The notes under the pieces were generated by a model. It had not been told where the DNA came from, made no database searches, and saw only the letters and a program-made list of their open reading frames with translations. A stretch of 63,433 nt of DNA, counting the filler, from Octopus bimaculoides (lineage: Eukaryota), in assembly GCF_001194135.2 (NCBI RefSeq). It is 7 parts of 7 records of this genome, joined end to end, with 100 filler letters (N's around TTAATTAATTAA, not from the genome) between each part and the next. Parts side by side here need not be neighbours in the genome. Positions count along the whole stretch, not along the records: positions 8,086 to 33,560 come from NC_068983.1; 6 more parts are not named here. The stretch is one strand, 5' to 3'. Positions 1 to 63,433 of this stretch are shown here, one piece after another. Every line of letters starts with the position of its first letter. Positions within the stretch are counted from its first letter, which is position 1. A program made the position numbers and the translations under genes.

Positions 1-945
1 GCCTGACCTTTTTACTTCTAATAATAGCGGTTCTGTGGCATTTTTTACATTCCATGCTATGTTCATTTCTTCTGCTCTAAAGCTGTGTTCGCATCCAATA
101 AGTCCTCTTCCCTCTCTATTAATTGATACATACAGTCTGTCTATGTCACATTTTGAGTGGAGTGTCCCATATCTATTTAGCAACTTCCTTGTCTTTCTGT
201 CTAAGCNNNNNNNNNNTGTCCCATATCTATTTAGCAACTTCCTTGTCTTTCTGTCTAAGCTGTTTAAATCGTCTATTGTACATGCGATTACCCCTGCTCC
301 ATATCTAAGGAGTGAAACCACCCAAGTGTTGNNNNNNNNNNGCTTCGATCTTATTCCCTCCAATTAATTTTGACTTAAGGATCAGTCCCAGTCTGTGCAA
401 GTACTCCACCTTAAATTTTTCTGTCTTTTCTTTCTCCATCAATCTATCCATTTCCAAAATCCCCAAGAACTTATAGCCCGTCTCTTCTATCTGCTTCATA
501 TCCTTCCACGACGTTATCGTTAGCCCGTCCATACATATGATTTTGCCTTTCTTCAAGTCNNNNNNNNNNCACTTTCTCAGTCCGAACTCCATTCTGATAT
601 CAGCACTGAAAGTATACACAGCATCAACGAGGGAACTGACTTGGGCTTCCTCTTTACCATAAAGTTTGAGGTCATCCATGAATAAAATAAAATGCTTGAC
701 TTTTTGCTGGCGGCCTTTCAATACATACCCAGCTTTTGCTTTCCTCGGAATCAGTGTTAGTAGTGTCAAGCACAGTACAAAGATCAGTGGGGACAGGCAG
801 TCCCCTTGGAAGATGNNNNNNNNNNCAGTGGGGACAGGCAGTCCCCTTGGAAGATGCCCCTCCTAATTTCTACTGACCCTAAACTTCTTCCGTGTGCTGT
901 CATCTCCGTCCTCCAATTCCCCATAATTTTTCCAAGCAATCACTC
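1..945 (-). mobile_element. R4/Dong-like non-LTR retrotransposon, 5'-truncated RT region (runs off window start)
   Basis: Minus-strand translation gives GIFQGDCLSP, LFMDDLKLYGK, DIRMEFGLRK, YKFLGILE and LDRKTRKLL..DIDRLYV..GRGLIG, typical of R4-clade RT. Its 5' junction is at a (TAA)n tract. Confidence 0.85.
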
Positions 946-948
946 AAC

Positions 949-998
949 ATTATTATTATTATTGTTATTATTATTATTATTATTATAATTATTATTAT
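949..998. repeat. (TAA)n microsatellite between R4/Dong copies
   Basis: Direct reading: attattatt... Confidence 0.95.
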
Positions 999-1082
999 NN
1001 NNNNNNNNNNNNNNNNNNNNNNNNNNNNNNNNNNNNNNNNNNNNNNNNNNNNNNNNNNNNNNNNNNNNNNNNNNNNNNNNNT

Positions 1083-4000
1083 TATGTTTGACTTTTGTTT
1101 TGCATTTGTACAAGTTGGATCCAAATCTCACTGAGAGACATCAAGACACAAGATAGAAGTTCATGTAGGTGTTATGCCTAGGGTACCATATATTTGGNNN
1201 NNNNNNNNNNNNNNNNNNNNNNNNNNNNNNNNNNNNNNNNNNNNNNNNNNNNNNNNNNNNNNNNNNNNNNNNNNNNNNNNNNNNNNNNNNNNNNNNNNNN
1301 NNNNNNNNNNNNNNNNNNNNNNNNNNNNNNNNNNNNNNNNNNNNNNNNNNNNNNNNNNNNNNNNNNNNNNNNNNNNNNNNNNNNNNNNNNNNNNNNNNNN
1401 NNNNNNNNNNNNNNNNNNNNNNNNNNNNNNNNNNNNNNNNNNNNNNNNNNNNNNNNNNNNNNNNNNNNNNNNNNNNNNNNNNNNNNNNNNNNNNNNNNNN
1501 NNNNNNNNNNNNNNNNNNNNNNNNNNNNNNNNNNNNNNNNNNNNNNNNNNNNNNNNNNNNNNNNNNNNNNNNNNNNNNNNNNNNNNNNNNNNNNNNNNNN
1601 NNNNNNNNNNNNNNNNNNNNNNNNNNNNNNNNNNNNNNNNNNNNNNNNNNNNNNNNNNNNNNNNNNNNNNNNNNNNNNNNNNNNNNNNNNNNNNNNNNNN
1701 NNNNNNNNNNNNNNNNNNNNNNNNNNNNNNNNNNNNNNNNNNNNNNNNNNNNNNNNNNNNNNNNNNNNNNNNNNNNNNNNNNNNNNNNNNNNNNNNNNNN
1801 NNNNNNNNNNNNNNNNNNNNNNNNNNNNNNNNNNNNNNNTTCCATGCCATTTATCAGTCATAATATCTAAGGCAGCAATTTTAGCACGGATTTTAAGCGC
1901 TTAGCTTTTTCTGCGGGTGTTTCTAGTTCGTCAAATTCTTGAATTTGTTGTAATTGGAATTCACTTAGATATTCCTTTGTCTGNNNNNNNNNNNNNNNNN
2001 NNNNNNNNNNNNNNNNNNNNNNNNNNNNNNNNNNNNNNNNNNNNNNNNNNNNNNNNNNNNNNNNNNNNNNNNNNNNNNNNNNNNNNNNNNNNNNNNNNNN
2101 NNNNCATTGTTAATGCCAGCTGTAGAAGTCCACGGCCTCCCTCTTTTCTTGGCACATAAAGACGTTCTATATCTGCCTTAGGTTGGTGCATTCTATGTAT
2201 TGTCAACAGTTTTCGTATTTTTCTGTCAACATTNNNNNNNNNNNNNNNNNNNNNNNNNNNNNNNNNNNNNNNNNNNNNNNNNNNNNNNNNNNNNNNNNNN
2301 NNNNNNNNNNNNNNNNNNNNNNNNNNNNNNNNNNNNNNNNNNNNNNNNNNNNNNNNNNNNNNNNNNNNNNNNNNNNNNNNNNNNNNNNNNNNNNNNNNNN
2401 NNNNNNNNNNNNNNNNNNNNNNNNNNNNNNNNNNNNNNNNNNNNNNNNNNNNNNNNNNNNNNNNNNNNNNNNNNNNNNNNNNNNNNNNNNNNNNNNNNNN
2501 NNNNNNNNNNNNNNNNNNNNNNNNNNNNNNNNNNNNNNNNNNNNNNNNNNNNNNNNNNNNNNNNNNNNNNNNNNNNNNNNNNNNNNNNNNNNNNNNNNNN
2601 NNNNNNNNNNNNNNNNNNNNNNNNNNNNNNNNNNNNNNNNNNNNNNNNNNNNNNNNNNNNNNNNNNNNNNNNNNNNNNNNNNNNNNNNNNNNNNNNNNNN
2701 NNNNNNNNNNNNNNNNNNNNNNNNNNNNNNNNNNNNNNNNNNNNNNNNNNNNNNNNNNNNNNNNNNNNNNNNNNNNNATTAAGGCTAGACAGAAGAGGAG
2801 TGGTGATAGTGAGTCACCCTGGAAAATTCCAGATGAAATTCTTACATCTCCAGCATTTAGAGATTCATTGTCACTGTTCAACNNNNNNNNNNNNNNNNNN
2901 NNNNNNNNNNNNNNNNNNNNNNNNNNNNNNNNNNNNNNNNNNNNNNNNNNNNNNNNNNNNNNNNNNNAGACATTTCCTAATCCAGCTATGTGGTAGGCTA
3001 TCAAAGGCCTTTTTGTAATCTATTCAGGCTATTGAAAAGTTTTTGTGTCGCTTGTGACAATCTTCTAAGATCATNNNNNNNNNNNNNNNNNNNNCTTTAC
3101 AACCATAAGATCCACGTTTACACCCCTTTTGCTCATTAGGGAATGTGCTACTTTCTATTAAAAGACTATAGGTATATTCAGTTAGGACGGATGTTAGCGT
3201 CTTATACATTGTTGNNNNNNNNNNNNNNNNNNNNNNNNNNNNNNNNNNNNNNNNNNNNNNNNNNNNNNNNNNNNNNNNNNNNNNNNNNNNNNNNNNNNNN
3301 NNNNNNNNNNNNNNNNNNNNNNNNNNNNNNNNCAAAACATCGTTGTAAAGTTTTGTTAGCAGTTCATGGCTCTCTGGGAAAGAATTCAACCAGAAGTTTG
3401 GAATTTTATCCTTTCCTGGATCCTTCCATTTGCTTGACCTCCTGAGAGCAGATCTTATATCTTCTACCCTGNNNNNNNNNNNNNNNNNNNNNNNNNNNNN
3501 NNNNNNNNNNNNNNNNNNNNNNNNNNNNNNNNNNNNNNNNNNNNNNNNNNNNNNNNNNNNNNNNNNTCTTCTTCCCAGATTTTATTCCAAAATTCCTGCA
3601 CTTCTTCTTTTGATGGAACAGACCTTATTGTTACTGGTGTTTTCCCTATCTTCCTGTAGAAATGTTTGGGGTTANNNNNNNNNNNNNNNNNNNNNNNNNN
3701 NNNNNNNNNNNNNNNNNNNNNNNNNNNNNNNNNNNNNNNNNNNNNNNNNNNNNNNNNNNNNNNNNNNNNNNNNNNNNNNNNNNNNNCAATGTCAACTATG
3801 GTTTTCATATTATATTTTTTCTTTAGTTTTTGGGTCCTTGTAGGTTTGATACTCTTATCAAATTGAAGGTTTTTCAAACATTCTATGTCAGATCTAAGTA
3901 GCTTTATTTGGTGTTGAATGGGCTCTTGCCAAGAGGCCTTTTTGTGGGAGTGTTGTTGTTTTCTAATCTTTTCACCACATAGAATCGTTGAGATTTTTGC

Positions 4001-5477
4001 GGATGCANNNNNNNNNNNNNNNNNNNNNNNNNNNNNNNNNNNNNNNNNNNNNNNNNNNNNNNNNNNNNNNNNNNNNNNNNNNNNNNNNNNNNNNNNNNNN
4101 NNNNNNNNNNNNNNNNNNNNNNNNNNNNNNNNNNNNNNNNNNNNNNNNNNNNNNNNNNNNNNNNNNNNNNNNNNNNNNNNNNNNNNNNNNNNNNNNNNNN
4201 NNNNNNNNNNNNNNNNNNNNNNNNNNNNNNNNNNNNNNNNNNNNNNNNNNNNNNNNNNNNNNNNNNNNNNNNNNNNNNNNNGTTTATGGTTGGTTCAGAG
4301 AGTATTTCACTTTGCTTATCAGTTACATTAATTATTTCAATCATTACTGTATTTTCATCAGTCTTGGGCTGGTTTATAATTATTNNNNNNNNNNNNNNNN
4401 NNNNNNNNNNNNNNNNNNNNNNNNNNNNNNNNNNNNNNNNNNNNNNNNNNNNNNNNNNNNNNNNNNNNNNNNNNNNNNNNNNNNNNNNNNNNNNNNNNNN
4501 NNNNNNNNNNNNNNNNNNNNNNNNNNNNNNNNNNNNNNNATTTATCGTCTCGGATCTGGTTCATCATCCGAGTACGTGGTCCTTTATAACCCGGTCGATG
4601 ACCATTCTGGTTTGTATTTTGTTTTGTTAACAGTGAGGCATNNNNNNNNNNNNNNNNNNNNNNNNNNNNNNNNNNNNNNNNNNNNNNNNNNNNNNNNNNN
4701 NNNNNNNNNNNNNNNNNNNNNNNNNNNNNNNNNNNNNNNNNNNNNNNGAGCTCTCGTGACGTAGCTTCTTAAGGCTAGCAGATCTATATCGAGTACGCGG
4801 CTCCTTGTGATTCGGTCGACGATCAATCTGGTTTGTAATCTGCTGTGTTATCATTGAGGCATGACGAGCTTTGGCGTTGATATTAGGGGACGGATNNNNN
4901 NNNNNNNNNNNNNAACACCGTCACCGAGTTCTCAGCGTGTAAACATTGCTCGTAGCGTAGTTTCTTAAGGCTAGCATATCAGTATTCGTCTGTATTTTGT
5001 TTTTTTGTTGATAGATTTATCTCCGGGCATANNNNNNNNNNCTGTATTTTGTTTTTTTGTTGATAGATTTATCTCCGGGCATAGTGTATTTCTTGTTTTT
5101 GTTTTTTTGTGGCGTTTTAAACTTATGAATGGTTCACTCTGTCAGTGTTTGTTCACAAAATGAAACTAAATAAAGAAGAAAAAGAAAGAGTTTTGTTTTT
5201 GCTTCNNNNNNNNNNAAATAAAGAAGAAAAAGAAAGAGTTTTGTTTTTGCTTCGTTTGTGATACGCGTTTTCGTATGCTTGAGTGTGTCCTGTGAATTCC
5301 GCGTAGGTGTGTAAACATTAAGATGCATGTGTAGTTCTATGGGTATCAAAACGTATANNNNNNNNNNAACATTAAGATGCATGTGTAGTTCTATGGGTAT
5401 CAAAACGTATATATCATCGTGTAGACTTTCGAGTGTATGCGTAATTATTCAATATATGTACTTACTATTTTGTTCCA
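1083..5477 (-). mobile_element. Near full-length R4/Dong-like element (heavily gapped)
   Basis: Fragments GIFQGDSLSPLLFCLAL, DRKIRKLLTIHRMHQPKADIERLYVPRKEGGRGL, EQKGCKRGSYGCK and PKHFYRKIGK. The 3' end CAAAAGTCAAACATAA abuts a TAA tract, and an apparent 5' UTR lies at about 4.9-5.5 kb. Confidence 0.85.
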
Positions 5478-5936
5478 NNNNNNNNNNNNNNNNNNNNNNN
5501 NNNNNNNNNNNNNNNNNNNNNNNNNNNNNNNNNNNNNNNNNNNNNNNNNNNNNNNNNNNNNNNNNNNNNNNNNNNNNNNNNNNNNNNNNNNNNNNNNNNN
5601 NNNNNNNNNNNNNNNNNNNNNNNNNNNNNNNNNNNNNNNNNNNNNNNNNNNNNNNNNNNNNNNNNNNNNNNNNNNNNNNNNNNNNNNNNNNNNNNNNNNN
5701 NNNNNNNNNNNNNNNNNNNNNNNNNNNNNNNNNNNNNNNNNNNNNNNNNNNNNNNNNNNNNNNNNNNNNNNNNNNNNNNNNNNNNNNNNNNNNNNNNNNN
5801 NNNNNNNNNNNNNNNNNNNNNNNNNNNNNNNNNNNNNNNNNNNNNNNNNNNNNNNNNNNNNNNNNNNNNNNNNNNNNNNNNNNNNNNNNNNNNNNNNNNN
5901 NNNNNNNNTATTATTATTATTATTATTATTATTATT

Positions 5937-6127
5937 GCACAGCTTCTAACGCTAGAGACGTACTACAGTGTCAACAGTTCACTACCAGTGAACTAATTTA
6001 ACACCACACATGTTTCGAGCACCATCCGGAGTATTCGAGCCCTTCCAAGCAGTGCTGTTTTCTGCAATGCCCGACACTTATCGCAGCCCCTATTTGTTCC
6101 ATGTATTTCTCAAGATTTTTATTCACC

Positions 6128-6128
<1 letters not shown>
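5937..6128 (-). mobile_element. R4/Dong-like extreme 3' fragment (distinct family)
   Basis: Translates NKNLEKYMEQIGAAISV..QKTALLGRARILRMVLET plus a short 3' UTR. Flanked by TAA tracts. Confidence 0.7.
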
Positions 6129-6160
<32 letters not shown>

Positions 6161-6173
6161 NNNNNNNNNNNNN

Positions 6174-6218
<45 letters not shown>

Positions 6219-6665
6219 TTGACTTTTGCTTTTTATTTGTACAAGAAGATTCTAACTCTCACCCGGAGACCTCAAGAGACAACAAGTTAGAAGGTCAGGG
6301 TGGTGTTATGCCTAGGGTGTCATATATTTCGTTTTGCACAAGGTATTTTTCTAAAGAATATTTAAGAAAGCATAAGAAAATTATGATTTTTTAAATTTAA
6401 AATTTGAAATTATATAGATAGTATTTTATGTAGGATATGGGCAGTTACCATGAGCACTTCCTTTTGAATTTCAGCCGTATTATTGTTTCCTGGTATCTGA
6501 GCTAGGTAGGAATCAACCCCTTTTGCTATCATTCNNNNNNNNNNTCCTGGTATCTGAGCTAGGTAGGAATCAACCCCTTTTGCTATCATTCCTTGGGCAC
6601 CTATGGAAACAAGTAGTGTTAGTGCTGAGATTCCACATTCTGCCAATTTCAATTTCAAAATCTTT
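6219..6665 (-). mobile_element. R4/Dong-like 3' fragment
   Basis: VSIGAQGMIAKGVDSYLAQIPG..EIQKEVLMVTAHILHKILSI. The 3' UTR is similar to the 1083-1195 end. Confidence 0.8.
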
Positions 6666-6679
6666 ATACTTTATTATTA

Positions 6680-6717
<38 letters not shown>

Positions 6718-6727
6718 NNNNNNNNNN

Positions 6728-6769
<42 letters not shown>

Positions 6770-6869
6770 TTGCTTCTCACAGCGCTGTGTCTTGTTTGCC
6801 CCGGTCGATTCAGTGAGAGCAGACAACAACTACTCTCAGAGAAATCGCTGCGTCTTTTTCCCTCATTAT

Positions 6870-7125
6870 TAGCTTCGATACTAGATTGTTTATTATCGTG
6901 GGAGACATTCAATACCCAAGCACCAATCTCAAATACATGGCTGTCCCCAGTAGAGCGGTTTGGGAGAATGCTCTGCTCTCATGTCAATTCCAAATTCTCT
7001 GACATATTTCTCGAGTTTGGTAGTTAGTACTTTGCGTGCCCCCAAAACTACTGGAATGACGGACACTCTCCTCATAGTCCACAATCTTGCAATTTCGTCT
7101 TTTAGTAGTCTGTACAGTGCACGTA
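6870..7125 (-). mobile_element. R4/Dong-like 3' fragment (distinct family)
   Basis: LKDEIARLWTMRRVSVIPVVLGA..TTKLEKYVREFGIDMRAEH, the C-terminal RLE region. Confidence 0.75.
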
Positions 7126-7154
7126 ATATTATTATTATTGTTGTTGTTATTCCT

Positions 7155-7893
7155 TCGTAACACAGTGTAGGTAAAAATGCACCAGAGTCTTTTGTCATCT
7201 GCCAAGTCCCAAGAACGACCTCAGACAGATAGTACTCTATTTAAGATGTGCAATGTGCCCGATAAGGCTGCTTTATGCGAGACATCAATGTTGCATGGGA
7301 TTTCCAGTTGCCTTCAGAAGTTTCGAAGTTTCAATGGGATTGAGCCCAACGCTCTGATCACCACTGGTATCACTNNNNNNNNNNCACCACTGGTATCACT
7401 TTTACATTACCCTCTCGCGTTCCATACAGTCTTGTCATGTCCACTTTCAATTCGGAGTACTTGGTGAGTATTTCACCCTCTTTACTCATAACATTCATGT
7501 CATTTGGTATGGCTACATCAATGATCNNNNNNNNNNCAATGATCTGACAGTATTTGTCTCTCTTATTCAATATAACAATATCCGGCTGACAGGTTTCGAT
7601 TACACGAACTGTCTGAAAATCATAGTCCCAGAGTATCGTTACTTTTCCATCCTGCTGCATAACTTTACTTGGTAAATGCTCATACCAGTTCTCTGTTACT
7701 TGATATTGGTATTTACGGAATAAGAGTCAATGAAGATACACACTCACTTTATCGTAGCGGGTCTTGTATTCTCATTGTGCAAAACTTTCACATCCACTTA
7801 ACAAGTGGATCGCATTGTCCACACTCTTTCCACAGAGTCTGCGTTTCTGGGTGGCAGAAGTTTTATACATATTATAATTCATTGAATTGGTAG
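7155..7893 (-). mobile_element. R4/Dong-like restriction-like endonuclease (RLE) region and 3' UTR
   Basis: WYEHLPSKV..ILWDYDFQT..QPDIVILNK..IDVAIP..KYSELK..VIPVV, matching the PD-(D/E)xK RLE motif set. Confidence 0.85.
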
Positions 7894-7897
7894 CGAG

Positions 7898-7941
<44 letters not shown>

Positions 7942-7945
7942 TATC

Positions 7946-7985
7946 ATTTTATGTTTGACTTTTGTTTTGCATTTGTACAAGTTGG
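7946..7985 (-). mobile_element. R4/Dong-like 3' terminus, same family as the 1083 copy (truncated by gap)
   Basis: ttatgtttgacttttgttttgcatttgtacaagttgg is identical to 1082-1118 and sits next to a TAA tract. Confidence 0.65.
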
Positions 7986-8029
7986 NNNNNNNNNNNNNNN
8001 NNNNNNNNNNNNNNNNNNNNNNNNNNNNN

Positions 8030-8041
8030 TTAATTAATTAA
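8030..8041. other. Artificial join spacer TTAATTAATTAA between N runs
   Basis: A 12-mer with stops in all six frames, flanked by N runs. It recurs six times in the window. Confidence 0.9.
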
Positions 8042-8085
8042 NNNNNNNNNNNNNNNNNNNNNNNNNNNNNNNNNNNNNNNNNNNN

Positions 8086-8143
<58 letters not shown>

Positions 8144-9319
8144 ATGTATGGTTGTATGTATGTATCTATATATAAAATGCTTACATATATATACATTGTG
8201 TATATATATATACATATATATATATAGGATTCATGAAGAAAACATTTCCTGAATAGAAGTGCTTCAAGTGAATGGTGAAAGCATACGCTTTTAATAAAAT
8301 CATAAATAGAGGATGGGTTTTCATGTAATCGAATTATGTATCAGGTATTCAAAGTACCAGCCAGGAATGGAGGACATCTAAAAGGATTGTATCACAAAGC
8401 TATTCCACTTAATAATAATATAAATGTTAGATAACCTACGTGTTTTCACCGATATAATTCAGGTTGGGCATTAAATCGTTAGTATCCTATTTATCTAATA
8501 AGTTGATTACTGCTGTTTCTGTTCATGCAAAAAGAAAAAAAACATTGATGTGTCCAGAAGTGTGTAGAATAGACAAGAGAGAGAGAGGGGGGGTAAGCGT
8601 GAGAGAGAGAGGGTTGTAGCGTAAGAGAGAGAGAGGTAAGCATAAGAGAGTGAGAGAGAGACAGAGAGCTAATGTCATTTGTTGCAATTAATTAACTCTA
8701 CAACTATGTGATGATGTTATACCTCTTCTTTTCTTGATTTTTATCATCTTTTTTTTTGCTACCACCTCCATCCTCATCATCATCATCATCATTGCTGTTA
8801 TCATCATCATCATCATTATCTATAACACCAGTTATAAAGAGTGTATGTTTTGTAGTCTCAGACAGACTTTTATTCATCCTGTCACTATTGTTGCAAAGTT
8901 GCAGTCAGTTGTTTCTAGATTAGGCAGAAAATTTTGGCACCATGAAAGCAAGCTGTTTATTTACCAAATTGAATCTGTGTATAGGCACTGGTATTGTTGT
9001 AATAGGGGCAGGCGTGGCTGCAATAGATGCAGGTTCAGTCCCACTGCAAGCCACCGTTGGCATGTGTTGTTTACTGTAGCCCCAACCAATTACAGAAAGA
9101 GTTGTGTGTGAATTGCATAGACAGAAACTGAAAGAAGCCAATTGTACACATACATGCATACACACATACATACTACATGCACACACACGCATACATACAT
9201 ACACACATATGCACACACACACACACATACACACATGCACACACAGAGACATATATACATACATACAGAAGGATAACTATGGACAACTACTTTACAATGT
9301 CCAGCTTATAGATCCAGAT

Positions 9320-9640
9320 TCATCATCATCATCATCATCGTTTAACGTCCGCTTTCCATGCTAGCATGGGTTGGACGATTTGACTGAGGACTGGTGAAGC
9401 CAGATGACTACACCAGGCTCCAATCTGATTTGGCAGAGTTTCTACAGCTGGATGTCCTCCCTAACGCCAACCACTCAGAGTGTAGTGGGTGCTTTTACGT
9501 GCCACCAGCACGAATGCCAGTCAGGCGGTACTGGCAATGGCCATGCTCGAAAATGGTATATTTTATGTGCCACCCGCACAAGATCCAGTCCAGGGGCACT
9601 GACAACGATCTCGCTCGAAAGTGCTTACACATGTCACGGG
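9320..9640 (-). mobile_element. RTE LINE 3' UTR/tail with (GAT)n end
   Basis: Matches the multi-copy tail seen at 10715, 19235, 25080 and elsewhere. This tail is linked to RTE coding sequence at 28850-29315. Confidence 0.75.
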
Positions 9641-10029
9641 CACAAGTGCCATTCATATTTATACAAGTAATATCTGATGCACTTGGGTTTGAGAGTAAAT
9701 GCGTAAGTGACAATCTGGATAAGCTAGGGTTTCAGAGAAAGAAATCAGCCAGCTAACTCACGCATGGCAAATATAATCTGTAAGTGGAACAGTAAAAATA
9801 TGCAAGACTTTTCTCAAGTTTGAAATATGACATTGTTTTTGTTATTTGCATTCCAATGATGGAGATTTGTATCTTTGTTAGAAACCAGATCCTTCCTCAG
9901 AAGAAGAAACCAAATAACTAAAAGCAGAAATGAATGAACATAGATGCATAGATATATATGCATGCAAACAGGTATGCACACATGCACACACACATGTATA
10001 CATGGTGGTTGTGTACTCATTATGCAGAG

Positions 10030-10150
10030 TTGGACCACCAAGAGCTGCTGTTAAGCTCTGATCTTTGTGGATCTTAAAATGTCGTTTGAGGCCTCCATTA
10101 GATTTGCAGACCTTATGACATTGAAAAGTGTGCAGAGATATACAGGCAAA
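10030..10150 (-). pseudogene. Degenerate single C2H2-like finger, probably a LINE C-terminal remnant
   Basis: FQCHKVCKSNGGLKRHFKIH, with the first Cys pair apparently deleted. It is isolated among simple repeats. Confidence 0.35.
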
Positions 10151-10714
10151 GTAGCACATACATACATGATGGCCGTGATGATGGCCGTCCACTCGTGACC
10201 GAGGAAGACCATTGCCGACGAATGTCACATACATACATACATACATACATACATGTGCATATGTGTATATCTTCATCTTGACAGCATATGATGGTTGCAA
10301 ACAAGTAGCTCCATCATAGAAGCAATGTTCATTTGCAGTCTTCATGGTCATTCATAGAGAAATATTACTTTGCTGGAAACAGGCAAGGGTTGGTGACAGA
10401 AAGGGCATCAACTTCCAAGCCTTTTATAACTTAGGGCTTTATCAACCCTAAATCCATCCACACTGCAGTTTTTAAGATTTCTGTCTTCCTGCTTAACTGT
10501 AGAGCAATATGAAAATATAATATATATGTACATATTGTATTTATATTTATTTATCTATATATGTGTGTATGTATATGTGTGTGTATTATATGTTTACAGG
10601 GTCTAAAAAAAATAACCCTAAATATATATGTCCAACGATGGTTTAGCTGGCCAAAACTTCATAGTCACTGTCAACAACATTCTTCTTTAAGAATAGACTG
10701 TGTGAACAAAGCAT

Positions 10715-10985
10715 TGGACTGACTCCTCTGCAGGTGGCACGTAAAAAACACCATTTGAACGTGGCTGTTGCCAGTACTGCTGGACTGGCCCTCATGTCGG
10801 TGGCACGTAAAAAGCACCCACTACACTCTCAGAGTGGTTGGCATTAGGAAGGTCATCCAGCTGTAGAAACTTTGCCATATCAGATTGGAGTCTGGTGTAG
10901 CCATCTGGTTTGCCAGTCCTCAGTCAAATCGTCCAACCCATGCTAGCATGGAAAGCTGACGTTAAATGATGAAATGATGACGATG
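10715..10985 (+). mobile_element. RTE LINE 3' UTR/tail
   Basis: ggtggcacgtaaaaagcacc...caacccatgctagcatggaaagc..gttaaatgatga. Confidence 0.75.
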
Positions 10986-11369
10986 CTCTACAAAAGTACA
11001 AAAGTTTAGAGCAACCTATCAGATTAATGTAAAATTGTTTTTATTATAAATGAACACAAAAAGTATATATATATATATATNNNNNNNNNNNNNNNNNNNN
11101 NNNNNNNNNNNNNNNNNNNATATATAGGACTATTGTTGAGACCCTATTATTGTAAATAATATTGTAAGCCATGTTGTTACACTTACATTAAATTATATTT
11201 AAAAAATCAGTCAGTAAGGTTAATTACTTAGGAATGCCATCTGAATGAAAAACAATAGTTAGGTTTGGGTCAACATAATTAATAAAGTGACAGTCAAAAT
11301 CCAATTAAAAATATATGTGGTGAAGAAAAGACATCTTTAGCATAATAATAACAACTGTTATTATTTTCA

Positions 11370-11407
11370 TAGTGGTTAAAGTTAATATTATTACAATGGT
11401 GATTGAA

Positions 11408-11452
<45 letters not shown>

Positions 11453-11660
11453 GTGATTAAAAACTAATATCATTTTAAAACTGATTCAAGTTAATATTAT
11501 TTCTACACTGATTAAACACTAATTTTATTTTATTTGTACTTAAAGTTAATATTATTACAATGGTGATTAAACGCTAATATCATTTTAATAGTAAATCAAA
11601 TTAATGTTCCGTTTAATAGTGATTTAAATCAATATTATTTTAAAAGTGATTAAATAATGT
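11370..11660. repeat. AT-rich degenerate minisatellite plus (TTA)n
   Basis: Recurring aaagttaatattattacaatggtgatt units. Confidence 0.6.
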
Positions 11661-11751
11661 TTATTCATTGAGTTATTGTCTTTTGTCTCATCACATAATC
11701 ATTTCTACCAGGATTTTTGATGTTCAGTGCATTAAATATGTTAATATTAAC

Positions 11752-11981
11752 TTAACCATTTTGTTACCATATTACTTTTGAAATACGCTGCCTTTGTTTC
11801 AATCAAATTCTGAAAATAATGAAGAATTTGGTGAAATAATTTTGTCATTATTAAGTTTGTAATTGGAGCCTATGTTAACATAAAATTTTGATGGAAGATT
11901 TTAATTTTGGTCATTTTAAAATGGCAAGTTAGTATTATAGAACCAGGGGCAGACAAATGCATTGTTATCAAAAGGGTTGAA
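11752..11981. mobile_element. TTAA-flanked MITE (piggyBac-like termini), followed by a partial copy to about 12160
   Basis: TTAACC(A/C)TTT...AAAAGGGTTGAA ends. The body is homologous (inverted) to the 18711 and 28265 copies. Confidence 0.55.
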
Positions 11982-13258
11982 TATGGTAACATTAACCTTT
12001 CCCTTTCATTACCATATTTCTGATTACCTTTGTTTCAATTAATTTTGAATATGAAGAATTTAGAAAAATAACTTTAATTATTAAGCAGGTGTCTGGAACA
12101 TAAATTAACCTGAAATTCTGAAGGAAGGTTTTTAATTTAGATCACATAAAAATCAGAAAATATGATCAAATATTTTAAAGCAATGAGCATCCTGTCTTTG
12201 TTCCTGAGATACAGTGAACAGCAGCCACATTATTCAAAATGTCTCACTAATTTTAAAAAGGCACTGAGAAATTTGGTTGCTATTTCTTGGAGATTAAGTT
12301 ACCATGTAGCAGCTTTCCTATTGGTTTGTTTATGTACTTGCTAGGTTAGGTGAAAACACTTTCTGGATAACGTTGTCTTGCTATCCAAATGAGGGTGGAG
12401 AGATTTTTTTCAGATTTCTGAAAGGACTGCTGTTAACTTCATTGAATAAACAACTTTGGGGAAAAAAAATAAGTAAAACGAAATTTTTTTTTTAAATTCT
12501 TCAGCTTCACTTCTAAAGTGTCAAAAATTTTAAGAACAGGACAAAAGATAGCAAATATACAGAATGTATCTGAGTGCGGAGGAATTGGTATGTGAGGAAT
12601 TGAGTGAGAAGTGAAATAACAGGTATTTTAGAAGATCAAAGTATACAGCTGCTGCTAATTTGAGCAAAACAAGGTAGACTTATCTAAGACAGCTTGGTAA
12701 ACACTAAGATGTAAATAACAAACAAAATATTTTTTAGAATGTTTTTACAGTATTGCCCTGTCTAAAAATATATACCCACAATTGATTTTTCAGAATAGAT
12801 ATATAAAAAAATCTATCACCCCTGGACATGATTGTACATTCAAACAACTCCCTTCAATGAATGTGTGTTTGTATGTATATGTGTGTGAATATATATACAC
12901 TAGTCTATGACTCTATCTTTTAAATATTTCTTCAGACCTGTTATTACCTATCTACTGAGCCTTCACAAAAGTAAAAGAGAGAGAGGGACAGAAAAAGGAA
13001 AATGTCCCTTGTATTTGAAAACTATGGAAATGTTTATAAAAAAACATTTCATTTCATTTTTCCACAATTTAATTGTTTTTCATGCTTTACTCCAAGTTGA
13101 AAAAGTCACAAAGACTGAAACTGGTACTAAAATGTTCTTCATGATAAAACTGTTTTAGCATTTTCTTCATTGTCCTATTTTCATTATACATGTCAACTTG
13201 TGTGTCACTTTTCAACGTTCTACATATATATATATATGTTTAATCATCCTCTCACAGC

Positions 13259-13306
13259 ATCTCCGATGAAGGGATATAATAAATATCCTGGAAATAGCTG
13301 TAAGAC
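13259..13306 (+). ncRNA. Degenerate minimal type-I hammerhead ribozyme motif
   Basis: UCU-CCGAUGA-A-GGGAUAU/AUAUCCU-G-GAAA-UAGCU-GUA-AGA. The core has U4C. Same family as 50572-50619. Confidence 0.5.
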
Positions 13307-13554
13307 CTATTTATAAAGGTTCTATATTATACACAGCCTTGATTTTTTATCTTATTACAAAATCCTTATATATATAAATATATATATATAAAGTTGTAGT
13401 ATATTGTCAACTAAATGTGACAATCCCAATAAGGGAATACACTACTGCTGTTTAGCCCTAGGAAGCTGGACAGCTTCCTGTTGGCCTTGACACAATTACT
13501 GTGTCCTTAGGTTTGTGAAGGGGAGACAAGCTCCCCCACCCAGCCTAGCCAGCA

Positions 13555-13597
13555 TTCAGGGACATGTTTCTGAGTCTTTGCTTGTCATCAGCCTGAA
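13555..13597 (-). ncRNA. Type-I hammerhead ribozyme motif
   Basis: UUCAGG-CUGAUGA-(14 nt)-GAAAC-AU-GUC-CCUGAA. Intact core, 6-bp stem I, palindromic stem III, weak stem II. Confidence 0.65.
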
Positions 13598-13904
13598 GTA
13601 GCTTCCCGGCTAGTTAGAGAGGCCTGTTTCTCCTTCACAAACTTATGTAAATCATAGTGAAGTTCATTCACTGATCAGCAAAATTAGAAATATAATATTT
13701 CTAAATCTCTCAGAGAGATTTAAGCAGTAGTGGAGCGACAAAGTTGTAGTATATTGTCAACTTAATGTGACAATCCCAATAAGGGAATACACTACTGCTG
13801 TTTAGCCCTAGGAAGCTGGACCGCTTCCTGTCGGCCTTGACACAATTACTGTGTCCATAAGTTTGTGAAGGGGAGACAAGCTCCCCCACCCAGCCTAGCC
13901 AGCA

Positions 13905-13947
13905 TTCAGGGACATGTTTCTGAGTCTTTGCTTGTCATCAGCCTGAA
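13905..13947 (-). ncRNA. Type-I hammerhead ribozyme motif (identical second copy)
   Basis: Identical 43-mer to 13555-13597. It lies in the loop of the 156-bp inverted repeat. Confidence 0.65.
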
Positions 13948-14248
13948 GTAGCTTGTCTTCCCTTCACAAACTTAAGGACACAGTAATTGTGTCAAGGCTG
14001 ACAGGAAGCAGTCCAGCTTCCTAGGGCTAAATAGCAGTAGTGTATTCCCTTATTGGGATTGTCACATTAAGTTGACAATATACTACAACTTTGTCGCTCC
14101 ACTACNNNNNNNNNNNNNNNNNNNNNNNNNNNNNNNNNNNNNNNNNNNNNNNNNNNNNNNNNNNNNNNNNNNNNNNNNNNNNNNNNNNNNNNATATATAT
14201 ATATATATAATCTCTTCATATATATCAATATATATATTTAATCTCTAT

Positions 14249-14485
14249 AATCTCTACAGTTTTCAGAGCCAGCTCTGAAAGTTATGATGTTTTGTATATG
14301 AATACGTCTATGTAAACAATACAAAGATAGAGAAAACAGGTAATGGGTGTTGATGCATATTTCAAGAATCGTTGCTCTTTTTCCTATCTTCAATCACATT
14401 GTTTACATAGATGTATTCATATACAAAATGTCCTAACTTACAGCGCTGGCTCTGAATTCTATTGAAAATCTGTAGAGATAAGATT
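14249..14485. repeat. Foldback (long imperfect inverted repeat) element
   Basis: The arm tctctacag..cagagccagc..ttttgtatatgaatac..ctatgtaaacaat is mirrored at 14377-14485. Confidence 0.75.
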
Positions 14486-14627
14486 AAACACAAAAGTAAG
14501 CTAGAATATTGACTTGTAAAATTTCAATATACTGGGTTGTATGTTATAGTTGCAAAACAAAATACTGTGTCCTTGGGCGATTTTTTTCCTCTGTCTTCCT
14601 TTCCTCTTGGACTTTCCTCCATGTCCT

Positions 14628-14662
14628 GTTTCTGACGAAGAGCTTTGCTCAAAATGTAAAGC
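14628..14662 (+). ncRNA. Degenerate minimal type-I hammerhead motif
   Basis: GUUU-CUGACGA-A-GAGC/UUU/GCUC-AAAAU-GUA-AAGC. GAAAC appears decayed by CpG transitions. Related to 43777-43812. Confidence 0.55.
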
Positions 14663-14759
14663 CACCATTCTTTCCTTCCCTGAGTGTCTGCTAATACTTT
14701 GCATGTACCATGTCCTCATGTTGTTGTTTCTTGTGTTGTTCTTCATTTTTTTGTGGATT

Positions 14760-14795
<36 letters not shown>

Positions 14796-15094
14796 CTCAC
14801 ATGCACACACACACAGATTTACTAGTACAAACAGCATAAGTAGACATGAAAACATGAGTATTTATATTTTTGATTTTTAATCACCAAAAGTTGCATAATA
14901 ACTCAAGGGCCAAGAGTGTGTATGTCTATGTGTATATGTGGGTGAGTGTGTGTATACGTATACACACACACACACACACAAATATGCATTTACATATGTA
15001 AACATATATATGCCTTCACATATACGCACAAACACACACAAACACACACAAACACATATAAACAGTCCGATGAGGTGGTAGATTATCCGAAACA

Positions 15095-15235
15095 TTAGAA
15101 TGTTGGAGAAAGTGCTCTGCAGCATTTATTCCAGCACTGTATGTTCTGAGTTCAAATCTTATTGAGCTCAGCTTTTCCTTTCATCTATCTGGGGTTGACA
15201 TAAGTAAACACTTGTCCCGGATGTTAAATCAATAG
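15095..15235 (+). mobile_element. Diverged tRNA-derived SINE (family B)
   Basis: ttctgagttcaaatc..ttttcctttcatctatctggggttgacataagta resembles the 45631 copy. Confidence 0.5.
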
Positions 15236-16004
15236 AATTGTTAAGGCATTGGACAACATGCATTCTGGTGTTTGTTCTGAACGTTTACAGTTTGAGTTCA
15301 CTTGTTACAACAGTGACACCAAATTGTACAAGTCCTTCCATTTTTCTTAAGCAACATCAGTGGCATAATGAAGAATGGAAAATTGCTGCAAGTGTCACAA
15401 CTGATCTTCCATATTATACAGTCATGTACATGGACCATAGATTTATCAGCTCTCCCATTCTTTGTTGGTCCAATAAGACAATGGGTTCAATTGAGACAAA
15501 TCATGTATGGATGTATCTAATAAATGTATGCAGTAGATTCTAAATGAATTAAAATTTTCTACATACATAGAGAAAGAAAACAAAAGCTGTTGTAACATTC
15601 ATTAATGACTTGGAAGGAAAACATAATTTTCATAAATCGAGAATTAATTTACAAAATTTTATTCTGATTCTTGTGAGAAGATCTGATATTTATTAGCTGG
15701 CATGGTGATAACAATGGACAAGTTCCAGTCTTATTGGACCTCATCAATGAGCTTCATACAAGGCAAACTTACTTGATCAATAAAAATGTCTTTATATGTA
15801 TATATACATACATAATCATAAAAGTTAAAAATAATTTCTGCTGAATTGTAATTGGCCTTTTTTCTGGAGTCTCTATTGTTCATGGTGGTTCATGTATCAA
15901 TCCTTGTGCACACAGACCAAACTAAGGTTATTATCTTCTATCGAAGTTGATCAGTTGCCCATAAATATGTTCCTCTTCTCATCATTCCAACAGTATTGTT
16001 GAAA

Positions 16005-16232
16005 GGCAAGGCTTTTTCATAAAGGAAAATAATAAGGAACGCCTGTGTTTGTGCCACATAAAAGCACCCAGGACCCTTTGTAAAGTGGGTGACATTAAGA
16101 AGTGCATCCAGCCGAATAAACCTTGCCAAAACTGATAACTGGACCTGGTGTGGCCCATGAACCTACCAGCTCCTGTCAAACCATCCAACCCATGCCGGCA
16201 TGGAAAACAGTCATTAAATGATGATGATGATA
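16005..16232 (+). mobile_element. Diverged RTE tail
   Basis: tgccacataaaagcacc...caacccatgccggcatggaaa..ttaaatgatgatg. Confidence 0.55.
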
Positions 16233-16479
16233 GACTATAATTTGAATATTTCTCAAAACCTCTATTAGGTAGGATTGTACAAGAATCTGCACCAATATTG
16301 CATTGGCCAGGATGGCATTTTTGTGTATGCAGAAGCCTGATACTTTGTCTTTAGAGGCATCTACATCCATTTGACCAATCCTAGAGAAACAAACCACCAA
16401 TCTGTTTATATTTAAACAATCTCAGTAGCTGCAATAGCTACTAATTTGCATACCATAAGTGTTAACACTTGGTTTAATA

Positions 16480-16579
<100 letters not shown>

Positions 16580-16954
16580 TGATTTGCATGATAAAAGCAA
16601 AATAGAGCTAAGAGAGATAACATAAATACATCATTGGTGTTGATTTAGATAAAATATATATGGATGGATGTAGTGAATTTCATATGCAAATATATTCTTC
16701 ATGAATTGAAATTTTCTTTGTAGTCAAAGAAACAAGACAAAAATCAAACAGCAATTTCCACTAGCTCAGAAAGTAAAAACCATAAAAAAAATTCGAAGTT
16801 TGACCTGTGCAAGCATGGGAAAAGTGACCATTAAAAAGTGACGCTAATAATCATGTATCAATGTGTGTGTATCAGTTTGTGTGTAAGACATAGTGAGGTG
16901 GGGTTCGTGACAGGGAGAGTAGCCAGATGTACAAAATCTCTCACAGTGAATTTA

Positions 16955-17090
16955 GTCAGCCTGCTTGTCAGATTAAGGTGCAAGTGATTGAGCACTCCAC
17001 AGACACACATACTCTTAATGTAGTTCTCAGAGAGATTCAGTATGACACAGCGTGTAACAAGACTGGCCCCTTTGAATTGCAAGCATAGGA
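16955..17090 (-). mobile_element. SINE family C body
   Basis: gagcactccacagacac..cttaatgtagttctcag.gagattcag is shared with 17455 and 55700. Confidence 0.6.
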
Positions 17091-17372
17091 CAATGTGGGT
17101 GCTGCCTGTCTGGCTCCCATGCCGGTGGCATGTAAAAAGCACCATCCAAGTGTGGTTGATGCTAGTACCACCTGCCTGGCGCTCGTGCCAGTGGCACGTA
17201 AAAAGCACCCACTACACTCGCAGAGTAGTTGGCATTAGGAAGGTCATCCAGCTGTAGAAACCATCAGACTGGAGCTTGGTACAGCCTTCCGGCTTGCCAG
17301 TCCTCAGTCAAACTGTTCAACCCATGTCAGCATGGAAAGTGGATGTTAAACAACAATGACAATGATGATGGT
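17090..17372 (+). mobile_element. RTE tail
   Basis: Internal ggtggca(t/c)gtaaaaagcacc repeats and a GAT-like tail. Confidence 0.7.
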
Positions 17373-17454
17373 TTGCTATATGTATTTGTGTGAGAAAAGC
17401 AGGAAAGCAAAGAGACAGTAGAAGTGGCACTCTGTTGTTGATGATGACATGGGT

Positions 17455-17630
17455 GCCAGCCTGCTTGTCAGCTTAAGTTACAAGTGGCTGAGCACTCCAC
17501 AGACACACATATCCTTAATGTAGTTTTCAGGGAGATTCAGCATGACACAGAGTGCAACTCACTTTTTCCAGCTGGGTGGACTAGAGCAACATGAAATAAA
17601 GTGTCTTGCTCAAGGACACAATGTGCCACC
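17455..17630 (-). mobile_element. SINE family C fragment
   Basis: Same core as 16955, plus aaagtgtcttgctcaaggacaca. Confidence 0.6.
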
Positions 17631-17938
17631 AGGAGTCACTAAGTCAATTACCACTAACTTATGTGCCTTCACTCAAGCAAAAAAACATAGTAAAGTAGAG
17701 TGGGTGACAGGAAGAGCATCCAGTTATAGAGAATCTACTGCAACAAATTTAGTTTGACCTATGAAATTTGGAAAACATGGGTATTAAAATGATGATGATG
17801 GTGATGGTGGTGGTGATGATATTGATGATGATGATGATGGTGATGATATAATACTATATGTATGTGTAAGACAGTAATATAGGAAAGCTGAGACAGAGAT
17901 GTATTTCAAGAATTCAAAATGACTTTATTCAATATGCC

Positions 17939-17939
17939 A

Positions 17940-18007
<68 letters not shown>
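17939..18007. repeat. (AAT)n microsatellite
   Basis: Direct reading. Confidence 0.95.
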
Positions 18008-18008
<1 letters not shown>

Positions 18009-18710
18009 GAAATGCTGTCTTTAGATAATTAATTAGAGTTTTATGTTTACTCATAATTTCTAACATATTTCACCTGAAAACACTTCTGACATTTTTATTA
18101 TTATTATTATTTTGTGTTGATTATTTTTTTTCTTCAGTCAATTAATTACAAAATTAAATAAATTTATTTATGAGATTTCTTGCAAATCTGAATGGCATTG
18201 AAGTTGAAATATATTTTTTGTTTTCATTTTTGCTCTTCCTGTCTTTTTTTGAAATTTAATCTTTTTTCTTCAGATTTCAATTTAATTGCTGCTTGTTTTG
18301 TTTTATGCATTACTTTTTTGTTGTTGTTTTTTTTTAAGATTCATTTTAATTGGTGCTTTGTTTGTATTATACACAAGTTTTATATAATTTTGGTGTTTTT
18401 CTTGTGTATCTCTTATTTTTTATTTCAATACAATAAACACAACCTTTACTCTTATCTTATATTGAATCCATACGTCATTGCCATCAAATATATAAAAAAA
18501 AATTTTTTTTTTTTTAAAACAAGAAAAAACCCACCTTAAATGTAAATTAGTTTTATTTCTCAGGATTGCACACTGACAAATGTGCTTTAGTTGTTTGACT
18601 ATTGATTACAAAATCATTGATTTTAAACTGGATGTAAGCTAATATATGATTATTCATTCCTTTAGCTTACATGAGACAAGTTCTTCTTTCCGCTTCTTTG
18701 TCCACTCATC

Positions 18711-18940
18711 TTAACCCTTTCGTTACCAATCCGGCTGAAACCGCCTCTGGCCCTATAGTACAAATGACTTGTTTTCATAAGTTCTGAATTAAAATCTTCC
18801 ACCAAACCTTAGTCACAATTTATGTTCCTAACACCAGCTTAATGATAACAAAGTTAGTTTACTAAGTGCTTTGTTATATTTAAAGTTGATTAAAAGAAAC
18901 ACAGAACATCTCAAAATAAATACAGTAACAAAAAGATTAA
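18711..18940. mobile_element. TTAA-flanked MITE (piggyBac-like termini)
   Basis: TTAA-CCCTTTCGTTAC...GTAACAAAAAGA-TTAA, 230 bp. Confidence 0.65.
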
Positions 18941-19234
18941 AAGTGAATTAATTTGTTTTCTGTGTGTCTGTGGAATACACAGCCATTTTACATGTTGTTA
19001 ATTTAAAGAGTAAAGAAGTCATTCAGTTGATTACATAATTGAACACTCATTGAAAATAACAGCAGATTCATGTATGTAATGTATGCAATACATGAATGTA
19101 ACATATATATGTAATGTATACATGGTATGTATGTAATGTATCAATGATATGTATGTATGGTATGTATCTAATATATGAATGGTATGTATTTATTGTATGT
19201 ATGTTATGTATGATTTATATGTAATATATGTTTG

Positions 19235-19559
19235 TTAGCACCATTTGAGCGCGATCGTTTCCAGCTTCGCTTTACTGGCACTCATGCCAGTGGCATGTGA
19301 ACAAAACATTGGTTGACTCCTGTTTAGGTGGCACATAAAAAACACCATTTGAGCATGGACATTGCTAGTACTGCCAGACTGGCCCTCATGCCGGTGGCAC
19401 GGAAAAAACAGCCACTACACTTTTGGAGTGGTTGGCGTTAGGAAGGGCATCCAGCTGTAGAAAGTCTGCCAGATCAGATTGGAGTCTGGTGTAGCCATCC
19501 GCTTCGCCAGACCCCAGTCAAATCGTCCAACCCATGCTAGCATGGAAAGCATATGTTAA

Positions 19560-19615
<56 letters not shown>
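19235..19615 (+). mobile_element. RTE tail with long (GAT)n
   Basis: Matches the tail family. Confidence 0.75.
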
Positions 19616-20047
19616 AATGTATGTATGAAATGCAATGTATGTATGTCAGATCACTTGTGACATCAATTGGGTGCTGCTGGTAATATGGAATCCAGTCCAA
19701 CCTGTTGCATGGTCAGCTCAGTGGTAACTAAGCCCTGGCTTGTCTCTGGATCATGTCAACAGGGTAGAAAAGGTCACAAAGTGTTGTGAGGGAAAGCATT
19801 CAGCTACAAGAACAATCAAAATAAACTTACTGTTGAAGCAGAAATACTGACAGGCAATAGCAGGCTTAAACAATGTATTATAGGAACAGTTGCTTGTATA
19901 ATTTGCTTGATGNNNNNNNNNNNNNNNNNNNNNNNNNNNNNNNNNNNNNNNNNNNNNNNNNNNNNNNNNNNNNNNNNNNNNNNNNNNNNNNNNNNNNNNN
20001 NNNNNNNNNNNNNNNNNNNNNNNNNNNNNNNNNNNNNNNNNNNNNNN

Positions 20048-20173
20048 CCTCATCTTGTTTGTTATTAACACAACGTTTTAACTGATATACCCGCTAGCCC
20101 ACAGGCATATGGCATAGTTGTTAAGAGCGCGGGCTACTAACCCCAAGATTCTGAGTTCGATTTCAGGCAGTGA

Positions 20174-20208
<35 letters not shown>

Positions 20209-20381
20209 TCGAAAAATACTTTAGGAATGAGAACCTAGGTTCGAAATTTCCCCAAGACACCTGATGAAGGCTGGAGGGTATATCAGCCGAAATGTTGTGT
20301 TAACAACAAACAAGATGAGGACAAATATCCGTTAAATGTAAATAATGTACATAATTCCTCATCCTTTAAATATACAACTGT
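20048..20381 (+). mobile_element. tRNA-headed SINE-like element with a hammerhead, preceded by an inverted partial copy of its own 3' part
   Basis: A-box-like TGGCATAGTTG (20110), B-box-like GAGTTCGATT (20153), (AAT)n, and a hammerhead at 20256-20301. 20048-20098 is the reverse complement of about 20272-20321. Confidence 0.7.
20256..20301 (+). ncRNA. Minimal type-I hammerhead ribozyme motif
   Basis: GACAC-CUGAUGA-A-GGCUG/CAGCC-GAAA-UG-UU-GUGUU. Confidence 0.65.
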
Positions 20382-20438
20382 TTATGAATTTGTGTTCCAA
20401 GACTCCTGATGTGAAATTGTGTTGAAACAGATATTGCT

Positions 20439-20555
20439 GTATTTTGGGATGGTCATTTTTTTTTTTTTTTTGCCAAATACACGCATGCACTATCTATATG
20501 CTTTTAGTGCATATGTTTATTTGGCAAAAAAAAAAAAATTACCATCCCGAAATAC
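20439..20555. repeat. Foldback inverted repeat
   Basis: gtattttgggatggtcaTn-gccaaata is mirrored by tatttggc-An-ttaccatcccgaaatac. Confidence 0.8.
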
Positions 20556-20864
20556 AATGAAATATTAATAACCATTGATTTTGGGTACTCCATGTGACAG
20601 ATTCATGGCATTCTCTGTGGAAGACAAATGGTGAATTATGATAGGGTATAGTATTTATATTGGGATGAAGAATTAGATGGATGGAGATATGAAGAGGAGA
20701 GGTTGTAGTGACGAATATAGAGGAAAGTGAAATGGGAAGAAGAAAAGTGAGAAGAGAAGTGGATATATTAGTGAGGCAATACTCAAGAGTTAATATGGTT
20801 CCTTTGACCTGGTTCACCTCCCCATGTCTCTCCTGACTGTAACTGTTCTTTATGATTCTTGTGC

Positions 20865-21140
20865 TGATAATGGTTTCAAATATCGGCACAAGGCCAGCAA
20901 GTTCAGGGGAAGGGGCTAGTCAATTCTTTTCTACCCTAGGCACAAGGCCCGATATTTTTGGGGAGGGGACCAGTCGCTTAGATCGACCCCAGTATGCAAC
21001 TGGCACTTAATTAATCAACCCCGAAAGGATGAAAGGCAAAGATGACCTTGGTGGAATTTGAACTCAGAACATAAAGACAGATGAAGTATTGCTAAGCATT
21101 TCGCCCAGCGTGCTAACGTTTTTGCCAGCTTGCTGCCTTT
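20865..21140 (-). mobile_element. SINE family B: one full copy plus a second 3' tail
   Basis: tcgaccccag..gaaaggatgaaaggcaaag..gaatttgaactcagaac..gctaagcattt. Two different tails are in tandem. Confidence 0.7.
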
Positions 21141-21264
21141 TTGAATATAAAATATTTCAAAGAAAAAGATTTTATCATAGAACCAGGGATAATTTTGGAC
21201 AGGTTGATGTAAAAAATGTTAACCCAGCTACATCGAACCTGAATATTTTACCAATGCCACAAGC

Positions 21265-21690
21265 CAAGTAAGATCGTAGTCATGGCCGATGCCAGTGTCA
21301 CGTAACTGGTCTGTTAAAAGCACCCTTCAATCGTTGGGTGATATGTTGTGCTTGTGAAGACCTGTTGAACTGAGTGAAATTGTAGTCGTGGCCGATGCCA
21401 GTGCCATCTGACTGGTATCTGTGCCAGTAGCATGTAAAAAGCACCGTTTGAGCATTGGGCTTCATGGAGGCAGTGACAGGTGACCGAGACCTTTAGTGAT
21501 GTACTGTGCTTGTGTAGACATGTCAAGCCAACTGAGGCCATAGTCATGGTTGATGCTGGTGTCAGGTCATTGGCACCATGCCAGTGGCATGAAAGAACAC
21601 CCACTACACTCTCAGAATGGTTGGTGTTAGGAAGGGCATCCAGCTGTAAAAAACCTTGCCAAATCAGATCGGAACCCAGTGCAAAACGTG
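21265..21690 (+). mobile_element. RTE 3' region with tandem subrepeats
   Basis: Repeated gtcgtggccgatgccagtg and gaagacctgttg units, then the common tail. Confidence 0.65.
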
Positions 21691-21804
21691 TGCTGCCATC
21701 TATTGGTGAACAATCACCTACTGTATGTTTATATCGAATGTGGATGCAATAGATTCCAAACCAAGTCCAGAACATGTCTAGAAAGTCCCCCATAAATTCT
21801 GTAC

Positions 21805-22160
21805 AATTAAAATTTTTCAATCTCTTTAAAAAATAACACTAAAGTAACCAACTTTTTAGATGTCATTCTTGACTTAAACTATGGTTTATACTACCCCTAC
21901 CATAAAACAAATGAATACTCCAGTATATTAACATTAAATACAATCACCCTACATCTATTTTAAATAGCATCATCAACAATATTAATATTAGAATCTCCAA
22001 CCTCTCTGCAAATGAAGACATTTTCAATAATGATGACCTCTACAATAACCAGCCCATCCTCAGTAATGGTTTCTCCAAGAAAATAACGTACATTCACAAC
22101 ACTAGGTTGAAAATCAAACAAGAAATGTTAACCCCACACAGCATTTTATAAGACCCAAAT
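21805..22160 (+). mobile_element. Penelope-like element RT C-terminal fragment (frameshifted)
   Basis: NFLDVILDLNYGLYYPYHK..NHPTSILNSIINNINIRISNLSANEDIFNN. Confidence 0.7.
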
Positions 22161-22194
22161 ACAACTATACTACTAGCAATATCAAAATGCACTA

Positions 22195-22412
22195 TAAGGT
22201 GTCAGAATCGTTACCATGCTGGACAAAATTCTTAGTGACATTTCTTCCAACTCTACGTTCTAGGTTCAAATGCCACCAGGGTAGACTTTACCTTTCATCC
22301 TATCAAGGTTGACAAAATAATTAGCAGCTGAGCACTAGGGTCGATGGAATCAACTGACAACACCCACCCCCACCTCATTCTTGGCCTCATGCCAAAATTT
22401 GAAACCCATATT
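22195..22412 (+). mobile_element. SINE family B
   Basis: cagaatcgtta..ggttcaaatgccacc..cctttcatcc..ggcctcatgccaaaatttgaaacc. Confidence 0.65.
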
Positions 22413-22479
22413 AAAACTCACAACTGCTAATGATCATATCTCTACTAATTATATAAATTGGGTTGAGTAGAGAAGGCCT

Positions 22480-22481
<2 letters not shown>

Positions 22482-22532
<51 letters not shown>

Positions 22533-22770
22533 TTAACGTCTGCTTTCCATGTTAGCATGGGTTGGACGATTTGACTGAGGACTGGTGAAACCAGATAGCT
22601 ACACAAGTCTCCAATCTGATTTGGCAGAGTTTCTACAGCTGGATGCCCTTCCTAATGCCAACCACTCTGAGAGTGTAGTGGGTGCTTTTACGTGCCACCA
22701 GCATGGGAGCCAGTCAGGCAGCACTGGTATTGACCATACTCGAATGGTGCTTTTTACATGCCACCAGCAA
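22482..22770 (-). mobile_element. RTE tail with (CAT)n
   Basis: Matches the tail family. Confidence 0.75.
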
Positions 22771-22865
22771 GAGATGTCTTGCTTAAAGATACAATGCACT
22801 GCCATGATTCGAACTCACAACCTTATGATCAAGCACCAAATACCCTTACCACTAAGCTATGCTCT
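22770..22865 (-). mobile_element. tRNA-like SINE head (family C)
   Basis: Reverse strand reads gcatagcttagtggtaagg..gtgagttcgaatc. Confidence 0.5.
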
Positions 22866-23273
22866 TTCGCCATAACATAGGTTAAACACACATATACAAC
22901 AGGAAAATATATTTATATTTCTTGCATTATATTATATTGTTTTTTTGTTTGTTTTTTTCACTCAGAATTTCAAATAGTTTTCTTTTGCAAGTGTCTTTAT
23001 ATAAATAACTCCTATTTCAGTTTCCTTATTGTAATAAGAAAAGTCACGCGAGAAAGAAAAATAAAAACAAAACACACACACCCATACATAACAAATTGTC
23101 TATTCAGTTATAAATCTTAGGAGCTTCTTTCCTTTCATGCATAGATGTGAATCTATGATTAGAGCTACTTAAGTACTATTTTCTTTGTCACTAAATATTT
23201 TCGATGGTTTATAATTGGCGAAAATATTAGTTTAGATTTTCTTTCATTTTATATCTATTCATGTTCATACATA

Positions 23274-23333
<60 letters not shown>

Positions 23334-23461
23334 CATTACTATTGTTGTAGTTGTTGTCGTCGTTGTTATTACTATTATTATTATCATTGTTAAATTTTTT
23401 TCAATAATGTATTTCTCACTGACTAAATGCAAAGATACAAATTTACAAAATGTTATATTTT

Positions 23462-23508
<47 letters not shown>

Positions 23509-23516
23509 CATATGTG

Positions 23517-23563
<47 letters not shown>

Positions 23564-23619
23564 NNNNNNNNNNNNNNNNNNNNNNNNNNNNNNNNNNNNN
23601 NNNNNNNNNNNTATATATG

Positions 23620-23651
<32 letters not shown>

Positions 23652-23744
23652 CACATACACACAGTATATAATGTGTGTGTAGGTGTGTATATGCATGTGT
23701 GTTTATGTGTGTGTGAGTGGTATGGTGTGTAGCTAGATGTATGT

Positions 23745-23915
23745 GGGTGCAGGCATGGGTGTGCTGCTAAGAAGTTTACTTTTTCAACCTAATTTTCCTG
23801 AGTTCAATCCTACTGCATGGCACCTTGAGTAAATGTCTTCTACTATAGTTCTAGGCTGACCAAGTTTGTGAATGAATTCGATAGATGGAATTTGAACGAA
23901 GCCTGTTGCGTGTTT
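23745..23915 (+). mobile_element. SINE family A 5' half
   Basis: gcaggcatggg..gagttcaatcctactgcatggcaccttg..tcttctactatag. Confidence 0.6.
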
Positions 23916-23934
23916 CTATACACACACAACACAC

Positions 23935-24215
23935 ACATCATCATTGTTTAACATCTGCTTTCCATGCTAGTATGGGTTGGACGATTTAACTGAGGACCGG
24001 CGAACCAGATGGCTGCACCAGGCTCCAATCTGATCTGGCAGAGTTTCTACAGCTGGGTGTCCTTCCTAATGCCAACCACTGCGAGAGTGTAGTGAGTGCT
24101 TTTATGTGCCACCAGCATGGGGGCCAGTCAGGCGGTACTGGTAATGTCCATGCTCAAGTGGTGTATTTTATGTGCCACCTGCGCAGGAGCCAGTCCAGTA
24201 GCACTGTATGTATTA
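23935..24215 (-). mobile_element. RTE tail
   Basis: Matches the tail family. Confidence 0.75.
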
Positions 24216-25079
24216 CATTGATGTCAACAGTCTTTGAGACAAAATCGTGGATGCAGTATTTTTTCTGCCTTAAGCAATTAGTAAGACATGCTTTAGTTCT
24301 TTGAACTATGTACTATCTAACTGATTAAATTCCTGTTGAAAAGATAATACTCTCAGTTCTTTGGCATATACAGGGTATGGCATAAAAGACCTTCCAGGTT
24401 CATGATTCTTCATAAACATTTCAATAACAAACCCACAGTGTGCACCAGTCCAAATGGTGATGGTAACTGACAAAAGAGGATAACCATTATCTACATGCAG
24501 ACGGCTTTAACTTCTGGTTAAGTTCTCCAATGCCACAACAATGTTTAAAAAGTGGGAGATTTCTCTACTTCGCTCTGTGGAAGCATAGCTGACTTCTTTA
24601 CTTAAAGAACCAATATTAGAATCACTCTGCCACATGGTTATCAATTATTTCTCTATATTAAAGTGTATTTAATGTTTATAACATATTAATATGCTTCAGA
24701 CATATTTATTCTGGCTACCAAATAATAACATAAGCATTGTAACTCCAAATATTTTTGGCAGACTAATCACTGCAAACTCCACAACTGTTTTCATTAACTT
24801 TTTGGCTCTCTTGTCAGGTGAGATTGTAAACACCTTTCTTTCCAATCATTGCTTAGAATTATTGATAAACAAACTGTATTATGCAACTGCAAGCATAGAC
24901 TTAACAGATTTTATCAAGATAAAACAGTTTTTGTATATAGCTAACTCTAAAACTGGAATTAGATAGACAATCAGATAGTATTGACTACACATTTACTGAA
25001 AAGAATGCTATAAAATTAAAACTCATAAAATTAGTTGCAGAGGCGTCACCCCTTGGCTTCCTGAAAATATTTGTAATAT

Positions 25080-25695
25080 GCATACCTTTCCTTCATTGGA
25101 CACTAAATTCCGCTTGCGAAGACCTGTTGAGGCAAGTGAAATCGAAATCGAACCAAATTCAACGACTGGCACTCATGCCAATCTTTCCTTCATTGGACAC
25201 TAAACTCGGCTTGCAAAGACCTGTTGGGGCAAGTGAAAGCAAAATCGTGATGGCACCCATACCAGTGGAGCACTAAGAGCACCGTCCAAGTGTGATCATT
25301 ATCAGAGCTGCTGTCTGGCTTCCGTGCCAGTGGCACGTAAATAGAACCATTTGAGCGTGATTGTTACCAGCGTCGCTTTCTTGGCACGTGCAAAGACATT
25401 AGAGCGAGGTCATTGCCAGTGCTGCTGGACTGGCTCCTGTGCAAGTGGCATGTAAAATACACCATTTTGAGCATGGCCATTGCCTGTACCGCCTGACTGG
25501 CCTTCGTGCCAGTGACACGTAGAAGCACCCACTACACTCTCAGAGTGGTTGGTGTTAGGAAGGGCATCCAGCTGTAGCAACTCTGCCAAATCAGATTGGA
25601 GCCTGGTGCAGCCTTCTGGTTTGCCAGTCCTCAGTCAAATCGTCCAACCCATGCTAGCATGAAAAGCGGACGTTAAACGATGATGATGATGATGT
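25080..25695 (+). mobile_element. RTE 3' UTR with multiple tandem subrepeats and a (GAT)n tail
   Basis: Duplicated ctttccttcattggacactaaa..gaagacctgttg.ggcaagtgaaa and several gtggcacgtaaa units. Confidence 0.75.
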
Positions 25696-25844
25696 AATGC
25701 CAATGCTATTTTTTACAGTAACAAACATGTGAATAAACTGAAAATATGAAATATTAGGGTGTCACTGTGGAAGCATACTTTGATCCCCGTGCAGGATGTC
25801 AGGGACTACATGGATACAATAATTATAATCTTGTTTACTTTTAC

Positions 25845-26225
25845 ATGAATGAGGCCATGCTGGGACACTGCTTTGAAGGATTTTAGTGAAACAAAACCGA
25901 TCCTGGGATTTTTTGTTTTAAGCCTGGTACTTATTCTGTCAATTTTTTTTATCTGAACTAAGGATGTAAATAAACCAACACCACCATCAAACAGTGGTGG
26001 GAAACAAATACATACACACACACATACCCATGTATATATACATACATACATACATGCACATACATGACACACTTCTTTCAGTTTCCATCTACGAAATACA
26101 CTCACAAGGCTTTAGTTGCACCAAGGTCATAGTTGAAGACACTTACCCAAGGTGTCACACAGTGGGACTGAACCCAGAACCATGTGGTTGGGAAGCAAAT
26201 TTCTTACTACTCAGTTACACCTGCA
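25845..26225 (-). mobile_element. SINE family A
   Basis: tRNA-like head at about 26150-26225, central (CA/TA)n, and a tail with gaataagtaccaggct. Confidence 0.7.
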
Positions 26226-26520
26226 TCAATAATTTAACTTTTATTAAAAAAATTCCTTGAAGCTCACAAGAAAAGTATTTATCTTAAAACTAAATTAAAT
26301 AAAACAACTTCCTCATTTGCATATTTGCAATAAATATGTTATTATTTTCCTAAATTTTACGAGCACCATCACAATCTACTATTTTGAGAACCTGTCTCTG
26401 TAAAATTTTATAAGGTAAAAAAAGGGTGTTTTTCACAAATTATTATCACCTGTCATCAAACCTTATATGTGCACTCATCCTGCCCCTCTTATTTTACTAC
26501 TCTTTGTATCTTTCTTTCAC

Positions 26521-26558
<38 letters not shown>

Positions 26559-26884
26559 GTAAAATGTGACTGGATAAGTCAACCAACCAACCAGCCAACC
26601 AACGTTTACATCAGTTATTATTATATAGAGTTGATTTTACATACTGAAATATCTAAAATATTTTGCTTGCTTTGGCCAATTCATTTGCAGATCAATGCTA
26701 TTGATCAAAGAGCAGATCTTTGATCTATGTGATAGCTCTGATAATTACACATTGAAGCAGAAAACTAATGTGTGTGGGGCAGGGTTATAGTTTAGGCAGC
26801 TAAATTTAATGTAGACTATACATCCACACTTATATATATATATATATAATGTACATATACATATAGGTTTGTATATAGGCACAG

Positions 26885-27060
26885 ATATGGGTATGTAGTT
26901 AAAAACCTCACTTTGTAGCTATCTAGTTTCAGGTTCAATTCCACTGTGTGGCACATTGGGCAAGTGTCCTCTACTAAAGCTACTACAGCCCCAGGCCAAC
27001 AAATGCCACATGGGTGAATCTGATAGATAGGAACTGTGTAGAACCCATCTTGTGTGTGTA

Positions 27061-27098
<38 letters not shown>

Positions 27099-27300
27099 CT
27101 CTCTCCTTTCTGCTGCCTTATAATTGGTGTTGGTTTCTTTATGCCCCTGTAACTTAGCAGTTTGGCAAAAGACACTAACAGAATAAATGCCAGACTTCAA
27201 AGTAAATACTGAGGGTAGCTTGTATGATTAAAAACTTAGATGTGGTGCTCCAGCATGGCTTATGGCTATCGTCCAATGACTGAAAGAAGTAAAAGAGGAT
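26885..27300 (+). mobile_element. SINE family A
   Basis: ggttcaattccactgtgtggcacattgggcaagtgtc...ggtgctccagcatggc..aatgactgaaa. Confidence 0.7.
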
Positions 27301-27574
27301 AAAGACATATAGCAGTATAGTTAAGAGGGAAAATAGGTTGGGAAACACTGGCCTACAGGTTTCTGCTGAATAAAAAAATGTAGCTGGGAATCTGAGAAGG
27401 TTGCATATCTAACACAGAGAGGATGTGGATTTCTAGCTCAGGGAATTGAGAGGTTGTAGAAGCATCATCATCATCGTCATCATCCTTTAACGTTTGTTGT
27501 CCATATATTATTTATATTATTATATGATTGAATGCCATGCATCCTTTTTATAGTAAGTTTTATATATATATGTA

Positions 27575-27755
27575 TGTGTGTGTGTCTGTGTTTGTCCCCC
27601 ACCATCACTTGACAACAGATGTTGGTGTTAAGTCCCCTTAACTTAGCTGTTCAGCCAAAGAGACTGATTGAATAAGTCCTAGTGTCGATTTGTTCGATTA
27701 AAAGCAGTGCTCCAGCATGACCATATTCAAATGCTTTAAACAAGTAAAGGAATAA
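27575..27755 (+). mobile_element. SINE family A 3' half
   Basis: gtttgtcccccaccatcacttgacaac..gtgctccagcatg. Confidence 0.65.
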
Positions 27756-27814
27756 ATGAACGTCTTCCATCAAAATTTCATGTTAATTTATGTTCTAAAC
27801 ACCAGACTAACAAT

Positions 27815-28262
27815 CGTTTCTGCTATAGACACAAGGCTCAAAATTTTGGAGGGTGGGGGCTAATCAATTGCATCGGCCCCAGTGCCCAACAGCTGCTTAT
27901 TTCAGTGACCCTGAAATGATGAAAGGCAAAGTCGACCTTATCCTTGGTGGAATTTGAACCCAGAATGTAAGGATAAACGAAACACTGCTAAGCATTTTGT
28001 TTATTGCGTTGATGAATCTAACAGCTTGCCACCTTAAACACCAGCTTAATTATCCTTTCTGCTATAGGTACGAGGCCTGACATTTGGGGGAGGGGACTAG
28101 TCGATTACATCAACCCCAGTACTTGACTGGTACTTATTTTACTGACACCGAAATGATGAAACGCAAATTCGATCCCAGCAGAATTTGAACTCAGAACATA
28201 GCAATGGGTGAAATACTGCTAAGCATTTTGCCCAACACGCTAACGACTCTGCCAGCTCAACA
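27815..28262 (-). mobile_element. Two tandem SINE family B copies
   Basis: Two heads and tails at about 27815-28035 and 28055-28262. Confidence 0.75.
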
Positions 28263-28264
28263 CC

Positions 28265-28494
28265 TTAACCCTTTCATTACCAACCCAGCTAAAACTGTAT
28301 CTGGCTCTGTAGTACAAATGTTTTGTTTTCATAAGTTCTGAATTAAAATCTTCCACCAAACCTTAGTCACAATTTATGTTCCTAAAACAAGCTTAATTAT
28401 AACGAAGTTATTTTACTAAATTCTTTGTTATATTTAGAATTAATTGAAAGAAACACAGAGCATCTCAACAGAAATATAGTAGCAAAAGGGTTAA
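28265..28494. mobile_element. TTAA-flanked MITE, followed by a second copy at 28511 to about 28705
   Basis: TTAA-CCCTTTCATTACC...GTAGCAAAAGGG-TTAA. Confidence 0.7.
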
Positions 28495-28766
28495 AGTCAC
28501 CGTGATATTTTTAACCCTTTTGTTACCAACCTGGCTGAAACCAGCTCTGGCTCTGTGGTACAAATGTCTTGTTTCCATAAGTTTTGAATTAAAATCTTCC
28601 ACCAAACCTTAGTCACAATCTATGTTCCTAACACTAGCTGAATGTTAATTTAAGTTATTTTACTAAATTCTTTGTTATATTTAAAGTAAATGAGAGAAAT
28701 ACAGTATATATATGTGTATNNNNNNNNNNNNNNNNNNNNNNNNNNNNNNNNNNNNNNNNNNNNNNN

Positions 28767-28801
<35 letters not shown>

Positions 28802-28849
28802 GTGTGTGTCTTTGTATGTATGTGTGTGTATATATATATATATATGTGT

Positions 28850-29315
28850 GTACGAACAGCCATGCTACATGGCAGTGGAACATAGACTGTGACTGCTGAG
28901 GACATGCATAAGCTCGCAAGGAATGCAGCCAGTATGCTCCTCTGGATGTGTAATGTCAATGTGCATACCCATCAGAGTGTAAGTATCTTGAGAGAAAAGC
29001 TGAACATAAGAAGCATCAGTTGTGGTGTGCAAGAGAGATGATTGTGCTGGTATGGACATGTGGTGAGAATGAATGAGGATAGCTGCGTGAAAAAGTGCCA
29101 CACCCTAACAGTTGAGGGAACCCGTGGAAGAGGTAGGCCCAGGAAGACCTGGGCTGAGGTGGTGAGGCAAGACCTTCGAACATTGGGCCTCACCGAGGCG
29201 ATGACTACTGACCGAGACCTTTGGAAATGTGCTGTGCGTGAGAAGACCCGGCAAGCCAAGTGAGATCGTTGCCAGTGCCCCTGGACTGGCTCTTGTGCGG
29301 GTGGCACATAAGATG
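28850..29315 (+). mobile_element. RTE-clade LINE 3' coding end running into the common tail
   Basis: LREKLNIRSI..WYGHVVRMNEDSCVKKCHTLTVEGTRGRGRPRKTWAEVVRQDL..DRDLWK. Confidence 0.9.
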
Positions 29316-30473
29316 NNNNNNNNNNNNNNNNNNNNNNNNNNNNNNNNNNNNNNNNNNNNNNNNNNNNNNNNNNNNNNNNNNNNNNNNNNNNNNNNNNNNN
29401 NNNNNNNNNNNNNNNNNNNNNNNNNNNNNNNNNNNNNNNNNNNNNNNNNNNNNNNNNNNNNNNNNNNNNNNNNNNNNNNNNNNNNNNNNNNNNNNNNNNN
29501 NNNNNNNNNNNNNNNNNNNNNNNNNNNNNNNNNNNNNNNNNNNNNNNNNNNNNNNNNNNNNNNNNNNNNNNNNNNNNNNNNNNNNNNNNNNNNNNNNNNN
29601 NNNNNNNNNNNNNNNNNNNNNNNNNNNNNNNNNNNNNNNNNNNNNNNNNNNNNNNNNNNNNNNNNNNNNNNNNNNNNNNNNNNNNNNNNNNNNNNNNNNN
29701 NNNNNNNNNNNNNNNNNNNNNNNNNNNNNNNNNNNNNNNNNNNNNNNNNNNNNNNNNNNNNNNNNNNNNNNNNNNNNNNNNNNNNNNNNNNNNNNNNNNN
29801 NNNNNNNNNNNNNNNNNNNNNNNNNNNNNNNNNNNNNNNNNNNNNNNNNNNNNNNNNNNNNNNNNNNNNNNNNNNNNNNNNNNNNNNNNNNNNNNNNNNN
29901 NNNNNNNNNNNNNNNNNNNNNNNNNNNNGCCAGATATTTTTCTATATTCTCTGTTATTTTCAAACTTAATTGAAATAACAGTTTATTTCAGCAGAAATAT
30001 GGTAACCAAAGTGTTAAAGAAGAATCAATGAAAAGCTAGGATATTTTTATTTTTGCAGAAGGTTATTTCAAGCAAAAGTAAATGAAGCAAAACCATTTCA
30101 AAAGGGAATCAGAAACCTGATCAAAATCGAAAAATATCAATGAAAGTACAATATATTACAAATTGACCACAACTTTCTGAGAGAGGAAATATCAAATGAA
30201 TCAATTTCCAATACATGTCCAGAACTTGTTTTATTGATCCTTGTGGGATTTTATCATAGGAATAGATTTAAAAACCATATGACATTTGGGTTCTAGCGTT
30301 TTACCATTTCTGCCTCCATCTCCCCTTAAAACAAGAGCAACAACATTATTAGGTTTATCTGTTATGAAGTATTTGTGACCAGGTCACAGAAGTGAGACCA
30401 AAACTTTTTAAGAGTTGGTAGTTCGTAATACTTTTAAGAAATAAACAAAATGGGAATTTTTAAATTTCTGTTC

Positions 30474-30692
30474 TTAACCATTTTGTTACTATATTTCTGA
30501 TGCAATGCATCATCTTTATTGTAATTAATTTTAGAAATACCAAAAAATATATTAAAATAATTCGTCATTATGAAGCTGATTTTTGGAACATGAAATTTTA
30601 ATGAGAAATTTTAATGTAGATTGTTTTAAAATAGAAAGTTTGTACCATAGAACCAGGAGCAGTCATGAACAATTCAGTATCAAAAGAGTTAA
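30474..30692. mobile_element. Diverged TTAA-flanked MITE
   Basis: TTAACCATTTTGTTAC...TCAAAAGAGTTAA, homologous to the 11752 copy. Confidence 0.55.
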
Positions 30693-31019
30693 ATGATTGA
30701 AATGACTCTGAAATGATGCAAATGGCTTCAGTTTCAACACAGTTTCAGGCAAATCATGTCATTTTTAAAACAACGAAATAAGAATTAAAATACCTGTTAT
30801 GGCATTAAGTTAATTTATGTCTTATGTGCCTGTGTATCTTATAGGTAGTTAGCTAAATCCTAGTTATTTCCTCTTGAAGTACATTTTATTCCATTATTAC
30901 AATCAATATGTATCCATAGTTACTGTTATATGTTAATCAAAATACATATTAAAATTGGAGATGTACTTGCATAGCAAGTGACTTGATCTGAGATTGTGTA
31001 CTGAAACAAAAACAATTGC

Positions 31020-31290
31020 AGTGTGGAAGATATTTGTAAGCCATTCAAGAACACACAGAAAATCTGTTAGTTTCACTTCAACATTGAATTTTCATTTGTG
31101 TCAAAATATTTTCGGTACTTTGAAACCGCGACTCGTTCACTGACTGCAGCACCAAGTTTTGTCAGTGGACATGTTGCAGTTTGAAAGTGATGAACATATT
31201 TTGACACAAACGAAAATTAAATGTTGAAGTGAAACTAACAGTTTGTTTTTGTGTGTTCTTGAATGGCTTACAAATATCTTCTATGCTGAT
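31020..31290. repeat. Foldback/MITE with about 85-bp arms
   Basis: 31026-31109 is the reverse complement of 31196-31281 with few mismatches. Inner cactgac/gtcagtg also pair. Confidence 0.8.
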
Positions 31291-31814
31291 ATTAAAATTG
31301 AGAATTGTGAAAATAATATTTGCAGAGTTATCGTTTAACAAAACAGGAAAATGGAAATTTTTTGGTATTATTTATTCTCCATTACATATGTTTCATTTAC
31401 TAATAGGAATTACAAAGATTTACCTAAGAATTTCTTATTAGAAATTAGTCAGATAAAGGGGAAAATATTTTATATTATACAATGATACATTACAGCCCTA
31501 TCTATATACTTGCATATACATGTGTATATGTCTGTACACGTGTCTATAGCTTTCTCTTATCTTTACTAAAGCTATTTGTAACACTCCTGATCAAGATCCA
31601 AATAACCTAACCACTTAGCTGTACACTTTCACAAGGCAGAGGGACACCTAGTCTGCCATAGACACACACACACACACACACAACTCTACAGCTACAGCAA
31701 AACTGTTATTTCCTTATCTAACTAAACATCACTATATCAATGTTCTCAATATCTTAAGATTATTGTCTGGAAAAAATTACTTCTATAAATCCTTACAAGA
31801 ATTTATTACATATA

Positions 31815-32185
31815 GGCACAGGCATGGCTGTGTGGCAATTTTACCTCCCAACCACATGGTTCCAGGTTCAATCCTTCTGCAAAGTACCTTGGGAAACAGT
31901 CTTCTAGTATAGACTCAGACTGGCCAAACCTTTAGGAATGGATTTGGTGGAGAGAAACTAAAGAAACCCCTTCGTGTGTGTGTGCATGTGTGTGTTTGTC
32001 TTCCACTACCATTTCATAACTGTGTTTATGTCCCCATAACTTTGCAGTTTGGTAAAAGAGACCGAAGGAACAAGTACTGAGCTTAAGAAATACAAGTGCT
32101 GGGGTCGATTCATTCGACAAAAAATTCTTCAAGGTGGTGCCCCAGCATGGCCACAGTCAAATGACTGAAACAAGTAAAAGATAAA
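31815..32185 (+). mobile_element. SINE family A
   Basis: ggcacaggcatggctgtgtgg..ggttcaatcc..ggtgcccagcatggccacagtcaaatgactgaaac. Confidence 0.75.
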
Positions 32186-33350
32186 CGATACCCTATAAAT
32201 TAAATTAATTCTTGTATCATCCTGCAACAAAGAAAAAAAGGGGGGAGAAAGCTGTTCACTATTTCCCCAGCCATAGAAAACCTCATCCTTTGGCATTTCT
32301 CCCTGTATATCCACAGTGAGTTACTCCTGAGTGTTTTCATAAACTATATATTTAAAAGGGGATTACATAGAAGATATTCACAGCTAATGGTCCAGTTATG
32401 TAATCTTTTATTCAGAAAACTTCTCTAATGGATTCACCAAATTCATGTGAATTCCTATTAAAGTCTTTCATAATTTTTTTACCTTTAAAATGTCAGTCAT
32501 GACTGATTCGCTATTAAAATTATCAAATATATGATGTTGCAGTTTATATTTATTTATTCATGTTTTATTTTTTTAGTTTAATATTCTTCCTCCCCTTATA
32601 ACTCCACCTTTAGCCCTGCCCCTACCTTGATGTCCATTCTGTTTAATCTTTCATTATGTACTTTCACTTTCATAACCTCTTCTCCACACCATTTATATTT
32701 TCTTTCAACTTCATTATATTAAGAACTCTCAGAAATTGGCATCAATAATAATAAAATAAATAAAAAAAACGTTTGGTTCATCACTTTCAAATTCACAGCA
32801 AGATTATTATCAAAGTGCTGAATAATAAAAAAGGTAAAAACTAAAAAACTAAAAAAATAGTAAAAGACCCCAGTGTTCTGTAGACATATTAGCCATTCAA
32901 CCAGTCAAAAGATTCTTTGTGAAATTCTGGTGGAACCTTTGAAAGCAAATCATTAAATCGGTGTTGGGTTTCAAGAAAAAGCTTCCAGCATTTCAAGAGA
33001 ATTCCCATGAGTCTTGCTAATATATGATTGGAATGTATTTATTAAAAAAAGGTATCGGTGCATTAAAAAGTAAAAGTATCCTTTGACTTGCTTTGTTTTA
33101 TGTTCAGGAGGTTTTTTTTTTGTATTTTTATTACCAATTTTCTGTTTTTGTTATTTATTATTTCGTGTTTTATTTTCATTAGTGCTTGCAAACCTATTTT
33201 TATTACCTTACTTTTTTATGACATACATACATATACATATATAAATATGTATGTGTATATATATATGTGTGTGTATACATACACACATATATATATATAC
33301 ATACACATATATACATACACACATATACATACACACACATATATATATAC

Positions 33351-33381
<31 letters not shown>

Positions 33382-33604
33382 CACATATATACATACACAC
33401 ACACATATATATACTTACACACACCATATATATATGTGTACACACATGTGTATATATATATTTACATGCTCACACACTATATATATATATATACACACAC
33501 ACACACAAACGCATATATATATATATACACATACATACACAGATATATATATATATTTATNNNNNNNNNNNNNNNNNNNNNNNNNNNNNNNNNNNNNNNN
33601 NNNN

Positions 33605-33616
33605 TTAATTAATTAA
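33605..33616. other. Artificial join spacer TTAATTAATTAA
   Basis: Same 12-mer between N runs. Confidence 0.9.
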
Positions 33617-33831
33617 NNNNNNNNNNNNNNNNNNNNNNNNNNNNNNNNNNNNNNNNNNNNATGTATGTATGTATGTATACAAATGTCACTAAATGTGACT
33701 AGGGTGTTAGAAACACTTACATTGCTAGAAATAAGAGCATAAATGCTCTAATGCTGTTGTCAATGCACATCAATGTAAACATATACACTGACAGGGACCT
33801 TAATCGTCCGAAAAAATGCCGATCGTGAATT

Positions 33832-33880
33832 CGTAATACTGACGTCAGTTTCGGCAATTTCCGTTGCCTCATCAGTTAAG
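33832..33880 (-). ncRNA. Type-I hammerhead ribozyme with an intact canonical core
   Basis: UAA-CUGAUGA-GGCAA/CGGAAA/UUGCC-GAAA-CUGACGUCA-GUA-UUA. Stem II is a perfect 5 bp, stem III is the 12-nt palindrome ACUGACGUCAGU, and stem I is short. Confidence 0.75.
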
Positions 33881-33994
33881 ACTGGCTGGAAAGTTCGGCT
33901 CTTTTCAGACTTGCTTTTCTTTTAGTATATATGTTTCCGTCGTATATTTGATTAATGAGAGAGACGGAAGATGGAAGATACGAGAATGTTTATT

Positions 33995-34102
33995 AATCAC
34001 TACAATTGTTTCGACCTATCTAGCATTGATCCCTCACGGGTGGGATACTTAACAACTGATTTAAGAGTATCCGACGGTGTAGATGTATCTCTTCAACTGA
34101 TT
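33995..34102 (-). ncRNA. Degenerate type-I hammerhead motif with a long stem II
   Basis: AAUCAG-UUGAAGA-GA..AUCUA...UAGAU..UC-GAAAC-AAUU-GUA-GUGAUU, with an inner hairpin ggatact..ttaa/ttaagtatcc. Confidence 0.5.
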
Positions 34103-34812
34103 ACAAGATATATCTCGTTAAATAACGGCTGTTCTGCAAGATATCTTCTCGGTTTGTGTATAGAAAAGCAGCAGATAAAGGATACAACTTCATTTTTATA
34201 TAAGATCAATAATTAACAGATGCAAAAACTAACGAATACCCAATACAGTGAAAAAAGTATTAAATATGACCGTTCACAGATATGGATATATAAACGCCCT
34301 TGCTTAGGTTGTGTGGCGCAAGTACACTCGCTCGTATAAACATGCACGAAGACTATAAGTGTAAAGATTTGATTTCCAGTAACCAGAGTTGCTCGTTCCC
34401 GATCATTTACTGGTAAACCGAACCTGGTTTTCTTTTGAACATCCACTGTCAGAATATTTTTTGAAATATGAAGTGCAAGTCTGAAGTAAACGCTTTTCTT
34501 CATGTGCTTTCGTTTAAAAATCTTTGTGAACGACACGTGCGAAAACAGCAGCTTCAGGCACACAATTTTGATTTCATTTCTGGTTTTCGTGGTAATATTA
34601 TTATCTACGTCATAAATTCCATGTAATCGAAGTCGTGAAATTGCATTGCTATTTAAGCAATGTTCTAAAATAATACTTCTAAGTAATATTTTCAATTGAT
34701 ATATATATCAGCGACAGAGTGCTTTTTAAAAATAACAATGAGTATGTATGCGGGGGGTTATTTTGCATGTGCCTGTGCAGGCGCATACATATACACATAT
34801 GTACACTCCTAA

Positions 34813-34858
<46 letters not shown>

Positions 34859-35054
34859 NNNNNNNNNNNNNNNNNNNNNNNNNNNNNNNNNNNNNNNNNN
34901 NNNNNNNNNNNNNNNNNNNNNNNNNNNNNNNNNNNNNNNNNNNNNNNNNNNNNNNNNNGGATATATGTACGTGTGTGTGTGTCTGTGTGTGTGTGTGAGT
35001 GTGTGTGTGTATGTATTTGTCGGTGTATGCATACATACACATGCATACATGTGC

Positions 35055-35094
<40 letters not shown>

Positions 35095-35539
35095 NNNNNN
35101 NNNNNNNNNNNNNNNNNNNNNNNNNNNNNNNNNNNNNNNNNNNNNNNNNNNNNNNNNNNNNNNNNNNNNNNNNNNNNNNNNNNNNNNNNNNNNNATATAT
35201 ACATATATGTATGCGTGTATGTGTATACAAACAGATGCACACATATGTATGTATATGTATATATATAAACCCACACATATATATATATACAAACGTATAT
35301 AGTATATACATACAAACATGGACAGATATTCTCACACACACAAACACACACGCACATACACTCACGCACACACGTACACACACAACTCACCCCACCCCCC
35401 ACACACGCACACATACATACACACGCACACGCACGCACACACACACACACATATACTTTAATCAAAGGAATTCCAACTCTGATTTTCACGTTTTATTTAC
35501 AATCTTATCATAATATAATATAACTCATACTCTTTTGCT

Positions 35540-35830
35540 AGTTTCAGTCATTTGACTGCGGCCATGCTGGAGCACCGCCTTTAGTCGAGCCAACCGACCC
35601 CAGGACTTATTCTTTGTAAGCCTAGTACTTATTCTATCCGTCACTTTTGCCGAACCGCTAAATTACGGGGACGTAAACACACCACCATCGTTTGTCAAGC
35701 AATGTTGGGGGGAAGGGACAAACACAGACACAAAAAAAACTATATATACATATATATGACGGACTTCTTTCAGTTTCCGTGTACCAAAGACTCTCACAAG
35801 GAAGGCTTTGGTTGGCCCGAGGCTATAGTA
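35540..35830 (-). mobile_element. SINE family A
   Basis: agtcatttgactgcggccatgctggagcaccgcc..ccgaaccgctaa..cttctttcagtttccgt. Confidence 0.8.
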
Positions 35831-35859
35831 GATGACATAAGATAATAATAATATAATGA

Positions 35860-36570
35860 AATGATAGAATATTAAATGTCCATTCTGATTGAACTAGTAC
35901 TTTCATGCATTAAGCTGTGCAATCTTCAGGTTCATATAGTAGTGTTGACAGTTGCAGTTTACAAATTACAACTGTAGTGAGATGGCTAAAATGTGTGCCT
36001 CAAATACATTTGTATAGGTTTCCTTCGATGTTATCAATCTTTACACCAACATCCCACATGACTATGGAACAGAAGCAATCAAATTCTGATTGGAAAAGTT
36101 TCCAGAAGTACTCCCGGAACGCATAAATCAGATCTTTATTATTGAATCTTTAAAATTTATACTTCAGAATTATTATTTCCTATTTGATGACATTTAATAT
36201 CGTCAGCAATGCGGAATTGCGATGGGAAAGAAAGCAGCCTCTGTCCTTACGAACCTAATAATGGGTTATTTTGAATTCACCTTATATGAGGTATCACTTC
36301 AAAAATATAGTTACCCATTTTACTTTTACATAAGAGAAAGTTGGAAAAGATACCTGGATGACTTTTTATCATTTGGAAGAAGAACACCGACCAACTTTTG
36401 GATTTCAAATCAGCACTAAATGATATAAATAGTAAAATTTAATTCACAATGGAATATAACAAAGAACAGCTCCCATTTTTAGACATCGTGGTAAAAAAAA
36501 AAAGTCAACAATCAAATTATAACTGACAACTATCATAAACCAACGGACTCGAAACAATATCTCCTGTGGA
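35860..36570 (+). mobile_element. Penelope-like element reverse transcriptase fragment (pseudogenised)
   Basis: FDVINLYTNIPHDYG..FILQNYYFLFDD..GIAMGKKAASVLTNLIMGY..WKRYLDD..LPFLDI..HKPTDSKQYL. Confidence 0.9.
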
Positions 36571-36704
36571 GTGCGCAGTAGAAATTATTAAGATAAAACT
36601 TACTTGGAGACAGTGATGTATGTATGTGTATGTGTATGCACGCGTGCACACTGGAAATTGGAGTCTTACATACATATATACGTACACACAAAATATTCAT
36701 GATG

Positions 36705-37135
36705 GTTTCTAATTTTGGCATAAAGGCAGCAACTGAAAGGGAGGTGTTAAGTTGGTTACATCGACCCCAGTACTCAACTGGTACTTATTTCATCAACCCC
36801 ACCGAAAGGAGGAAATACGAAGTCGACTTCAGCGGAATTTGGACTCAGAACGTAAAGACAGAAGAAAAGCCGCTGAATATTTTGTCTAACGTGTTCATCA
36901 TTCTACCAGCTCACCACCTTATGCATAATATTCATAAGCCGTTCTGTTATAGGTGCAAGGCCTGAAATTTGAGGGGAAAGGTTAAATCGGTTATACTGAC
37001 CCCAGTTCTAAACTGGTACTTATTTTCTCGACCACGAAAGTATAAAAAGCAAAGTGGATCTCGACGGAATTTGAACTCAGAACCTAAAGACAGACGAAAA
37101 ACCGACGCTAACGATTCTACCAGCTCGCTGCCTTA
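36705..37135 (-). mobile_element. Two tandem SINE family B copies with different tails
   Basis: Copies at about 36705-36920 and 36940-37135. Confidence 0.8.
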
Positions 37136-37470
37136 TGCATATTATTCATAATAATAAATGTTTAGAGTAGCAATTTCGGAAGAACAATGGTGACAGAATG
37201 CAGACATAGAAAGTGACCAGCTAATACAAACTTGCTAAAAAACAAAAAAACAAAAAAAGACAGTAAAAGTATTCAATGCTTTTCTAAAATTCAAAATGGA
37301 AGTCTTCATATTCATTGTGGTCTAAAAGCAAGACATGGAGTTCTGTTACTTTTTTAGAAACCGGCTTCTCGCTCAGATGAATGATTTAAATGCAATTTCA
37401 AAAATGTAACATACACATATACGCAGCGATACATATACATATATATATATATATATATACATACATACAA

Positions 37471-37527
<57 letters not shown>

Positions 37528-38523
37528 NNNNNNNNNNNNNNNNNNNNNNNNNNNNNNNNNNNNNNNNNNNNNNNNNNNNNNNNNNNNNNNNNNNNNNNNN
37601 NNNNNNNNNNNNNNNNNNNNNNNNNNNNNNNNNNNNNNNNNNNNNNNNNNNNNNNNNNNNNNNNNNNNNNNNNNNNNNNNNNNNNNNNNNNNNNNNNNNN
37701 NNNNNNNNNNNNNNNNNNNNNNNNNNNNNNNNNNNNNNNNNNNNNNNNNNNNNNNNNNNNNNNNNNNNNNNNNNNNNNNNNNNNNNNNNNNNNNNNNNNN
37801 NNNNNNNNNNNNNNNNNNNNNNNNNNNNNNNNNNNNNNNNNNNNNNNNNNNNNNNNNNNNNNNNNNNNNNNNNNNNNNNNNNNNNNNNNNNNNNNNNNNN
37901 NNNNNNNNNNNNNNNNNNNNNNNNNNNNNNNNNNNNNNNNNNNNNNNNNNNNNNNNNATACTTATGAAAATACTTCCTTATTTTTTAATGGAGGACATTA
38001 GCAAATAGCCAAAATGTTTGTATATATATATTTTCATGTGTATCTGTATCTATATATATGTGTAAGAGAGAATGTCTGTGTTCGAGTGAAAGGAATAGGC
38101 GCGAACATTAAAACATTTTATAAACTGAGCAAAGGTAAGATAACGAAGATTAACCCTTCAATTGCTCTCTGCAACAAGAATGGCGCGTTAAGGAAAGAAA
38201 TAAAACGATAAATGTTTAGACAAAATCTTTAAGCAAATAACGGAGAAAAGAAAAATATACACTCTCCCTTGCTTTCTTTTGTTGCTTTTTACTTGGGCTC
38301 TTGGACTCAGAAGACGATCACCCGATTTCCTTGGCGTGTAAGTGACAAAGATGAAAACATTCTTCTGAACGGGATAATGATAGCGTGAAAAGAGAAGAGA
38401 TTTGCATGCATGGGTAGCTACAAATTTTGCACAAACTTTACACCAGAGAGAACATTCTAGATGCAGAAATACACAGTTACTCATGATTGAAAGGACCGCT
38501 ACACTCCACACATTATAATACTG

Positions 38524-38558
<35 letters not shown>

Positions 38559-38614
38559 NNNNNNNNNNNNNNNNNNNNNNNNNNNNNNNNNNNNNNNNNN
38601 NNNNNNNNNNNNNN

Positions 38615-38646
<32 letters not shown>

Positions 38647-38789
38647 AGCATGCATGTATACATACATACATACATACATACATACATACATACATACATA
38701 CATACATACATGCATGCATTTGAAATTTAAAAACCTCTACAAAAATAGATTTAGAAAATCGGGTAAAAATATCACTAATAGACAGGAAA

Positions 38790-40330
38790 AAAAACGGAAC
38801 CACCAGCGAACTTTGTACCACTCGAAATATATCTCCCCAAATATGATGATTTCAAGCAAGCCATTAACCCATCCGCTTTAGTGCCCTTCTGTAGTAAGGG
38901 CAAAGTCTGGCGAAAGTCTGCTGATAATACAGTGGTAACATCAATACTTCAGAAACTCTTAAATTCTGCAAACTTGGACTCAGAGTTTCCAAAAACGTTT
39001 TGTTTGCCATCGTGCACTCGTTCCAAGCAATGAGATGACACTTCCTTAGTATCTTTCCCATCCCAGATGCTTCACTAATAATGGTTTCAAATTTTAGCAC
39101 AAGGCCAGCAATTTCGGGGAAAGAGATAAGTCTATTACATCGACCCCAGTGTTCAACTGGTACTTATTTTATCGACCCTGAAAGGATGAAAGGCAAAGTC
39201 GACCTCGGCGGAATTTGAATTCAGAATGTAGAGACGGACGAAATGCTAAGCATTTTGCCCGGCGTGGTAACGATTATCCCAGCTCACTACCTTATGTTTT
39301 AATAATACTGATTTCAAATTTTGGCTCATGGTTAGCAAGTTCGGAGGAGGAGGTAAAGTCAATAACATCGACCCCAGTGTTCAACAGGTACTTATTTTAT
39401 CGACCCCGAAAGGATGAAAGGCAAAGTCAACCGCGGCAGAATTTGAACTCAGAACGTAAAGACGGACGAAATACCGCTAAGCATTTCGTCCGGCGTGCTA
39501 ACGATTCTGCCAGCTTGCCGCTTAAGATGTTTTACTAATATTACCCCAGTTATTACAAATTGGTGTATCGTTATTTGCTAAATCTAATGGCGGTTTGTAA
39601 ATAGCGTGAGCTGGTCATCCTCCTGGAAGTAACATTGCAGTAATACCTGAAGAAGCAACAGCCAAAGTTATTTTCATCTGTTGTCGAACCTTGGCAAGTA
39701 ACAGCTTTTACCAGTTCCTGCCGGAACACCAAGAAAAACAGTCCTCCCTTTCGATAAACAAACTCTTTTGAGAATATCATTGTAAAATACTTTTTGTTCA
39801 TGCAACAATTTGGGTTCATTTTCGTGAACATATGTTGACAGATCTTCAATGTTGTAAAAAGTTTCTTTTGATAGTTCTGTTCTTAAACTTAACTTCAGAA
39901 AGATGGATTTGAGCAAGCCCATAATCCGGCAATTCATTCCCTCTCATAGAAATAACTTTATCTTCAATTGCAATTAATGCCGTATTGTAGATTTTACCAC
40001 TGTACTCTATAGTGCAATGATAAAATCTACAATACCACATTCAATGCAGCTGAATGTGGTATTTATAATCTTTTAACCGATGATTTCTCTATTTTAGCCA
40101 TATTGGAACTGGATCCTTAAATCACAGTTTTGCAATTAGATCATGTCTATTGGTATGAAAGTGCCCTGGAAAAAGCTCTGCTTCGATTTCATCACGTTTG
40201 AGGATGCAAATGACGTCCAAAATTGCAAGACATCCATATTCCGTAAATCCCTCTTGCATATATTTTGGGCTTCCTGTAAAACGGGAAGAGCGGAGGCAAA
40301 GTATTCCCAAGCTCTGACTCTGCTATACCG
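38790..40330 (-). mobile_element. Decayed Helitron RepHel (Rep and PIF1 helicase remnants), interrupted by SINEs
   Basis: FTGSPKYM, EIEAELFPG..RHDLIA, PAGTGK, LIAWNECTMANK and DFRQTLP..KGTKAD..ACLKSS. Confidence 0.9.
39075..39525 (-). mobile_element. Two tandem SINE family B copies inserted in the Helitron helicase
   Basis: Copies at about 39075-39290 and 39310-39525. The flanks share ATTAGT(A/G)AA(A/G)CATCT. Confidence 0.85.
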
Positions 40331-40541
40331 TTATTAACGGCATCTCGTAAATGTCTGTATGATACATGCATGATGAACGTTATCTGTTTAAATAGTTATA
40401 TGTTATATGTTATATGTTAAATAGTTATATGGGAGGTGAGAGAGAGGGAAAGTGGGGAGGCACGAGGAGGAGGAGGAGGTACGAGAAGGAGAGAAGAGTG
40501 AAGTATGGTGAAAGAGAATGAGATGCAAATAGAATACATAC

Positions 40542-40576
<35 letters not shown>

Positions 40577-41484
40577 NNNNNNNNNNNNNNNNNNNNNNNN
40601 NNNNNNNNNNNNNNNNNNNNNNNNNNNNNNNNNNNNNNNNNNNNNNNNNNNNNNNNNNNNNNNNNNNNNNNNNNNNNNNNNNNNNNNNNNNNNNNNNNNN
40701 NNNNNNNNNNNNNNNNNNNNNNNNNNNNNNNNNNNNNNNNNNNNNNNNNNNNNNNNNNNNNNNNNNNNNNNNNNNNNNNNNNNNNNNNNNNNNNNNNNNN
40801 NNNNNNNNNNNNNNNNNNNNNNNNNNNNNNNNNNNNNNNNNNNNNNNNNNNNNNNNNNNNNNNNNNNNNNNNNNNNNNNNNNNNNNNNNNNNNNNNNNNN
40901 NNNNNNNNNNNNNNNNNNNNNNNNNNNNNNNNNNNNNNNNNNNNNNNNNNNNNNNNNNNNNNNNNNNNNNNNNNNNNNNNNNNNNNNNNNNNNNNNNNNN
41001 NNNNNNNNNNNNNNNNNNNNNNNNNNNNNNNNNNNNNNNNNNNNNNNNNNNNNNNNNNNNNNNNNNNNNNNNNNNNNNNNNNNNNNNNNNNNNNNNNNNN
41101 NNNNNNNNNNNNNNNNNNNNNNNNNNNNNNNNNNNNNNNNNNNNNNNNNNNNNNNNNNNNNNNNNNNNNNNNNNNNNNNNNNNNNNNNNNNNNNNNNNNN
41201 NNNNNNNNNNNNNNNNNNNNNNNNNNNNNNNNNNNNNNNNNNNNNNNNNNNNNNNNNNNNNNNNNNNNNNNNNNNNNNNNNNNNNNNNNNNNNNNNNNNN
41301 NNNNNNNNNNNNNNNNNNNNNNNNNNNNNNNNNNNNNNNNNNNNNNNNNNNNNNNNNNNNNNNNNNNNNNNNNNNNNNNNNNNNNNNNNNNNNNNNNNNN
41401 NNNNNNNNNNNNNNNNNNNNNNNNNNNNNNNNNNNNNNNNNNNNNNNNNNNNNNNNNNNNNNNNNNNNNNNNNNNNNNNNNNNN

Positions 41485-41570
<86 letters not shown>

Positions 41571-41927
41571 CGGATAGATTGGTGGCGTGCTGATGATCTG
41601 AACGACATATTATGGTAAACTTACCAACTCCCTACCACTGTATATCAATTTTACACCCTTTCTTTCCCTTTTAATATCCCCCACCATTCATTTGGGTCCT
41701 ATAAGCAGAACATATGTGTGTATGTGTGCTTGTGTGTGTGCGTGTATGTGTGTGTATGCGTGTGTCTTGCGAGTGTTTTCTTTTTGTGATGGACAGAAGA
41801 ATTGCTGCTTGTGAGCAACTGTTGTCAACTTTCCAACCCCTCTCTCTCCCTAAAGCCACGTATTCCTCACACTCACCTCTCTTTTCCTTCCTCCGCGTTC
41901 TAAAAGTTGCATATGTGTATATGTATT

Positions 41928-42041
<114 letters not shown>

Positions 42042-42688
42042 CGCTTGTATCTATGTATTTTACGTACGTGCGTATGTATGCAGCATCCATCGTTATATAT
42101 TTTCATATTTCACCAAACCCCGCCCGCTGCTTGGAAACTCCAAATTTAGATTCCATAACTTAACTTCTACCTTACCCTTCTCACTCAAGTTCAATGCAAC
42201 TCAGCCCACAACTCACACCTTCCTGTATACGACAGGCAAAATAGCCAAGAATTTTATAAGTTATAGAACAAGATTGGGTTGGAGAGGATAAATTCCAATT
42301 CTAAAACGTAAAAGAGAGCCACGCACAGCGTTTATCTCTTCTGTTCATATTTTTGTTATTGTCTTGACCTCGCTGCTCGTAATACAACAGAACTGATTCC
42401 AATGCTAGTGTTGAAAAGTGGTGTTTTTAATTCTAACGCTCACTGAACAATTGCAAATAATGTCTGGCAATCTGTAACCCATGCTGTGATCCGAACTAAT
42501 CGGTGTCTTCGCCCAGAAGAAATTTTGCAAACTGAAACATCATATTCAAGTGGCTTCCAAAAATTTGTAGCAATAGGAAGTTGCGTTACTGTGACAATAT
42601 ACACAAACGCATACAAACGCAGCACATACGCACACATACATACATACATACATACATACATACATGCATACATACATACATACGTACG

Positions 42689-42722
<34 letters not shown>

Positions 42723-43393
42723 CATACATACATACATACGTACATACATATATATNNNNNNNNNNNNNNNNNNNNNNNNNNNNNNNNNNNNNNNNNNNNN
42801 NNNNNNNNNNNNNNNNNNNNNNNNNNNNNNNNNNNNNNNNNNNNNNNNNNNNNNNNNNNNNNNNNNNNNNNNNNNNNNNNNNNNNNNNNNNNNNNNNNNN
42901 NNNNNNNNNNNNNNNNNNNNNNNNNNNNNNNNNNNNNNNNNNNNNNNNNNNNNNNNNNNNNNNNNNNNNNNNNNNNNNNNNNNNNNNNNNNNNNNNNNNN
43001 NNNNNNNNNNNNNNNNNNNNNNNNNNNNNNNNNNNNNNNNNNNNNNNNNNNNNNNNNNNNNNNNNNNNNNNNNNNNNNNNNNNNNNNNNNNNNNNNNNNN
43101 NNNNNNNNNNNNNNNNNNNNNNNNNNNNNNNNNNNNNNNNNNNNNNNNNNNNNNNNNNNNNNNNNNNNNNNNNNNNNNNNNNNNNNNNNNNNNNNNNNNN
43201 NNNNNNNNNNNNNNNNNNNNNNNNNNNNNNNNNNNNNNNNNNNNNNNNNNNNNNNNNNNNNNNNNNNNNNNNNNNNNNNNNNNNNNNNNNNNNNNNNNNN
43301 NNNNNNNNNNNNNNNNNNNNNNNNNNNNNNNNNNNNNNNNNNNNNNNNNNNNNNNNNNNNNGTGTGTGTGTGTGTGTGTGTGTGTGTGATAAA

Positions 43394-43539
43394 CACAATA
43401 TATGCTTTTATGTGCTACTATTAGTTTCATGTGATGAGAGCATGACAGAGTATTTTTTATTACGTCTGGTGTTAAAAAATACTTTCTGGCACGCTCGCAT
43501 CACATGAAACTAATAGTAACACATAAAATATATATTGTG
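43394..43539. repeat. Foldback inverted repeat
   Basis: cacaatatat..ttatgtg.tactattagtttcatgtgatg is mirrored by catcacatgaaactaatagta.cacataa..atatattgtg. Confidence 0.8.
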
Positions 43540-43776
43540 CTTATTAAATAATATTTATCTCTCACTAGATGGAGTACATTTTTGTTGATCTTACCATCAC
43601 GAAACAGTACACTATATATATAGTGTTGTTTGTTGTTTACACAACCGTCTTTGTCTTTTGTTTTTTGTAAATTCTCAATATATATATAGTTCAAATTTAT
43701 AGAAAAACAAAGACGAAGACAGATGTAGGAACAACAAGCAAGTGTATTAGCATGACGCTCGGGAAAAATGAAAAGT

Positions 43777-43812
43777 CTTTTACGTTTCGAGCCAACGCTC
43801 TTCGACAGAAAG
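43777..43812 (-). ncRNA. Minimal type-I hammerhead motif with a CUGUCGA core variant
   Basis: CUUU-CUGUCGA-A-GAGC/GUUG/GCUC-GAAAC-GUA-AAAG. Confidence 0.6.
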
Positions 43813-44193
43813 GAATAAGACGAAATAAATAGAGAGAGAATGAAAAAAAAAGCGTGTTGAATTCAATGGTGTGTGTGTGTGTTCGATAAGTCACAAAGAC
43901 GTATACTATCCAACACTGGTAATCAGACGGTGGAGGAAAGAAGTACAAGAAAGAACATACACAAACACACTCAGATGTGTGCAGGGGTGTATGTGTGTGT
44001 ATGTATAAATGTTCATGTGGTGGTGCGCATGCTTCACTGTGCGGTTCTTCTCTATGTATGTTTCTAGGTATGTGTATATATGTATATATATATGTGTGTT
44101 TGTGTGTTTGTGTGTGTATGTGCATACAGGAATATATGTCTGTGTGTGTATATATATAAATATATATATATATATTTACGTGTGGTTGTACGC

Positions 44194-44246
<53 letters not shown>

Positions 44247-44649
44247 TATATGTGCGTATATATATATTAGAATGCATGTATGTCTATGTGTATATGTGTA
44301 TGTTTGTATATTTATGTGTGTGTCTATATATCTGTCCAATCTAGATTTCGAAGAAGTTTGTCTGTCCTTTTCGCCTCTAGCCTGACAATCACCTTTAAAC
44401 TATTCTCGTCTGACAAATGAAGTCCAGAGAAATGAAGTAGCTACTGCAGCGAGCATCACTGGCCATTGTCCGCTCAACATCGCCATTATTACTGCAGGGC
44501 GCGCGGCTGAGTTCACCGTTTTTTCGGTGGTGGGGGTGGCAATCCCCCCCCCCACACTTTTTTTCTTTCTTTTCCGTTTTTCATCTTACTTTTTTGTTCT
44601 GATTCTTTGTATTTAAATGTTATAATTTGAAATGTTGTCTGTTGCGTAA

Positions 44650-45190
44650 CACTGTCTAACACGATGGTTATCCTTGGATTAACAACTGTTATTTCTCATT
44701 TGCTTACCCCTATGGCTAATATTTCGTTCAAACTTTACTTTTGTTATATCTATTCAAACTCCCAAAGAATCCCTCTCAGCACATGGCTATGATGCTTGCC
44801 CTCACTACTTCTGCTCATCATCAGAGATGCACATATCGTCAGCCACTAAGAGACATGCTCAAATGGTTACGATCAAATCACTGACAAGCAAATCTGTGTT
44901 ATTGAGCAGAATATTTGTAACACAACTTTTGTCCTTGGATAGCAACTGTCATTTGCTTACCTGTAGAAAGTATTAAAAATAGGTAATATTTCTTTCAAAC
45001 TTTGCTTTTGTTACATTTATTCAAACCCCCCAAAGAATCCTTCTCAACACGGCTATAATGCTCCCTCGCTATTCCCGCTCATCATCAGAGATGCACATAT
45101 TGTCAGCCACAAAGGGACATGCTCAAGTGATTAAAGTCAAACAACTGACAAGTACATCTGTGGTATTGTGCAGAGTATTTACTATAACGA
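44650..45190. repeat. Two diverged tandem copies of a unit of about 270 bp
   Basis: ttcaaact..ccaaagaatcc.tctca.cac.ggctat..atcagagatgcacatat.gtcagccac occurs twice. Confidence 0.7.
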
Positions 45191-45552
45191 TATCTCTGCT
45201 TCAGCAACTCAGCACTGAATTTGTCTGAAATGTAATGGAAAATAAGTCAGTTTCAAAGCGTCAATATTCAGGTCACAAAGCAATGTTTGAAGGGAATAGT
45301 AGTCGTTTCCTTTGATTTCTAAATGAAAGCAAATAGGAAATAACACTTACTGATTGAAGACAAAAAATAATTTTGTCACAAAGTGTAAATGATTGTAGAA
45401 ATAAAACGGGATTGTTTTTCCATTTTCCCTTGTTTACAATTCGAGCGGTTAATGACCCTCTGCTATCAGGGTTGGAATGGTTATCATTCGTGTTTATTAT
45501 TACTAATATTATTATTATCATTATTATTATTATTATTGTTGTTGTTGTTGTT

Positions 45553-45611
<59 letters not shown>

Positions 45612-45630
45612 CATCATTATTATTATTATA

Positions 45631-45946
<316 letters not shown>

Positions 45947-45949
45947 TAT

Positions 45950-46625
45950 GGTTTCCTTTCATTATAACTTTATTTCAGCTACCTTGTTTTGCTATGCATG
46001 TTAAAATTATCACCACATTTACTCCATTTTAGATGGAGTGTGCTTTCCATAATATATGGACTGTACCCATCCAGGTCAACTTTTGTAGTTTACGGAGATT
46101 GGAGTTACCAGGAAGTTGCTTAATATACTTCTCAGCTCCCTTCTTTATCATTCGCAACCCACCAATCATTACTGGTATTATCGTAGTACTAAGCTTCCAC
46201 AATTTTGTGATTTAAATTTGTAGATCTTTATAGTGAGAAAGCTTTTCATATTCCCTTCTTGGGGCATTTTAATCTTATAGAACAGACATATCTATTAACA
46301 GACAAGTTCCTCTGTTGTAGTCCTTGATAACAATGTCTGGTCGATTGGAGTCAATTTTTCTGTGTTTGTATTAGGAAGTTCCAAAGGATGGTAACGCATT
46401 TGCCATTTACTACATCCTCTGGATGGTGCCTGTACCACGTATCATGGGATTTAATTTTGTAGTATTTACAAGCATTCCAGTGGATGTACTGCCCTAGTCT
46501 GTCATGTCTTATGAGGTACTCCTTTTCAGCGAAGACTGGACAGCCAGAAACATCATGATCAATTGTCTCTGTGAATTTTCCGCAAATTCTGCACGACGGG
46601 TCAGATCCATCTTTAAGGACGTTTG
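45950..46625 (-). mobile_element. R4/Dong-like zinc-knuckle plus RLE 3' fragment within TAA tracts
   Basis: PSCRICGKFTETIDHDVSGCP..RHDRLGQYIHWNACK..RPDIVIKD..LIDMSV..YKDLQI..IIPVMIG. Confidence 0.9.
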
Positions 46626-46654
46626 CATGGTTGTTTCTGGTAGTTTATTATTAC

Positions 46655-46714
<60 letters not shown>

Positions 46715-46724
46715 TATTATTATT

Positions 46725-46895
46725 TAGGCGGCATTTAATCCGTCTTTACATTCTGGGTTCGAATTCCGCCATGGTCGACTTTGCCTGTCATCTTGTAGAG
46801 GTTCGATAAAATAAGTACCAGCTGAATACTGGGGTCGGTGTAATCTGTTTAACCCCTCCCCCGAAATCGCTGGCCCTGTGCCAAAATTTGAAACC
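46725..46895 (+). mobile_element. SINE family B
   Basis: tgggttcgaattccgcc..gtcgactttgcc..gataaaataagtaccag..gccaaaatttgaaacc. Confidence 0.75.
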
Positions 46896-46899
46896 ATTA

Positions 46900-47035
<136 letters not shown>

Positions 47036-50000
47036 CATGGTCGCAGCTACTTACGTTTGAGAGAGGCCTCGCCTCGTACAGCCATGGCAGGTTTTTTTCT
47101 ACCCTGCTCTATTGTGTGGCATGTTGATAATTTTGAATATTGTTGATAATTTGCGATAAAGAAACTTAAATATATGTTTCCTATTCTGATGATAAGGCTG
47201 AAAAAATAAATTTTTTTAAATGAAAATATGGAAAACCTTTTAAAAAAATAGATTAAACTAGAACACGGTCGTGTTTTCAGTAAAAATGTGTGTGCGCACG
47301 TGTGTTTATGTTTGTATGTGTATGGATGATTGAATGGATGGATGTTCCAAGTTGTAGATTACAGTCATGCTTCTGGGTAACTGAACTTTTGCAGAATACT
47401 TTTTCCTTTTGTTTTCTTGTTTTTCTTGTTTGTTTGTTTGTTTGTTTTGTTTTGTTTTTTTCTTTTCATAGTGTACATCAATGCTAGACTCATTTCTCTA
47501 AGAGATTTTTCATTCTATTAACTGGCAGAACGAAAAAAAAATTAAGACTAATGCATATACCCACAAGCGTTGCTAAACACAGCAGAAAACTTTTGTGATT
47601 GCAAAAATAATTAATTTAGAGTAATTATGTAAATTAGTACAGTATTTTGAGGAGGAAAAAAAGCATGTTTTTTCTGAGGAATATTTTTTTTTTATTACCT
47701 CTATTTTTATTTTTAATTTTAAGTTTTAAATTTTTGCGCATGTTTATAAAACTTGATTTGATGTATGTTCGGAATTTCGTAGATGCCACAACAATTATAA
47801 GAGTTTCATTTTAATGTTATCTCTATAGAATATCTATAAAATTCACAGCCAGCAATTAAATATATGTCCCATTTACTAGGAATGTGTTTACTATGCAAAT
47901 TTATCTATCCTGTTATGTTACACCACTAGACCAAGTGGATATTTAAGCAATGTGTACGTGAATGATTGATAGTTTTTATGAGGTACTGATGAATGGACAA
48001 TAATCTTTAATCTTTGAAATATGTACATACATCCATTACCTATTTTTCTGTCTTCGATCATATTGTGTACATAAACGTATCTGTTTTACGAAATGTTGTA
48101 ACTTACAGTACTTGTTGTGAATTTTATAGAAAATCTATACAGATAACATTAAAATAAAATTTGAGCGCTGTTAACACGCGGTAGGACACAGAATTGACTT
48201 AATAACCATGTGATATACCTAGCAGTGTATTATGGTAACAAAACGAAACACTGTTGCATTGAGACTAATTAAATTATGAGAGTATCGACATTTCTTTCAT
48301 TTGAATTCAAGTTTTTTCAAAGACTTACATCTTCTATCTCTATGAGACCACCATTCGACTTCTCATCGAATATTGCTGTCATCTTTCGACTGGTGCTTCC
48401 TCTGTGTGTATTATTTTTGCTTGATCAGATTCAGAATCGAGTTGCAATCACGGTAGACCCTCTTTTTTCTACGAGATTGGAGCCTTTCGCCCATCGTTGA
48501 AATATACCTCCTTTGTATCATTTCTGTAAGTATTTCCATGGTCACTGCTCAGATGGACTTTCTGATCCAGTACCCTGCCAAGACCTTTCAATGTGTCACT
48601 CACTCCTCTCCAAACGCACATCGTGTTTCTGTTGAGCTTCCTCTTAGTTTCTCTTTTATTCTCACAGCTTATCTTCTCAAACTCCTGCTCTGTGGAACTC
48701 ACTGATGTCCCCTTTCCCTCTGGTCTATAATATTCACTCTTTTAAGCTTTCTATCAATCGATATCTTTTGAATTTGCTGACCCCTTCATTTCTTTCTTTG
48801 TAGTTTCATACGCTAGAGTAGCCTGAAGCTTTGCTTGGGACAAAACCCTTAAAAAAGTTTTCAAAGAAATTTACCCTAAAATATAGTGATTTCATGTGAT
48901 TCTATCCATTTTTAGATGTTAATAAACCTAGGCAAGGACGTGTACCACTGCATGTGTATGTGTGTAAGAAAAGTATGACAAACACGAGATTTAGTGTATT
49001 GTTGTGGTTATTTGTATTTTTTACAGTGGTTGTTCCAACGCAACATAGACGCCTTGCTCTAATATGCAAAATTAGTGTTGACCAACGTTGATGGTACGTA
49101 CACAGAAATATGTCGGCGCAACGGAAGACTCCTCTAAGTCTAGACTGTATATTCACAGATACTCTTTTTGAATCCAACGAGTACGTAATGTTACAATTTT
49201 AGTCGGTTATACATGTGTGTGTGTCTGTGTGTATGTCTGAGTGTCTGTCTGTCTGTTTGTCTGTCTACATGTGTCTGTGTATATATCAACTGCAGGATAC
49301 AGGAACGTTCTGGGCTGCATCTTATCGGAAGGAGAGGCTGCAGACTCTGCTTGACAAAAAGGATATTCTTTCCAAAAACCTGACACTATCCAGACGTTTT
49401 CCTGAACTCGAGAAACGAAATTTTGAGATGCTGCCTTCTTGAATGCGAATTTTATTGCTGACATGTACGTTTATTAACTAAGAAACAGTATATAAATATA
49501 TATATATATATATATCAATATATCAATATATNNNNNNNNNNNNNNNNNNNNNNNNNNNNNNNNNNNNNNNNNNNNNNNNNNNNNNNNNNNNNNNNNNNNN
49601 NNNNNNNNNNNNNNNNNNNNNNNNNNNNNNNNNNNNNNNNNNNNNNNNNNNNNNNNNNNNNNNNNNNNNNNNNNNNNNNNNNNNNNNNNNNNNNNNNNNN
49701 NNNNNNNNNNNNNNNNNNNNNNNNNNNNNNNNNNNNNNNNNNNNNNNNNNNNNNNNNNNNNNNNNNNNNNNNNNNNNNNNNNNNNNNNNNNNNNNNNNNN
49801 NNNNNNNNNNNNNNNNNNNNNNNNNNNNNNNNNNNNNNNNNNNNNNNNNNNNNNNNNNNNNNNNNNNNNNNNNNNNNNNNNNNNNNNNNNNNNNNNNNNN
49901 NNNNNNNNNNNNNNNNNNNNNNNNNNNNNNNNNNNNNNNNNNNNNNNNNNNNNNNNNNNNNNNNNNNNNNNNNNNNNNNNNNNNNNNNNNNNNNNNNNNN

Positions 50001-50180
50001 NNNNNNNNNNNNNNNNNNNNNNNNNNNNNNNNNNNNNNNNNNNNNNNNNNNNNNNNNNNNNNNNNNNNNNNNNNNNNNNNNNNNNNNNNNNNNNNNNNNN
50101 NNNNNNNNNNNNNNNNNNNNNNNNNNNNNNNNNCATTAGGGAAATTTCTATTCCCAAGAATATAATTATTCGTATATATT

Positions 50181-50273
50181 TATATAAAGGGCATTATTAT
50201 AGAAAAATAATAACGCCACACAGTGGACTTCTCAAAAAATTTTTAATTTTTCTATAATAATGCCCTTTATATA
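50181..50273. repeat. Short foldback inverted repeat
   Basis: tatataaagggcattattatagaaaa / ttttctataataatgccctttatata, a perfect 26 bp. Confidence 0.8.
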
Positions 50274-50559
50274 TATATAATAAATGAGTATATGCATATA
50301 TACGTGCATGTATGTACATACCTACATCTACATGTATATATAGATGCATATCTGGGTACAGGACGTTGCAAACAAAACGTAGACAAAAAAATAATAAACG
50401 GAGTACAGAAAACACACAGGCCACATAGAGAACATTTCCTTCATCAGCTGCCACCATTCTAACACTGGCGTTTCGAAGAGTTAGGGCATATATATATATA
50501 AATGTGTGTGTGTTGAATAAAATGAGACAATAAAGTGTGAAATTTCTAGGACATTCATA

Positions 50560-51170
50560 AAGAGAGATGTAGTCTTACAGTTGTTTCAGAGATATAAAGG
50601 ACATCCCATCATCAGAGACGATATGAGAGAGTTAAACAGAAAGAAATAGTAGAGTTCAATATAAGAAGTTATTTTGGAAAGGGAGATATATAGGAAGTAT
50701 AAAAGGAAATAAGAGAATAAAAATAAAAATAAATGTATGTTGGGTGTTACAGTTGCAGTTCCATTATCCAAGGAATGTGCTGTTTAGAATGGGCAAAGAA
50801 GTTTCTTGTCCATGGTATATAATATATGCACACACACATGTATAGGTATATTATTTAACAATTAAAGAATAAAAATTAAAAATTAAAAAATTAATTCTTT
50901 TTAGAAATTGGGAAGTCAAATAAGGTTGTTGGAGGTTACCTAAGGGGTATTCGGTATATGTACTGTGTGGTGATCTCGGTTGCATTTCGATCTGTGGTAA
51001 AATTTGAAGGCATGAAAGAAGCGGTGGCTGCATGTACCTAGGGCCTCATTATATCTATTTAGTAGTATTGAAGAGTTATGCTTTAATATAGGGGGGTCTA
51101 ACAGCAGTCCTTCCGTAGCACTTACATAGACTTACCTGCCTTTTGGGTCCTCTGGATACCAAAACATCTT
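50560..51170 (-). mobile_element. Penelope-like 3' end (endonuclease C-terminus, UTR and hammerhead)
   Basis: ..ILKHNSSILLNRYNEALGTCSHRFFH.. resembles PLE ORF C-termini (LLNKRxELxxxCRH). The hammerhead is downstream on the same strand. Confidence 0.55.
50572..50619 (-). ncRNA. Minimal type-I hammerhead ribozyme motif
   Basis: GUCU-CUGAUGA-U-GGGAUGU/AUAUCUC-U-GAAAC-AACU-GUA-AGAC. Confidence 0.65.
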
Positions 51171-51177
51171 ATATATA

Positions 51178-51214
<37 letters not shown>

Positions 51215-51456
51215 CGAGCATGATTCGGTAGTGGTTCAGTTTCAAAATATCTGTAGTCACACATACAAACATATATATATATATATATATACTGGAGTAA
51301 GCACATGAAATGTGCAACAAGGTGGAAAAAAAGAGTACTCAAATACCAGAGGTAGAGTAATATGCTTTATTTAAAAGCAGCAGAAATATAACAAAAGACT
51401 GTTACTCTGAGTNNNNNNNNNNNNNNNNNNNNNNNNNNNNNNNNNNNNNNNNNNNN

Positions 51457-51468
51457 TTAATTAATTAA
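51457..51468. other. Artificial join spacer TTAATTAATTAA
   Basis: Same 12-mer between N runs. Confidence 0.9.
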
Positions 51469-51621
51469 NNNNNNNNNNNNNNNNNNNNNNNNNNNNNNNN
51501 NNNNNNNNNNNNTATGTATATATGTATGTACGCATTTCTCTCTCTTTCTCTCTCTCTCTTTCTCTGTATATATACTAATCGAAGCTTTTTTTTCAAAATT
51601 GGAGGCGAACACCTTCCTTCA

Positions 51622-51690
51622 TGCTTGAAGAATTTGTTAGGATACTAGGATATTTTTTGTAGTTTTCTTAACATGAAACCAATGGTAGCC
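51622..51690 (+). ncRNA. Degenerate hammerhead-like motif with a long stem II
   Basis: GC-UUGAAGA-..UGUUAGGA...UCUUAACA.-GAAAC-CAAUG-GUA-GCC. Confidence 0.4.
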
Positions 51691-52193
51691 TTAATTCACA
51701 AACAAAGAAATTATAACCACCAATGCGGTGTTGAACAGTCATTTTCATCGTTCGACACTTACGTATATATATATATATATATATAAATATATATATATAA
51801 CATGTAAGAAATACATAAATCATTTTAAATATAAAATTTGTACAAAAGAAATAGCTGACACAAAATATATGATAATATGTAACAAACTATATAAGGTAGA
51901 CGAATGATATGTTAAAATACATGTGCAATATATGTGTATAATATGCAAAACCCACAACGTATATGGTATAACTAAAATATATTAAACGCATTATATACGT
52001 AGATATCAAAGGTATATATTTAGGAAATCTAGCAAACAGAAAATTTATGATAATAAATGAAATACACGAACTCTATTGATTATATGAAATTTACAAATAA
52101 ACTTATAAAATCTGTAAAAGGTATGAAATATTTTGAGTACACACAAAGATCAAAAGTAAACACACGTTCATGCAAGTATGTACGTGTGTGTGA

Positions 52194-52234
<41 letters not shown>

Positions 52235-52355
52235 AATATATAAAAGATATACACAAAATATTGCTGACATATTTTAAAGGGGTGTAACTGAGTAATGAAA
52301 CAATGAACTATTTCATGTGAGACATTGCATAGGCGCACAAAATCTCACAGTGACT

Positions 52356-52429
<74 letters not shown>

Positions 52430-52501
52430 ATTCATCTATACACACATACACATATATATATACATATCTATACATATGCATATATACATAAATATATATA
52501 C

Positions 52502-52532
<31 letters not shown>

Positions 52533-53068
52533 TGTATGTATACACACATACGTACACACACACACACACACACACACACTTATATACAGATATGTACGTA
52601 TATATATATATATGTATGTTATATATATATATGTTTGTATGCTGGTACATATAACTATATGTGCCCATCGATGTATATATATATATAGATATCTTTATCT
52701 CTATAAATATACCTGTATGTATGGGAGGTCGGTTAAGTAGTTGTTTACTAAATATGAAAACTGTATTAGAAATAACTTATAAAGTACTTTATTATCAATA
52801 TATACACACATATATATGTGTGTGTGTGTGTATATGTATATATATATATAACGTATATATATATATATATCGATATATATATANNNNNNNNNNNNNNNNN
52901 NNNNNNNNNNNNNNNNNNNNNNNNNNNNNNNNNNNNNNNNNNNNNNNNNNNNNNNNNNNNNNNNNNNNNNNNNNNNNNNNNNNNNNNNNNNNNNNNNNNN
53001 NNNNNNNNNNNNNNNNNNNNNNNNNNNNNNNNNNNNNNNNNNNNNNNNNNNNNNNNNNNNNNNNNNNN

Positions 53069-53125
<57 letters not shown>

Positions 53126-53599
53126 TATACATAATCTTAAATATAGTACCTATCTATAGAAAGGTATGCATAGAAAGGTATATATGTATATATGTTTGTG
53201 TTTGCGTGTGAGTGTACGTGTGTGTGTGTTTGTGTTTGTGTGCTTGTATATATATATATGTGCGTGAGTGTGTATGTGTTCGATAAACACATCAAATCGG
53301 TGATTAAAAACTAAATGGTGTAATAAAAATGCTTTATGGGAAAACCACGCAGTGACGTAGATTGCGCGTAGACACCCGTGCGCTCATACAGACACTCTCA
53401 CAAACGCGTAAATACAATGACGCCTCTCCCCACGCACACATACATATACACACTTACTTACATACACACGCACACCCCAAACACACGCGCACAGAAAAGA
53501 TACAAACACACACACACACAGAAGTACTCACGCTTACACACGCATACACACGCATACACACGCATCGACAGGCGAAGCTAAGCACTTGCAGAAATGTAC

Positions 53600-53990
53600 G
53601 CAAACATCCACAAAAGCACACAGAGATTTTCAGGTCGCGTTTTATGAAGAATTCCTTGGTTTTGCGTATCTACTGGAGTACTTGGCCTGTTCCATATAGA
53701 CGCTGCATTTCCATCGATATAACCAGCTGGGTTAGTCCATTGACCAATGTTTGTTAAGGGCGAAAGACACTGTTCTCTTGTTAGTGCTTCTATACCAAAA
53801 TGTTGCTGCCATATCATGATGGTTCACATTTCCATGTAACTTGTGGGAATGCTCCGGTGGTCAGCCATTCCATGCTAGATAATGAGCTGCGATTCTGCAT
53901 TAATGTAGTGGAGTGGAATTTTCTGTTCTTGCCTGATGATCGTGGTCTGTATGGATTCGAAGATGGTGTTTTCTATTCAGTCTGCGAGGA
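53600..53990 (-). mobile_element. Highly degenerate RTE-like LINE 3' coding remnant
   Basis: Weak similarity only: IE.TIF.SIQ..GMADHRSIP, compared with the RTE motif HLxRMxDHRxPK. Confidence 0.35.
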
Positions 53991-55108
53991 GAAATAATAA
54001 TTATCATGCTACTAAAGATGGTGATGATAATGATTATGGTGATGATGGTGATGATGATGATGATAAGAAGAAGAAAAAGCAGAAGAAGAGAAAGAAAAGG
54101 AAGAAGTGCGATAACATACCTCTTCATTATCNNNNNNNNNNNNNNNNNNNNNNNNNNNNNNNNNNNNNNNNNNNNNNNNNNNNNNNNNNNNNNNNNNNNN
54201 NNNNNNNNNNNNNNNNNNNNNNNNNNNNNNNNNNNNNNNNNNNNNNNNNNNNNNNNNNNNNNNNNNNNNNNNNNNNNNNNNNNNNNNNNNNNNNNNNNNN
54301 NNNNNNNNNNNNNNNNNNNNNNNNNNNNNNNNNNNNNNNNNNNNNNNNNNNNNNNNNNNNNNNNNNNNNNNNNNNNNNNNNNNNNNNNNNNNNNNNNNNN
54401 NNNNNNNNNNNNNNNNNNNNNNNNNNNNNNNNNNNNNNNNNNNNNNNNNNNNNNNNNNNNNNNNNNNNNNNNNNNNNNNNNNNNNNNNNNNNNNNNNNNN
54501 NNNNNNNNNNNNNNNNNNNNNNNNNNNNNNNNNNNNNNNNNNNNNNNNNNNNNNNNNNNNNNNNNNNNNNNNNNNNNNNNNNNNNNNNNNNNNNNNNNNN
54601 NNNNNNNNNNNNNNNNNNNNNNNNNNNNNNNNNNNNNNNNNNNNNNNNNNNNNNNNNNNNNNNNNNNNNNNNNNNNNNNNNNNNNNNNNNNNNNNNNNNN
54701 NNNNNNNNNNNNNNNNNNNNNNNNNNNNNNNNNNNNNNNNNNNNNNNNNNNNNNNNNNNNNNNNNNNNNNNNNNNNNNNNNNNNNNNNNNNNNNNNNNNN
54801 NNNNNNNNNNNNNNNNNNNNNNNNNNNNNNNNNNNNNNNNNNNNNNNNNNNNNNNNNNNNNNNNNNNNNNNNNNNNNNNNNNNNNNNNNNNNNNNNNNNN
54901 NNNNNNNNNNNNNNNNNNNNNNNNNNNNNNNNNNNNNNNNNNNNNNNNNNNNNNNNNNNNNNNNNNNNNNNNNNNNNNNNNNNNNNNNNNNNNNNNNNNN
55001 NNNNNNNNNNNNNNNNNNNNNNNNNNNNNNNNNNNNNNNNNNNNNNNNNNNNNNNNNNNNNNNNNNNNNNNNNNNNNNNNNNNNNNNNNNNNNNNNNNNN
55101 NNNNNNNN

Positions 55109-55159
<51 letters not shown>

Positions 55160-55621
55160 TTAAATATATATATATATATATATTATGTATATGTGCGTGT
55201 GTACGTGTGTGTGTGTGGGGATGAAATATAAACCAAATGAACCGAGAGTCAATCAAGGTGTTTATATAAAAATAGAACACATATATATATATTCACCGAA
55301 GCCATAATTATGTTTAACACTCGCGCGCGCAGAAGCGGTAGTAGACACATAAACACAGACACACACACACGCACATGCATCTGCCCAGTTGTGAATCTCT
55401 GGCGCAAGATCGCTAGCTGCGAATTTTTATGCAGACTTTGAAATTCAACATTCAAAATCAGAAATAATTAGAGAAACTGAAGGGGAGAGAACTTCAAAGA
55501 GGAAAACAGGACTTTCGTCGATTCTTGGTTCTCTTCTTGCGAGCTCCTACTATGATTATGGATAGTATGCCAATAGTGGCCTAATAAGACACCCGAGGAC
55601 GTACAAGCGACTATATACATG

Positions 55622-55920
55622 TTGTTGTTGTTGTTGGCACTCCGTCGCTTACGACGTCGAGGTTTCCAGTTGATCCGATCAACGGAATAGCCTACTCGTG
55701 AAATTAACGTGCAAGTGGCTGAGCACTCCACAGACACGTGTACCCTTAATGTAGTTCTCGGGGAGATTCAGCGTGACACAGTGTGACAATGCTGACCCTT
55801 TGAATTACAGCCACAACAGAAACAGGAAGTAAGAGTGAGAGAAAAATGTGGTGGAAGAATACAGCAGGGTTCCTCACCATCCCCTGCCGGAGCCTCGTGG
55901 AGCTTTAGGTGTTTTCGCTC
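55622..55920 (-). mobile_element. SINE family C or RTE-related element with a (CAA)n tail
   Basis: Shares gtggctgagcactccacagacacg..gagattcagcgtgacaca with 16955 and 17455. Confidence 0.65.
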
Positions 55921-55967
55921 AATNNNNNNNNNNNNNNNNNNNNNNNNNNNNNNNNNNNNNNNNNNNN

Positions 55968-55979
55968 TTAATTAATTAA
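55968..55979. other. Artificial join spacer TTAATTAATTAA
   Basis: Same 12-mer between N runs. Confidence 0.9.
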
Positions 55980-56024
55980 NNNNNNNNNNNNNNNNNNNNN
56001 NNNNNNNNNNNNNNNNNNNNNNNG

Positions 56025-56178
56025 ACCCCAGGACTTATTCTTTGTAAGCCTAATACTTATTCTATCGTTCTCTCTTGCCGAACCCCTAAGTTATGGGACA
56101 TAAACCCACTACCATCGGTTGTCAAACGATGTTGGGGTGGGGACAAACACAGACACACAAACATATACACACGCATAC

Positions 56179-56210
<32 letters not shown>

Positions 56211-56350
56211 GGCAGGCTTCTTTCAGTTTCCGTCTACCAAATCCACTCACTTTGTTCAGCCCGAGGCCATAGTAGAAGACACTTGCCCAAGGTGCAACGC
56301 AGTGGGAATGAACCCGGAACCATGTCGTTGGTGAGCAAGCTACTTACCAC
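56025..56350 (-). mobile_element. SINE family A
   Basis: gaccccaggacttattctttgtaagcc...gaagacacttgcccaaggtg..aacccggaaccatg. Confidence 0.8.
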
Positions 56351-56487
56351 ATACATATACATATATGCATATATAGGTATATGTATATATATGTACATGT
56401 AGTCTAGTAACACAATCTGTATCACGTCCTCACGTTATTGTTTTTTGTTGTTGTTTTTTGTCTTTTTCCTTTTTTGAAACTTATATG

Positions 56488-56518
<31 letters not shown>

Positions 56519-57549
56519 NNNNNNNNNNNNNNNNNNNNNNNNNNNNNNNNNNNNNNNNNNNNNNNNNNNNNNNNNNNNNNNNNNNNNNNNNNNNNNNNNN
56601 NNNNNNNNNNNNNNNNNNNNNNNNNNNNNNNNNNNNNNNNNNNNNNNNNNNNNNNNNNNNNNNNNNNNNNNNNNNNNNNNNNNNNNNNNNNNNNNNNNNN
56701 NNNNNNNNNNNNNNNNNNNNNNNNNNNNNNNNNNNNNNNNNNNNNNNNNNNNNNNNNNNNNNNNNNNNNNNNNNNNNNNNNNNNNNNNNNNNNNNNNNNN
56801 NNNNNNNNNNNNNNNNNNNNNNNNNNNNNNNNNNNNNNNNNNNNNNNNNNNNNNNNNNNNNNNNNNNNNNNNNNNNNNNNNNNNNNNNNNNNNNNNNNNN
56901 NNNNNNNNNNNNNNNNNNNNNNNNNNNNNNNNNNNNNNNNNNNNNNNNNNNNNNNNNNNNNNNNNNNNNNNNNNNNNNNNNNNNNNNNNNNNNNNNNNNN
57001 NNNNNNNNNNNNNNNNNNNNNNNNNNNNNNNNNNNNNNNNNNNNNNNNNNNNNNNNNNNNNNNNNNNNNNNNNNNNNNNNNNNNNNNNNNNNNNNNNNNN
57101 NNNNNNNNNNNNNNNATAGCGGAGTCTATCAGGCTAGTGATTGATTCTAGACAAAAGTTTTAACTGTCTCAGATTTTATTGTTTCTTATCTAGTGGTGAT
57201 AGCAAAGGGACAATTACTTCTAAAGAGAGGGAAGGTGTAAGCAGTATGCATGGACAAGGCTATAAAAGTATTAGAATCTAAAGGTTTCACTGGTCAGAGT
57301 AGTATCAGGTCATTTTACTACTATCAAAATGTTGAGGAATTAATGTTGAGGAATTACAACCCTAGGTATATGGGTCAAATAGGTTTTTTTCTTTTAGTCT
57401 GAATAGAGTAACAGTATAGTGGTACAGACAACAATAATACCTTAACCAATATTTTCACAATAAGAGGTATGTTAATAATATAAATAAAATGAGATGTAGT
57501 TATTTTCCACAAAAATCATGAAATATACATATATATACACACATATATA

Positions 57550-57601
<52 letters not shown>

Positions 57602-57696
57602 CACATATATATATACGCATATATATATATTTGTACATATATATATATATATATATGTGAGTACATATATATGTATATATATATGCGTATATATAT

Positions 57697-57756
<60 letters not shown>

Positions 57757-58055
57757 ATGCCTGTATATGTGTGTATATATATGTATATATATATGCATAC
57801 ATATATGCGTTTATATATGTGTATATATATATTTTCTATAGTTTTAGCTCAGAGCTGCGGCCATGCTGATGCACCACCGTGTTGCTAGACTGTTATTACT
57901 GAGAGTCTCCTGCAATATGCGGCGATTGGTGAAGAATGGAGTTTGATGTAGCTACCCTCAATTGCACGTCTTGCCGTGAGGTAGGTTCATCTGGGACTCT
58001 CGACAGGAAGANNNNNNNNNNNNNNNNNNNNNNNNNNNNNNNNNNNNNNNNNNNN

Positions 58056-58067
58056 TTAATTAATTAA
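58056..58067. other. Artificial join spacer TTAATTAATTAA
   Basis: Same 12-mer between N runs. Confidence 0.9.
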
Positions 58068-58153
58068 NNNNNNNNNNNNNNNNNNNNNNNNNNNNNNNNN
58101 NNNNNNNNNNNTGTATGTATGTATGTATGTATGTATGTATGTATGTATGCATA

Positions 58154-59400
58154 CACAGACACGACAGAAGTAAATAGACACCACATAAAACGATGTTTTA
58201 TGTTTATTCTAACTTGTAATGGTTTATATTTTTTATTAATTGACATCTTTTTCATTTCAGGTTCTATATGTGACTGTTTAATCATGCCATGTACAAGAGA
58301 AGCTTTGGAACTGTGTGAATTTCAAAGTGGCCATATTGTGGGTCAATCTGAAGGTGGATATAATCAGCGTAAAATCGCAGAAAACTGTGGGATCCCGCTT
58401 TCTACAGTTAGTATAGTGATTGGGCAATTCACTAGAGAGGGAAGGAGTTCACATCACCTCGCCCAAGTTGATCAGGGCTCTCTAACAGGACCCTTCTCTT
58501 TGTTAAGAGAAGTGTGGAGGATAATCCTCGTTGTAAGGTCTCTGACACAGCAGAACACGTTGATGTCAGTTCCAGAACAGCTGTCAGGTATCTCTATAAA
58601 CTTGGTTACTATGGAAGAGCCGCAAGAAAGAAGTCACTTCTTTGACCAGCCAATGTCAAGCGGAGAAAAGATTGGGCCAGTGAGATGATGGAGAGGCCAC
58701 TAGCATTTTGGGACACTGTCATATTCTCCAATGAGTCCAGATTTGCTGTTTTTTGTGACAGTGATCGACTATGGGTCTGGAGACTCTGTGATCAAGAATT
58801 TGACATGCAAAGATTGCAACCAACAATAAAACATGGCAGCTATTCTGTGATGGTCTGGGGAGCAATTTGGAGCGATGGTCAATCGGAACTGGTGGAGTGT
58901 TAGGGAAACATAAACTCAGATAAATATATGGTCATATTACTGAAAAGACTCCTAATCTTCTCAAGTGGTGAAATGATTAAAGAAGACTCTTTATTTATGG
59001 AAGATAGGTCTCCTTGTTACACGGCTAAAATGATCCAAGATTTGTTGGACGAGAATGGCATTAAAGAACTTCCATGGCTAAGCCAGTCACCAGATAAGAA
59101 CCCCATTGAACACCTCTATGGCATAATGGACTGGACACTTCATAAAAAAAATAAGAAAGCATCTTCAATGCCAGATCTTTTGAGATTACTGCATGAAACT
59201 TGGCAAGAAATTCCGTAAAAAAATATTCGTAATTTGATCAGTAACATGCCTTATAGGGGCTTTGCATTGAAAAATGCAAAGGGCACTAAATATCAGATAT
59301 TTACATTATAACAATTAGTAAATAATTTGAATATATAATTTCAGATTTAAATAAATTTTAACGATTATAAGGGTATCTATTTATTTCAGTCATGTCTGCG
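58154..59400 (+). mobile_element. Full-length decayed Tc1-like (DD34E) DNA transposon
   Basis: Imperfect TIRs of about 30 bp (cacagacacgacagaagtaaatagacacc / ggtatctatttatttcagtcatgtctgcg), with TA on both sides. Confidence 0.85.
58284..59295 (+). pseudogene. Tc1 transposase, frameshifted with stops
   Basis: VIFSNESRF (first D changed to N), VMVWGAI, FMEDRSPCY, SQSPDKNPIEHL. There are 34 residues between the second D and E. Confidence 0.9.
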
Positions 59401-59814
59401 TATACACACAAACAGGTAGATAGATAGACATGCAAATAGACATACACGTGTTGTTTTACATACTTTAGAAAAAATGTCATTATTCAAACTTTATTAAACG
59501 TGAGAATATTCGTCGGTCTAACAGTGGCACAGCATTCCTGTTTTATTGTCCAGGTACCATACCTACATCAACTGCTCTAGATTGTTCCTTAGCCTTCCGA
59601 ATGAAATCCTGTGGAACCCTGAGACTCTGAGGCCCGTCTTTTTGTGTTTTATAATCTACTCAGTATTGTACTGACGAGAAGCACAATCTCCGTAACGTGT
59701 TATGCTTCAGAACCACTCACTATGATCATTCATTGCCAAGTAGCAAGCTCTTGCATTTCGGGCCATTTATTTTCAAGGCTCGGTTTTATCATGTTTTGCC
59801 TCATTGCAAAGTGG

Positions 59815-60501
59815 ATATAGTGCATTCAAAAAGTTTCCGACTTCATGTTTTTCACGTTACAACAATCGATACCGCGTGGAGAAAAACCTTTGGGTGAAAG
59901 GCAACGCCACCTTTCCTGCACATGCGCGAAAATTATCGCGCCAGTAGGCCGCGTCAGTTTCCGGCAGTTATGTCTAGAGTACAGACATGTAATGCGCGCT
60001 CGTCGGATTTTTGTTTTCACCGAATGCATCGAACAGAGATATTGCGTCAAATTTTGCCAAAAGCTTGGCAATACTGATGCTCAAACCACCCAGAAGATTC
60101 AGCAGGCGTTTAGGGATGATGTCATAGGAAAAACTCAGATCAAGGAGAGGTACAAACGCCTCAAGCATGACCTCACCTCAGTGGAGAGCGAAGATCGTTC
60201 AAGCAGGCCATCCACGATTAAGGTTCAGCGAATAGTTATGGTAGACAGTCGTGTAACAATCCATGAAATTTCTCACGAAATGGGAATAAGCATAGGATCA
60301 ATGCTTTCTAGAGGATTTGTGCATACGGAGAAGTCTGTACTCTAGGCGTAACAGACAGGAACTGACGCGGCCTACCAATGCGAAAAATTTCATGCATTCA
60401 CAGGAAAGGTGGCGTTGCCTGTCACCTAAAGAATTTTCCCCACGAGGCATAAGTTTTGGAGAGAAAAATAAATTCGGATACTTTTTTGAACGCACCTCAT
60501 A
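59815..60501 (+). mobile_element. Internally deleted mariner with inverted ends of about 170 bp
   Basis: TIR gtgcattcaaaaagtttccga / tcggatactttttgaacgcac. The N-terminal HTH reads EQRYCVKFCQKLG..RPST..DSRVTIHEISHEMGISIGS. Confidence 0.85.
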
Positions 60502-60659
60502 TACGTGATTTAATTATTTTGGTGTTCCTTCAGATTGTAAAGCTCAATCTTATAACTTGTTCGACTGTTACCTACATCCAGCTCTGCCCAGGTCAGCCCC
60601 GAATGAGTAGCACTACGAATAAAAGGGTTCAAGCTATGATCAACCTGTTGATATTCAGG

Positions 60660-60802
60660 ACACCGTTGTCTAAGCTTATTATTCTATCGGTCTCTTTGGC
60701 CGAACCGCTAAGTTACGGGGACGTAAATACACCACCATCAGTTGTCAAGCGATGTTGGGGGGAGGGGGACAAACACAAACACACAAACATATATACACAC
60801 GC

Positions 60803-60881
<79 letters not shown>

Positions 60882-61040
60882 TACGACGGGCTTCTTTCAG
60901 TTTCCGTCTACCAAATCCACTCACAAGGATTTGGTCGGCCCGAGGCTATAGTAGAAGACACTTGCCCTAGGTGCCACGCAGTGGGAATGAACTCGGAACC
61001 ATGTGGTTGGTAAGCAAGCTACTTATTACACAGCCACTCC
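60660..61040 (-). mobile_element. SINE family A
   Basis: Complete head and body with a central (TA/CATA)n. Confidence 0.85.
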
Positions 61041-61044
61041 TGCG

Positions 61045-61200
61045 TCTGGTTAGTTCATCTCTGCTCCACAAACGTTTTGGAAAATGTTCCGTAAGAAATT
61101 ACAGTACATTGAGATCCCAGAGTAGAAGTGTACCATCTTGCTATAGAATATTGCTCAAGAACGGTCTTTTGCAATTTTTTAGTGTCTGGTACCAAAGTAT
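61045..61200 (-). mobile_element. Tc1/mariner transposase catalytic-region remnant
   Basis: ..QDGTLLLWDLNV..FLTEHFPKRLWSRD resembles QDGAPxHWxxxVRxFLxxxFPxRWIGR. Confidence 0.45.
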
Positions 61201-61259
61201 TTCCCAGTAATTCCAAATTTGTCGTGATGGTAAAAAAAAAAAATTAATGAAAAAAAAAA

Positions 61260-61400
61260 AGCAGGAATGGCTGTGTGGTAAGTAGCTTGCTTACCAACCA
61301 CATAGTTCCGGGTTCATTCCCACTACGTGGCACCTTGGGTAAGTGTCTTCTACTATAGCCTTGGGCCGACCAAAGCCTTGTGAGTGGATTTGGTAGACGG
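61260..61400 (+). mobile_element. SINE family A 5' half
   Basis: gcaggaatggctgtgtggtaagtagcttgcttaccaaccaca..ccgggttcattcccact. Confidence 0.85.
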
Positions 61401-61463
61401 AAACTGAAAGAAGCCTGTCNNNNNNNNNNNNNNNNNNNNNNNNNNNNNNNNNNNNNNNNNNNN

Positions 61464-61475
61464 TTAATTAATTAA
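61464..61475. other. Artificial join spacer TTAATTAATTAA
   Basis: Same 12-mer between N runs. Confidence 0.9.
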
Positions 61476-61519
61476 NNNNNNNNNNNNNNNNNNNNNNNNN
61501 NNNNNNNNNNNNNNNNNNN

Positions 61520-61584
<65 letters not shown>

Positions 61585-61744
61585 CTATGTATTAATAAAA
61601 TTGGTTTGTTAAGATTGATGTGTCAGTCTGCTATAGTTGCAACACCCACCTCCACCCTCAGCTAGCCTTGCAAAGATTTTAGCATTCCAATAAATAACAA
61701 AATGAAAAATATGACACTCATTACCTGCTGGTATCTGTGTTTGT

Positions 61745-61899
61745 GTGTGTGTGTGTGCATGTGTCTAACTGTATGAGACTGGGTGCTTGACTGTGTTTGT
61801 GTGTTTACACATAACTGTATAAGACTATGTGTTTGTGCGTGCATGCACGTATCTATATGAGACTGTGAGTTTGTCTGTGTGCATATAACTGTATGAGAC

Positions 61900-61933
<34 letters not shown>

Positions 61934-62070
61934 CATGCACCTGTATAAGACACTGCGTGTTTGTGTATGTGCGCATAACTCTATGAGACTGTGTGTATGT
62001 GTGTGTGCACATAGCTGTGTAAGACTGCGTGTGCATGTGTGTTTGAGTGTGTTTGTGTGTGAAACAATAA
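61745..62070. repeat. GT-derived minisatellite of about 40-bp units anchored by aactgtatgagact
   Basis: About seven degenerate copies of ctgtat(g/a)agact separated by GT-rich spacers. Confidence 0.7.
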
Positions 62071-62319
62071 CAAAATGTGTATGTCAGTATCTGTATGTTT
62101 AACATACAGACTGCATGTGGCATGTCTGCTGTTATCTGTGTCTGTGCATATGTGTGTGTGCTTATATATGTATGCATGTGTGTATGCATAAAATGAATAG
62201 ACTGTGTGCATGTGTACGTAACAATATGTGACTGTGTTTGAGTGTATATGTGTGTATGTCATTGTCTGTGTATGTTCGTGTAACAATAGGAGGTTATGCA
62301 ATTGTCTGCTGGTATCTGC

Positions 62320-62465
62320 TAGTGTGTGGCTTAGAAGTTAGGTTATTCAGTTCACGGTCGTGAGTACAAAAACCAGTGGCACATTGTTACACTGTACTCC
62401 TCCAGTCCACTCAGCTTGCAAAAGTTAGTTGTACTTGTAATTCACAAGGCTGACCTTGTATGTTT
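62320..62465 (+). mobile_element. SINE family C head and body (diverged)
   Basis: ccagtccactcagc is the reverse complement of the 17570 region. Confidence 0.45.
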
Positions 62466-63039
62466 ATAAAGTCATAGATAACAAAGATGTAGTTTCATGA
62501 AATTGTATTTAACAATATGAAAATTCTAGTATTTAACAAAAACTTTCTTCCACCCGGGGACATTATTTTCAAGGATTTTTGGCTTTAGCATTAATGCAGC
62601 CATGTAAGTGATATATTTATCATTAAATACAATTTTTCATTTTTTTTTTTTTCATTTTATCTAGTTTCAGCTCATGAGCTCTGGCCATGCTGGGGCACTG
62701 CCATTTGGTGTTGCTACACAATTTTATTTCACAAATTTTACTTCAGGAATTGATATTTGGTGCATGACAGAGTTTGATGCAGCCGCCCTCATCTGCACCT
62801 CCTGCCAAGAATATGAATTATTTACATGTTTCTAAGTTACGAAACAATATGTTATGACATTAGAATTTTCTTATTGTTAAATAAAATTTCATGAAATTAT
62901 TTCTGTCATTCATGACTTTATACACACCCTATAATTCTCTCTTGTACAGTACTATATATTCTATGTTTTGAAGAATGATACATTATGATGCATTTTAATG
63001 AGTACTACCTGATTACAGTATCCATATACTGTGCTTTAA

Positions 63040-63084
<45 letters not shown>

Positions 63085-63433
63085 GGTATCTATGTATGTA
63101 TGTATGTATGTATGTATATATAGTTTAAAGATCTGATAAAGGTAGAGTAAAAAAAAGAACATACTCCATCTAGTGAGAGCTAAATATCAATTTAAATACA
63201 AAACCATAAGAGCTATTAATAGTTCCATGCTTTTATGATACTAGAAAGGCATATTTATGAAATGTGTCATGTATCTTAAAGCATTCTTTGAGATTGCTTT
63301 AAGATAAATGGTGTATTTTCTATATATATGTGTGTGTGTGTGTGTGTGCATGTCTCTGTGTGTATATATACATACACACATATACATATGCATGTCTATA
63401 TATGTTTTTATATATATATATATATATATATAT

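What the first reader, a model, noticed from the sequence alone, without database searches (positions are those of the whole stretch)
13391..14105. 350-nt tandem, highly structured hammerhead-bearing unit (non-LTR retrozyme-like) ending in a 156-bp foldback
Seen: an identical 43-nt type-I hammerhead on the minus strand at 13555-13597 and 13905-13947 (CUGAUGA, GAAAC, GUC site, 6-bp stem I, palindromic stem III ACAUGU). The predicted cuts are exactly 350 nt apart. The unit is full of hairpins: a perfect 16-bp pairing of 13632-13647 with 13856-13871, plus gtgaa/ttcac, tagaaat/atttcta, aaatctctc/gagagattt, ggaagc/gcttcc and gacaca/tgtgtc. After the second ribozyme the sequence switches at that 16-bp stem into an inverted copy, so the ribozyme sits in the loop of a 156-bp hairpin. 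The two copies differ at several bases, which argues against an assembly duplicate. Established: metazoan non-LTR retrozymes are tandem units of a few hundred nt with minimal type-I hammerheads that yield circular RNAs and are thought to use Penelope-like machinery. Inferred: this is such a family, with a template-switch inversion. Caveat: stem II (CAAGCAAAGACUCA) pairs weakly.
Basis: partly seen in the sequence, partly recalled or inferred. Interest (0 to 1): 0.85.

Follow-up and report, generated by a model that had tools for sequence, protein, structure and literature searches.

The report
Decayed hammerhead retrozyme insertion in octopus
This is a short, mutated insertion of a known kind of animal mobile element (a hammerhead-ribozyme "retrozyme") in an octopus-like genome; its ribozyme has probably lost one helix, and its tandem-plus-inverted layout matches what Penelope-like retroelements leave behind, so it is a new example of a known thing.

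Summary
A 350-nt unit is repeated 1.6 times (13390-13954, 98% identical). It is followed by an inverted copy (13950-14105, 97% complementary to 13727-13882). The same 43-nt hammerhead-like motif lies on the minus strand at 13555-13597 and 13905-13947.

The motif has the geometry of canonical metazoan type I hammerheads. The core is intact, helix I is 6 bp, helix II has the 4+6+4 layout, and helix III is one A-U pair closing a palindromic CAUG loop. Chance gives about 0.016 comparable motifs per piece.

Helix II keeps only 2 of 4 pairs. Both mismatches are A·C, and reverting two CpA to CpG gives a perfect CGAG/CUCG helix. The unit's CpG observed/expected ratio is 0.13. I read this as a ribozyme inactivated by CpG decay.

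- The array runs into an assembly gap (14106-14192).
- (TA)n lies on both outer sides.
- The inversion joins at a 5-nt microhomology (AGCTT, 13950-13954), not at the 16-bp stem.

The layout is head-to-head, with 3' ends pointing outward into (TA)n. This is the published insertion pattern of Penelope-like elements.

The host is an octopod. I could retrieve no other copies, so conservation, activity and circular RNA remain untested. Verdict: new member of a known kind, modest interest.

The parts
13367..13389 (.). (TA)n microsatellite directly abutting the 3' end (sense orientation) of the minus-strand array; presumed insertion target
   Evidence: TRF row 13367-13390, period 2; sequence
13390..13739 (-). 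Full 350-nt unit (unit 1); sense, as defined by hammerhead polarity, is the minus strand
   Evidence: Direct repeat family D1, spacing 350; blastn of the unit against the piece
13740..13954 (-). 5'-truncated unit 2 (215 nt), 98% identical to unit 1 (5 differences at 13763, 13822, 13832, 13857, 13860)
13555..13597 (-). Hammerhead-like motif, copy 1. Helix I is 13597-13592 / 13560-13555. CUGAUGA is 13591-13585. The helix II region is 13584-13571 (CAAG-CAAAGA-CUCA), with A.C mismatches at 13584/13571 and 13583/13572. GAAA is 13570-13567. The palindromic loop CAUG is 13566-13563. U16.1 is 13562 and C17 is 13561. The inferred cut is 13561|13560.
13905..13947 (-). Hammerhead-like motif, copy 2, identical to copy 1; inferred cut 13911|13910; lies in the 67-nt loop of the foldback
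13608..13647 (.). One arm of the unit's own long-range pairing. It pairs with 13508-13545 and with 13856-13895, and includes the perfect 16 bp 13632-13647 / 13856-13871. This pairing extends helix I into a rod.
   Evidence: I3 and I4; MFE structures
13950..13954 (.). AGCTT, a 5-nt microhomology shared by the 5' end of unit 2 and the 5' end of the inverted copy: the head-to-head junction
   Evidence: D1 ends at 13954 and I1 starts at 13950; sequence
13950..14105 (+). Inverted, 5'-truncated copy whose sense is the plus strand. It starts 29 nt downstream of the cut-site position, runs through the unit boundary (ctacaacttt|gtcgctccactac) and is cut off by the gap. It has 5 differences from unit 2 and 7 from unit 1.
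14106..14192 (.). Assembly gap (87 N) that hides the outer end of the inverted copy
14193..14237 (.). (TA)n-rich microsatellite directly after the gap; probably the other half of the target microsatellite
   Evidence: TRF row 14193-14237; sequence

Best explanation
This is an old, decaying insertion of a non-autonomous hammerhead retroelement (a metazoan non-LTR retrozyme) in an octopod genome.

Proposed origin (inferred):
- An RNA with a ~350-nt unit, whose sense is the minus strand, was reverse-transcribed at a nick in a (TA)n microsatellite. The template was multimeric or circular, which gave more than one unit in tandem.
- A second priming or template-switch event produced an inverted, 5'-truncated copy.
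- The two cDNAs were joined head-to-head through a 5-nt microhomology (AGCTT).
- This is the architecture that Penelope-like element (PLE) machinery leaves behind.

The ribozyme:
- It belongs to the canonical metazoan type I class: helix I of 6 bp, helix II of 4 bp closing a 6-nt loop, and helix III of one A-U pair closing a palindromic tetraloop that would need a dimer to be stable.
- In this copy, two CpG-to-CpA transitions turned helix II from CGAG/CUCG into CAAG/CUCA.
- The ribozyme is therefore probably inactive or very slow, and the locus is a relic rather than a working circular-RNA gene.

Shown here: the repeat anatomy, the motif and its statistics, the helix II defect, the strong CpG depletion, and the flanks.
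Inferred: the retrotransposition mechanism, the PLE partner, the ancestral CG state, and the loss of activity.
For: Repeat anatomy.

The motif is unlikely by chance:
- 0.016 motifs with core plus helix I of at least 6 bp are expected per piece.
- The array occupies about 3% of the piece.

The geometry matches experimentally active retrozyme hammerheads:
- Coral: ACUGCA-CUGAUGA-GGCC-AGAAA-GGCC-GAAAC...
- Mussel: CUGAUGA-GUCU-UUUGU-AGAC-GAAAC-GCGCGUC. Both are from the supplement of PMC7229834.
- Schistosoma: GUCC-CAAAUA-GGAC-GAAAC-GCGUC (AF036740, quoted in PMC5666329).
- Here: CAAG-CAAAGA-CUCA-GAAAC-AUGUC. The 4+6+4 spacing is the same and loop 2 matches Schistosoma at 5 of 6 positions.

Helix II decay:
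- Reverting two CpA to CpG is the only change needed for a perfect 4-bp helix.
- Only 0.5% of random 14-mers are perfect helices and 0.5% are repairable in this way.
- CpG observed/expected is 0.13 in the unit against 0.32 in the piece.
- The restored version folds into the hammerhead shape at -13.8 kcal/mol.
- CpG decay is visibly at work in this locus. At the CpG retained in unit 2 at 13832-13833, unit 1 has TG and the inverted copy has CA.

RNA structure: the monomer RNA is strongly self-paired, with helix I extended into a rod, as described for retrozyme circular RNAs (PMC7229834).

Architecture:
- Taking hammerhead polarity as sense, the two arrays are head-to-head with their 3' ends pointing outward to (TA)n.

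Host: octopod. A LINE-tail ORF is 79% identical to an Octopus vulgaris protein, and interspersed repeats are shared with O. vulgaris.
Against: - No second locus of the family could be found. There is none elsewhere in the 25-kb piece, none in metagenome or viral contigs, and none through ORF look-ups. Multi-copy status, a consensus helix II and covariation are therefore untested.
- Both local ribozymes carry the same two helix II changes. The defect thus predates the local duplication or insertion. That means either a defective template was still mobilised, or CAAG/CUCA is the family's native state.
- No Rfam hammerhead model matches. This is weak evidence, because Rfam also misses a better-formed motif at 20261.
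- There are only 1.6 direct units, and TRF does not call the array.
- No PLE ORF or any Pfam domain was found in the ORFs of the piece.
- The inverted part ends in an assembly gap.
- (TA)n runs are common here (2.5% of the piece), and gaps in this assembly tend to sit in them.
Confidence: 0.62

Rival explanations
1. One reading: a working retrozyme. The hammerhead self-cleaves, probably as a dimer through the palindromic ACAUGU, and yields a 350-nt circular RNA. CAAG/CUCA is a tolerated or native helix II.
For: - The core, the 6-bp helix I (extendable to 12 bp) and the palindromic helix III are intact.
- Axolotl HHR_Amex2 has a U.U mismatch at the base of helix II and still cleaves, better as a dimer (PMC7229834).
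- Two motifs lie 350 nt apart in one transcript.
- Both copies share the same helix II.
Against: - Both base pairs next to the core are mismatched, leaving only A-U and G-C.
- The hammerhead fold costs +2.1 kcal/mol against an MFE of -9.4.
- All tested retrozyme hammerheads used for comparison have 4 Watson-Crick pairs with G10.1-C11.1.
- The two mismatches have the signature of CpG decay in a strongly CpG-depleted unit.
- Identity of the two motifs is not significant (P = 0.33).
Confidence: 0.12
2. The direct 1.6-unit array is real, but the inverted copy is an assembly error. It would be sequence from another copy of the family joined wrongly at a contig end next to a scaffold gap.
For: - The inverted arm runs straight into an 87-N gap.
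- The assembly is scaffolded and has six gaps in 25 kb.
- PLE-type tandem/inverted insertions are reported to cause problems in short-read assemblies (PMC8557442).
- The arm differs by 3-5% from both neighbouring units, as a copy from another locus could.
Against: - The join has only 5 nt of overlap (AGCTT). That is too short for an assembler to join on, so at least some reads must span it.
- Divergence of the inverted copy from units 1 and 2 (4.9% and 3.2%) is similar to that between units 1 and 2 (2.3%), as expected if all three arose in one event.
- Head-to-head orientation with 3' ends outward is what the biology predicts.
Confidence: 0.2
3. An ordinary structured satellite or foldback DNA with no ribozyme ancestry; the hammerhead resemblance is chance.
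For: - No Rfam match.
- Helix II is not formed.
- No other copies are available to show conservation.
- The fold z-score is equally strong on both strands, as for any DNA-level inverted repeat.
Against: - Chance expectation is 0.016 per piece for core plus helix I.
- That figure does not yet count the palindromic helix III, the exact 4+6+4 spacing with loop 2 matching at 5 of 6 positions, or repairability by two CpG reversions (about 1%).
- The motif's polarity agrees with the head-to-head architecture.
Confidence: 0.06
4. The repeats are the pseudo-LTR and inverted 5' fragment of an autonomous Penelope-like element whose body is deleted or hidden, rather than a separate non-autonomous retrozyme family.
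For: - PLE pseudo-LTRs carry hammerheads, and PLE insertions show exactly this partial-tandem plus inverted layout.
- Xenopus retrozymes are related to PLE pseudo-LTRs (bioRxiv 10.64898/2026.07.22.740005).
Against: - The unit is 350 nt and repeats directly with no ORF between copies.
- No RT or GIY-YIG signal was seen in ORFs of the piece.
- The gap is estimated at only 87 nt.
- PLE hammerheads are usually the minimal class with a long helix II (PMC4209133). This motif has canonical geometry.
Confidence: 0.06

Closest known systems
Metazoan non-LTR retrozymes (Cervera & de la Pena 2020, PMC7229834): coral Amil224, mussel Mg353, axolotl Rtz331/Rtz353
   Same: - Tandem unit of 350 nt (mussel 350-390, axolotl 330/350).
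- GC below 50% (42.6%).
- No LTR or ORF.
- Type I hammerhead with a 6-bp helix I that opens into a highly self-paired rod.
- Helix II of 4 positions with a 5-6-nt loop.
- Helix III of one pair closing a palindromic tetraloop, as in axolotl HHR_Amex1, which needs a dimer.
   Different: - Helix II has only 2 of 4 pairs, with none next to the core.
- There are only 1.6 direct units.
- An inverted copy is attached.
- Expression, circular RNA and copy number are unknown.
- I found no report of cephalopod retrozymes in the papers I could search.
Penelope-like element insertions (Craig, Yushenova, Rodriguez & Arkhipova 2021, PMC8557442)
   Same: - Partial tandem plus an inverted 5'-truncated copy adjacent to the 5' end.
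- (TA)n microsatellite at the insertion site, so no recognisable target-site duplication.
- Such loci break short-read assemblies.
- A hammerhead core is present.
   Different: - No RT/GIY-YIG ORF.
- The unit is only 350 nt.
- The (TA)n bias is documented for the Naiad and Neptune clades, and which clade (if any) mobilised this element is unknown.
- Naiads lack canonical hammerheads and are only remnants in cephalopods.
Canonical metazoan type I hammerheads of satellite DNAs (Schistosoma Sm-alpha, newt satellite 2)
   Same: - Core CUGAUGA...GAAAC.
- GUC cleavage triplet.
- 4+6+4 helix II layout with loop CAAAGA (Schistosoma CAAAUA).
- Palindromic ACNNGU helix III.
- From memory only (not checked here): a UAC just 5' of the 6-bp helix I, as in the Schistosoma crystal construct.
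   Different: All eight helix II stem positions differ, and two of the four pairs are broken.
Minimal hammerheads of PLE pseudo-LTRs (Cervera & de la Pena 2014, PMC4209133)
   Same: Weak or absent helix III, presumed dimeric action, and a retroelement context.
   Different: The minimal class has a long helix II (6-8 bp), a short helix I (4-5 bp) and a bulged base 5' of helix II. The motif at 20261-20296 in this window fits that class better than the finding's motif does.

Membership tests
Hammerhead ribozyme, type I | Conserved core nucleotides C3 U4 G5 A6 N7 G8 A9, G12 A13 A14, A15.1-U16.1, and H17 at the cleavage site | tested here: met
   CUGAUGA ... GAAA-C-AUG-U-C on the minus strand, read directly; exact string present twice
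Hammerhead ribozyme, type I | Helix I formed by the 5' and 3' flanks (open end), about 6 bp | tested here: met
   UUCAGG / CCUGAA, 6 Watson-Crick pairs, extendable to 12 with two bulges
Hammerhead ribozyme, type I | Helix II: a stem starting at 10.1-11.1 next to the core (4 bp in canonical metazoan motifs) | tested here: not met
   CAAG/CUCA gives C.A, A.C, A-U, G-C. Contiguous pairing from the core is 0. The hammerhead fold costs +2.1 kcal/mol. The helix is restored only by two CpA-to-CpG reversions.
Hammerhead ribozyme, type I | Helix III (in metazoan type I: 1-2 bp closing a small palindromic loop) | tested here: met
   A15.1-U16.1 closes CAUG, and ACAUGU is a palindrome. This matches the description in PMC4209133 and of HHR_Amex1.
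Hammerhead ribozyme, type I | Match to the Rfam hammerhead covariance models | tested here: not met
   No match at gathering score or at E <= 10. As a control, Rfam also misses the well-paired motif at 20261, so this test has low power for short-helix-III variants.
Hammerhead ribozyme, type I | Self-cleavage | not testable with these tools
   Needs in vitro transcription assays
Metazoan non-LTR retrozyme | [quoted passage not shown] | tested here: inconclusive
   Two motifs lie exactly 350 nt apart. However, there are only 1.6 units, TRF makes no call, and the motifs are incomplete in helix II.
Metazoan non-LTR retrozyme | Low GC (<50%), no LTR/PBS/PPT, no ORF | tested here: met
   GC is 42.6%. 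The longest start-to-stop ORF is 59 aa (the open frame is 74 aa stop to stop), and the open frame has no Pfam match and the ORF no homologue.
Metazoan non-LTR retrozyme | Monomer RNA predicted to be stable and highly self-paired | tested here: met
   Linear -133.1 kcal/mol, z -8.5. Circular -127.3 kcal/mol, 66% paired, z -8.9.
Metazoan non-LTR retrozyme | Multi-copy family dispersed in the genome | not testable with these tools
   No other copy in the 25-kb piece. The eukaryotic genome is not searchable here, and the scans of other collections were empty.
Metazoan non-LTR retrozyme | Expressed as linear and circular RNA of unit length | not testable with these tools
   No transcriptome access
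Penelope-like-element-mediated insertion | Partial tandem plus an inverted 5'-truncated copy adjacent to the 5' end | tested here: met
   Minus-strand array 13954->13390, plus-strand copy 13950->14105+, joined 5' to 5'. The pattern is as described. Caveat: the outer end is hidden in a gap.
Penelope-like-element-mediated insertion | Microsatellite, especially (TA)n, at the insertion site | tested here: met
   (TA)n at 13367-13389 and 14193-14237. The background coverage of (TA) runs of at least 4 repeats is 2.5% of the piece. The right-hand side is separated from the element by the gap.
Penelope-like-element-mediated insertion | Autonomous PLE (RT + GIY-YIG) in the same genome with related terminal sequence | not tested
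   No domain hits in ORFs of the piece. The genome as a whole could not be searched.

The most novel reading that the evidence does not exclude
An editing-dependent hammerhead. Both helix II mismatches are A.C, the context that ADAR enzymes prefer. In a cephalopod with pervasive A-to-I editing, inosine at 13583 and 13571 (13933 and 13921 in copy 2) would pair with C and restore a 4-bp helix II. Cleavage and circular-RNA formation would then depend on editing.

My evidence does not exclude this, but CpG decay explains the same two bases more simply. A 4-bp stem is also not an obvious ADAR substrate.
Probability: 0.02. Interest if true: 0.85.

Novelty: new member of a known kind. Interest (0 to 1): 0.3.

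Why it matters
Retrozymes with type I hammerheads are known from corals, mussels, other invertebrate phyla and amphibians. I found no report for cephalopods in the papers I could search, so this extends the host list.

The locus also carries two hallmarks of Penelope-like insertion on a retrozyme: a head-to-head inverted 5'-truncated copy and a (TA)n target. This is structural evidence that is independent of the sequence-similarity argument that PLEs mobilise animal retrozymes. It could be tested genome-wide by scoring retrozyme arrays for these features.

The inferred CpG decay of helix II gives a concrete prediction: younger or master copies should read CGAG/CUCG.

In itself, though, the locus is most likely a dead relic.

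Tried and rejected
- Rfam at gathering score and at E <= 10 on the locus: no ribozyme family. A weak Metazoa_SRP hit (24.9 bits against a gathering score of 70) only reflects the foldback, so I rejected it.
- Rfam on the second motif: nothing. I used this as a control for Rfam's sensitivity.
- Copies elsewhere in the piece: none.
- Pattern scans of metagenome contigs (two patterns) and viral contigs: no hits. These collections hold no cephalopod DNA, so this says little.
- Using the 59-aa ORF of the unit to pull related contigs: no exact product and no homologue.
- A 168-aa repeat-derived ORF: no exact product and no homologue.
- tRNA scan of the piece: none.
Ten stop-free frames gave no significant domain.
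- The Octopus vulgaris locus L001 shares only interspersed repeats with the window. It is not syntenic and has no copy of the unit.
- Supplement of PMC8557442: not held. Martick & Scott 2006: not held. The loop 1 UAC comparison therefore rests on memory.
- Alternative registers for helix II (a bulged 5' base, other GAAA positions, an intermolecular helix II in a dimer): none gave more than two pairs.
- An ADAR signature among the copy differences: the counts are too few, and the CpG contexts explain them.
Full report
**What is in the sequence**

The window piece is AT-rich (35% GC), full of microsatellites, and broken by six runs of N.

- Positions 13390-13739 are a 350-nt unit.
- 13740-13954 repeats its first 215 nt with 5 differences.
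- From 13950 to 14105 the sequence is the reverse complement of 13727-13882: 156 nt, with 5 differences.
- That arm passes through the unit boundary (ctacaacttt|gtcgctccactac). Tandem continuity is therefore also present in the inverted copy.
- The arm ends at an 87-N assembly gap (14106-14192).
- (TA)n lies immediately left of the array (13367-13389) and immediately right of the gap (14193-14237).
- No other copy of the unit exists in the piece.

**The junction**

Unit 2 follows unit 1 up to 13954, and the inverted arm begins at 13950. The overlap is AGCTT, so the inversion joins through a 5-nt microhomology.

The resemblance just beyond the junction (13951-13974 against 13622-13645, 83%) arises because the natural unit is itself imperfectly self-complementary around the ribozyme (I3 and I4).

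Five nucleotides are too few for an assembler to join on. Reads must therefore span the junction, or it comes from a chimeric read.

The three copies differ pairwise by 2.3%, 3.2% and 4.9%. This is what one would expect if all three arose in one event and then diverged.

**The hammerhead motif**

On the minus strand, the motif reads UUCAGG-CUGAUGA-CAAG-CAAAGA-CUCA-GAAA-CAUG-U-C|CCUGAA, at 13597-13555 and 13947-13905.

- All core positions are present.
- Helix I has six Watson-Crick pairs and extends to twelve with two bulges.
- Helix III is A15.1-U16.1 closing the palindromic CAUG.
- The cleavage triplet is GUC.

I wrote a descriptor that ignores helix II. It is expected 0.016 times per piece at helix I of at least 6 bp. 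The array covers about 3% of the piece.

The layout is that of the canonical metazoan type I class: helix I 6 bp, helix II 4 bp, helix III 1-2 bp with a small palindromic loop (PMC4209133). Comparators:
- Coral: CUGAUGA-GGCC-AGAAA-GGCC-GAAAC.
- Mussel: CUGAUGA-GUCU-UUUGU-AGAC-GAAAC-GCGCGUC.
- Schistosoma: GUCC-CAAAUA-GGAC-GAAAC-GCGUC.

The present motif has the same 4+6+4 spacing, and its loop 2 matches Schistosoma at 5 of 6 positions. Its single-pair helix III with a palindromic tetraloop is like axolotl HHR_Amex1, which cleaves poorly as a monomer and well as a dimer.

I therefore accept hammerhead ancestry.

**Helix II is broken**

CAAG/CUCA gives C.A, A.C, A-U and G-C.

- The hammerhead fold of a 55-nt fragment costs +2.1 kcal/mol against an MFE of -9.4.
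- The fragment is no more stable than shuffles (z -0.1 to -0.4).
- Every experimentally active comparator has four Watson-Crick pairs, with G10.1-C11.1.

Both mismatches are A.C, and both adenosines follow a C. Reverting the two CpA to CpG gives CGAG/CUCG, a perfect helix, and this is the only such repair. Random 14-mers form a perfect helix 0.5% of the time and are repairable this way 0.5% of the time.

The unit is strongly CpG-depleted, with observed/expected 0.13 against 0.32 for the piece. CpG decay is visible among the copies. At the CpG that unit 2 keeps at 13832-13833, unit 1 has TG and the inverted copy has CA. The restored sequence folds into the hammerhead shape at -13.8 kcal/mol.

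The simplest reading is a ribozyme inactivated by two methyl-CpG deaminations on the plus strand, at 13571 and 13583 (13921 and 13933 in copy 2).

Both local copies share these changes. The defect therefore predates the local duplication. Either a defective template was mobilised, or the array grew or was homogenised at the DNA level afterwards. I cannot tell which.

Identity of the two 43-nt motifs is not evidence of selection (P = 0.33).

**Rfam**

No hammerhead model matches, even at E <= 10. Rfam also fails on a better-paired motif at 20261, so this negative result is weak.

**RNA structure**

- The 350-nt monomer, cut site to cut site, folds at -133.1 kcal/mol (z -8.5).
- As a circle it folds at -127.3 kcal/mol, 66% paired (z -8.9).
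- Helix I continues into a long imperfect rod made by 13508-13545 / 13608-13645 and their equivalents.
- The plus strand folds nearly as well (z -7.4), as expected for DNA-level inverted repeats. Folding alone therefore does not identify the strand.
- These features match descriptions of retrozyme circular RNAs.

**Architecture and mechanism**

Take hammerhead polarity as sense.

- The minus-strand array runs 13954->13390, with its 3' end at (TA)n.
- The inverted copy is sense on the plus strand. It runs 13950->14105 and on into the gap, beyond which (TA)n resumes.
- The two are joined 5' to 5', and both are 5'-truncated at positions unrelated to the cut site.

Craig et al. describe PLE insertions in these terms. 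They are 5'-truncated partial tandems. [quoted passage not shown] They show a (TA)n insertion bias that hides target-site duplications. Such loci trouble short-read assemblies (PMC8557442).

Retrozyme reviews propose reverse transcription of circular RNA giving cDNAs longer than one unit, with PLEs as the likely helpers. A 2026 preprint relates Xenopus retrozymes to PLE pseudo-LTRs.

That the polarity given by the ribozyme agrees with the head-to-head orientation is an independent consistency check, though it had an even chance of agreeing by luck.

Two caveats apply. (TA)n covers 2.5% of this piece, and gaps here tend to sit in (TA)n. The right-hand flank therefore counts for less than the left.

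**Host and context**

- A LINE-tail ORF (29042-29260) is 79% identical to a hypothetical protein of Octopus vulgaris.
- The piece shares several interspersed repeat families with an O. vulgaris chromosome segment at 70-95% identity, without synteny.
- The source is therefore an octopod or a close relative.
- No Pfam domain was found in ten stop-free frames, and there are no tRNA genes. The neighbourhood is non-coding repeat sequence.

**What could not be done**

No tool here searches eukaryotic genomes or transcriptomes. Attempts through metagenome and viral scans and ORF look-ups returned nothing. Family size, the consensus helix II, covariation, expression and circular RNA are all untested. 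So is the reality of the junction in reads.

**Verdict**

- The locus is best read as a decayed retrozyme insertion with a PLE-type layout (confidence about 0.6).
- It is not a demonstrably working ribozyme unit (about 0.12).
- An assembly contribution to the inverted part remains possible (about 0.2).

This is a new member of a known kind, of modest interest.

Noticed in passing
window 20256-20301 (+), with inverted arms 20048-20099 / 20269-20320: A second and better-formed hammerhead-like motif: GACAC-CUGAUGA-A-GGCUG-(10-nt loop)-CAGCC-GAAA-UG-UU|GUGUU.
- Helix I is 5 bp. Helix II is 5-6 bp with a bulged 5' A. This is the layout described for minimal hammerheads of Penelope-like elements.
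- The MFE fold is the three-way junction, at -13.7 kcal/mol.
- Its 3' half is repeated in inverted, degenerate form 170 nt upstream, directly next to another assembly gap (19913-20047).
- tRNA-like sequence and (AAT)n lie between the two arms.
- Rfam does not match it, and there is no other copy in the piece.
   Followed up: partly
window 9320-9650, 10715-10985, 17120-17370, 19239-19585, 21387-21683, 22508-22769, 23936-24206, 25170-25694: At least eight copies, in both orientations, of a ~270-330-nt interspersed repeat. Its frames read ...LQSDLAEFLQLDALPNANHSE.... It is shared with Octopus vulgaris (L001) at 72-84% identity and is probably a SINE family.
   Followed up: partly
window 28973-29265 (+): A fragment of a LINE 3' end. 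The open frame ...GRGRPRKTWAEVVRQDL... is 79% identical in protein, and 87% in DNA, to an annotated hypothetical protein of Octopus vulgaris. This identified the host lineage.
   Followed up: yes
window 20972-21139, 22197-22355, 27812-28286; L001 16585-18150: These segments match a tandem array in the O. vulgaris locus whose copies start about 184 bp apart, at 70-86% identity. This is another repeat family shared between the two genomes.
   Followed up: no
window 11081-11119, 14106-14192, 23564-23611, 28720-28766: Four of the six assembly gaps are bordered by (TA)n runs. This assembly evidently breaks in TA microsatellites, which weakens the value of the right-hand (TA)n flank of the finding.
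   Followed up: partly
window 13805-13996 (+): A weak Rfam hit to Metazoa_SRP (24.9 bits, gathering score 70, E 2e-4). It is produced by the long foldback stem and is not an SRP RNA.
   Followed up: yes
window 9881-10351 (-): A 157-aa open frame with a C2H2 zinc-finger-like stretch (FQCHKVCKSNGGLKRHFKIH) amid low-complexity sequence. It has no Pfam hit and may be a decayed zinc-finger gene fragment.
   Followed up: partly
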